DNA from: Scyliorhinus canicula
Lineage: Eukaryota
Length of the DNA stretch: 64,000 bases
Reading direction: 5' to 3'
Assembly (NCBI RefSeq): GCF_902713615.1
Contig: NC_052168.1
Coordinates: 18,054,323-18,118,322, forward strand
Shown here: piece by piece, positions 1 to 64,000 of the stretch
Numbering within the stretch: position 1 is the stretch's first letter
Layout of the letters: each line of letters opens with the position of its first letter
The notes under the pieces: generated by a model
Told to the model about the DNA's origin: nothing
Seen by the model: only the letters and a program-made list of their open reading frames with translations
Databases searched by the model: none
Made by a program: the position numbers and the translations under genes

Positions 1-12829: not shown

Positions 12830-13160
12830 AATGATCTAGTGGCTTTGTCAATTGACTAGTAATCCAGAAACCCAGGGTAATGCTCTGGGGACGCAAATTT
12901 GAATCTCACCACGGCAGATGGTGGAACTTGAATTCAATAAAAACTGGAATTAAAAGTCTAATAATGACCATGAAATCATTGTCGATTGTTGTAAAAACCC
13001 ATCTGGTTCGCTAATGCCCTTTAAGGAAGGAAATCTGTCATCCTTACCTGGTCTGGCCTACATGTGACTCCAGACCCACAGCAATGTGGTTGACTTTTAA
13101 ATGTCCCCAGGGACCCAGCCAGCGTCACCCACATCCCACGAACGAATAAAGGGGGAAAAA
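12830..13160 (+). mobile_element. LF-SINE-like ancient tRNA SINE
   Basis: Core CCCATCTGGTTCGCTAATGCCCTTTAAGGAAGGAAATCTG...GTGACTCCAGACCCACAGCAATGTGGTTGAC. Another copy at ~49100-49405. Family name is from recall. Confidence 0.55.
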
Positions 13161-13247
13161 AGGTTCAGTTATAGAGTTATGGGGTTAGTTATAGAGTAAG
13201 ATTCACTCTCCACTGTCCCCATCAAACATTCCCAGGCCTTTTAAAGG

Positions 13248-13462
13248 TAAAGTAAAATTGCCACAGTCCCAGGTGACCATAGTCTACTTTCCCCTTTGAG
13301 GGGGGAGGGCTGACTGGTGGTGATTTAACCTGGGGGTCACCACACCTCAGGTGAGGGGCAGGGTTGGGAAGGCAGAGCCTTCATACCGGTATGGGGATTG
13401 AATCCACGCTGCTGGTCTTGCTCTGCATCACAAATTAGCTGCCAACTGAGTTAAACCAGCCC
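13248..13462 (-). mobile_element. tRNA-derived SINE (third family)
   Basis: Shares TGGTGGTGATTTAACCTG...CACCTCAGG body and GGGC(T/C)GGTTTA head with 44623-44786. Confidence 0.65.
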
Positions 13463-14453
13463 ACAGGTGGAACACAGTGTCCGGGTGTGAGAGATCCTCT
13501 CCCCCTGGGGGCTGTATGTACCTGTGCGTCCCTGGCAGGTTGCCTTGACCAGGCCCCATTTGTCAAAAGCTGTTGTAAACCTTGCCAAGGCCATGTAATA
13601 ATGATATTACAGTGCTAATGGGTTCCTCACCTGTCATGGCAGGAACCCCATTATATCATTGGCGGGGCAATTGGAATAAGAAATCCCAACGGTGTGAAAA
13701 CCATTTGGGGGACACCCGCTGGATTATCCGGCCCACTTCCATTCCCACCCCCCGGAAACGGTGAAAAATCCACCCCCACTGAGTTTAAACAGATTGAGTC
13801 CGTTCCGCCTCCAGGTGGCACATTCCAGTCACCAGCTTGAAGTTATAAAGCTTTCCATTTCTGATATTCTACCCATGATGTCACATTGTCCAAAATATAC
13901 ATTTTTGGAGCACAGTTCAGCAGCAAATCATGAGTGGAAGCTTCAAGCCCAGCTGAACAATACATCACCAATTTAGCTGTCCAAATAGTCACCGAGAGGT
14001 TAGACTGCAGCTATTTAATTCAATAAGCAGAGGACAAAAGTACCGGGACTTTGCTTCCGATGAAACCCAATTGTTATCTGAACCCCGGGTGCTGGCAATG
14101 TTGACTCGGATCGTTAACGGGGGAAGTGCAAAGATCAGAGGGTTGGAACCCAGACACTTGAGTGAAGCAGTCACGGACAAATCCAGTCTGGCACCCGTCT
14201 GTTTCTGTATAAACACAACTCCTGGAATAGAGACACGTGATCAGCGATCACTGGGTCAGTGTGACCAGCTCTGTACTTTGTGCATTCCCCCCACCCGGTC
14301 GATGCAGTCACTTGTCCAAGCTTGTGCGCGGTGAGAAAGGCTGTGACTGAGAAATACAAACAAATAAATAGGCAAGGAAAGACCATTGATTTTCATTCGA
14401 TCTATTTTGTGTATCTCCCTCGCCAAGCATGAAAGGTCACAAAATGGAAACAT

Positions 14454-17400
14454 TTATCTCCACTGGCAAAAACTACGAACTTTGGATTTCTTGTCCACGA
14501 CCCATTTCATCACATTTTGTGCAACTTTTAAATGTTGTCTAGCCAATTCACCTGCTCTTTTTAATTGTTCCCTAAAATTTGACACATAATCCAATAATGT
14601 AATTTCCGATTTCTCACTCACCAATGTTTCCTCAATAAATTTAAGTGGTCCTCTTACCTCATGACCAAAAATTAATTCAAAAGGCCTGAATTTGGTTGAC
14701 TCATGAGGTGCATCCCTCATTGCAAACAGTGCGAATGGAATTCCTTTATCCCAATCCTCTGGGTAATCTTGACAATAAGCCCTCAACATTGTCTTTAATG
14801 TCTGATGCCACCTTTCTAACGCTCCCTGCGATTCTGGATGGTACGCAGTTGATTTAAATTGTTTTATTCCTAAACTATCCATAATTTCTTTGAATAACCT
14901 TGAGGTAAAATTTGATCCTTGATCCGATTGTATTTCTGGGGGTGGTCCATATCTAGTAAATAATTTAAGTAACTCCTCCACAGTCTTTTTAGCTGTAATA
15001 TTATGTACTGGAATGGCCTCTGGAAACCTAATAAACACATCCATTATAGTCAAAAGATATTGAATCCCACTTTACGTTTTAGGAAGCGGTCCTACGCAAT
15101 CAATTAGGACGCTTATAAAAGGTTCCTCAAATGCTGGAATGGGTATTAAGGGCACTGGTTTTATCACTGCTTGAGGTTTCCCTATCACTTGACATGTGTG
15201 ACATGATTGACAAAATTTAACTACATCTTTATGTAGTCCAGGCCAATAAAAATGTATTTGGATTTTAGCTTGAGTTTTCCTTATTCCTAATTGCCCTCCC
15301 ACTGGTACCTCAATTGCAACTCGCAACACCTCCTTTCTATACCCTACCGGCAATACTACTTGATGAACTTCTGCCCATTTTTCATCCGCCTGCATATGTA
15401 ATTTTCTCATCAAGATATTACTTTTATGGGAATAACACTCTGGTATACATGCAGATTCCTCTTCCGTGTATGCTTTCTGATACATTCATTTTATTTCTAC
15501 ATCTTTCTGTTGTAACTCTGCCAATTTTCCTGAACTAAAAATATTCGCCTCATCCTCCACCTGTTCTTGTTCTTTTTCAACCATCTGATCAAAAATCGTT
15601 TCCGATAATTGCACTTCAACTTCATCCTCACGCTTTGATTTGGGCAGCACGGTAGCCTTGTGGATAGCACAATTGCTTTACAGCTCCAGGGTCCCAGGTT
15701 CGATTCCGGCTTGGGTCACTGTCTGTGCGGAGTCTGCACATCCTCCCCGTGTGTGCGTGGGTTTCCTCCGGGTGCTCCGGTTTCCTCCCACAGTCCAAAG
15801 ATGTGCAGGTTAGGTGGATTGGCCATGATAAATTGCCCTTAGTATCCAAAAATTGCCCTTAGTGTTGGGTGGGGTTACTGGGTTATGGGGAGAGGGTGGA
15901 GGTGTTGACCTTGGGTAGGGTGCTCTTTCCAAGAGCCGGTGCAGACTCGATGGGCCGAATGGCCTCCTTCTGCACTGTAAATTCTATGATAATCTATGAT
16001 TTCTCCTCTTGCCTTAACGTGTGACTTTGCGACCGGGTTACTACACAATCAGGAAAAATCCCAGGATATTCTTCCTTCAACACTTCAGTTGTCTGATTTT
16101 CCACTGGCTTATCAACCACAGTAGGCATCACTCCCACCTGGGATCCAGCTATATCATTACCCAAGATAAACTGTATTCCTGGACAAGATAGTTTCTCTAT
16201 TACTCCTACTACCACTTCATCACTCTTCACTGGAATTTACACACAAGTAAATTCTTTGAAGAGATCTGGCACCTTCTTATCAATCACCTCTTGATCAGGC
16301 TGTACAATCTTTTGCACCTCCTTCGCTTCCCTTGGGCTTTCCTTTACCACTCTAACAAATCCCACTGTCTTATCCTGTTTTACCACATCAGCCTTCCCAG
16401 TGCTTTTCTTCAACCACCAACATTGTGACTTTACATAGCCTAGTTTATTACAGTGAAAACTTTTGAAACTTTTCATTTATTTTCCACCCTCCTGGGTTTC
16501 TTTATTTAATCTGAGGTACAATCTCCTTATTATCTCCCATCAGATCACCTTTACCTTTACCACTTGAGTATTTCTCATGTCCCCAGTTTCTATCCCTCAC
16601 AGGCTGAAACAGATGTCGGAAACCAAACTTTGATTTATGAACTAATTCATAATCATCTGCCATTTCTGCTGCTAATCTCGCAGTTTTAACTCTCTGCTCT
16701 TCCACATGAGTTCTCACTACATCAGGAATTGAACTTTTAAACTCCAAAAGTATAATTTTTCTGAGAGCTTCATATGTTTGGTCTATTTTCAAAGTCCTTA
16801 TCCACCAATCAAAATGACTCTGTTTGATCCTTTCAAACTCCATGTATGTTTGACCAGGTTCTTTCCTTAAATTTCTAAACCTTTGTCTGTAGGCTTCAGG
16901 CACTAGTTCATATGCACCTAAGATGTATTTTTTCACCTCCTCATAATTTTCAGATACCTTCTCTGATAGTGATGCAAACAGATCACTTGCCCTACATAGA
17001 ACATAGAACACTACCAGCTTTGTTTGAATTAGTAATACCCACATGTCCTGTGGCCATTTCATTTGTTTAGCTACCTTCACAAATGAAATGAAAAAGACTT
17101 CTACCTCCTTTTCATCAAACCTTGGCAATGCTTGGACATATTTAAATAGATACCCACCAAGCCTTCGACTATGACGCTGTTTCTCACTATCCAGCTCACT
17201 GGTTCCAGGTTGCCAACCTGAAAAATAACCCATTATTTCCCCCTCGCTCATTAGCCAAATCTCCATCCATGCCAATATACTACCTCTAACTCCGTGGGCT
17301 CTTATCCTATGACTGAACCTTCTGTGAGGTACCTGCTGAATTCCTTCTGGGAAGTCCAAATACAACACATCTACTGGTTCCACTCTAGTTCAGACTTCCT

Positions 17401-17808
17401 CGAAAATAAATTAATAAATTAGTCAGACACGATTTCATGAAGCCATGTTGACTCTGCTCGATTAGATTATGATTTTCCAAACGTGCTGCTGTTACTTCCT
17501 TAATAATCCAGTCCAACATTTTTCCAACAATAGCTGTTCGGCTTTTTGCCCACTTTTAGGGTTAAAGGGGTTTTAATTAGAATACCACTCCTGAAAAGCA
17601 ACCACAATATGCTCACCCCTCACTGTCTTTAAGTTCACTAAGACAATCCAATAGATAGACTTTTATCCCCTCAAGCCCCCAATTTGTTATGGGCCAGGGT
17701 TTAGAGAACCCCAAAGTGTATCATGGAGTTCACCTGACCCACAACTTTTAATAGATTGTGGTATGGGGAGCACACGGCCCACTCCACAGGTGTGGTAGAG
17801 CAGAAATG
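14454..17808 (-). mobile_element. Ty3/gypsy Gmr1-like LTR retrotransposon relic (LTR end, PBS, gag, CCHC, PR, IN; no RT)
   Basis: LTR end ...CCCATAACA at 17685, then PBS TGGGGGCTTGAGGGGAT (tRNA-Pro-like). gag ...YELVPEAYRQRFR..., knuckle CNKLGYVKSQC, protease remnant ILGNDIAG, integrase FYWPGL..CQSCHTCQ, IQSDQGSNF, YHPESQGALER. A SINE (15642) and a CR1 piece (~17195-17540) are inserted. Confidence 0.88.
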
Positions 17809-18344
17809 CCTCCTCTTTGGGCAGCAGGGTAGCATGGTGGTTAGCATCAATGCTTCACAGCTCCAGGGTCCCAGGTTCGATTCCCGGCTGGGTCACTGTC
17901 TGTGTGGAGTCTGCACATCCTCCCTGTGTGTGCGTGGGTTTCCTCCGGGTGCTCCGGTTTCCTCCCACAGTCCAAAGATGTGCGGGTTAGGTGGATTGGC
18001 CATGCTAAATTGCCCGTAGTGTAAGGTTAATGGGGGGATTGTTGGGTTACGGGTATACGGGTTACGTGGGTTTAAAGTAGGGTGATCATTGTTCGGCACA
18101 ACATCGAGGGCCGAAGGGCCTGTTCTGTGCTGTACTGTTCTATGTTCTATGTTCTATGTTCTTTTTAATAGTGGTGTCACATTGGCAGTTTTCCAATCCT
18201 CTGGTACTTCTCCAGAATCCAAGGTATTTTGAAAAATTAGAAGCAATGCATCCACTATCTCTGTAGCTAGTTCTTTTAGGATCCTAGGATGCAAACCATC
18301 AGGGCTAGGGGAATTGTCTGACATTGCCCTGTACATTTGTCCTC

Positions 18345-21300
18345 ACCTTGTCTGGCCTATCTCAGGATTACTACCGGTGCCACGTACTAGTCAGATTAGA
18401 AATGACAGGATACATAGGATGAATACGTGGCTGAAGGGATGGTGTCAGAGGGACGGTTTCAGATTCCTGGGGCATTGGGATCGGTTCTGGAAGAGGTGCG
18501 ACCTGTACAAGCTTGATGGGTTACACCTGGGTAGGACTGGAACTGATGTCCTAGACCGGTTGGGGAGTGTTTAAACTAATGTGGCAGAGGGCTGGGAACC
18601 GATGCATGAAGTCGGAAGGTAGTAAAACAGGGACAGAAACAAAAGGCAGTAAGGTGGAAAGTGTAAGGCAGAGAAGCCATAGTCAAAAATCAAAAAGGGC
18701 GACAGTACAAGGTACAGTGACTGAGGGGAGCTCAGTGAATTGGCCCAGTAATATTAAAAGGAATAAAACGGGAAGTAAAAACATAAATGGAAATTCATAA
18801 TATCAGGTTGTTACATGAAGATATTGGTTCAACGACAAGGAAAGCTGGGAGAAAAGTTAAGAGGAAAAATAACTTAGGAGAGGTTACTGATCAAGGTGTT
18901 AAGATTCAAAACAGAGGTATAAAAGCCAACATTACTGTACTTTACCTGAATGCTCGTAGTATTCGGAATAAGGTAAATGAGTTGATGGCGCAAATCATCG
19001 TGAATGACTATGATTTAGTGGCCATTACTGAAACATGGTTAAAGGATGGTCACAACTGGGAGTTAAATATCCAAGGGTATCAAACTATTCGGAAGGACAG
19101 GTGATGTAGCTCTGTTATTTAAGGATGACATCTGGGCAATAGTAAGAGATGGCATTGGTGCTATGGAGGATAAGGTTGAATCTATTTGGGTGGAAATCAG
19201 GAATAGTAAGGCAAAAAGTCACTGATAGGAGTAGCCTATAGGTCACCAAATAGTAACATTACGGTGGGGCAGGCAATAAATAAAGAAATAACAGATGCAT
19301 GTAGAAATGGTACGGCAGTTATCATGGGGGATTTTAATCTACATGTCGATTGGTTTAACCAGGTCAGTCAAGGCAGCCTTGAGGAGGAGATTATAGAATA
19401 TATTCACGATAGTTTCCTAGAACAGTATGTAATGGAACCTACGAGGGAACAAGTGGTCCTAGATCTGGTCCTGTGTAATGAGATAGGATTGATTAATGAT
19501 CTCATAGTTAGGAATCCTCTCGGAAGGAGCAATCACAATATGGTGGAATTTAAAATACAGATGGAGGGTGAGAAGGTAAAATCAAACACTAGTGTTTTGT
19601 GCTTAAACAAAGAGGATTACAATGGGATGAGAGAAGAGCCAGCTAAAGTAGACTGGGAACAAAGACTTTATGGTGAAACAGTTGAGGAACAGTGGAGAAC
19701 CTTCCAAGCGATTTTTCACAGTGCTCAGCAAAGGTTTATACCAACAAAAAGGAAGGACGGTAGAAAGAGGGAAAATCAACCGTGGATATCTAAGAAAATA
19801 AGGGAGAGTATCAAATTGAAGGAAAAAGCACACATAGTGGCAAAGATTAGTGGGAGACTAGAGGACTGGGAAATTTTTAGGGGACAACAGAAAGCTACTA
19901 AAAAAGCTATAAAAAAGAGTAAGATAGATTATGAGAGTAAACTTGCTCAGAATATAAAAACAGATAGTAAAGGTTTCTACAAATATATAAAATAAAAAAG
20001 AGTGGCTAAGGTAAATATTGGTCCTTTAGAGGATGAGAAGGGAGATTTAATAATGGGAGATGAGGAAATGGCTGAGGAACTGAACAGGTTTTTTGGGTCG
20101 GTCTTCACAGTGGAAGATACAAATAACATGCCAGTGACTGATAGAAATAAGGCTATGACAGGTGAGGACCTTGAGATGATTGTTATCACTAAGGAGGTAG
20201 TGATGGGCAAGCTAATGTGGCTCAAGGTAGACAAGTCTCTTGGCCCTGATGGAATGCATCCCAGAGCGCTAAAAGAGATGGCTAGGGAAATTGCAAATGC
20301 ACGAGTGATAATTCACCAAAATTCACTAGACTCTGAGGTGGTCCCAGCGGATTGGAAATTAGCAAACGTGACACCACTGTTTAAAAAAGGAGGTAGGCAG
20401 AAAGCGGAAATTATAGGCCATTTAACTTAACTTCGGTTGTAGGGAAGATGCTGGAATCTATCATCAAGGAAGAAATAGCAAGGCATCTGGATGGAAATTG
20501 TCCCATTGGGCAGATGTAGCATGGGTTCATAAAGAGCAGGTCGTGCCTAACTAATTTAGTGGAATTTTTTGAGGACATTACCAGTGCGGTAGATAAAAGG
20601 GGGCCAATGGATGTGGTATATCTGGATTTCCAGAAAGCCTTTGACAAGGTGCCACACAAAAGATTGCTGCATAAGATAAAGATGCATGGCATTAAGGGTA
20701 AAGTAGTAGCATGGTTAGAGAATTGGTTAGTTAATAGAAAGCAAAGAGTGGGGATTAATGGGTGTTTGGTTGGCAATCAGTAGTTAGTGATGTCCCTCAG
20801 GGATCAGTGTTGGGCCCACAATTGTTCACAATTTACATAGATGATGTGGAGTTGGGGACCAAGGGCAATGTGTCCAAGTTTGCAGACGACACTAAGATGA
20901 GTGGTAAAGCACAAAGTGCAGAGGATACAGCAAGTCTGCAGAGGGGTTTGGATAGGTTAAGTGAATGGGCTAGGATCTGGCAGATGGAATACAATGTTGA
21001 CAAATGTGAGGTTATCCATTTTGGTAGGAATAACAGCAAAAGGGATTATTATTTAAATGATAAAATATTAAAACATGCTGCTGTGCAGAGACCTAGGTGT
21101 GCTAGTGCATGAGTCTCAAAAAGTTGGTTTACAGGTGCAACAGGTGATTAAGAAGGCAAATGGAATTTTGTCCTTCATTGCTAGAGGGATGGAGTTTAAG
21201 ACTAGGGAGGTTATGCTGCAATTGTACAAGGTGTTAGTGAGGCCACACCTGGAGTATTGTGTTCAGTTTTGGTCTCCTTACCTGAGAAAGGATGTACTGA

Positions 21301-21805
21301 TGCTGGAGGGTGTGCAGAGGAGATTCACTAGGTTAATTCCAGAGCTGGAGGGGTTGGATTACGAGGAGAGGTTGAGTAGACTGGGACTGTACTCATTGAA
21401 ATTTAGAAGGATGAGGGGGGATCTTATAGAAACATATAAAATTATGAAGGGGATAGGATTGATGCAGGATGGTTGTTTCCACTGGCGGGTGACAGCAGAA
21501 CTAGGGGGCATAGCCTCAAAATAAGGGGAAGTAGATTTAGGACTGAGTTTAGGAGGAACTTCTTCACCCAAAGGGTTGTGAATCTATGGAATTCCTTGCC
21601 CAGTGAAGCAGTTGAGGCTCCTTCATTAAATGTTTTAAGATATCAATAAATAGTTTTTTGAAGAATAAAGGGATTAAAGGTTATGGTGTTCGGGCCGGAA
21701 AGTGGAGCTGAGTCCACAAAAGATCAGCCATGATCTCATTGAATGGCGGAGCAGGCTCGAGGGGCCAGATGGCCGACTCCTGCTCCTAGTTCTTATATTC
21801 TCTAT
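18345..21805 (+). mobile_element. CR1 LINE, ORF1 end plus full but disrupted ORF2
   Basis: ORF1 esterase-like end (DGLHLGRTGT), APE domain (YLNARSIRNK, ITETWL, MGDFNL), RT ([25 protein letters not shown]). Multiple stops and frameshifts. Confidence 0.95.
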
Positions 21806-23179
21806 GTGACTCCAGATCCACAGCAATGAGGTTGACTCTTCAGTGTGTTCAGTAACAGGATTGCTGGCCCAGCTAGTGACACCCACATCCCTGAATGAAC
21901 TTTTAAATAAAGACCTCCGTAACACTGCCACGCTCAGTACCTGTCAATACCATCATTCATAACTTTGTTACTTCTAGATGCGCCTCCAACCCTCCCTAAA
22001 TGCAAGATGATTAAAACTCTGCTGCCTATGTCCTAACTTGCACCCACTCCTGTTCAACCGTCACCCCTTTCTTCCGATTAAGCAACATTGTGATTTTAAC
22101 ATTCTTACCTTCAAATTCTTTTCAAATCCCTCCGTGGCCTCTATCCTCCCTCCGTTCTCCACAAACGTTTCAGGTCTCCATGCTCCTCCTAATTCTGTTG
22201 TCTTTCATATCCCTGATTTTATTCGCTTCTTCTCTGGTGGCCCTGCTCCCAAGCCCTGGAATTCCCTCGCTAAACCTCTCTGTCTCACTCTGCTGTGTTT
22301 CCTGCCATGTAGGTGGCCACCCTTCAAAAGTTCCTCCTTGGTTACAAAACGCTTTGGGATGCCCTGTGGTCGCTCTCTGAACACAAGTCTTGCTTTTCGG
22401 TTACCTGGTCATTAACCCTAACCAGATTCGGCGACGCCACCTTCTTGGCTGACTGACCTCCTCAAGGAGGGAGTCCTGTACAGAGTTTCAGAATTCCATT
22501 CCCTTTTCTCCGGACAATTGAATTCTTTGCAGAACAACCATTTGCCTATTTAATCTCGCTAACCAGGCTATAGATTTCCTTTTCCATTTCCTGCCCACAA
22601 TCTGGAGTTCTGCGACACACCCCGACTAATGACACAAACCCCCTTTTATCTTGGAGCTCCAAACATATTGACGCAGTTTGTTCCCTTCTTTGTCTGCAGC
22701 GCCATCTCTACAACATGGGTGCCCTCTTCAACCAACATTACTCTCGATCTCCTTTTTCTCTACCTCCTAAATATAGTGTGATATATTTAGCTACCATTCT
22801 GTTCCAGTTTGTAGTTGGTTTCTGGTAATGCGTTAAATTAGACCTTCCTGTAAAATAAATAGGGTGGCATGGTGCCACAGTGGTGGCAGTGAGGCAGCAC
22901 TGCTGCCTCACAACTCAGGGACCTGGGTTCAATTCCGGCCTCGTCTGTGTGGAGTTTGCACGTTCTCCCCGTGTCTGCGTGGGTTTCCTCCGGGTGCTCC
23001 GGTTTCCTCCCAGAGTCCAAAGATGTGCAGGTTAGATGGATTGGCCATGCAAAGTTGCCCCTTAATGTCCAAAAAAGGTTAGGTGGGGTTACTGGGACAG
23101 GGTGGAGGCGTGGGCTTAAGTAGGGCTGGTGCAGACTCGATGGGCTGAATGGCCTCCTTCTGCACTGTAAATTCTACAA

Positions 23180-23740
23180 AGTTTTACAACACGAAAAGAG
23201 GTCCTTCGGCCCATCATCTCTGGGTTGGCCATCAAGCCCCTCTCTATTCTAATCCGATTTTCCATCACGTGGTCCTTGTACGCTGTGGCCTTTCAAGCGC
23301 TCATCTAAATGCTTCTTAAATGTTCTGAGGGTTCCCGGCTCCACCACCCATTCTGGCGGTGAGTTCCAGACTTCCACCACTCTCTGGGAAGTTTTCCCCC
23401 AAATCCCCTCGAAATCTCCTGCCTCATCCCTTAAATCTATGCCCCCTGCTTACTGACCCCTCTACTCAGGGAAAATGTTTTTTCCTATCCACCCAATCTA
23501 TATCCCTCAAAACTTTGTACACCTCTATCAGGTCCCTCCCTCAGCCTTCTCTGCTCTAAGGAAAACATTCCCAGCCTACCCAGCCTCTCTTCATACTGAA
23601 AGGCTCCAGCCCAGGCACCATCCTGGTGAATTTCCTCTGCACCCTCTCCAGTGCAATCACACCCTTCCTATATTGGGCGACCAGAACTGCACACAGTACT
23701 CCAGCTGTGGTCTAATGAGCGTTTTATGCAGCTTTATAAT
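23180..23740 (-). mobile_element. CR1 LINE 3' fragment
   Basis: Similar to 10690-11470. Confidence 0.8.
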
Positions 23741-23775
23741 GCCTCCAGTCACCAGCCTATTTCAAGAGACACATT

Positions 23776-24418
23776 GAGCTGGATTCTCCCCAAAATGAGG
23801 AAAAGTGGTGACTCCGGCGTAAAAACAGTGGAGTTTTACTCCCGAAATTCCTTGAAAAAAGTTTAACTAATTCAATGCCCTGCAGGGGGCTAGCAGCGAC
23901 CCGGAGTAAATCACGCAGCTGCGGATCCGGGCCCCCGCACTTTTGGGTCAGAGGCAGCGCATGTGCACGGCGGCGGCCTCCAGTGACTGCGTCGAGCTCC
24001 ATGGCGGACTCAGACCGCGGAGCCACACCGAGAAAGGAGACCCCCCTCCCCCCGATCGGCCGCGGGCCTGAGCATCTAACCCCGCACAAGCACTCCCTGG
24101 CTGCCTATAAGGCCCCCCCACCCCCGCCCCCGGCCTCCGATCTCCCCGCCCCCGACCAGGGCGGCTGTGGACTGAGTCCGCAGCCATTACGCCAGCACCC
24201 CAACCGGCAATAGGTGGTTTTCTCCAAGCTGTGGGGAACTCGGCCCGTCGGGAGCGGAGGTTTGCTGGGCGCTCCTCTGGCAGTTGGCCCCCGGCAGCGC
24301 CGATTTTCGGGGCCCGGAAAATCGGCGGACTGGTGCCGGGCCTGATTACGGTGTGAAAGTGGATTCTCCGCCCCCGCACCGTCCACGATTTCAGTATGGG
24401 GCTGCGGAGAATCAAGCC
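23776..24418. mobile_element. GC-rich MITE (PIF/Harbinger-like termini)
   Basis: Termini GAGCTGGATTCTCC ... GGAGAATCAAGCC form an inverted repeat, with ATT on both sides (3-bp TSD). No transposase. Confidence 0.7.
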
Positions 24419-24802
24419 ATTGTATTATATACATTGTTATGACACCCTGGACGGAGTCTCAACACGGTTGCAATTAAAATTTATTTTAAAATACCCAAAG
24501 TCTTCGGCTGCCCAACAAATCACCAGGTTTGCAAATTTAAAAACAATTAACTTTTTACTATCAACAGTAACTATACTTAAATAGGCAACAAATACAACTG
24601 GTTTCAGATGTACGTCTTCCAGTTAGTATTCCAGAATACTGTCCCTGGCCAATCCATTGGCCACCAGCCAACCAATCAAAACAAACCCCTCCAGTCTCTT
24701 GGGTATCATAAAATCTGCGTTGTTCTGCCCAAAATGCAGAACTTTATAACACAGTGCACCATTTGGACACTTGAGTTCCTTACTTCCTCTGTTCGACTTA
24801 AA

Positions 24803-25113
24803 GATATGACTCCATTAACGATCCATGGATCTGATAACCATCAATTGAACGTGAGACGAGTTGCTGAACAAAAGTATGGCTTTAATATACTAGATGTTAA
24901 GCCCTGCGGTCGATTACAGTAGGACGACCGCCGGGAGTACTGGGTAGTTATACCCCGCCCTGGAGGCGGGGTTAACTCAGCCTCTCGACCAATCGGGGAG
25001 CCGTCACATGACTGGTCTCAACCAACCGGTCGAGAGGCACATGACCGACCAGGGCCAATGGTAAGCCAGTGTTCTGCACCAATGGCAGGCAGCTATGCTA
25101 ATCATACCACCAC
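24803..25113 (-). mobile_element. Probable solo LTR
   Basis: Begins TGTGGTGGTATG on the - strand. Has CCAAT boxes, a TATA-like element and ATTAAA. The left boundary is approximate. Confidence 0.5.
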
Positions 25114-26250
25114 AGGATCAAAAATGATAAAGATAAAATAAAAGAAATAGGAACTAAGGGAATCACCAGGAAGGGCCCCTTACAACATTCTTCTCCAAAC
25201 ACCATTCCTTATCCCATTTTTTTGTCTAAACTATCTTTATGTTTACTTCAGTCTTTCCCCCATCTATAATTACTCCACACCTCTCTGCGTACCTATTTAA
25301 TCAATTTGCCACTACATTAACACCCTTCATGTTAAGGTTAAGTCCATCCTTGTGGAAAAGCCCCTACCTGTCCCAGAACTCAAAGTGGATCTCTCTTCCT
25401 GACACTATTGTTCCCTCCAATCCTTTTGCCCTTCCCTATTCTAGTACATGGCTGAAACGGAATAATGGGAATTCTGCCCATGAAATTCACTTCCTACTCC
25501 GCTGTGCTGACAGCACAGAAAAGCTCCAATGCTTGAGTTTAATAATAACAGGAACAATTTGGTTGAACTGGACGGAAAGCAACTTGGAAGCTGGTATAAC
25601 AGTTGTCACTAACACCCCTAAATCCCATTAAACACTGCACTAATCTGCTTTTGTCACTAACTCTCCGACTAATCCCGTAAAGCTCTGTGTTAATAACGTC
25701 ATGAATAGCACCACTCAATCCAATCTCAGTATGCTCCTTTTGAATATTCATTCATGGGATGTGGGTGTTGCTGGTAAGGTTGGCATTCATGCCCATCTTT
25801 AATTGTCCTTGACTATGAGAACACGAATAGACCATTTGGCCCCTCGATCCTGCTCCACCATTCAATCGGGTCTGTTCTGATCATGACTTCAACTCCACTT
25901 CCCTGCCTGTCCTCCCCTCACCTACCCACTCCCTCCCAGCCTTTGACTTCCTTGTTGATGAAAACTAACTCAACCTTGAATACATTCAATGACCCAGCCT
26001 CGACTGCTCACTGGACGAGAGTCTTCCAAATATTAAAAACCCTCTGGAGAAATTTCTCTTTATCTCCATCTAAAACAGGAGACCCCTTCTTTGAAAACAG
26101 TGCCCCCAAGTCCTAGATTCCTCCAGGAGGGGGAATATATCCTCTCAGCATCTATCCTGAAGCCCCCTCAGAATCTTTCAACAGGATCACCTCTCATTCT
26201 TCTAAACTTCAATGAGTGTAGGCCCAACCTGCTCAACCTTTCCTCATAAG

Positions 26251-26443
26251 GTGCACATGCGCGGCCTCTGACCCAAAAGTGCGGGGGCCCGGATCCGCAG
26301 CTGCGTGATTTACTCCGGGTCGCTGCTAGCCCCCTGCAGGGCATTGAATTAGTTCAACTTTTTTCAAGGAATTTCGGGAGTACAACTCCACTGTTTTTAC
26401 GCCGGCGTCAACACTTTTCCTCATTTTGGGGAGAATCCAGCTC
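26251..26443 (-). mobile_element. Inverted partial copy of the MITE at 23776-23968
   Basis: Near-perfect 193-bp reverse complement. Confidence 0.9.
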
Positions 26444-27399
26444 ACTTTTACTCACAGCTCTAGCAGACATACTGTTAGTAAGCATTTTACCTCAGGTTTT
26501 AATATTACTGCAAAAATACAAAGTATGACAATTTCTTATATTCTTCGCACCTACCAAACATTGTATCATCAGCAAATTTGGCTACAATATACTTGGTCCC
26601 TACATCCAAGTCATTCACATAAATCGTTAATAGTTAAGGCCCCAGCACAGAACCCTGTGACACCCCAATAGTTATGGTTTGCAAACCAGAAAATGACCCC
26701 TTTATCTCAACTCTGTTTCCTCTTAACCAATCCTCTATCCATGCCACACCACATGGACTGTAGCGGTTCAAGAAGGTGACTCATCAGCCGCTCAAGAGCA
26801 ATTAGGGATGGGCAATAAATGCTGGTGCAGCCAGCAGCGCCCAAATTGCAGGGATGAATAAATTAAAAAGAACACACTACGCCGGACTTGGGATGAAGGT
26901 GACAGAAATGCCTGTTTGTCCCCCTGACTAGGGAATCTCCAATAACAACAGAGTTTCCACTCGTTGCTCTTCCCCTCGTGTACAGTCCCTTGCCCATTGG
27001 TGTCATCACTCGCAGCAGTCTTCAAAGCGGTGTACCAGTTTGACAGCAGCAACCCCCACCCCACTCCACAAGGCTCCTGAACTTCTATTCTTCCCAGATC
27101 GACACCCAATGTACAATCCTGAATACCCCACGGCACAGGAATCATAATCAACAATTGAGGACTTAGTTTCCCGGCTCAAGTTTAAACCACTTCCCTGGTT
27201 CAAGAAAGAAAATAAAACCCTGAAAACTCGTCAGCTAATCACCTTCTGTGCTGTGACTTCAATATTTGCCTTTTTTTGGGAAGTACACCAATCAACTCTG
27301 TCTTTTTGCTCTGACTCTCTCGCTCCCTCCCTCCCTCTCCCATTCATTCTCCACAACTGCCAGTGTCTCCTATCAAGTCACCCCTCAATTATCTACTGT

Positions 27400-28247
27400 C
27401 CTGGGCTATTTTGGAACAGGATCAAAGCAAAGTGGGAGGAAGAGTTGGGAGAGGGTATGGAGGAGGGGTTCTGGTGTGAGGTGCTCCGGAGAGTGAATGC
27501 CTCCCCGTCGTGCATGAGGTTGGGGCCGATAAAGCTGAAGGTGGTATCCAGAGTACACCTCAAGGGCGAGGATAGGCCGGCTCTTTGAGGGGGTAGAAGA
27601 TATGTGTGAATATTGCCGGGAGAGGGGGGCCCGCAAACCACGTTCATATGTTTTGGTCCTGTCCAAAGCTGGAGGATTACTGGAAGGAGGTCTTTAGGGT
27701 AATCTCTAAAGTGGTGCACGTGAAACTTGACCCGGGCCCTCGGGAGGCCATATTCGGTGTGGCAGATCAGCCGGGGTTGGAAGCGGCTTCGGAGGAAGAT
27801 GGTGTAGCTTTCACCTCGTTGATTGCTCAAAGACGGATCCTGTTCGGGTGGAGATCAGCCTCTCCACCCTGTGCCCTGGCATGGCAGGGGGACCTGCTGG
27901 AATTCTTAACGCTTGAGAAGGTGAAGTTTGAACCGAGGGGAAGGATGGTGGGGTTCTACAATTCATGGGCGTCATTCATTATGCACTTTCATGAATTGGA
28001 TGACATCGAACATTAGAGTTGGTGGGGGTGGACTGTGTAAGTTGATGGTGAGTATGGGTGATTCGCGATTCCTTTTTTTGTTTGATGTTTGTGTTGACAT
28101 GCGGCTGCTGTTTGGGGGTTGGTGGGAGGATGGGATTGTTGTTGTTGATAAGGGGATTGACATTGTATTCATTACTGCTTATTGTTTATTGGTGAGTGTA
28201 AATTTTGAAGAAAAGGTGAAAAAGGAGAATAAAAATGTTTTTTTTTA
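27400..28247 (+). mobile_element. L1-clade LINE 3' fragment
   Basis: IKAKWEEELG..., Cys/His C-terminal motif ...PANHVHMFWSCPKL, G-rich 3'UTR, AATAAA plus T/A tail. Flanking AATTATCT(A/G)CT duplication. Confidence 0.8.
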
Positions 28248-29296
28248 AATTATCTGCTTTCCTGTGATGACACCCTTCTTTTTTGGAAGCTACGCCTCTG
28301 CCGTTGCAGCCTTGATTTGAATAGTAATATAGTATCCTCACCAACAGTTTCCAGATTAATCCCACTCAGCACTGCGCTAATACCCTATTATCAGCAACAC
28401 CAATTCAGGGCATCATTTAATGGGATTACATTAATACGCTGACCTGACGGAACCCAGTCAAATTCCTTCAATCGATACTTGAAAGGGATTCCTGGGATGG
28501 TACGATTAGGTTGACTGGGTCTGTGTTCACTCGAGTTCAGAAGAACGAGAGGAGGTCTCACTGAAAAGTAAAACGATTCCGACAGTACTGGACAGGCTGT
28601 GTACAGGGACGCTGGTCCTCTGGCTGGGAGGGCCGAGGATAAGGGGACACAGTCTCAGGATACAGGTTAGGCCGTTTAGGACTGAGATGAGGAGAAACCT
28701 CTTCACTCAAGAGGGTGGTGTGAACCTGTGGAGTTCTCTACCACAGAAGGCTGTGGAGGCCAAGTCGCTGAGTATATTTAAGAAGGAAATGGATGGATTT
28801 CTGGACACTAAAGGTGTGGGGAGAAAGCAGGAGTATGGTGTTCAGATAAACAATCAGCCATGATCATACTGAATGGCGGAACAGGCTCGAGGGGCCGAAT
28901 GGCCTACTCCTGATCCCATTCTCTATGTTTCTAAGTGTCATGGAGCTTAACTGCACAGAAAGAGGCCCTTCGATGCTTTATGTCTGCGGCAACCATCAAG
29001 CTCTTTCCAGCACTTGATCCTAGCCAAGTATGCTATGGCATTTTAAGTCCTCGTCTAAATACTTCTTTAATGTTGTGAGGGTTCTGGCCTCTACCACCCT
29101 TTCAGGCAGCGAGTCTTAGATTCCCACCACCCTCTGGGTGAACAGGTTTTTCCTCAAATCATCTCTAAATCTCCTGCCCCTTACCTATATCTAGGCTCCC
29201 TGTTTACTGACCCCTCTACAATGGCCTGTCTATTTGAGGGCCGAGAGTACACTCCCAGCAATGTGATTGCTCGTTATTGATTTTAAGTTCCACCTT

Positions 29297-32200
29297 CATA
29301 GAACATAGAACATAGAACGATACAGCGCAGTACAGGCCCTTCGGCCCTCGATGTTGCACCGACATGGAAAAAAACTAAAGGCCATCTAACCTACACTATG
29401 CCCTTATCATCCATATGCTTATCCAATAAATTTTTTAATGCCCTCAATGTTGGCGAGTTCACTACTGTTGCAGGTAGGGCATTCCACGGCCTCACCACTC
29501 TTTGCGTAAAAAACCCACCTCTGACCTCTGTCCTATATCTATTACCCCTCAATTTAAGGCTATGTCCCCTCGTGCTAGCCACCGCCATCCACGGGAGAAG
29601 GCTCTCGCTGTCCACCCTATCTAACCCTCTGATCATTTTGTATGCCTCTATTAAGTCACCTCTTAACCTTCTTCTCTCTAACGAAAACAACCTCAAGTCC
29701 GTCAGCCTTTCCTCATAAGATTTTCCCTCCATACCAGGCAACATCCTGGTAAATCTCCTCTGCACCCGTTCCAAAGCTTCCACGTCCTTCCTATAATGAG
29801 GCGACCAGAACTGTACGCAATACTCCAAATGCGGCCGTACTAGAGTTTTGTACAACTGCAACATGACCTCATGGCTCCGGAACTCAATCCCTCTACCAAT
29901 AAAGGCCAACACACCATAGGCCTTCTTCACAACCCTATCAACCTGGGTGGCAACTTTCAAGGATCTATGTACATGGACACCGAGATCCCTCTGCTCATCC
30001 ACACTACCAAGAATTTTACCATTAGCCAAATATTCCGCATTCCTGTTATTCTTTCCAAAGTGAATCACCTCACACTTCTCCACATTAAACTCCATTTGCC
30101 ACCTCTCAGCCCAGCTCGGCAGCGTATCTATGTCCCTCTGTAACCTGCAACATCCTTCCGCACTGTCTACAACTCCACCGACTTTAGTGTCGTCTGCAAA
30201 TTTACTCACCCATCCTTCTGCGCCCTCCTCTAGGTCATTTATAAAAATGACAAACAGCAACGGCCCCAGAACAGATCCTTGTGGTACGCCACTCGTAACT
30301 GAACTCCATTCTGAACATTTCCCATCAACTACCACTCTCTGTCTTCTTTCAACTAGCCAATTTCTGATCCACATCTCTAAATCACCCTCAATCCCCAGCC
30401 TCTGTATTTTCTGCAATAGCCGACCGTGGGGAACCTTATCAAACGCTTTACTGAAATCCATATACACCACATCAACTGCTCTACCCTCGTCTACCTGTTC
30501 AGTCACCTTCTCAAAGAACTCGATAAGGTTTGTGAGGCATGACCTACCCTTCACAAAACCATGCTGACTATCCCTAATCATATTATTCCTATCTAGATGA
30601 TTATAAATCGTATCTTTTATAATCCTCTCCAAGACCTTACCCACCACAGACGTTAGGCTCACCGGCCTATAGTTACCGGGGTTATCTCTACTCCCCTTCT
30701 TGAACAAAGGGACCACATTTGCTATCCTCCAGTCCTCTGGCACTATTCCTGTAGCCAATGATGACCTAAAAATCAAAGCCAAAGGCTCAGCAATCTCTTC
30801 CCTGGCTTCCCAGAGAATCCGAGGATAAATCCCATCCGGCCCCGGGGACTTATCTATTTTCACCTTGTCCAGAATTGCCAACACTTCTTCCCTACGCACC
30901 TCAATGCCATCTATTCTAATAGCCTGGGTCTCAGCATTCTCCTCCACAATATTATCTTTTTCTTGAGTGAATACTGACGAAAAGTATTCATTTAGTATCT
31001 CGCTTATCTCCTCAGCCTCCACACACAACTTCCCACCACTGTCCTTGACTGGCCCTACTCTTACCCTAGTCATTCTTTTATTCCTGACATACCTATAGAA
31101 AGCTTTTGGGTTTTCCTTGATCCTACCTGCCAAAGACTTCTCATGTCCCCTCCTTGCTCGTCTCAGCTCTCTCTTTAGATCCTTCCTCGCTTCCTTGTAA
31201 CTATCAAGCGCCCCAACTGAAACTTCATGCCTCATCTTCACATAGGCCTCCTTCTTCCTCTTAACAAGAGATTCCACTTCTTTGGTAAACCACGGTTCCC
31301 TCGCTCGACCCCTTCCTCCCTGCCTGACTGGTACGTACTTATCAAGAACATGCAATAGCTGTTCCTTGAACAAGCTCCACATATCCAGTGTGCCCAACCC
31401 TTTCAGCCTACTTCTCCAACCAACACATCCTAAGTCATGTCTAATGGCATCATAATTGCCCTTCCCCAGCTATAACTCTTGCCCTGCGGGGTATACTTAT
31501 CCCTTTCCATCACTAACGTAAAGGTCACCGAATTGTGGTCACTGTTTCCAAAGTGCTCACCTACCTCCAGATCTAACACCTGGCCTGGTTCATTACCCAA
31601 AACCAAATCCAATGTGGCCTCGCCTCTTGTTGGCCTGTCAACATATTGTGTCAGGAAACCCTCCTGCACACATTGTACAAAGAACGACCCATCTAATGTA
31701 CTCGAACTATATCTTTTCCAGTCAATATTTGGAAAGTTAAAGTCTCCCATAACAACTACCCTGTTACTTTCGCTCTTTTCCAGAATCATCTTCGCCATCC
31801 TTTCCTCTACATCCCTAGAACTATTAGGTGGCCTATAGAAAACTCCCAACAGGGTGACCTCTCCTTTCCTGTTTCTAACCTCAGCCCATACTACCTCAGA
31901 AGAAGAGTCCCCATCTAGCATCCTTTCCGCCACCGTAATACTGTCCTTGACTAGCAGCGCCACACCTCCCCCTCTTTTGCCCCCTTCTCTGAGCTTACTA
32001 AAACACCTAAACCCCGGAACCTGCAACAACCATTCCTGTCCCTGCTCTATCCATGTCTCTGAAATGGCCACAACGTCGAAGTCCCAGGTACCAACCCATG
32101 CTGCCAGTTCCCCTACCTTATTTTGTATACTCCTGGCATTGAAGTAGACACACTTCAAACCACCTACCTGAACACTGGCACCCTCCTGCGAAGTCAAATC

Positions 32201-32590
32201 TGTGCTCCTGACCTCTATACTCTCAATCTCCCGTACCCCAAAACTACAATCCAGGTTCCCATGCCCCTGCTGAATTAGTTTAAACCCCCCCAAAGAGCAC
32301 TAACAAATCTCCCCCCCAGGATATTGGTGCCCCTCAGGTTCAGATGTAGACCATCCTGTCTATAGAGGTCCCACCTTCCCCAGAAAGAGCCCCAGTTATC
32401 CAGAAATCTGAATCCCTCCCGCCTGCACCATCCCTGTAGCCACGTGTTTAATTGCTCTCTCTCCCTATTCCTCATCTCACTATCACGTGGCACGGGCAAC
32501 AACCCAGAGATAACAACTCTGTTTGTTCTCGCTCTGAGCTTCCATCCTAGCTCCCTAAAGGCCTGCCTGACATCCTTGTCCCCTTTCCTT
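29297..32590 (-). mobile_element. Young CR1 LINE: ORF1 C-terminus plus near-intact ORF2 (APE-RT)
   Basis: ORF1 esterase-like end (32275-32502). ORF2 APE (32293-31430) and RT (31397-29391, FADD) are separated by a single 1-nt frameshift at ~31464. (CATAGAA)n tail. Confidence 0.97.
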
Positions 32591-32876
32591 CAGTTGAGGA
32601 GTCTGCTAAGATATCATCCCTCCTCACTGCAGAATAGGCTCCTTGATCAATATGACGACATCCCCTCCTCTTTTACACCCCCCACTATCTCTGAAGATTC
32701 TATACCCTAGAATATTGAGCTGCGAGTCCTGCCCCTCCTTCAATAATGTCTTTGTGGCAGTAATAATATCATAGTCCCATGTGTAAATCAACGCCCTCCG
32801 TCCTCCCATACCCATAAGGCTCCTTGCAATAAAATAAATGCCATCCAGCCTAAGCATAGTCCCTTGTTCCTTAACA

Positions 32877-33700
32877 TGTCGGCTGCAAAGAGACATAGAT
32901 AGGATGCAGAGCTGGGCTGAGAAGTGGCAGATGGAGTTTAAGCCTGAAAAGTGTGAGGTTGTCCATTTTGGAAGGACAAATATGAATGCGGAATACAGGG
33001 TTAACAGTAGGGTTCTTGGCAATGTGGAGGAGCAGAGAGATCTTGGGGTCTATGTTCATAGATCTTTGAAAGTTACCACTCAAGTGGATAGAGCTGTGAA
33101 GAAGGTGTGCTAGCGTTCATTAGCAGAGGGATTGGATTTCAGAGCCGTGAGGTGATGATGCAGCTGTACAAAACCTTGGTAAGGCCACATTTGGAGTACT
33201 GTGTGCAGTTCTGGTCGCCTCATTTTAGGGAGGATGTGGAAGCTTTGGAAAAGGTGCAAAGGAGATTTACCAGGATGTTGCCTGGAATAGAGAGTAGGAA
33301 AGCTCGGCCTTTTCTCATTAGAACGGAGAAGGATGAGGGGCGACTTGATAGAGGTTTATAAGATGATCAGGGGAATAAATAGAGTAGACAGTCAGAGACT
33401 TTTTCCCTGGTGGAACAAACCATTACAAGGTGACATAAATTTAAGGTAAATGGTGGAAGATATAGGCGGGATGTCAGAAGTAGGTTCTTTACCCAGAGAG
33501 TAGTGGGGGCATGGAATGCACTGCCTGTGGAAGTAGTTGAGTCAGAAACATTAGGGACCTTCAAGCGGCTATTGGATAGGTACATGGATTACGGTAGAAT
33601 GATTGGGTGTAGATTAATGTGTTCTTAATCTCGGACAAAAGTTCGATACAACATCGTGGGCCGAAGGGCCTGTTCTGTGCTGCATTTTTCTATGTTCTAT
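32877..33700 (+). mobile_element. CR1 3' fragment inserted in an older - strand CR1 (32590-34210)
   Basis: RLQRDIDRMQSWAEKWQMEF...LYKTLVRPHLEYC. The flanking - strand pieces encode the ORF1 end and the APE start. Confidence 0.9.
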
Positions 33701-35009
33701 GTCCCTCTTAAGTTCTGCCTTCTAGACTGACTTGGTTTCTATTCTATAATTTGCTGTGCATCACCGCCTCCACTCTGTAATTTACCTCGCATCGAATTAG
33801 TTTACCCCCCCCCCCCCCCCCCCCCCCCACAGTGCCAGCAAATCTCTCCACAAGATTATCCGTTCCATTCTGGTCCAGGTGCAACCCATCCGAATTGTAC
33901 AGGTCCCACCTTCCCCAGAAACAGACCCAGTGATCCAGGAAACTGAAGCTCTCCCTCCTACACCATCTTTCACCCACGCATTCATCTGCTTTAACCTCCT
34001 ATTCCGATACTCACTAGCACGTGGCACCGGGAGTAATCCAGAGATTACAACCTTTAAGATCCTGCTTTTCAATCTGCTGCCTGGCTCTTGCTGCAGGGCC
34101 TCATCCCTCTTTCTATCTCTGTCATTGGTACCGATGTGAACCGCGACCTCCGACTGTTCACCCTCCTCCTTCAGAGTGCCCTGCAGCCGTTCACTGACAT
34201 CCTTGACCCTCGTTACGGGGATAGGGCAGGGGAGTGGGCTGAGATGGGATACTCTTTCAGAGGGTTAGTGCGGACTCAATGGGCAGAATGGCCTCCTTGT
34301 GAACTGTAGGCACTCTATGATTCACAACCTACCGATCAGCACTCTCCCTTTTCACCACTACGCCTTCAGCAGGGCAAAACTACTTTTGAAGATGGAAAAG
34401 TTAAAGAGCAAAAGGGCTGTATCTCCCAGTGCTCATACACAAATCTTACTGACCATGTGCTTCTTGCAGTCCCTTTCTTAAATAGAGCTGAGTCACTCCT
34501 GGTTTAGCTTCAACGGTAATCAACACCTATCGAGGCCCTTATTCAGGCTTCAGGTGATTGATAGTTAACTTTTTAACCTTTTAACTAGGCGACTTAACTT
34601 GAAAGCGCTTAAAAGAAAAAGACTTACCAGTTCGATTCCCACTTTGCTCCAAATTCCCAAGTGCACACACTCCCGCTGTGTCACACTCAGGCGATGTCTG
34701 TCCCAGTGCTCATGTGCGAATCTTACTTGGGGAAGTGGAACTAATTAAATCATTCAGCATGGAACCAATGGGCTGAAGGTCTTCCTTCTGTGTTGCATGT
34801 TTCTACAATTCCATTACATCAATCCCATTGGATAGCGATGATATGCCAATTCATTCCTAGTCACTGAACTGATATGTCAAATAAGTCCAATTCTGGTCTG
34901 ACTCCATGTGAGTGACTCCGGAGTCACAGTAATGTGGTTGACTGTGAAGTAGCCTAGCAAGACACGCAGTTCAAGGGCAATTAGAGATGGGCAATAAATG
35001 CTGGCCTAA

Positions 35010-35697
35010 AAATTTCCTCCATAAGGACACAACGATGTACACCCAGATACCAGGACATTCACTAATTGAGAGACTGCTGGATGTGGGCGACCTAGGGAAG
35101 GGAAACTGTGGGGACTATTGGAGAAGGTACGCTCCCCCTGGATAAAACAAGACAAAAATTGGAGGAAGAACTAAAAGTTGGAGGACTCTGGATTGAAGCA
35201 CTGCACATGGCGATCGCCACCTCCACATGCACAGGACTAAGCCTAATGCAACTAAAGGTGGTGCACAGGGAGCAGCTAGCCAGAACCCGAATGAGCAGGT
35301 TCTTTCCGAAGGTGGAGGACAAATGTAAACAATGCCAGGAAGGCCCGGCCGACCACACCTACATGTTCTGGGCCTGCCCAGACTTGTCGGGTACTGGACG
35401 GCTTTCTTTGAGGCAATATCCAGGGTGGTGGGAGTGAGGGTAGAGCCATACCCAAAAGTGACGGTCTTCAGGGTATCAAATCAGTCAGAATTCTTTATGA
35501 GGAGGGGGGGACCTTTGGTTCCCTGATTGCCCGCCAGAGAATCCTGATCGGCTGGCTATCGGCAGCACCACCCAAAGCTGCAGACTGGCTGTCCGACCTG
35601 ATGGAATTTCTCAAGCTGGAGAAATTAAAATTTGTCAACCAGGTGTTGAAGAGGACTTCCACAAGATGTGGAAGCCATTCACCAACTTGTTCCAAGA
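35010..35697 (+). mobile_element. L1-clade LINE 3' fragment
   Basis: LSLMQLKVVHR...CKQCQEGPADHTYMFWACP. Confidence 0.8.
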
Positions 35698-36266
35698 TAT
35701 TATTATTTTAGGGGCTGGTTTAGCTCACTCGGCTAAATCGCTGGCTTTTAAAGCAGACCAAGCAGGCCAGCAGCACGGTTCGATTCCTGTACCAGCCTCC
35801 CCGGACAGGCGCCGGAATGTGGCGACTAGGGGCTTTTCACAGTAACTTAATTGAAGCCTACTCGTGACAATAAGCGATTTTCATTTTAAGATCTGTCCGC
35901 AGCCAGCAACCATTGAGTAAGGGGGAGACACAAAGGGCCCACGGGACAAAGAGGGAAAGGAGAGAGGAAGGGAAGGGGAAGGGAGGAAAATGGTGAGGAG
36001 GGAGCAAAGAAAATGAGAGAGACAAGGGGCAAAGCCAGAGGAGACTGTTCCAATAAATAAACTCACCACTTTTCTTCTTGCAGGACAGAAATGTTAGCAT
36101 TTATAGTATTGCAGAATTCACAATCTACTGAACTCTGACCATAGCAGTAGATTTTTCTGTCAAAAAGCCCCAGTTTCTATGGTCCCTCCTTTCAAAACGG
36201 AAGCAGTAGTTATCGATCGCGAGTGAATAAGAGGCACAGGAAGATGGCTTTGAAATCAGCTGGTGT

Positions 36267-36272
36267 TTTAAT
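36267..36272 (-). promoter_or_regulatory. Candidate CBY1 polyadenylation signal (ATTAAA)
   Basis: ATTAAA on the - strand ~1.3 kb downstream of the stop, at the end of mostly unique 3'UTR-like sequence. Unverified. Confidence 0.3.
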
Positions 36273-37557
36273 TACAAACTCAAAGAGACAGATACATTCA
36301 CATAGAAGCAAAGCTTTAAATCCCACCGTTTAGCTCCTGGGCACACTGCCCTAGAACCACCTTTGCAGGCTCGTAAATCAAGAAATCCCATTGGTTGGCA
36401 TCCATTACAGGTCAAGCTTGTAAAACAGCAGCAAGTGATGGATAACTTGGTCTGCAGTTAAGTATTAGAGAAACTCACTGGAGAAAACGAAGATGTGCAG
36501 AGCTTTGGAGATGGTTTAAGGGAGGAACGTGACTGGGGCGGGAATGGGGTGGGGGGGGGAGCAGGAAAGTGATGTGATGCCACAATTGGATCAGTTACAA
36601 TCCTACTAAATGGCGGAGTAGGCCCGAAGGGCCAAATGGCCTCCTCCTGCTCTTGGTTTGTACGATGCAATTTAGCAAAGGAGCAAAGTGGACACTACCT
36701 CAATACCTGCTGCTGTTCTGTGTTAAGGCCAACATTCAGGCGCAGAGAATTTAGCCTCTGTCTCTTGCATGCAAAGCACAGCAGAGCTGCAGGATGGAAG
36801 GAGAGAGACTGAAAAAGGTTTTAAAAGCTATGACTTAATGAGGATAACGAATAGAAAAAATAAATATAATTTCAGAGCTGAAAGTTGAGACAAGCCTTTT
36901 TTGGGTGTGGGGGAAGAAAAATGTACAAGACCAGATCACTGCACCATCACAGTCAATTATAGCTGAGTTTGGGGAAAAGGTTCATTAAATTGGAGCAACA
37001 GCAATCCTTCTTGCACAGTAACCAGGAGTCTGAATTGGGCAGTTCCTCACAACTCTACACACTCAGTTCTGTATTGAGCACAAAGGCTTCCTATGCCTGA
37101 ATTCTTGTTAATCTGCCCATTTAGAGGTCTTTTCGACGGAGTTGACTTCAGATGTCTTCAGCCGTCGATGAAACCGAATGTTGATTGGGAGTTTGAGCGC
37201 TGAGTGTGTGGGGTGCACTGTGCCTGAAGTTCATCACGTCGTTCAAATCGCTGGACATTACTGGCCACGCACAAGGTAAAGCTCTGTGAAGCTGACCGTA
37301 TCACCGGCGTTCCTGATTTTCCCAGAAAGTCTCTCTTTCCCTCCCCGGGCTGAGGATGTGGAGGCTGCGTGGTGGGGGATGGGACCCACCTCCGAGGTCT
37401 GACTGTAGGTGTGACCTGCGTCTCCAAACAAACCCTTTGCGCACACTTCAACCGATTCCTGGTGTCGTTGAGCTGTTCTCCCTCTGCCGTTCCCCCACCC
37501 ACTTCCCCCAGTGATGCACACTTTTCACTGCATCTTCCAGTCTTAAGGCACGAGCTC

Positions 37558-37638
37558 TCACTTTCTCTTGCGGTTGTGGATTTTCAGCTCCTCTAACTCC
37601 TTCTCCATCAGGTGTGACTCTGCTGTTGTTTCAGACAG
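37558..37638 (-). CDS. CBY1: Chibby homolog 1, last coding exon
   Basis: ttcttgcag|LSETTAESHLMEKELEELKIHNRKRK*; C-terminal RKRK NLS. The spliced total is 126 aa. Confidence 0.97.
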   Translation of the reverse strand: MSETTAESHLMEKELEELKIHNRKRK

Positions 37639-37789
37639 CTGCAAGAAAATGATTCATCACTCGTGATGCTTCCAATTACTCCCGACCTCTCCGTTCCCCA
37701 AACACGCGACTGGCATTGCCCCCACCCCCTCGTTCCCCGACACTGCCCTGCCCCTCACTGCATTTGTATTGACTTTGTATGTCACTCAC

Positions 37790-37905
37790 CATGTCCAACA
37801 GAATGTCGATTTTTAGCCGGAGAAGGTTATTCTCCTCTTCCAGCTGCTGGTTACGTCTCCGCAGGCGCTGAACCTCCTTCTGTGAGCCACCGTCACCAAT
37901 CGACT
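37790..37905 (-). CDS. CBY1: Chibby homolog 1, coding exon 3
   Basis: tgtag|(E)SIGDGGSQKEVQRLRRRNQQLEEENNLLRLKIDILLDM|gtgagt; Chibby coiled coil. Confidence 0.97.
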
Positions 37906-39085
37906 CTACAACACGTGAAATAGTGAGAGATAAGCACACATACTGGGATGAGGGATTAAAGAGAGGAGAAAGAGTTGTGGAGGAGGGAGAAACAGAGGGA
38001 AGGAAGGAGAGAGGTATCGCAGTTCCCCCTATGCAGTTGGGCAGAAGGCCGCCTTTTAGTCCATCGTGCCCAAGAGCTATCTGGTTAGTCCCATTCCCCT
38101 GCTCTTTCACCAATAGTCTCATAGAACATACACTGCAGAAGGAGGCCATTCAGCCCATCAAGATTGCATCGACCCACTTAAGCCCTCACTTTCACCCTAT
38201 CCCCATAACCCAATAACCCCTCCTAACCTTTTTTGGTCACTAAGGGCAATTTAGCATGGCCAATCCACCTAACCTGCACGTCTTTGGACTGTGGGAGGAA
38301 ACCGGAGTACCCGGAGGAAACCCACGCAGACACGGGGAGAACGTGCAGACTCCGCACAGACAATGACCCAGCAGGGAATCGAACCTGGTACCCTGGCGCT
38401 GCAAAGCCACAGTGCTAATCACTTGTGCTACCGTGCTGCCAGTTTGCACATAAATCCCGATATGTCTCTGTTCCTGGGCCCGTTTTAAATATTGCACATT
38501 TAGTCTACATTGCCTAATCTCATTCTTCCTTTAAAATGCATCACTGCACTTCTCTGCATTAATTTTTTTTAATGTATTTATCTTCATTGCCATACAGTGC
38601 GAAGCACATAGGTACAACGTTTAACACAAGAACAACATCAGACAATTTACATACATAGAAATCACACTATGTTTCAAACAAATCTTTGAAATGCCACAAC
38701 ATTTTCAGCATTCACAACAAAATCAGGCAAAGGATTCTAAGGATCACCAATTCGATATGATTTGTTTTTACAAATATCAAGACGCAAACCAAATGTGTGC
38801 AGTTTATACTGATAACCAAGCAAGATGCTATAATTATGAGTAAAGAACTTATCAGACTTAGAGGTAGCAAGGCCACGTATCAATTTATAAACTTTAATAA
38901 AATCAAAAATCTCCAGGGTCCCAGGTTCGATTCCCGGCTGGGTCACTGTCTGTGCGGAGTCTGCATGTCCTCCCCCTGTGTGCGTGGGTTTCCTCCGGGT
39001 GCTCCGGTTTCCTCCCACAGTCCAAAGATGTGCGGGTTAGGTGGATTGGCCATGATAAATTGCCCGTAGTCCTAAAAAAGTAAGG

Positions 39086-39134
<49 letters not shown>

Positions 39135-39365
39135 CGGGGGGGGGGGGGGGGCGGCGGGGGGGGGGGGGGGTTTGTTGGGTTACGGGTATAGGGTGGATAC
39201 GTGGGTTTGAGTAGGGTGATCATTGCTCGGCACAACATCGAGGGCCGAAGGGCCTGTTCTGTGCTGTACTGTTCTATGTTCTATATCTTCTCTTTTCAAA
39301 AGATTGTAATCCAAGAATTCTTAAACACTCCTCATAAGTAGCCATAAGATCTTTTACATTAACCT

Positions 39366-39562
39366 TTTAAAAAAAATAAATTTAGACTACCAATTTTTTT
39401 TTTCCCAATTAAGGGGCAATTTAGCGTGGTCAATCCACCTAACTCGCACATCTTTGGGTTGTGGGGGTGAGGCCCACGCAGACACAGGGAGACCATGCAA
39501 GCTCCATACAGGCAGTGACCCACAGCCGGGATCGAACTCAGGTCCTCGGCGCCATAGGCAGC
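39366..39562 (-). mobile_element. Short A-tailed HE1-related SINE
   Basis: Shortened V-domain and A-rich tail. 15-bp flanking duplication CTTTTACATT(A/C)ACCT. Confidence 0.8.
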
Positions 39563-39579
39563 CTTTTACATTCACCTGA

Positions 39580-39735
39580 CATGGTAAATGGGTCCTGTAT
39601 TAATGTTTCATCAGAAAGACAGCATCTTCGCCAGTGCAGCACTCCCTCAGTACTGCACTGGAGTGTCAGCTCCAGACAGTCTGCTGAAGTCTCTCGAGTG
39701 GGACTTGCACCCACACGAATATGACCAATGAGGAA
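39580..39735 (-). mobile_element. Deu-domain SINE remnant (SacSINE1/AmnSINE-like)
   Basis: CAGTGCAGCACTCCCTCAGTACTGCACTGGAGTGTCAGC. Confidence 0.65.
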
Positions 39736-39849
39736 TTAGATTGCAGACATTGACAGCACTGATGACACAGGGGCAGGGGAGGACAGACAGCATGATCACC
39801 CTGATGTCACCTGAGGATGTCTGAGGGTCACAAAATAAATCCTACAAAC

Positions 39850-39955
39850 CTGACACCCACTGGCCATTGTCAAACTTCAGGCTCTGTCCTCCAATAGTCA
39901 TCACAGGAGCACCATGATCCAAACCCAGCTCCACCTCACGGCTCACCCGATCGAG
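39850..39955 (-). CDS. CBY1: Chibby homolog 1, coding exon 2
   Basis: ttacag|LDRVSREVELGLDHGAPVMTIGGQSLKFDNGQWVS+G|gtttgt; 106 nt, phase 0 to 1. Confidence 0.96.
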
Positions 39956-40399
39956 CTGTAACAGACACAGGCACATACCATGTTACAGCACTCAATCCAC
40001 ACAGCCACAGTAACTGTCCCACAGTCCAGGATCCACAAGGGTTTACCACAAGCCATTATACTAAAAGAGAGGCAATGACAGCCCTCCATCCCATCCCTAC
40101 AGGGCCAGCCCTCCACCACAGACCCCCCCCACCATTCCACCATAGTGTGTAGTCAGTGACCAGGAGCAGCACAGGCTTAGTGACTCGGACCTGGTGCAAT
40201 ATTCGGGTCTCTCAACCAACTTCGCACTAGTCAGTTGGAAGTGGAAGAGGCTCCCTCAATCCAGGAGGGATTGACACAGGTACGAGATACACACTTATGT
40301 GGGGACAGTAATGTCTATCTGAGCATTTATACACAAGTGAGATTGCTCAGCAGCTGCACGTGGCAAATGATCCATTTTCTCCCCAAACGGCCACCCTAC

Positions 40400-40477
40400 C
40401 GTGTGTAAGCTGGAGAGCGAGGCTGACTTTCTGGGTGGCGTTTTCTTCGGACTAAAGACATTTCCAAACAGAGGCAT
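40400..40477 (-). CDS. CBY1: Chibby homolog 1, coding exon 1
   Basis: MPLFGNVFSPKKTPPRKSASLSSLHT (includes the RKSAS 14-3-3-type motif). Donor ACG|GTAGGG. An upstream acceptor tttccag| at ~40494 implies a non-coding first exon further right. Confidence 0.96.
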
Positions 40478-41189
40478 GGCTCCACCCTGTTACCTGGAAA
40501 CGTACAAAGAAGATCAGTCAAGCAAAGTATAGCAAAGCACAGACAGAGAACACAGTGACACGACAAAGAGGAACATGGAGAAGGGTATGGAGCATGCCGG
40601 ATTTATCTCGGGACAGAGTGGGGTCAGGAGAAGAGGGTCAAACTTTAGGACAGACAGAGGATGAACATTAGAAATAGAATCAGGAGCAGACCATTCAGCC
40701 CCTTGAACATGCTCCTCCATTAATAATAACAATAATAATCGCTTATTGTCACAAGTAGGCTTCAATGAGGTTACTGTGAAAAGCCCCTAGTCGCCACATT
40801 CCGGCACCTGTTCGGGGAGGTTGTAACGGGACATAAAATCATAGAGTTTACAGTGCAGAAGGAGGCCATTCGGCCTATTGAGTCTGCACCGGCCCTTGGA
40901 AAGAGCACCCTACCTAAGCCCACACCTCCACCCTATCCCCACACCTCCACCCCATCCCCATAATCCCACCTAACCTTTTTTGGACACTATGGCCAATTTA
41001 GCATGACCAATCCACCTAACCTGCACGTCTTTGGACTGTGGGAGGAAACCGGAGCACCCGGAGGAAACCCACGCAGACATGGGAGAACGTGCAGACTCTG
41101 CACAGACAGTGACCCAAGCCAGGAATCGAACCTGGGACATTGACGCTGTGAAGCCATAGTGCTAACCACTATGCTACCGAGCTGCCCAT

Positions 41190-44100
41190 TAAATGCCAGC
41201 ATGTCTGATCCTCAGTCTCAACTCGATTTTACCACCTGCTCCCCATATCCTTCATTCCCAGGGCCATCAAAATAATCTGTCTCGCTCAGTGTTGAATCTA
41301 CTCAACGATGGAGCATCCACAAACCTCTAGGGTAGAGAATTCCAAAGGCACAAAACCCTTTTGGTGAAGAAATGTCTCCTCATCTCAGCCCTGAATGATT
41401 TCCCCCTTATCTTGAGACAGTGGCCCCTAGTTCTAGATTCCCCAGCCAGGGGTAGACAACCCACTCTGTGTCTACCCTGTCAATCCCCTGCAGGAGCCTG
41501 TGTGTTTCAATGAAATCACCTTTCATTCTTTTAAACCCCTGAGAATATAGGCCAAACATATTCAGCCTCGCATCAACTCTGTGATCCCAGGAACAAATCA
41601 ACTGAGCCTTCACTGAACCATCCCCAAGGAAAGTATATTGTTCCTTTGGCATAGAGACCAAAACTGCACATAGTATTCCAGGCGTGGGATACCAAAGCCC
41701 TTTACAGCTGTAGCAAGTCTTCCTTATTCTTGTAATAATAAATAAATAATATTTATTAGTGTCACACATAGGCTTACATTAACACTGCAATGACGTTACT
41801 GTGAAAATCCCCTAGTTGCCACACTCCGGCGCATGTTCGGGTACACAGAGGGAGAATTCAGAATGTCTAATTCACTTAACAAGCATGACTTTCAGGACTT
41901 GTGGGAGGAAACCGGAGTACCCGGAGGACACCCACGCAGACACGGGGAGAATGTGCAAACTCTGCACAGACAGTGACCCAAGCCGGGAATCGAACCTGGT
42001 GCTGTGAAGCAACAGAGCTAACCAATGTGCTACCGTGCTGCCCACCGATCCCCAAGCAATAAAAGCCAACATAGTAATTGCCTCCGAAATTACGTATTGG
42101 ACCTGCCTGCTAACTTTCAGTGCTCCTTATACAAGGTCTCCCAAGTCCCTTGTATCAGCAACAAAGATATATTTCTAGATTGGGATGGTGAGTGACTTGA
42201 CGAACTTCTAGGTGGTGATGTTCCCAGGATCTGCTGTCCTTGTTCTTCTCGATGGAAACAGTTGCGAGTTTGAAAGATTCTGTCTAAGGGGCCTTAGTGA
42301 GTTCCTGCAATGCATCTTGTAGATGGTACCCACCGCTGCTACTGTGTCGGTGGTGGAACGAGTGAATGTTTGTGGAAGGGGTGCTGATCAAGCGGGGCTG
42401 TTTTGTCCTGGATGGTGTCACATTTCTTGAGTGTTGTTGGAGCTGCACTCATCCAGACAAGTGGAGAGTATTCCATTACACTCCTGACTTGTGTCTTTTA
42501 AATGGTGGACAGGCTTTGGGGAGTCAGGAGGTGAGTCACTTGCTGCAGAATTCCTAGTCACTAACCTGCTCTTCTAGCCACAGTATTTATATGGCTAGTG
42601 CATTTCATTTTCTGGTCAATGGCAACTCCCAGACCGTTAATATGGATGGATGGATTTGTTTATTGTCACGTGTACCGAGGTACAGTGAAAAGTATTTTTC
42701 TGCAAGCAGCTCAACAGATCATTCAGTACATGGAAGAAAAGGGAATTAAACAAAATTCAAGAAAATACATGAGAATACATAATAGGGCAACACAAGATAT
42801 ACAATGTAAACAAGATATACAATGTAATAGTGGGGAATTCAGTGATTGTAATGCCATTGAATGTCAAGGGGTGATGGTTAGATTCTCTCTAATTGGAGAT
42901 GCTCATTGCCTGGCACTCGTGTGGCATGACTGTTACTTGCCCCTTGTTAGCCCAAGCCTGGATATTGTCCAGGTCTTGCTGCATTTGGACATGAAATGCT
43001 TCAGTATCTGAGGAGTCACAAATGGTGCTGAACATTGTGCAGTTATCAGTAAACATTCCAACTTCTGACCTTATGACATATGAATATAGGAACAGGAGTA
43101 GGCCATTCAGCCCCTCGAGCCAGGCTAGTGGCAGATGGAATACAATATGGAAAATTGTGAGGTTGTGCTCTTTGGAAGGAGGCATAGACTATTTTCTAAA
43201 TGGGGAAATGCTTAGGAAACCAGAAGCACAAACGGACTTGGGAGTCCTTGTTCAAGATTCTCTTAAGGTTAACTTGCAGGTTCAGTTGGCAGTTAGGAAG
43301 GCAAATGCGATGTTGGCATTCATGTCAAGAGGGTGAGAATACAAGACCAAGGATGTACTTCTGAGGTTGTATAAGACTCTGGTCAGACCTCATTAGGAGT
43401 ATTGTGAGCAGTTTTGGGCCTCTTATCGAAGGAAGGGTCCAGAGGAGGGTCACAAGACTGATCCCTGAATGAAGAGCTTGCCGTTTGAGGAACGGTTGAG
43501 GACTCTAGGTCTGTACTTGTTGGAGGTTCCAGGGGGAGGGATCTTATTGAAACTTACAGGACACTGCAAGGCCTGGATAGAGCGGACGTGGAGAGGACGT
43601 TTCTACTTGTACGAAAAACTAGAACCAGACGACACAATCTCAGACTAACGGGACAATCCTTTAAAACAGAGATGAGGAGGAATTTCTTCAGCCAGAGGGT
43701 GGTGAATCTTTGGAACTCTTTGCCGCAGAAGGCTGTGGGGGTCAAATCACTGAGTGTCTTTAAGACAGAGATAAGATAGGTTCTTGATTAATAAGGGAAT
43801 CAGGGGTTATGGGGAGAAGGCAGGAGAATGGAGATGAGAAAAATATCAGTCATAATTCTGCTCCTATATTTTATGGTCCTGCCATTCAATGAGATCATGG
43901 CTGATCTGTGACCTAACTCCATATACCTGCCTTTGGCCCGTATCCCTTAATATATTTGCTGAACAAAAATTTATCTTCGATTTAAAATTAACAACCTGAT
44001 CTAGCTTCAACTGCTGTGTGTGGGAGAGAGTTCCACACCTCTCCTACCCTTTGAGTTAAGAAGTTCTCTCCTGAACGATCTGGCCCTAATTTTTAGATTA

Positions 44101-44620
44101 TGGCCCCTCATTTTAGAATCTCCAACCAGCGGGAATAGTTTATATTTATCAAACCCTGTCTTTCCCTGTTAATATCTTGAATACTTTGATCAGATCACCC
44201 CTTAGCCTACTAAATTCTCGCGAAAACAGGTCAAATTTGATGCTGGAATCTGAAACGAAAGGGAAAATGCTGGAAAATCTCAGCAAGTCTGGCAGCATCT
44301 GTAGGGAGAGAAAACAGCTAACGTTTCGAGCCCGATGACTCTTTGTCAAAGCTGATCTGAGTAATCTCTCCAGGAATAATTTTTGTAAACCTACATTGCA
44401 CTCCCTCAAAGGCCAAAAGATCCTGCCTAAGGTGTGGTGCCCAGAACTGCTCACAGTGACTCCAAGTGGGATCTAACCAGGGTTTTGCACAGCTACAACA
44501 TTACCCGTGTCTTTATATTGCTATCCTCTAGATGTAAAGGCGAGCATTCCATTAGCCTTTTTGATTATGTTCTGCGCTTGTTCCTGGCATTTTAAGGATT
44601 TTTCTACCTGAACTCCCAAG
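41190..44620. mobile_element. Cluster of nested, degraded CR1 fragments, SINEs and a Penelope-like end (44237-44353)
   Basis: Several CR1 ORF2 C-terminal remnants on both strands. GATGCTGGAATCTG...CAGCATCTG motif typical of Penelope-like element ends. Confidence 0.65.
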
Positions 44621-45654
44621 TCTGGTGGTGATTTAACCTGAGGATCACTATACCTCAGGCGAGGGGTGAGGTTGAGAAGGTGGGGCTTTTATGAATAACC
44701 TCAGCCGGTATGGGAATTGAACCCGTGCTGCTGACCTTGTTCTACATAACAAGCCACCTGTCTAGCCAACTGAGCTAAACCGGCCCTAACCCTGATTCCC
44801 ATTGACTCCAGTTTTACCAGGATTCCTTGATGTCACAGTTGGTCAAATGTGGCCTTGTTATCAAGAGCGGCCACTCTTCCCTAACCTCTGGTGTTCTGCA
44901 AGAAAGTCCGCAAGGCAAGTTGACTGCGATTGGAGATGATGCACAGGACGTCCTCTCTGCCGACTGGAGGGCCTAGAAACGGCAGTCAGGAAGGGTGTGG
45001 AAAAAGCAGAGGATAAACAAAATGACCAGATGCTAGAAGAGATAGAACATAGAACAGTACAGCACAGAACAGGCCCTTCGGCCCTCGATGTTGTGCCGAG
45101 CAATGATCACCCTACTTAAACCCACGTACCCCGTATACCAGGTACCCAACAATCCCCCCATTAACTTACACTACGGGCATTTATCATGGCCATCCACCTA
45201 ACCCGCACATCTTTGGACTGTGGGAGGAAACCGGAGCACCCGGAGGAAACCCACGCACAAACGGGGAGGACGTGCAGACTCCACACAGACAGTGACCCAG
45301 CCGGGAATCGAACCTGGGACCACTGGAGCTGTGAAGCATTGATGCTAACCACCATACTACCGTGAGGCCCCTACCGTGAGATCCTGACGGGAAAAAAAAA
45401 ACCATCAGCCAACTTTGGACAAACACTATTAATCAGCATAAACAATGGAAGGATCTCTCGCCAATCAGCCTCCACAGCCACAAACACCATGTTCAACCCA
45501 GCGGTGACCCAGGATAAATCCCATTGCCCCCCGAGATGACGGGTGTCATCAGCTCTTTGCAGCCTCTCTTTGTTTCCTCCTCAGAGTTTTTGTTTTCTCA
45601 TGGTCTTATATCTGTTGAACATTTAGAATTGTTTCTTTCAATGTTTACACTGGT

Positions 45655-46154
45655 NNNNNNNNNNNNNNNNNNNNNNNNNNNNNNNNNNNNNNNNNNNNNN
45701 NNNNNNNNNNNNNNNNNNNNNNNNNNNNNNNNNNNNNNNNNNNNNNNNNNNNNNNNNNNNNNNNNNNNNNNNNNNNNNNNNNNNNNNNNNNNNNNNNNNN
45801 NNNNNNNNNNNNNNNNNNNNNNNNNNNNNNNNNNNNNNNNNNNNNNNNNNNNNNNNNNNNNNNNNNNNNNNNNNNNNNNNNNNNNNNNNNNNNNNNNNNN
45901 NNNNNNNNNNNNNNNNNNNNNNNNNNNNNNNNNNNNNNNNNNNNNNNNNNNNNNNNNNNNNNNNNNNNNNNNNNNNNNNNNNNNNNNNNNNNNNNNNNNN
46001 NNNNNNNNNNNNNNNNNNNNNNNNNNNNNNNNNNNNNNNNNNNNNNNNNNNNNNNNNNNNNNNNNNNNNNNNNNNNNNNNNNNNNNNNNNNNNNNNNNNN
46101 NNNNNNNNNNNNNNNNNNNNNNNNNNNNNNNNNNNNNNNNNNNNNNNNNNNNNN
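45655..46154. other. Assembly gap (500 N)
   Basis: Run of n. Confidence 1.
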
Positions 46155-47500
46155 AGAAAACAGAGAGAGAGAGAGTGTGTGAGTGAGAGTGGGGGGATGG
46201 ATAGAGAGTGTGAGGGATGGGGAGAGAGAGAGTGAGGGATGGAGAGAGAGAGTGAGGGGTGGGGAGTGAGAGAGAGGGGGGATGGATAGAGAGAGAATGA
46301 GTGAGGGATGGAGAGAGAGTGAGTGATAGAGAGGGATAGAGAGTGAGAAATGGAGACAATGAGGGATGGTGAGAGAGAGTGTGTGAGAGAGAGAGTGAGG
46401 GATAGAGAGAGAGTGTGAGGGATGGAGAGAGAGAGAGTGAGGAATGGAGAGAGAGGGATGGAGAGTGAGGGATGGAGAGAGAGAGTGAGGGATGGAGAGA
46501 GAGAGTGAGGGATGGAGAGTGAAGGATGGAGAGAGAGAGTGAGGGATGGAGAGAGTGAGGGATGGAGAGAGTGAGGGAGGGATAGAGATGGAGAGAGTGA
46601 GGGAGGGATAGAGAGAGAGAGTGAGGGAGGGATAGAGAGAGAGTGAGGGATGGAGAGAGAGTGAGAGATGCAGAGAGAGGGATGGAGAGAGAGAGTGAGG
46701 GATGGAGAAAGAGTAAGGGATGGAGAGAGGAAGTGACAGATAAGAGGGAGTGTGAGTGAGGGATAGAGAGATTGTGAGTGAGGGATAGAGAGAGAGTGTG
46801 GAGAGAGGGAGTGTGTGAATGAGTGAGAAATGGAGAGAGAGAGGAATAGAGCGTGAGGAAGGGATAGAGAGAGAGTGAGCGAGGGATAGAGTGTGAGAGA
46901 AATAGTGAGTGTGAGAAAGAGGGTGTGTGAGTGAGGAATGGAGATTGAGGGAGGGATAGAGAGCGAGTGATTGAGGGAGAGAGAGTGTGAGGGATAGAGC
47001 GAGTGAGGAATGGAGAGTGAGTGGTGGAGAGAGGCAGTGTGTGAGTGAGGAATGGAGAGAGAAGAATGGAGCGTGAGGGAGGGATAGAGAGTGTGAGAGA
47101 AATGGAGAGTGAGTGAGACAGAGAGAGTGTGTGGAACAGGGAGAATGACTGAGAGAGAAAGTGAGTGAGGAATTGAGAGTGTGAGGAATGGGGAGAGAGG
47201 GTGAGGGATAGAGAGAGGGAGTGAGAGAGTGTGAGGAATGGAGAGAATGAGTGAGAGAGTGAGTGAGGAATGGAGAATGATGAGAGAGTCAGAGAGAGAG
47301 TGCGGGATTGAGGGAGAATGAGAGCGTGTGAGTTAGGATAGAGAGTCAGATAGAGAGATTCAGGGAGAGAGGGATGGAGAGAATGAGAGGAAGGATAGAG
47401 AGTGAGTGAGGGATAGAGAGAGGGGGTCAAAGTGATTGAGGGATAGAGAGATGGATAGGGAGAATGAGTGAGAGAGGGATAGACTAGGGGGGGTGTTAGC
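46155..47500. repeat. Degenerate polypurine (GA/GGAT/GAGT) tract
   Basis: Almost C-free + strand. Gives the S/L/H/P-rich pseudo-ORF. Confidence 0.95.
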
Positions 47501-47953
47501 GAGGGAGAGGTGGGTGGTATCAACAGAGGGAAATGGAGAGAGGATCGGAGGGGGGAGAGAAGGCAAGGGGCAGGAGTGGGAGGAGAGAGGGGTGGGTGGC
47601 ATGCCAAACAGATCCCCTTCATTTCTCCCTTCCCATTCTCTGATTTCCTCCCTCCATGCTCTGGACACCGCCCCCCCCCCCCCCCCCCCCCAAAAGCACC
47701 AAACCGTCCACTTACCCACTCATTGGACCACCCTTCTTCCTCTCCAGTGATGCTCAGAGATGCTCCTGCCCCTCTCCTTTCCTCACGCTGCGGATCCTCA
47801 TTTCCTCCACATAACCTGGAAGCCCCTGCTCCCCACCATCCACCCACCCAGCATCACCAACTCACACACAGTCCAGATTATTAAGAGGTGTGGGGGCCAA
47901 GTTGAGTCTGACTTCTTCTGTATTTGCCCTCAGTGTGAGTGACCAGTGTGAAG

Positions 47954-48077
47954 ATGGTTGAGATTAACACAGCACTCACTCCATTGGAACTCTATGAGGA
48001 AGATATGAATCTACCAGTGGAGCTGGCAGCCAGGCAGAGGCAGAGGATGAAACAGCGCCTGAAGGAGTCTCCCGCAC
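47954..48077 (+). CDS. FAM227A: FAM227A coding exon 1
   Basis: Acceptor tatttgccctcag| at 47933. Reads MVEINTALTPLELYEEDMNLPVELAARQRQRMKQRLKESPA, resembling human [26 protein letters not shown]...ELENNPP. Ends at a non-canonical donor C|GCATCCTTT (see findings). Confidence 0.75.
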
Positions 48078-48424
48078 GCATCCTTTCCTTGCTAAATCCA
48101 TCAGCAGTGTAGGGATCTTGTCACATTGCAATGTGAAGAAAGCAGAAGACATTGCGAGAGAGTGTCTTCGCGATCGGCATTAGGCGGTTGGGAGTTGTGT
48201 TTTGAGGAATTCCTTTCAGTGAGGGCTGAAGGTGCGTGCCTGTAGATAACAGGCTTTCACCTGGTTGGTGTTTCATGGCTTCCTCATTCAAGCTGACAAA
48301 CATACGGGAAATTGCTGGACCATCGCTTCACCCAAACACACCCCAATGCTTTTGGAGGTTCCAGTGACAAACAAATGCTTTAGTCCAAGATTCTCTGAGG
48401 CATGGCAGGGAAGAGTGAAATTCC

Positions 48425-48739
48425 TTAACCCCGTGCTATACCAGCCCTGGGAGTGTTTGATACGGACGGTGTAGAGGGAGCTTTACTCTGTATCTAACCC
48501 CGTGCTGTACCTGTCCTGGGAGTGTCTGATGGGGACGGTGTAGAGGGAGCTTTACTTTGTATCTAACCCCGTGCTGTACCTGTCCTGGGAGTGTTTGATG
48601 GGGACAGTGTAGAGGGAGCTTACTCTGTATCTAACCGCGTGCTGTACCTGTCCTGGGAGTGTTTGATGGGGACAGTGTAGAGGGAGCTTTACTCTCTATC
48701 TAACCCCGTGCTGTACCGGTCCTGGGAGTGTTTGATGGG
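48425..48739. repeat. ~69-bp tandem repeat (~4.5 copies)
   Basis: GTGTAGAGGGAGCTTTACTCTGTATCTAACCCCGTGCTGTACCTGTCCTGGGAGTGTTTGATGGGGACA. An inverted relative lies at 12715-12810. Confidence 0.9.
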
Positions 48740-49752
48740 TTGCGCTTTTGGGTTGGTTGAATATATAGCCAGTAATATAAACAGAAGTTGTACAGAAGTT
48801 CATATTTATATAGCTCTGTTCATATCCTCCAGACTATCCAAGATGCTTTATAGCTAATGAAACACTTTAGAAGTATAGATTCTGTTACAATTTGTGCGCA
48901 GCAAGTCCCCACAGCCATTGGGGCCAGCCAACCTCAGTTTATTTGTTGTTGGCTTCATGTTAAATATTGGCAAGGCCACTCGGGATAACTCACCATTCTC
49001 CTCTTGAATTGTACCATAGGATAATTTATCAGAGGGACGATGATTCCTCGACTTAACACCTGCTCCAAAGGGTAACACCTCAAGGCTTTGTGTTGTTGGT
49101 GTAATACTAATGTCACTGGACTAGTAACCCAGCAGCCCAGGCGAATGGTCTGGGTTCAAATCCCGCCCTGGCAGCTGATGCAATTTCAATTCCGTTATAA
49201 AGCCTTGAATTGATAGCGACAGTGGCCATGATAACTATCATCAATTGTCGTTTTAAAAGATGCATCTGGTTCACTAATGCTCTCGGCCTGGCCTGCAAGG
49301 GACTCCAGACCGGTAGCAATGTGACTGACCCTTAACTGCCCTCTGAAATGTTCCAGGATAATTAGGAATGGCGAACAAACACCAGTGATGAATAAAGGCA
49401 AAAAACGAACCTCGGATGATGCAGCACTCCACCAGTACCACAGTGAGTGTCCCCTTGGGTTACATGTATGGCAGTCTGTGGAGAGGGGCGTGAATGCAGG
49501 AGGTCCGGGGGCCACATGTGGCCCATCTGGGTTCTGAGTACGGCTCCACGAGACATTTTGTTGACCGTTGCCCATGCGCATCACCACATTCCGCTGATTT
49601 CCATCCGTGTAGTTTTTTTTTCCTACCGGTATGGCTGAAGTGATTCGCACGTAAAGCGAGTGCGAGTAAAGTGAAGAGCGTGCTGATTGCCCACAACATT
49701 GACTGTGAGAGCCGTCCGCTCCCTCTGCGTCCAAAGTGTAAATATTTATTTT

Positions 49753-50535
49753 GGGCAGGATTTACCGAAACGGGAACAATGTCCTATAGTGAGGTCGTTC
49801 AGCCGCCTGTTTCCCGGCGCAGCACCGAGAAACACAATGTTATAAAACGGCTCCCAGGTTAAATAGAGGGCCTGAGCGGGGAACGCGGGGTCGAGGCCGC
49901 ACTGAGCCCAGATTGTGGACAGAGGAGCTCGGCTGGTCAGGAGTCTTCATTGTAGCGAAAGATTTTCCCCCCTCACCCCCTCCAAGACGCCCCTCCCGCA
50001 ACCCCCCAACACCCACGCAGGGCACTGCCAGCCCGATTGTCATCGCACACAAAAAGCAGGCTTGGCACCTTGGCAGTGCCGACCTGACACCCTCCGGTGC
50101 CCTGCCAACTGGCAGTGCCACCTGGGCACCTCAACTTGGCACCCAGATGGCACTGCCAGGCTGTCAAGGACAGGCCCCCCGGGTGGCAGCAGCAGTGCCA
50201 GGGTACCACCCTGCCCAAAGCACATGCTGCTGGGAGCCTCCAATCCCTGGGAGACCCCCACGAGTGCCATTCCGTCTAGTCCCTTTTTTTGGAGACCAGC
50301 ACTGAACGGCGCTCACCTAAGATCTCCAGAGCAAAGGGGATAGATCTCCACGCCTCAGGTAGCTCGGGAATCTGTACATTACAGTGAGACCAGCTGTCTG
50401 GGCGGGATCGCATTAGATCCTGCGAGGCATTGCGAGCCGGGTAGATCCAGGGAGCGGAGTCTCCTGGCTTCTATCGGCCTCATTGCACCGTGGCGAGCTG
50501 CTTTTCGGGCACAGCATGGCCATTCAATTACACTC
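49753..50535. mobile_element. Degraded GC-rich MITE
   Basis: GGGCAGGATTT start, AATTACACTC end, TTT flanks, internal repeated TGGCAC/GTGCCA motifs. Confidence 0.45.
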
Positions 50536-50660
50536 TTTGTTGTTACCATTTGAAGTTGATGACAGTTCTATTAATATATGAATGATTAAGCATTTTCTGC
50601 AAGTCATTATCAAAAATTGAGCAATAAATGTATTTCATCTTATTCATGGGTCATGGTTAG

Positions 50661-52026
50661 TGCCTTACTTCGGTTGTGGGTAAAATGTTGGAAAAGGTTA
50701 TAAGAGATAGGGTTTATAATCATCTTGAAAAGAACAAGTTGATTAGCGATAGTCAACACGGTTTTGTGAAGGGTAGGTCATGCCTCACAAACCTTATTGA
50801 GTTTTTTGAGAAGGTGACCAAACAGGTGGATGAGGGTAAAGCGGTTGATGTGGTATATATGGATTTCAGTAAGGCGTTTGATAAGGTTCCCCACGGTAGG
50901 CTATTGCAGAAAATAAGGAAGTATGGAATTGAAGGTGATTTAGCGGTTTGGATCAGTAATTGGCTAGCTGAAAGAAGACAGAGGGTGGCGGTTGATGGCA
51001 AATGTTCATCCTGGAGTTCAGTTACTAGTGGTGTACCGCAAAGATCTGTTTTGGGGCCACTGCTGTTTGTCATTTTTATAAATGACCTGGAAGAGGGTGT
51101 AGAAGGATGGGTTAGTATATTTGCAGATGACACGAAGGTCGGTGGAGTTGTGGATAGTGCTGAAGGGTGTTATAGGATACAGAGGGACATAGATAAGCTG
51201 CAGAGCTGGGCTGAGAGGTGGCAGATGGAGTTTAATGCGGAAAAGTGTGAGGTGGTTCACTTTGGAAGGAGTAACAGGAATGCAGAGTACTGGGTTAATG
51301 GCAAGATTCTTGGTAGTGTAGATGAACAGAGAGATCTCGGCATCCAGGTACATAAATCCCTGAAAGTTGCCACCCAAGTTAATAGGGCTGTTAAGAAGGC
51401 ATATGGTGTGCTAGCCTTTATCAGTAGGGGGATTGAGTTTCGGAGCCACAAGGTCATGCTGCAGCTGTACATAACTCTGGTGCGGCCGCTCCTGGAGTAC
51501 TGCGTGCAGTTCTGGTCACCACATTATAGGAAGGATGTGGAAGCTTTGGAAAGGGTTCAGAGGAGATTTACTAGGATGTTGCCTGGTATGGAGGGAAGGT
51601 CTTACGAGGAAAGGCTCAGGGAATTGAGGTTGTTTTCGTTAGAGGAGAAGGCTGAGAGGTGACTTAATAGAGACATATAACATAGTCAGAGGGTTAGATA
51701 GGGTGGACAGTGAGAGTCTTTTTCCTCGGATGGTGATGACCAACACGAGGGGACATAGCTTTAAATTGAGAGGTGATAGATATAGGACAGATGTCAGAGG
51801 CAGTTTCTTTACTCAGAGAGTAGTAGGGGTGTGGAACGCCCTGCCTAAAAACAGTACAGTAGTAGACTCGCCAACTTTAAGGGCATTTAAGTGGTCACTG
51901 GATAGACATATGGTTGAAAATGGAATAGTGTAGGTCAGATAGGCTTCAGATGGTTTCACAGGTCGGCGCAACATCGTGGGCCGAAGGGCCCGTACTGCGC
52001 TGTAGTGTTCTATGTTCTATGTTCTA
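50661..52026 (+). mobile_element. CR1 LINE 3' part (RT)
   Basis: SQHGFVKGRSCLTNL...IFADDTK...; TTCTATG tail. Confidence 0.95.
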
Positions 52027-52318
52027 AGTTCAATTTCAATATTGAGACCCACTGAGATGAAGGCGGCCAACTCACCAGCCTGGGTTACCCATCACTGCTC
52101 TGAACCATGCGGGCACTTCTCCAGGGATGGGGTGACATGTGCAGAGTTTGGATTTGCACCAGATGTGGCAGTCTGTAATATGAAGCAATGATGGATGAAG
52201 AGAGGACTGGGATTTGAGGAATGTGCAAGGTAGGATGGGGGGGGGAGACGAGGTGGAGGGTTGAAGGAACATGCTGAGACAGTTTGGCCACATCAAGGAA
52301 AATCTTGCCAATTTCTTT

Positions 52319-52411
52319 GACAAAGAGTCCCCCTACTCGAAACGTCAGCTCCCTTGTCTCTCCACAGATGCTGTCGGACCTGCTGAGATTGTCCGGCATT
52401 TTCTATTTTTG
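52319..52411 (-). mobile_element. Penelope-like terminal fragment flanked by a 14-bp direct repeat
   Basis: Reverse-complement relative of 44237-44353. TTGCCAATTTCTTT at 52305-52318 and 52412-52425. Confidence 0.55.
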
Positions 52412-52449
52412 TTGCCAATTTCTTTTTTGACTTAACTAATTATGTTCAG

Positions 52450-52532
52450 CATTTGTGATTGGTTCAATAAACCTGGTGAACAAGAGGATTCAGCATTTAA
52501 GCGGGATACTGCAGGCTCACCCCCCTGCTTTG
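52450..52532 (+). CDS. FAM227A: FAM227A coding exon 2 (83 nt)
   Basis: ttcag|(P)FVIGSINLVNKRIQHLSGILQAHPPAL|gtgagt, similar to human SCLIGSMHQVNQKIADI. Confidence 0.8.
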
Positions 52533-52599
52533 GTGAGTCAGATCGTCTTGATTTGGTGTAAGAGGCTGTTGCTCCTGCTTTCAACGGGAGAAAACAGAC

Positions 52600-53925
52600 T
52601 GATCGAACGCATGACCCCGGTCCGATACAGAGTGACTGAGACCATGACCCCGGTCAGAAACAGAGTGACCGAACGCATGACCCCGGCCCGATACAGAGTG
52701 ACTGAGACCATGACCCCGGTCCGACACAGAGTGACTGAGACCATGACCCCGGTCAGACACAGAGTGGCCAAACGCATGACCCCGGCCCGATACAGAGTGA
52801 CTGAGACCATGACCCCGGTCCGACACAGAGTGACTGAAACCATGTCCCTGGTCAGACACAGAGTGACTGAGACCATGACCCCGGTCAAAACGGAGTGGCC
52901 GAATGCATGACCCCGGTCAGACACAGAGTGACCGAACGCATGACCCCGGTCAGACACAGAGTGACTGAGACCATAACCCCGGCCCGATACAGAGTGACTG
53001 AGACCATGACCCCGGTCAGACACAGAGTGACTGAAACCATGACCCCGGTCAGACACAGAGTGACTGAGACCATGACCCCGGTCAGACACAGAGTGACTGA
53101 GACCATGACCCCGGTCAGACACAGAGTGACTGAGACCATGACCCCGGTCCGTAACAGAGTGACTGAGACCATAACCCCGGTCAGACACAGAGTGACTGAG
53201 ACCATGACCCCGGTCAGACACAGAGTGACTGAGACCATGACCCCGGTCAGACACAGAGTGACTGAAACCATGACCCCGGTCAGACACAGAGTGACTGAAA
53301 CCATGACCCCGGTCAGACACAGAGTGACTGAGACCATGACCCCGGTCAGACACAGAGTGACTGAGACCATGACCCCGGTCAGACACAGAGTGACTGAGAC
53401 CATGACCCCGGTCCGTAACAGAGTGACTGAGACCATGACCCCGGTCAGACACAGAGTGACTGAGACCATGACCCCGATCCGTAACAGAGTGACTGAGACC
53501 ATGACCCCGGTCAGACACAGAGTGACTGAGACCATGACCCCGGTCCGTAACAGAGTGACCGAATTCATGACCCCGGTCCGACACAGAGTGACCGAACGCA
53601 TGACCCCGGTCCGACACAGAGTGACCGAACGCATGACCCCGGTCAGACACAGAGTGGCCGAATGCGTGATGCCGGTCAGACACAGAGTGACCGAACGCAT
53701 GACCCAGGTCCGACACAGAGTGACTGAAACCATGTCCCTGGTCAGACACAGAGTGACTGAGGCCATGACCCCGGTCCGACACAGAGTGACCGAACGCATG
53801 ACCTGGTCCGACACAGAGTGACTGAAACCATGTCCCTGGTCAGACACAGAGTGACTGAGGCCATGACCCCGGTCAAAAACAGAGTGACTGAGACCATGAC
53901 CCCGGTCAAAAACAGAGTGACTAAA
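52600..53925. repeat. 33-bp minisatellite (ACAGAGTGACTGAGACCATGACCCCGGTCAGAC), ~40 copies
   Basis: Direct reading; 11-aa periodic ORFs. Confidence 0.97.
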
Positions 53926-54375
53926 TACCATGGCGACACAGTGGTTAGCACTGTGGCCTCACAGCGACAGGGACCTGGGTTCAATTCCGGTCTTGGGTGA
54001 CTGGCTGTGTGGAGTTTGCATGTTTTCCCCTGGTCTGTGTGGGTTTCCTCCGGGTGCTCCAGTTTCCTTCCACAGTCCAGAGACGTGTAGGTTGTCCGTA
54101 GTCATCCTAATGTTCGATGTTATCCATGGTCATGATAAAATTGTCCCTTGTTATCCGCAGTTTAGTGGGGTTCCAGGAATAGGGCAGGGGATGGGCCCAG
54201 GTAGGGTGCTCTTTAGAGGGTCGGTGCAGACTCGATGGGCTGAATGACATTCTGCACTTTAGGGATTCTATGACCACATGAGAAACAGTGTAATTGAGCA
54301 TTTGGCCCACAGTCAGATGTAGTACTGGGCGAGAGTATGAACCCTCAACCCCCCCCATCAGAAAGCAGAATGACC

Positions 54376-55121
54376 TGCGAGGTTGGGGCTGATACAACTG
54401 AAGGTGGTATTTCGAACGCACCTCACGAGGGCGAGGATGAGCCCATTCTTTGAAGGGATAGAAGGTGTGTGTGAGCATTGCGGGGGGGGGGGGGGGGGGG
54501 GGCACTAATCATGTTCATATGTTTTAGGCCTATCCAAAGCTAGAGGAGAACTGGAAGGAGGTTTTTAGGGTCATTTCCAAGGTGGTGCATGTGAAACTGG
54601 ACCCGGGTCCCCGGGAGGCCATATTCGGGGTGTCGGACCAGCCAGGGTTGGAAGCGGAGGCAGAGGCAGATAGGGATGGGATGGAGAGCGGCCTCTCCAC
54701 CCTGTGCCCTGGCGTGGCGGGGGGACCTGTTGGAATTCTTGACCCTTGAGAAGGTTAAGTTTGAACTCAGGGGAAGCTCGGAGGGGTTCTACAAGTCATG
54801 GGCATTATTTATTATACACTTTCAAGAACTGGATAACATCGAACATTAGTTGAGGGGGTGGGGGGGCGGGGTTGGTGGGGGTGGGGGGGCGGGAGGGGGG
54901 CTGTGTATATTAAGGATGACTATGGGTAATCCCTGATTCCTTTTTGTCATTTGTTTATGTAAACATGCGGGCTGATGTTTGGGAGTTGGTGGGAGGATGG
55001 GATCATTGTTATTATTATGGGGATTGACATAACTGTTGCTGATTATTGTTTATTGTTGGTGGGTGTAAATTCGGGAGAAAATGTGAAAAAAAGGTGGAGA
55101 ATAAAAATGTTTTTAAAATAA
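54376..55121 (+). mobile_element. L1-clade LINE 3' fragment with 16-bp TSD
   Basis: Same family as 27400-28247. AGAAAG(C/G)AGAATGACC at 54360-54375 and 55122-55137. Confidence 0.85.
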
Positions 55122-55201
55122 AGAAAGGAGAATGACCCACATCCTAGTTCTGTTTCTCTACAATCACTGTTTATAATGATATCTCCTTTAATTCTCCACA
55201 G

Positions 55202-55256
55202 TTAATCGAGACACGATACAAAGACAGTGTGCAGCCATCCGCCATACAGCCAGAGA
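55202..55256 (+). CDS. FAM227A: FAM227A coding exon 3
   Basis: ctttaattctccacag|LIETRYKDSVQPSAIQPE+A|gtacgt. Phases are consistent with both neighbouring exons; sequence conservation is weak. Confidence 0.65.
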
Positions 55257-55384
55257 GTACGTATAGGCAGGAAGTATTCAATTATTTCTTGGATTAAGTT
55301 AAAATCAGCGATTGTCAGAGGGATCCAGTCAATTGGTAGCTATTAAAGGCAAATGTCACCATCCATTACTGTGTCCATCGTTAC

Positions 55385-58300
55385 TGGTACTGCCTGTTGT
55401 CATGGTGTTATTGATATCTGTACCGCCTGTTGTCACAGTGTTATTGATATCGGTACCGCCTGTTGTCACGGTGTTATTGATATCGGTACCGCCTGTTGTC
55501 ACGGTGTTATTGATATCGGTACCGCCTGTTGTCACGGTGTTATTGATGTCTGTACCGCCTGTTGTCACAGTGTTATTGATATCGGTACCGCCTGTTGTCA
55601 CGGTGTTATTGCTATCGGTACCGCCTGTTGTCACGGTGTTATTGATATTGGTACCGCCTGTTGTCACGGTGTTATTGATGTCTGTACCGCCTGTTGTCAC
55701 GGTGTTATTGATATCGGTACCGCCTGTTGTCACGGTGTTATTGCTATTGGTACCGCCTGTTGTCACGGTGTTATTGCTATTGGTACCGCCTGTTGTCACG
55801 GTGTTATTGATGTCTGTACCGCCTGTTGTCACAGTGTTATTGATATCGGTACCGCCTGTTGTCACGGTGTTATTGCTATCGGTACCGCCTGTTGTCACGG
55901 TGTTATTGATGTCTGTACCGCCTGTTGTCACGGTGTTATTGATATCGGTACCACCTGTTGTCACGGTGTTATTGATATCGGTACCACCTGTTGTCACGGT
56001 GTTATTGATATCGGTACCGCCTGTTGTCACGGTGTTATTGATGTCTGTACCGCCTGTTGTCACAGTGTTATTGATATCGGTACCGCCTGTTGTCACGGTG
56101 TTATTGCTATCGGTACCGCCTGTTGTCACGGTGTTATTGATGTCTGTACCGCCTGTTGTCACGGTGTTATTGATATCGGTACCGCCTGTTGTCATGGTGT
56201 TATTGCTATCGGTACCACCTGTTGTCATGGTGTTATTGCTATCGGTACCGCCTGTTGTCACGGTGTTATTGCTATCAGTACCGCCTGTTGTCATGGTGTT
56301 ATTGATGTCTGTACCGCCTGTTGTCACGGTGTTATTGATATCGGTACCGCCTGTTGTCATGGTGTTATTGATATCGGTACCGCCTGTTGTCACGGTATTA
56401 TTGATATCGATACCGCCTGTTGTCACGGTGTTATTGCTATCGGTACCGCCTGTTGTCACGGTGTTATTGATATCGGTACCGCCTGTTGTCACGGTGTTAT
56501 TGATATCGGTACCGCCTGTTGTCACGGTGTTATTGATATCGGTACCGCCTGTTGTCACGGTGTTATTGCTATCGGTACCGCCTGTTGTCACGGTGTTATT
56601 GATATCGGTACCGCCTGTTGTCATGGTGTTATTGATGTCTGTACCGCCTGTTGTCACGGTGTTATTGATATCGGTACTGCCTGTTGTCACGGTGTTATTG
56701 ATATCGGTACCGCCTGTTGTCACGGTATTATTGATATCGATACTGCCTGTTGTCACGGTGTTATTGCTATCGGTACCGCCTGTTGTCACGGTGTTATTGA
56801 TATCAGTACCGCCTGTTGTCACGGTGTTATTGATATCGGTACCGCCTGTTGTCACAGTGTTATTGATATCGGTACCGCCTGTTGTCACGGTGTTATTGAT
56901 ATCAGTACCGCCTGTTGTCACGGTGTTATTGATATCGGTATCGCCTGTTTTTACATAGAATTTACAGTGCAGAAGGAGGCCATTCGGCCCATCGAGTCTG
57001 CACCAGCTCTTGGAGAGAGCACCCTACCCCCTACCCAAGGTCAATACCTCCACCCTATCGCCATAACTCAGTAACCCCACCCAACACTAAGGGCAATTTT
57101 GAACACTAAGGGCAATTTATCATGGCCAATCCACCTAACCCGCACATCTTTGGACTGTGGGAGGAAACCGGAGCACCCGGAGGAAACCTACGCACACACA
57201 GGGAGGATGTGCAGACTCCGCACAGACAGTGACCCAAGCCGGAATCGAACCTGGGACCTTGGAGCTGTGAAGCAATTGTGCTATCCACAATGCTACCGTG
57301 CTGCCACGGTGTTATTGATATCGGTACCGCCTGTTGTCACGGTATTATTGATATCGGTACCGCCTGTTGTCACAGTGTTATTGATATCGGTACCGTCTGT
57401 TGTCACGGTGTTATTGATATCAGTACCGCCTGTTGTCACGGTATTATTGATATCGGTACCGCCTGTTGTCACAGTGTTATTGATATCGGTACCACCTGTT
57501 GTCACGGTGTTATTGATAGCGGTACCGCCTGTTGTCACAGTGTTATTGATATCGGTACCGCCTGTTGTCACGGTGTTATTGATATCGGTACCGCCTGTTG
57601 TCACGGTGTTATTGATATCGGTACCGCCTGTTGTCACGGTGTTATTGATATCGGTACCGCCTGTTGTCACGGTGTTATTGATATCGGTACCGCCTGTTGT
57701 CACGGTGTTATTGATATCGGTACCGCCTGTTGTCACAGTGTTATTGATATCGGTACCGCCTGTTATCATGTTATCATGGTGTTATTGATATCGATACCAC
57801 CTGTTGTCACGGTGTTATTGATATCGGTACCGCCTGTTGTCACGGTGTTATTGATATCGGTACCGCCTGTTGTCATGGTGTTATTGATATCGATACCGCC
57901 TGTTATCACAGTGTTATTGATATCGGTACCGCCTGTTATCACGGTGTTATTGATAACGGTACCGCCTGTTGTCACGGTGTTATTGATATCGGTACCGCCT
58001 GTTGTCACGGTGTTATTGATATCGGTACCGTTGTTGTCACGGTGTTATTGACATCGGTACCGCCTGTAGTCAAGATGTTATTGATATTGGTGCCGCCTGT
58101 TGTCACGGTGTTATTGATATCGGTACCGCCTGTTATCATGGTGTTATTGATATCGGTACCGTCTGTTGTCACGGTGTTATTGATATCGATACCGCCTGTT
58201 GTCACGGTGTTATTGATATCGGTACCGTTGTTGTCACGGTGTTATTGATATCGGTACCGCCTGTTGTCACGGTGTTATTGATATCGGTACCGCCTGTTGT

Positions 58301-58632
58301 CATGGTGTTATTGATATCGGTACCGCCTGTTGTCACGGTGTTATTGATATCGGTACCGCCTGTTGTCACGGTGTTATTGATATCGATACCACCTGTTGTC
58401 ACGGTGTTATTGATATCGGTGCCGCCTGTTGTCACGGTGTTATTGATATCGGTACCGCCTGTTGTCACGGTGTTATTGATATCGGTACCGCCTGTTGTCA
58501 CGGTGTTATTGATATCGGTACCGCCTGTTGTCACGGTGTTATTGATATCGGTACCGCCTGTTGTCATGGTGTTATTGATATCTGTACTGCCTGTTGTCAC
58601 GGTGTTATTGATAGCGGTACCGCCTGTTGTCA
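55385..58632. repeat. 33-bp minisatellite (GGTACCGCCTGTTGTCACGGTGTTATTGATATC), ~85 copies, interrupted by a SINE at 56954-57305
   Basis: Direct reading; source of the 521-573 aa periodic ORFs. Confidence 0.97.
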
Positions 58633-58891
58633 CCGAATTTCTGGGGCACATCGATACTTCTGTTGAAAACAAACAAGTGATTTATAAATATTTTTGTACA
58701 ACTTTCATCATATTATACATTGTCTCTATTTCTGAAGCCATGGATCCCAAAGCCTTTTTTTTAATGTCCTCCAACCTCAAAGGCCTGGAGACACACAGCG
58801 CTACTCTGTCACTAGAACAAAGAACAGTACAGCACAGGAACAGGCCCTTCAGCCCTCCAAGCCTGTACAGGTCATGATACTAACCTTGGCA

Positions 58892-59116
58892 GGGCAGCAC
58901 GGTGGCCTAGTGGTTAGCACAGCTGCCTCACGGCACTGAGGTCCCAGGTTCGATCCCGGCTCTGGGTCACTGTCCGTGTGGAGTTTGCACATTCTCCCCG
59001 TGTCTGCGTGGGTTTCGCCCCCACAACCCAAAAATGTGCAGAGTAGGTGGATTGGCCAGGCTAAATTGCCCCTTAATTGGAAAAAATAATTGGGTAATCT
59101 AAATTTTTTAAAAAAA
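58892..59116 (+). mobile_element. Short A-tailed HE1-related SINE with 17-bp TSD, inserted in a CR1 3' end (58813-59380, -)
   Basis: ATGATACTAACCTTGGC at 58874-58890 and 59117-59133. Confidence 0.9.
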
Positions 59117-59399
59117 ATGATACTAACCTTGGCCAAAACCCTCAGCACTTCCTTGTGCCATATCCCTCTATACCCACCCTATCCATGTGTTTGACAAGAT
59201 GTCTTTTGAACGCCGTTAATGTATCTGCTTCCACAACCTCCTCAGGCAACGCGTTCCAGGCACTCACCACCCTCTGTGTAAAAAAACCTGCCTCGCACAT
59301 CTCTTCTAAACTTTGCCCCATGGACCTTAAACCTATGCCCCCTGGTGACTGACCCCTCCACCCTGAGAAAGAGTGCCTTCCCATTACTCGCTGGGGTTC

Positions 59400-60055
59400 A
59401 ATGCGGAGGCTTGTTCACTCGCTGGAGTTCAATGTGGGCGCACCCTCACTCACTGGGGCCCAATATGGAGGGACCCTCACTCACTGGGGGCCTAATGGGG
59501 AGGGACCCTCACTCACTGGGGGCCCAATGCGGAGGGACCCTCACTCACTGGGCACCCAATGCAGAGGGACCCTCACTCACTGGGGGCCCAATGGGGAGGG
59601 ATCCTCGCTCACTGGGGCCCAATCCGGATGGACCCTCACTCACTGGGGGCCCAATGGGGAGGGACCCTCACTCACTGGGGGCCTAATGGGGAGGGACCCT
59701 CACTCACTGGGGGCCCAATGCGGAGGGACCCTCACTCACTGGGGGCCCAATGGGGAGGGACCCTCACTCACTGGGGCTCAATGCGGAGGGACCCTCACTC
59801 ACTGGGGGCCCAATGGGGAGGGACCCTCACTCACTGGGGGCCCAATGGGGAGGGACCCTCGCTCACTGGGGACCCAATGGGGAGGGACCCTCCCTCACTG
59901 GGGGCCCAATGGGGAGGGACCCTCGCTCACTGGGGGCCCAATGGGGAGGACCCTCACTCACTGGGGGCCCAATCCGGACGGACCCTCACTCACTGGGGGC
60001 CCAATCCGGACGGACCCTCACTCACTGGGGCCCAATCCGGACGGACCCTCACTTA
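59400..60055. repeat. ~31-32 bp GC-rich minisatellite (GGAGGGACCCTCACTCACTGGGGGCCCAATGG)
   Basis: Direct reading. Confidence 0.95.
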
Positions 60056-60108
60056 CTGCAATAACTGTTGTCATTCTCATTTAATCTTGGCATTTATCGA
60101 TTTTCCAG

Positions 60109-60161
60109 AATTGAGACCGAAACTTCCTCAGATATATTTGGACAAACGCCCCAAGATCAAG
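60109..60161 (+). CDS. FAM227A: FAM227A coding exon 4
   Basis: ttttccag|(K)LRPKLPQIYLDKRPKIK|gtttgt; phase 1 to 0 bridges the flanking exons. Confidence 0.6.
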
Positions 60162-60373
60162 GTTTGTATTTTTTCACCTGGTTTCCTTACGTTTGACAAT
60201 GTTGGGCGTAAACCAGTCTGAAGTCCTTGTTCATCACAGAGAACAGCTCAGTCTTATAAATGCGGGTTTCACACAGTGCGGCTCCCTCCTACTGTCCCAC
60301 CCACACTTGGAGTCTGTGCTTATCAGAGTTTTGATGGGGTTTTGTTCATTTTCTAGAGATTGGTTATGAAAGT

Positions 60374-60586
60374 TGTAGTAATCCACGGGAGGTAGGAGTT
60401 CCGTCACCACACCAATATTTATTTACAATAACGATATTACAGGAGCAGCTGCTAGCAGTCCAGTCAACTTAAGACTGGCTCACAAAGCCTACACAGGTGC
60501 TTATATGGGCCCCCCTCAATGAGCTATCATTGAGGGAGCTCATACTCCAATTGGCCAACCAATAAAGCCAATTGGAGTTCATTACA
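60374..60586. mobile_element. 213-bp solo LTR with 5-bp TSD AAAGT
   Basis: TGTAGTAA...ATTACA termini; AAAGT at 60369-60373 and 60587-60591. Confidence 0.8.
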
Positions 60587-60791
60587 AAAGTGCTGATGAG
60601 TTTGGTGGGGCTGGGTCTCTGCGAGCCATTGCAACTTTCGGACACTTGGTCCCTTTCGCTCATCCCTGGTGACACCTCACGACTGGTAATGCCACCACTT
60701 AACACAACGTCCAGCTCAGCCCTTGCTTTAATTTTGCTCCGTAATTGTGTCTCCCACTTTTTTCTTAATGTTGCTTTCCGTCGAACTCTAG

Positions 60792-60935
60792 CATTCGGAT
60801 GTGGTGCCAAAGTTGGTGGAGCTTCAGCAGTATCCAGGGTTCAAAGAAAAGAAACCCACTAAACTGCCCAACGACACGGTGCTGGAGCATGTCTGGGCGA
60901 AAGTACTGCAGGCCCGCAGGAAGATGCTGAAACAG
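60792..60935 (+). CDS. FAM227A: FAM227A coding exon 5 (gene continues beyond the window)
   Basis: ctctag|HSDVVPKLVELQQYPGFKEKKPTKLPNDTVLEHVWAKVLQARRKMLKQ|gtcaga, matching human [24 protein letters not shown]...VVRAER. Confidence 0.85.
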
Positions 60936-61879
60936 GTCAGAGGACTCCCATCAGTCAGTAATCCCCTCGATCTGTATAGCACAGAACATCCCAGGAAACG
61001 TCAATGGTGTGGCCATGAACCAAACAGTGTGTTGACCAGACAACGGGAGATTGAAAAGTTAGGATTTTCAAGACTGGGGATCTGGTAGACGGCAGCAGGG
61101 TTAGGGAGTGAGCCTAACCCTAACCCCCCCACCCCCCCCCCCCCCCCACCCCCACCCAAAGCACACACACCAGCCGTTCGATCATGGCTGATACGTTCCT
61201 CATCCCCATTCTCCCTGTAACCCCTGATCCCCTTATTAATCAAGGACACCAGATTTGTGCTCGAGGTGCTGTTACCAACAGGGCTACAGACCAAGAGCTG
61301 GAAGGTGGAATTAGACAGAATAGTTCTTTCTTAGAACATCAGAACTAGGAGCAGGAGTCGGCAATTTAGTCTCTCGAGCCTGCTCCACCGGTCAATACGA
61401 TCATTGCTCATCTCATAACAAATTGGCAGCCGATTTTTCACTGGCAGAGGGGAGTTCAAAATCTTTTGGAGGCTCATTAATTTGGTCTCGCTGCAGCCTT
61501 GAATTGATTTGAAGTTGAAAACGTTGTCAATATTTTCACAGAATCCCTTTCAGCCCATCGGGTCTGCACCGAGCCTCTGAAAGAGGACACCACCCAAGCC
61601 CACTCCAGCGCCCTATCCCCCTAACCCCATAACCCAACCTGCACATCTTTGGACACTAAGGGGCAATTTAGCACACCTGCACACCTTTGGACTGTGGGAG
61701 GAAACGGGAGCACCCGGAGGAAACCCACGCAGACACGGGGAGAACGTGCAGACTCCACACAGACAGTGACCCAGCGGGGAATCGAACCTGGGACCCTGGA
61801 GCTATGAAGCAACTGTCCTAACCACTGTGCTACCATGCCGCCCATATATAGTCATATATCTATATCCATTTGTAAGGTT

Positions 61880-64000
61880 CTTATTTCCTCATTGCAAGTT
61901 ACTGTCACACCTAATTTAGTGTCATCTGCAAATTTGGCTTTATCCTTGTATCCACATCGTTAATATAGATTATAAATAGTTGGGGCCCAAGGACCGAACC
62001 CTGTGGCGCCCCACTAGTTACATCTTGCCATCCAGAAAAAAGACCTATTTATCCCGAATCTCTGTCGTCTGACTATCAGCCGGTCTTCTATCCAAGCTAA
62101 TGAATTACGCCTAACCCCATATGATCTAATCTTCTGTCCGTCACCTTATCAAACACCTTCCGGAAGTCTAGATATACTACATCTACGGGATCCCCATTAT
62201 CCACGTGGCTTATTACATCTTTGAAGAACTCTAGCAAGTTAGTGAAACATGATTTGTCCTTCATAAAACCATGCAGATTCTGATGGATTACATTTTGACT
62301 TTCCAAATGTTCTGATATTATTTCCTTAATAATTGATTCTAACTATTTCCCAATAACAGATGTTAAACTAACTGGCCTGTAATTTCCCACATTCTGCCTC
62401 CCTCCCTTTTTGAATAAGGGCGTTACCTTAGCATTTTTCCAATCCACTGGAACCTTACTCATGTCCAGGGAATTTTGGAATATTATAACCAATGGATCTA
62501 TTATTGCCCCGCCACTTCCTTTAGCACACTAGGACGTAGGCCATCAGGTCCTGGAGACTTGACTTCTTTCAATCCCAATAGTTTGCTGAGTAGTGTTTCC
62601 CTAATAATGCTGATTTATAGATTCATAGAATCCCATCAGTGCAGAAGGAGGCCATTCGGCCCATCGATTCTGCACCGACCCTCTAAAAGAGCATCCTGCC
62701 TAGGCCACCTCCCCGCCCTATCTCCATAACACTACCTCTGGGCGGTTTAGCATGTTAACCCACCTAACCTGCACATCTTTGGACTGTGGGAGGAAACTGG
62801 AGCACCCGGAGGAAACCCACGCACACACGGGGAGAACGTGCAAACTCCACACAGACAGTCACCAAGGACAGAATCGAACCCGGGTCCCCGGTGCTGTGAG
62901 GCAGCAGTGCTAACCATTGTGCCACCATGCTGCCCCAAATTCTCTAAGTTCCACCCTTCTATTACCTCTGAATTACCCATTCCTTTAGGGATGGTACTAA
63001 TGTCCTCCACCATGATGAATGAGGCAAAATATTGTTTTAGCATCTCCGCCATTTCTGTGTTCCCCACTATTAACTCACCAGTTTGATCTTCCAAGGGACC
63101 AACATTCACTTTCGCGATTCTCTCCCCTTTTATGTACTTATAGAAGCTTTTGCTATCTTTTTTGATATTTTGCGCTCGCTTTCTTTCATAATTTATCTTA
63201 GCTCTGTTAATTACTTTTTTAGTAACCTTTTGTTTGTTTAAAAGTTTCCCAATCTTCCAACCTGCCACTGGCAATATGATATAACTTAATTTTTGTCTTT
63301 TTATTTGTCCTTGACCTCCTTGTTTAGCCATGGATGTATTTTACCCCTCTTACCGTCTTTCTTCCTCTCACAAATATATTTTAGTTATCATAGTCATAGA
63401 ATTTACAGTGCAGAAGGAGGCCATTCGGCCCATCGAGTCTTCACCGGCTCTTGGAAAGAGCACCCTACCCAAGTTTAACACCTCCACCCTATCCCCATAA
63501 CCCAATACCCCCACCCAACACTAAGGGCAATTTATCACGGCCAATTAACCTAACCTGCACATTTTGGACTGTGGGAGGAAACCGGAGCACCCGGAGGAAA
63601 CCCACGCACACACAGGGAGGATGTGCTGGCTCCGCACAGACAGTGACCCAAGCCGGAATCGAACCTGGGACCCTGGAGCTGTGAAGCAATTGCGCTATCC
63701 ACAATGCTACCGTGCTGCCCAGTTGTGAGGAATTGAGTATCTCCTTAAACAACTGCCACTGCTCATCAGCTATCCTACCCTTTAGCCTTCCTGCCAGTCT
63801 ATACGGGCAAAATCTGACCTCAATCCTCTGTAATTTCCTTTATTTAATTCCAGAACACAAGTGCGGGACTCCACGTTCTCACCCCCAAACTGCATCTTGA
63901 TTTCTACCAAACTATGGTCACTGTTCCCTCGAGCATTCCTTAACTTTGGGGTCATCAATGAATCCCCCCTCATTACACAATACCAAATCCAGAGTAGTCT
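61880..64000 (-). mobile_element. Older CR1 ORF2 fragment interrupted by two SINEs
   Basis: HGFMKDKSCFTNLLEFF...VVYLDFRKVFDKV; KSFYKYIK...VGPLED. Confidence 0.85.

Follow-up and report, generated by a model that had tools for sequence, protein, structure and literature searches.

The window analysed here is a stretch of 64,000 nucleotides from Scyliorhinus canicula. On its minus strand, positions 29304–32589 are occupied by a young, 5′-truncated CR1 LINE of family A, 99.06% identical over 3289 nt to L193, a full-length family A copy with both ORFs open. A short tail of 7-nt repeats lies near 29300–29320. What is left of ORF1 (32275–32589) is the C-terminal 104 codons of an SGNH/GDSL esterase and a TAA stop. 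PF13472 matched this truncated ORF1 with an E value of 2.6e-7 and 31.7 bits, just under the curated cut-off of 32.9, and the full ORF1 of locus L001 retrieved 88 homologues, most of them with PF13472; the nearest named ones are from sharks and rays. The first part of ORF2 (31430–32299) lies in the −1 frame and consists of a 46-codon linker and an APE endonuclease (PF03372, above cut-off). The second part (29391–31469), out of frame with the first, encodes the reverse transcriptase (PF00078, E 7e-36, above cut-off). Judged by these domains, the homologues and the rows of a published consensus library, the element is a vertebrate esterase-type CR1 LINE. Such elements are placed in CR1 subgroup 7, with an ORF1 of type IVB, in the relevant extracts of PMC4120745 and PMC13343379. 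Canonical vertebrate CR1 likewise has an esterase ORF1 and an ORF2 with APE and reverse transcriptase, and the junction motif described below occurs in published consensus rows. The copy in the window is dead, as the first two thirds of ORF1 are missing and ORF2 is broken near 31470. The question raised by its junction therefore concerns family A and not this single copy.

Read on the minus strand, ORF1 ends GGT TTA AAC TAA. The slippery heptamer U_UUA_AAC (32284–32278) stands in the ORF1 phase directly before the stop (32277–32275), as the initial annotation had claimed. The open part of the −1 frame runs from 32299 to 31430 and starts only 5 codons upstream of the heptamer. Its first ATG (31921–31919) is codon 121, counting the heptamer as 0, and the endonuclease motif begins at codon 46; the claim that ORF2 lies in the −1 frame with no ATG before the endonuclease thus also holds. 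A conserved run of G, a candidate stimulator, is found at +11 to +14 after the heptamer (32267–32264). With the codon usage of these ORF1s, chance would place a canonical in-phase heptamer at any one codon position with p of about 0.002. The two strands of the window together contain the heptamer 14 times, and it is followed by TAA or TAG twice, both times at a CR1 junction. An ATG 12 nt past the stop (32262–32260) was considered as the ORF2 start and rejected: it shares the frame of ORF1 and varies between rows of the junction alignment described below, 7/13 of which have T at +17.

The other of these two junctions belongs to a second CR1 copy, of family B/D, on the plus strand (18570–18581). 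It contains the same heptamer (18570–18576), a TAA (18577–18579) and a TAATG overlap (18577–18581) with the ATG in the ORF2 frame. The young locus L195 matches this copy over 2962 nt with 92.8% identity. The initial annotation had listed the junction as a further instance of TTTAAAC-TAA. The letters are present, but an upstream deletion puts ORF1 out of phase with them, and the heptamer is in phase only in the family of this copy. A third, old copy on the minus strand has a junction at 33797–33806, which had been described as decayed; we located the decayed motif at 33805–33797, behind a long, expanded G run. A single query returned no other copy of this third element from the S. canicula genome at E 1e-20 or better. 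Between 32590 and 34300 the young family A copy adjoins endonuclease remnants (32875–32633) of the older third copy, and the 3′ end of another CR1 lies on the plus strand near 33500–33700, forming nested insertions with both. Elsewhere in the window, long open frames are explained by tandem arrays with units of 29, 18–20, 69, 33, 33 and 32 bases, the arrays lying at 7247–10596, 46162–47483, 48426–48739, 52610–53922, 55386–58633 and 59442–60058. Positions 45655–46154 are a 500-base assembly gap.

Copies of the CR1 families were then compared across the 4.2 Gb S. canicula genome. In family A, 146 of 150 scored matches were identical across the last 99 ORF1 residues. All 30 fetched loci have the heptamer and a −1 frame that opens 5 codons before it; in 28 of them the first ORF2 Met falls at 116–121. 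As these loci are young and were chosen by protein identity, they are evidence of layout and not of selection. Family A2, which was recovered again in a protein search of the genome with P0020, has the heptamer in 30/30 loci and its first Met mostly at 156–177. Family D, to which the 18570 copy belongs, has TAATG with the ATG in the ORF2 frame in 20/20 loci and an intact heptamer in 19 of the 20. The family E set comprises 22 loci (25 were fetched, of which two came from other families and one was not captured). Its ORF1 ends Thr-Leu-Asn-Phe, placing the stop one codon later, and the heptamer is kept in 22/22 loci, in 21 of which a stop codon closes the −1 frame one codon upstream. The first Met of family E is at codon 82 in 14 loci, at 16 in four and elsewhere in four, the endonuclease motif being at 68. 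Families A, A2 and E are therefore mostly without an ATG before the endonuclease, the four family E loci with ATG at codon 16 being exceptions. In families A, A2, D and E the same layout is found in full-length copies whose two ORFs are open, and five such copies (L193, L194, L196, L204 and L206) have no ATG before the endonuclease. A further 200 kb spot-sampled from the genome contained one more junction, which was decayed, and protein searches of the genome with P0209 and P0133 at strict cut-offs gave no matches.

Seven A2 copies, L197–L203, carry an insertion of one or four letters in the G7-T3 run before the heptamer, which places ORF1 and ORF2 in one frame of 898–1320 codons. The seven do not group together as a clade: for four of them the closest neighbour is unfused, and in one the gained letter is a T. 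They therefore probably arose by independent slips or are assembly errors, and we find no support for an active subfamily with fused ORFs. A long frame was the reason for fetching five of the seven, and the sample gives no rate of fusion. These copies bear on one alternative account of the junction, in which a polymerase slips on the upstream G7-T3 run and adds a base to some RNAs, joining the frames. The G7 run precedes the heptamer in families A and A2, and the seven genomic copies show that extra letters there do join the frames. However, families D and E and the bird-type rows described below have the heptamer and no G7 run, and we consider polymerase slippage extremely improbable.

The initial annotation had proposed a search for synonymous-site change in an alignment of CR1 junctions. 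Our alignment contains 13 vertebrate-type rows, nine from the shark's own genome (shark-type) and four bird-type, anchored at the ORF1 end via the esterase motif; one row was placed by its junction string, and family E was set back one codon. Row H partly duplicates family A2 in some of the counts, among them those of folding and of Leu codon frequency; the invariance counts use H's own junction. All seven letters of the heptamer are identical in 13/13 rows, which are related by descent and are not independent trials, and none of 24 upstream positions is invariant. ORF1 identity between shark-type and bird-type rows is 29–36%. The terminal Leu is TTA and the terminal Asn is AAC in every row. 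At each of five other conserved Leu columns four different codons occur, TTA makes up 10% of Leu codons, and another conserved Asn is split 7:6. Invariant codons were found at one of 21 other conserved columns (2/27 in a second count). The residue before Leu-Asn is Gly, Thr, Val, Ser, Cys or Ala, and the third letter of its codon is T in all 13 rows. Among 43 representative proteins ending Leu-Asn one has a residue here that cannot be encoded with a final T, against 45/258 at the six preceding positions (p 0.01).

The −1 frame is closed 1–5 codons before the heptamer in 11 of the 13 rows. Dual coding by an ORF2 started upstream therefore cannot explain the conservation. Family E leads to the same conclusion: it keeps the heptamer and the G run with the stop shifted and the −1 frame closed just upstream, so that upstream initiation of ORF2 is no explanation there. 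The junctions thus combine an X_XXY_YYZ heptamer in the zero-frame phase, an ORF2 open in the −1 frame and conservation beyond coding need.

The same ORF1 ending was found beyond the own genome. Among the 88 ORF1 homologues, 39 end 20–32 residues past the esterase motif, 38 of them with a final Leu-Asn. When 150 representatives at 50% identity were taken, 85 ended 20–40 residues past the motif, 43 in Leu-Asn and 56 in Asn; two representatives looked up by name were from a turtle and a snake. A metagenome scan gave 16 loci, of which five have an intact ORF1 end, two are broken upstream but have the heptamer, eight are cut before the junction and one is both broken and cut. Bird-type elements, a label which like 'invertebrate-type' was assigned by likeness only, carry the heptamer in 4/4 cases with an intact ORF1 end and also in two broken ones. 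The invertebrate-type locus L151 has G_UUA_AAC, a −1 frame open for 823 codons, and an ATG at codon 28, before the endonuclease. The heptamer rule X_XXY_YYZ, GUU as a tolerated variant, and TURBS are covered in PMC3542737; because GUU is tolerated, L151 counts in favour of frameshifting. In the consensus library of PMC13343379, 16 of 22 displayed rows with TTAAAC followed by TAA or TAG have the motif at the ORF1 end, as judged by eye; 22 of 25 matches are displayed, with about the first 400 letters of each row. The first T of the heptamer is present in 16/16 of these rows, although the query did not contain it. We interpret the row codes as alligator, crocodile, bowfin, frog, coelacanth, chimaera, rays, sharks and one deep-sea fish. 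Because the search selects for the motif, the library gives its spread and not its frequency. Viral contigs yielded one unrelated match and otherwise nothing. Genome contigs gave ten loci without a canonical heptamer, nine that appear to encode bacterial SGNH proteins and one belonging to another LINE.

Several distant sequences differ at the ORF1 end. In all eight distant ORF1 proteins with a final Gly-Asn (P0134, P0136, P0139, P0142, P0147, P0149, P0175 and P0202) the preceding residue is Gln, and the heptamer G_GGA_AAC could encode this Gln-Gly-Asn end; Lys-Asn, Glu-Asn or Ser-Asn stands at the end of others. U_UUA_AAC and G_GGA_AAC are listed among the most shift-prone heptamers in the part of PMC5009743 consulted. 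A LINE-like element in a bacterial MAG contig, L207 (1605–4192), is likely animal contamination. It has an esterase-like ORF1 with a zinc knuckle, a single TAG and an ORF2 in the same frame with its first Met 28 codons on, possibly a junction of the readthrough type. CR1 ORF1 sequences also appear under unlikely names (P0008, P0067, P0034, P0063 and P0064), namely a Pseudomonas protein, a flatworm parasite protein, and gene models from rays for ribosomal protein S24 and TMEM204 isoforms; these would be contamination or CR1 exonised in gene models.

Termination–reinitiation would account for the ORF arrangement in another way. Ribosomes would terminate at the end of ORF1 and initiate again on an AUG or near-cognate codon that overlaps its stop, making ORF2p a separate protein. 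The initial annotation had named the TAATG overlap as a competing model, and the overlap is real: TAATG is present in 20/20 family D/G loci. In three of the four intact bird-type rows an in-frame ATG lies 2 nt past the stop; the loci with an ATG there are L152, L154, L155 and L156. Over the whole alignment, an AUG at or next to the stop is found in 5/13 rows (D, G and three bird-type) and is absent from 8/13. The codon overlapping the stop is ATT, ATA or CTG in A, A2, B2, E and H, and it is ATG or one letter off in seven of the nine shark-type rows. Precedents are the UAAUG of SART1 (PMC3708506) and L1, whose ORF2 start tolerates any sense codon (PMC1965478), each as described in the portion of the paper seen. 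SART1 and mammalian L1, in which reinitiation is AUG-independent, are like CR1 in having a two-ORF LINE RNA, and the UAAUG overlap of SART1 is that of family D.

The ATG, however, is not fixed. Older sister subfamilies of family D have ATA or no ATG at that codon, F has GTT, I has GTA, L153 has GTG and L157 has TGG; by eye, two alligator consensus rows of the library, within the letters displayed, have no ATG-like codon at the junction. UGGGA occurs 40–90 nt upstream of the stop in only one of 14 rows (E, at 81 nt). In six shark-type rows it lies about 96 nt upstream, where it encodes Trp-Asp; a scan of 90 nt in the four bird-type rows, B2 and L151 found no UGGGA. Nor does reinitiation account for a heptamer whose seven letters never vary, synonymous sites included. 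In contrast to SART1 and L1, the ATG of CR1 varies between families and the heptamer is fixed. We regard reinitiation as the main rival but an unlikely one; it may also operate beside frameshifting in the families that have an ATG.

The region downstream of the heptamer was also compared. G is present at +11 to +14 in 13/13 rows, and also at +19, and forms a run of 4–6 G about 10 nt past the heptamer. Two of the conserved G are third positions of −1-frame codons, one of them beneath four different amino acids. In family E the G run keeps a constant distance to the heptamer and not to the stop. The initial annotation had suggested a downstream fold for hairpin, pseudoknot or G-quadruplex; none is conserved, no hairpin, stem or pseudoknot-type stem being shared among the 15 rows in which single stems and nested folds were scored. 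Folding z values lay between −1.04 and +1.13 in 14/15 rows (−0.15 for the window copy) and reached −2.42 in one bird-type row, and the best stems across rows were no better than those of shuffles. Four tracts of three or more G within 60 nt were found in only 3/13 vertebrate-type rows; a three-tier quadruplex is therefore not general. No C-rich partner for the G run was conserved at a distance in 14 longer loci. With no conserved stem or hairpin and few rows with four tracts, the G-rich block is not a structural stimulator of the coronavirus type. Of the suggestion that this block could stimulate frameshifting, the conserved short G run stands, and the hairpin, the stem and a general G-quadruplex do not.

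Conservation of this kind could also reflect another role of the nucleic acid, such as a protein-binding or packaging site or an internal promoter-like palindrome, with ORF2 made from a shorter or spliced RNA. The heptamer together with the preceding G is palindromic in several families, and the downstream G run is conserved in sequence without structure. Such a role would leave the exact phase, the 1–5 codon overlap and the GUU variant unexplained, and on a shorter RNA families A, A2 and E would still be without an ATG. As for splicing, there is no AG before the G run in families E and I, which makes a conserved splice acceptor unlikely. Contigs from four sequencing runs, whose RNA origin is only guessed, cross the junction without a gap; the one skip near the junction in them has TT..GG ends and fits the different linker of a sister subfamily, and we give these contigs no weight. 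We judge this explanation to be very unlikely.

The best reading of these junctions is that ORF2 is probably expressed by programmed −1 frameshifting at the heptamer, giving an ORF1–ORF2 fusion protein. Ribosomes would reach U_UUA_AAC at the end of ORF1, and some would slip back one base by tandem −1 slippage. The minority slipping past the stop would make the fusion, which in family A would be about 1,270 residues long (308 ORF1 and 962 ORF2 codons), and the remainder would terminate and release ORF1p. The outcome would be a low, Gag-Pol-like ratio of ORF2 to ORF1. Our guess is that ribosomes would pause because of the stop next to the heptamer and the G run some 10 nt further on, and not because of folded RNA. 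The DNA itself establishes that the heptamer is present, in phase and conserved at synonymous sites, that the ORFs overlap by 1–5 codons and that most loci of three young families have no ATG before the endonuclease. Of the earlier suggestion that CR1 makes an ORF1–ORF2 fusion, the fixed heptamer at synonymous sites and the mostly ATG-less A, A2 and E thus speak in favour, and the fusion itself is a predicted product.

The arrangement resembles the −1 sites of retroviruses and coronaviruses, in which the same heptamer stands in phase where an ORF for structural proteins overlaps the polymerase ORF, the latter being in the −1 frame. CR1 differs from them in having a short G run instead of a conserved stem-loop or pseudoknot 5–9 nt downstream, in having its stop immediately after the heptamer or one codon later, and in being a LINE. 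By heptamer and phase the CR1 slip site would be a canonical −1 site, and because no conserved downstream structure was found it is classed as a variant of that type. The arterivirus −2 frameshift has as its RNA signal a short stretch without structure, some 10 nt downstream. That frameshift is stimulated by a protein, nsp1beta with PCBP, according to the part of PMC5009743 consulted, and is a precedent for protein stimulation; the CR1 run is G-rich, and no protein binding it is known. Among non-LTR elements, Dictyostelium TRE5-A and TRE3-A are said, in a review legend, to require a −1 frameshift for ORF2 (PMC5911963). They are APE-type elements like CR1, but distant, amoebozoan and with another ORF1.

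In the literature searched we found no description of this CR1 frameshift site; older accounts of CR1 (chicken and turtle CR1, 1997; Kapitonov and Jurka 2003) may already contain such a suggestion. The extracts of PMC4120745 and PMC13343379 mention no frameshift and do not address how ORF2 is translated, and those of the latter contain nothing on ORF overlap, start codon or translation either. The first 300,000 characters of PMC5009743 do not mention CR1, and LINE ORF2 is attributed there to unusual initiation. In the portion seen of PMC11835228, frameshifting appears only for a retrovirus.

A broader proposal, to which we give somewhat less than an even chance, is that esterase-type CR1 elements as a rule express ORF2 by programmed −1 frameshifting and did so ancestrally, in hosts ranging from sharks to birds as well as among their invertebrate relatives. 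Frameshifting would yield a Gag-Pol-like ORF1p–ORF2p fusion and be driven by an unstructured signal, the adjacent stop and a G run at the mRNA entrance, perhaps bound by protein. The relatives ending Gln-Gly-Asn would use G_GGA_AAC.

How LINE ORF2 is translated from a two-ORF RNA is described as unclear in the excerpt of PMC3708506, and the LINE cases that have been tested point to reinitiation. CR1-group elements are the dominant retrotransposons in most vertebrates, according to the extract of PMC13343379. A conserved shift site would make the ORF2 question testable with a reporter of about 100 bases. If programmed frameshifting is correct, the CR1 enzyme would be made joined to the ORF1 protein, as in retroviruses. 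The annotation of CR1 ORF2 starts would change, and these elements would provide a frameshift signal that seems to operate without folded RNA.

Follow-up and report, generated by a model that had tools for sequence, protein, structure and literature searches.

GC-AG introns of the minor spliceosome

Minor (U12-type) introns with GC and AG ends form a small, named subtype. In the definition of Sheth et al. (2006), 'U12-type GC-AG' introns combine GCATCC at positions +1 to +6 with a suitably spaced U12 branch box; GCATCCT is present in all of their GC-AG candidates, and they counted nine GC-AG cases among ~1500 U12 introns (PMC1557818). De Wolf et al. (2021), who call the LZTR1 site 'a unique GC-AG splice site', showed that its use depends on the minor spliceosome and that depletion of CENATAC, a minor-spliceosome protein, affects it; in a human P120 reporter, a GC-AG minor site is outcompeted by GT-AG (PMC8280824). 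For FAM227A, the gene considered here, MIDB (Olthof et al. 2019) records two minor introns in both human and mouse; one lies towards the 5' end of the gene and the other towards the 3' end (PMC6717393 Table S1). A search of the full-text literature for FAM227A with U12 or minor introns returned nothing relevant; the link comes from the supplementary tables of PMC6717393.

We analyzed a 64,000-nt window of the catshark Scyliorhinus canicula genome (contig NC_052168.1, positions 18,054,323 to 18,118,322, forward strand; coordinates below are those of the window). The first coding intron of FAM227A lies at 48078-52449 on the + strand and is removed at C|GC...AG|C. On the sequence evidence this is very probably a U12-type intron of ancient origin that the deuterostome ancestor already possessed, one whose T at +2 was replaced by C, either in the elasmobranch lineage or before it, with all other minor-spliceosome signals kept. 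A reading made from the sequence alone had proposed such an intron and described GC-AG U12 introns as very rare. The rarity is right, yet a name for the subtype and a count of its members date back to 2006 (PMC1557818). The intron adds one case to a rare, already described subtype and involves no new mechanism.

The splice junction and its reading frame

The intron is 4372 nt long and has GC and AG ends. The joint from 48077 to 52450 is exact in one RNA-like contig from each of four runs belonging to four studies, with 4372 nt skipped in each, and its position is unambiguous because no letters are common to the two sides. The intron opens with GCATCCTTTCCT at 48078 and closes with ...TTTTGACTTAACTAATTATGTTCAG at 52449, placing the AG of the 3' splice site at 52448-52449. 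One of the runs, X11, bears another species label. Its contig differs from the window by 4 bases and one 2-nt deletion in 378 nt, and given so small a difference X11 is not treated here as a separate species.

The first coding exon (47934-48077, + strand) ends in ...CCCGCAC at 48077. Its coding part, 47954-48077, begins with the ATG at 47954 and holds 41 codons plus 1 nt; these 124 coding nucleotides place the intron in phase 1. Some transcripts are spliced at the 47933|47934 acceptor (the X2 and X3 contigs begin matching at 47934), and others are unspliced from at least 47700 (the X6 and X11 contigs span 47700-48077). The second coding exon is 83 nt long (52450-52532, + strand; …P-FVIGSINLVNKRIQHLSGILQAHPPAL), is spanned by contigs of all four runs, and is followed at 52533 by an ordinary U2-type donor, TTG|GTGAGT. 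Joining the two exons gives ...KESPA-P-FVIGS. If the intron is retained, the frame of exon 1 continues as RILSLLNPSAV and stops at an in-frame TAG, 11 codons into the intron (48110-48112, + strand). No phase-1 GT lies between 47990 and this TAG, and alternative in-phase GT donors were rejected. The sequence-only reading had anticipated the junction and its GC-AG ends, the lack of the GT donor that homology requires, the TAG about 11 codons into the retained intron and the spliced product; the contigs of the four runs bear out the first, and the frame analysis the others.

The exons are colinear with FAM227A orthologs, whose name we use as given by the sources of the homologous matches. Exon 1 is 86% identical to residues 1-44 of Scyliorhinus torazame FAM227A, and the exons in the window are 81-92% identical over residues 1-154. 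An exon encoding the FWWh domain (PF14922) of the same gene lies 21 kb past the end of the window on the same contig and strand.

Splice signals and minor-spliceosome snRNAs

The 5' splice site, GCATCCTTT (48078-48086, + strand), matches the U12 consensus RTATCCTTT at 8/9 positions; the C at +2 is the sole departure, and the match from +3 to +9 is perfect. Near the 3' end, the predicted branch-point box GACTTAAC (52429-52436, + strand) retains the core CTTAAC intact, with two upstream mismatches (GA for TC) to the U12 consensus TCCTTAAC. The predicted branch nucleotide, the second A of TTAAC, is A52435; it precedes the last base of the intron by 14 nt, within the range expected for a TCCTTRAY box (~10-15 nt, up to ~20, from the 3' site). 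The sequence between this A and the AG, TAATTATGTTCAG, contains no pyrimidine tract. Donor, branch box, 14-nt spacing and absent polypyrimidine tract all read as they had been described earlier. With GCATCCT at 48078-48084, AG at 52448-52449 and the box at 14 nt, the intron has each feature by which Sheth et al. (2006) recognized the subtype.

The fit to the major spliceosome is poor. The donor CAC|GCATCC matches the U1-type consensus 9-mer at 4/9 positions, with no G at -1 and none at +5, and the intron has neither the MAG|GCAAGT-like donor nor the pyrimidine tract of U2-type GC-AG introns. Motif frequency was rejected as evidence, the motifs alone being no rarer than chance in the window: GCATCCTT occurs twice against 2.5 expected, and CTTAAC-N8-14-AG 23 times against 12 expected. 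Both motifs are meaningful because they sit exactly on a junction set independently by the RNA contigs and by the orthologs.

Searches of the same genome for U11, U12 and U6atac found genes for all three (106.7, 117 and 133.2 bits, respectively), and these carry the standard pairing segments. The 5'-end AAAAGGG of the catshark's own U11 and the AAGGA of its own U6atac are both complementary to donor positions +4 to +9, and its U12 snRNA carries GUAAGGAAAA. From sequence and orthology we infer that the intron is cut by the minor spliceosome at the branch point given above. U11, and later U6atac, would pair with +4 to +9 (UCCUUU), and U12 would pair with ACUUAAC, leaving A52435 bulged as the branch point 14 nt from the AG. 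A C at +2 would be tolerated since this position lies outside the accepted U11 and U6atac pairings. By analogy with human LZTR1, it probably lowers splicing efficiency. The suggestion of the sequence-only reading that the intron may rate-limit expression draws indirect support from the human reporter in which a GC-AG minor site lost out to GT-AG (PMC8280824). An intron spliced in this way would belong to the 'U12-type GC-AG' subtype as Sheth et al. (2006) defined it.

Orthologous introns and the age of the +2 change

The six-species alignment comprises catshark, Heptranchias, Leucoraja, Xenopus, Polyodon and Saccoglossus. The phase-1 orthologs in Xenopus (T|GTATCCTT ... TACCTTAAC-13-AG), the paddlefish Polyodon (C|GTATTCTT ... 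ATCCTTAAC-12-AG) and the acorn worm Saccoglossus, a hemichordate (G|GTATCCTTT ... CCCTTGAC-14-AG), are canonical U12-type GT-AG introns. Those in the Heptranchias perlo assembly (C|GCATCCTT ... GACTTAAC) and the Leucoraja erinacea assembly (T|GCATCCTT ... TACTTAAC) start with GC and keep ATCCTT. Donor positions G+1, A+3, T+4, C+6, T+7 and T+8 are invariant across the alignment, and CTTAAC or CTTGAC lies 11-15 nt from the AG in all six species. These orthologs, together with the MIDB entries for human and mouse FAM227A, uphold the earlier proposal that the catshark intron is U12-type.

Judged from the aligned donors, the C at +2 stems from an old T-to-C substitution common to sharks and skates. 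With GC in sharks and a skate, and GT in frog, paddlefish and hemichordate, the intron represents a dated GT-to-GC switch of subtype and not an observation confined to mammals. The Callorhinchus (chimaera) locus (L015) contains only the 3' half of the gene, the N-terminal exons being absent there.

Alternative explanations

The ancestral U12 intron might already have been converted to a U2-type GC-AG intron in elasmobranchs, leaving ATCCTT as a mere relic. In favor of this, GC-AG ends occur in ~0.8% of U2-type introns but in <1% of U12-type introns (PMC1557818). Near the 3' end, ACTAAT just downstream of GACTTAAC also fits a loose U2 branch consensus (CTAAT matches yUnAy), and the box is preceded by a T-rich run. 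Leucoraja, moreover, has an in-phase U2-like donor, GCAG|GTGCGAG, 30 nt downstream, which two NCBI skate models use. Against conversion, U2-type GC donors need a near-perfect match elsewhere in the site, and CAC|GCATCC reaches only 4/9; catshark and Heptranchias have TG, not GT, where the skate downstream donor sits; and three elasmobranch lineages still carry ATCCTT, and CTTAAC at 11-14 nt, long after T gave way to C, by which time a relic would have decayed. We consider conversion improbable.

Two further explanations concern the data. Base 48079 rests on the assembly, as no aligned contig spans 48078-48200, so that the C could be an assembly or sequencing error, or a private allele, in an ordinary GT-AG U12 intron. 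The independent Heptranchias perlo and Leucoraja erinacea assemblies start their orthologous introns with GCATCCTT likewise, which argues against an assembly slip at this single-copy locus and makes an error or private allele very improbable. The junction itself could be an artefact of reverse-transcriptase template switching, of a mis-assembled contig or of a processed retrocopy, since its support consists entirely of assembled contigs, and the runs that supplied them are only presumed to be RNA. Template switching was rejected because the two sides share no letters and the joint recurs in four runs, and a retrocopy because exon 1 occurs only once in the genome. The contigs also carry whole exons flanking the joint, the frame is preserved, and the exon structure matches that of orthologs from hemichordates to frogs; an artefactual junction is scarcely credible. 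A genuine minor intron with a GC donor thus accounts best for the locus.

Gene models and the skate downstream donor

The sequence-only reading expected gene predictors to miss the intron, and this holds in part. The NCBI models of Leucoraja and Amblyraja read 10 codons into it; S. torazame, Heptranchias, Chiloscyllium, Rhinoraja, Pristis, Hypanus and Mobula have models with the junction in the right place. Read-through of the GC donor explains a spurious 10-residue insertion (CILLLMNLAV) in some elasmobranch FAM227A models, and both U12 donors of FAM227A are read through in two skate annotations. The two skate donors would give different protein sequences, …SPA-L-FVTGS from the GC donor and …SPACILLLMNLAVFVTGS from the downstream GT donor.

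A more speculative reading, which we hold to be possible but unlikely, is that the GC donor was fixed before the shark/skate split, which would place this intron among the oldest dated GC-AG minor introns. The weakened GC site, with an in-phase U2-like GT donor having arisen 30 nt downstream in skates, may then mark a first step of U12-to-U2 conversion, or a regulated competition between the two spliceosomes in progress. If so, the locus would be a natural long-term test that the minor spliceosome tolerates C at +2.

Comparison with known introns

The catshark intron shares with the U12-type GC-AG introns of SpliceRack (such as human and mouse LZTR1 and Drosophila CG16941) the GCATCCT 5' site, an optimally spaced U12 branch box and upstream exonic nucleotides that fit the U2 consensus poorly. 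It differs from LZTR1 and CG16941 in gene and lineage, and is known here from sequence and transcript contigs. As a well-supported, phylogenetically dated addition to a very small class, it indicates that a minor intron can retain C at +2 throughout an entire vertebrate subclass, with ATCCTT and the branch box staying constrained.

The shark gene resembles the FAM227A of MIDB in having a 5' U12 intron (48078-52449) as well as a 3' AT-AC U12 intron. The one pair of 5' sites printed there for FAM227A, given without stating which of the two introns it belongs to, begins with GTATCC in human and with ATATCC in mouse and so lacks the GC start (PMC6717393). Orthology with the mammalian 5' intron rests on its position in the gene and on colinear mammalian proteins (…HPPSCLIGS).

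Canonical U12-type GT-AG introns have the same ATCCTTT at +3 to +9, the same box 11-15 nt from the AG, the same lack of a pyrimidine tract, and, in the orthologs, the same deeply conserved phase-1 position; the catshark intron differs from them by C for T at +2. With U2-type GC-AG introns it shares the terminal dinucleotides, but those introns compensate with a near-consensus MAG|GCAAGT donor, in contrast to the CAC|GCATCC found here.

FAM227A gene structure and the first coding intron

An exon encoding the FWWh domain (PF14922) lies 21 kb past the window on the same contig and strand. Searched against protein representatives, this exon matched proteins named FAM227A by their sources, from sharks to mammals. 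The nearest is the 622-residue FAM227A of Scyliorhinus torazame, whose residues 1–154 align to five window exons with 81–92% identity; together, these matches identify the window as containing the 5′ part of a catshark-like elasmobranch FAM227A. A run of 500 N (45655–46154), either an assembly gap or a mask, is located 1.8 kb upstream of exon 1. In the Callorhinchus milii assembly GCA_018977255.1, FAM227A is represented by a truncated model of 336 aa, the 5′ exons are absent within 10 kb upstream, and a Fam20C-domain gene is positioned directly upstream on the opposite strand.

Exon 1 contributes 124 coding nucleotides, counted from the ATG at 47954, which places its boundary with the intron in phase 1. 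Its last bases, up to 48077, are ...CCCGCAC, and GCATCCTTTCCT comes next; the intron (48078–52449) ends TTTTGACTTAACTAATTATGTTCAG/CATTTGTG, with the AG at 52448–52449. Reading past 48077 unspliced gives RILSLLNPSAV and then TAG at 48110–48112, and joining 48077 to 52450 yields ...KESPA-P-FVIGSINLVNK.... There is no phase-1 GT between 47990 and the in-frame stop, and the donor used, CAC/GCATCC, matches the U1-complementary 9-mer CAG/GTAAGT at 4 of 9 positions. Every element described in a sequence-only reading of this locus is in place in the window sequence and its translation. The bare donor and branch motifs are not beyond chance: the window has two copies of GCATCCTT (2.5 expected) and 23 of CTTAAC with an AG 8–14 nt on (12 expected). 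They carry weight because they are placed exactly at an independently defined junction.

Transcript evidence for the junction

The 144-nt exon 1 is found in many public runs. Contigs from four runs of four different studies, whose RNA nature is only a guess, were aligned to 47700–52700, and one contig in each of the four contains the 48077–52450 joint (skipping 4372 nt, GC..AG) and all of exon 2 (52450–52532). In one run, this contig is 2002 nt long and extends through downstream exons. No bases are common to the two sides of the joint, so the cut position cannot slide, and the listed joints include no other into the acceptor at 52449/52450. The intron is thus real and spliced at GC-AG ends, at exactly the junction previously proposed; as assembled contigs, these data are uninformative on level or retention. 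Run X11 is labelled as a second species but is near-identical to the window and was not counted as one. A processed retrocopy as the source of the junction is ruled out, as exon 1 and its flank are single copy in the 4.2-Gb assembly.

Two transcript 5′ forms were observed in 47700–47954. In runs X2 and X3, the contigs join the locus at an acceptor (...ccctcag/47934) preceded by ∼13 foreign letters, which points to an upstream 5′-UTR exon, and those of X6 and X11 are unspliced from at least 47700 through 48077. Within the intron, 48368–48868 and 50706–52041 are very highly repeated, widely transcribed elements, probably SINE/LINE-type repeats; in each of the four runs, their summed contig depth reaches 1e4 to 6e5, with many internal joints and variants.

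Orthologous introns and intron class

We read the boundaries of the phase-1 intron preceding the [FL][VL][IV]GS exon in the genomic loci of five orthologs, with species named as in the protein sources and spacers counted from the end of the branch box to the AG. The donor and branch box are T/GTATCCTTGA and TACCTTAAC in Xenopus laevis (spacer 13 nt), C/GTATTCTTTT and ATCCTTAAC in Polyodon spathula (12 nt), G/GTATCCTTTT and CCCTTGAC in Saccoglossus kowalevskii (14 nt), C/GCATCCTTCC and GACTTAAC in Heptranchias perlo (10 nt), and T/GCATCCTTCT and TACTTAAC in Leucoraja erinacea (13 nt). The intron is U12-like in all five. This comparison, itself one of sequences, is the decisive evidence on intron class, and by its boundary motifs the first coding intron of FAM227A is an ancient U12-type intron predating vertebrates.

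An error in this assembly does not account for the C at +2, since distant elasmobranchs have it in two other assemblies made independently. The most parsimonious history is one T-to-C change before the divergence of sharks and skates, a split of the order of 250–300 million years ago. Since that change, ATCCTT and a CTTAAC box at 11–14 nt have been retained in three of three elasmobranchs, a pattern predicted by continued use of the minor spliceosome and not by conversion to a U2-type intron. Leucoraja does contain a candidate U2-like donor, GCAG/GTGCGAG, 30 nt into the intron and in phase (locus L010:1125–1160); it is found only in skates, and sharks have TG, not GT, at this position. Catshark 48087–48125 is still alignable with Heptranchias (locus L009:1134–1172; …GCTAAATC…CAGTG-AGGG), an intronic stretch reaching ∼45 nt past the ATCCTT motif, which may stem from slow substitution in sharks or mark an intronic splicing element.

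The catshark genome contains genes for the U12 (117 bits), U11 (107 bits) and U6atac (133 bits) snRNAs. U12 includes ...AGUAAGGAAAAU, a segment that allows pairing to ACUUAAC with a single bulged A. U11 starts with (C)AAAAGGG and U6atac contains GAAAGGAGAG, both complementary to the intron UCCUUU at +4 to +9. In accepted pairing schemes, +2 lies outside both the U11 and U6atac helices, and a C there would be tolerated because it is part of neither. Transcript contigs, orthologs and snRNA genes agree with the earlier interpretation of a U12-type GC-AG intron; judged from sequence, orthology and machinery genes, this is very probably a minor-spliceosome intron.

Gene models and a second U12-type intron

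Among the models compared, the expectation that gene predictors would miss the junction holds for two skates only. For Leucoraja erinacea and Amblyraja radiata, the models use the in-phase GCAG/GTGCGAG and include ten codons of intron (…SPACILLLMNLAVFVTGS), but the junction is correct in the NCBI models of S. torazame, Heptranchias, Chiloscyllium, Rhinoraja, Pristis, Hypanus and Mobula. The skate models (proteins P0005, P0084 and P0105) are inconsistent: in Leucoraja and Amblyraja, translation runs on past each U12 donor of the gene (CILLLMNLAV at the first, YPFIG at the second), and the Rhinoraja model has …LPA-L-FVTGS.

The gene's other U12-type intron, with AT-AC ends, lies beyond the window at ∼18173431–18176393 of the same contig (from ∼1622 of downstream stretch L016, with its acceptor before 1585 of L017). 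The exon ends ...RLPP, followed by ATATCCTTTTCC, and the acceptor is TTTTTCCCTAACTAGTGTATTTAC/A-GACGATGCT. The donor is the same in Heptranchias (L009:68774) and Polyodon (L014:18982).

Relation to known U12-type GC-AG introns

Sheth et al. (2006) screened GC-AG introns for GCATCC at +1 to +6, found that most had a properly spaced U12 branch box, and named them ‘U12-type GC-AG’, with four in human, four in mouse and one in fly; the LZTR1 case is conserved between human and mouse, and all candidates have GCATCCT and a poor upstream exonic fit to U2 (PMC1557818). The fly case, CG16941, was listed by Lin et al. (2010; PMC2831892), and Moyer et al. (2020) found ‘almost no’ such introns (PMC7367187). 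Depletion of the minor-spliceosome protein CENATAC affects the LZTR1 GC-AG site, which in a P120 reporter loses to GT-AG (De Wolf et al. 2021; PMC8280824). By analogy, the GC donor may limit the splicing efficiency of the FAM227A intron; the LZTR1 result is the sole, and indirect, support for such a limit.

The catshark intron corresponds exactly to the definition of Sheth et al., and is a new, well-dated case of a rare, previously described subtype in a gene already catalogued for minor introns. The Minor Intron Database lists two minor introns of FAM227A in both human and mouse (PMC6717393, Table S1), one near the 5′ end of the gene and one near the 3′ end, in agreement with the two U12 introns of the catshark gene.
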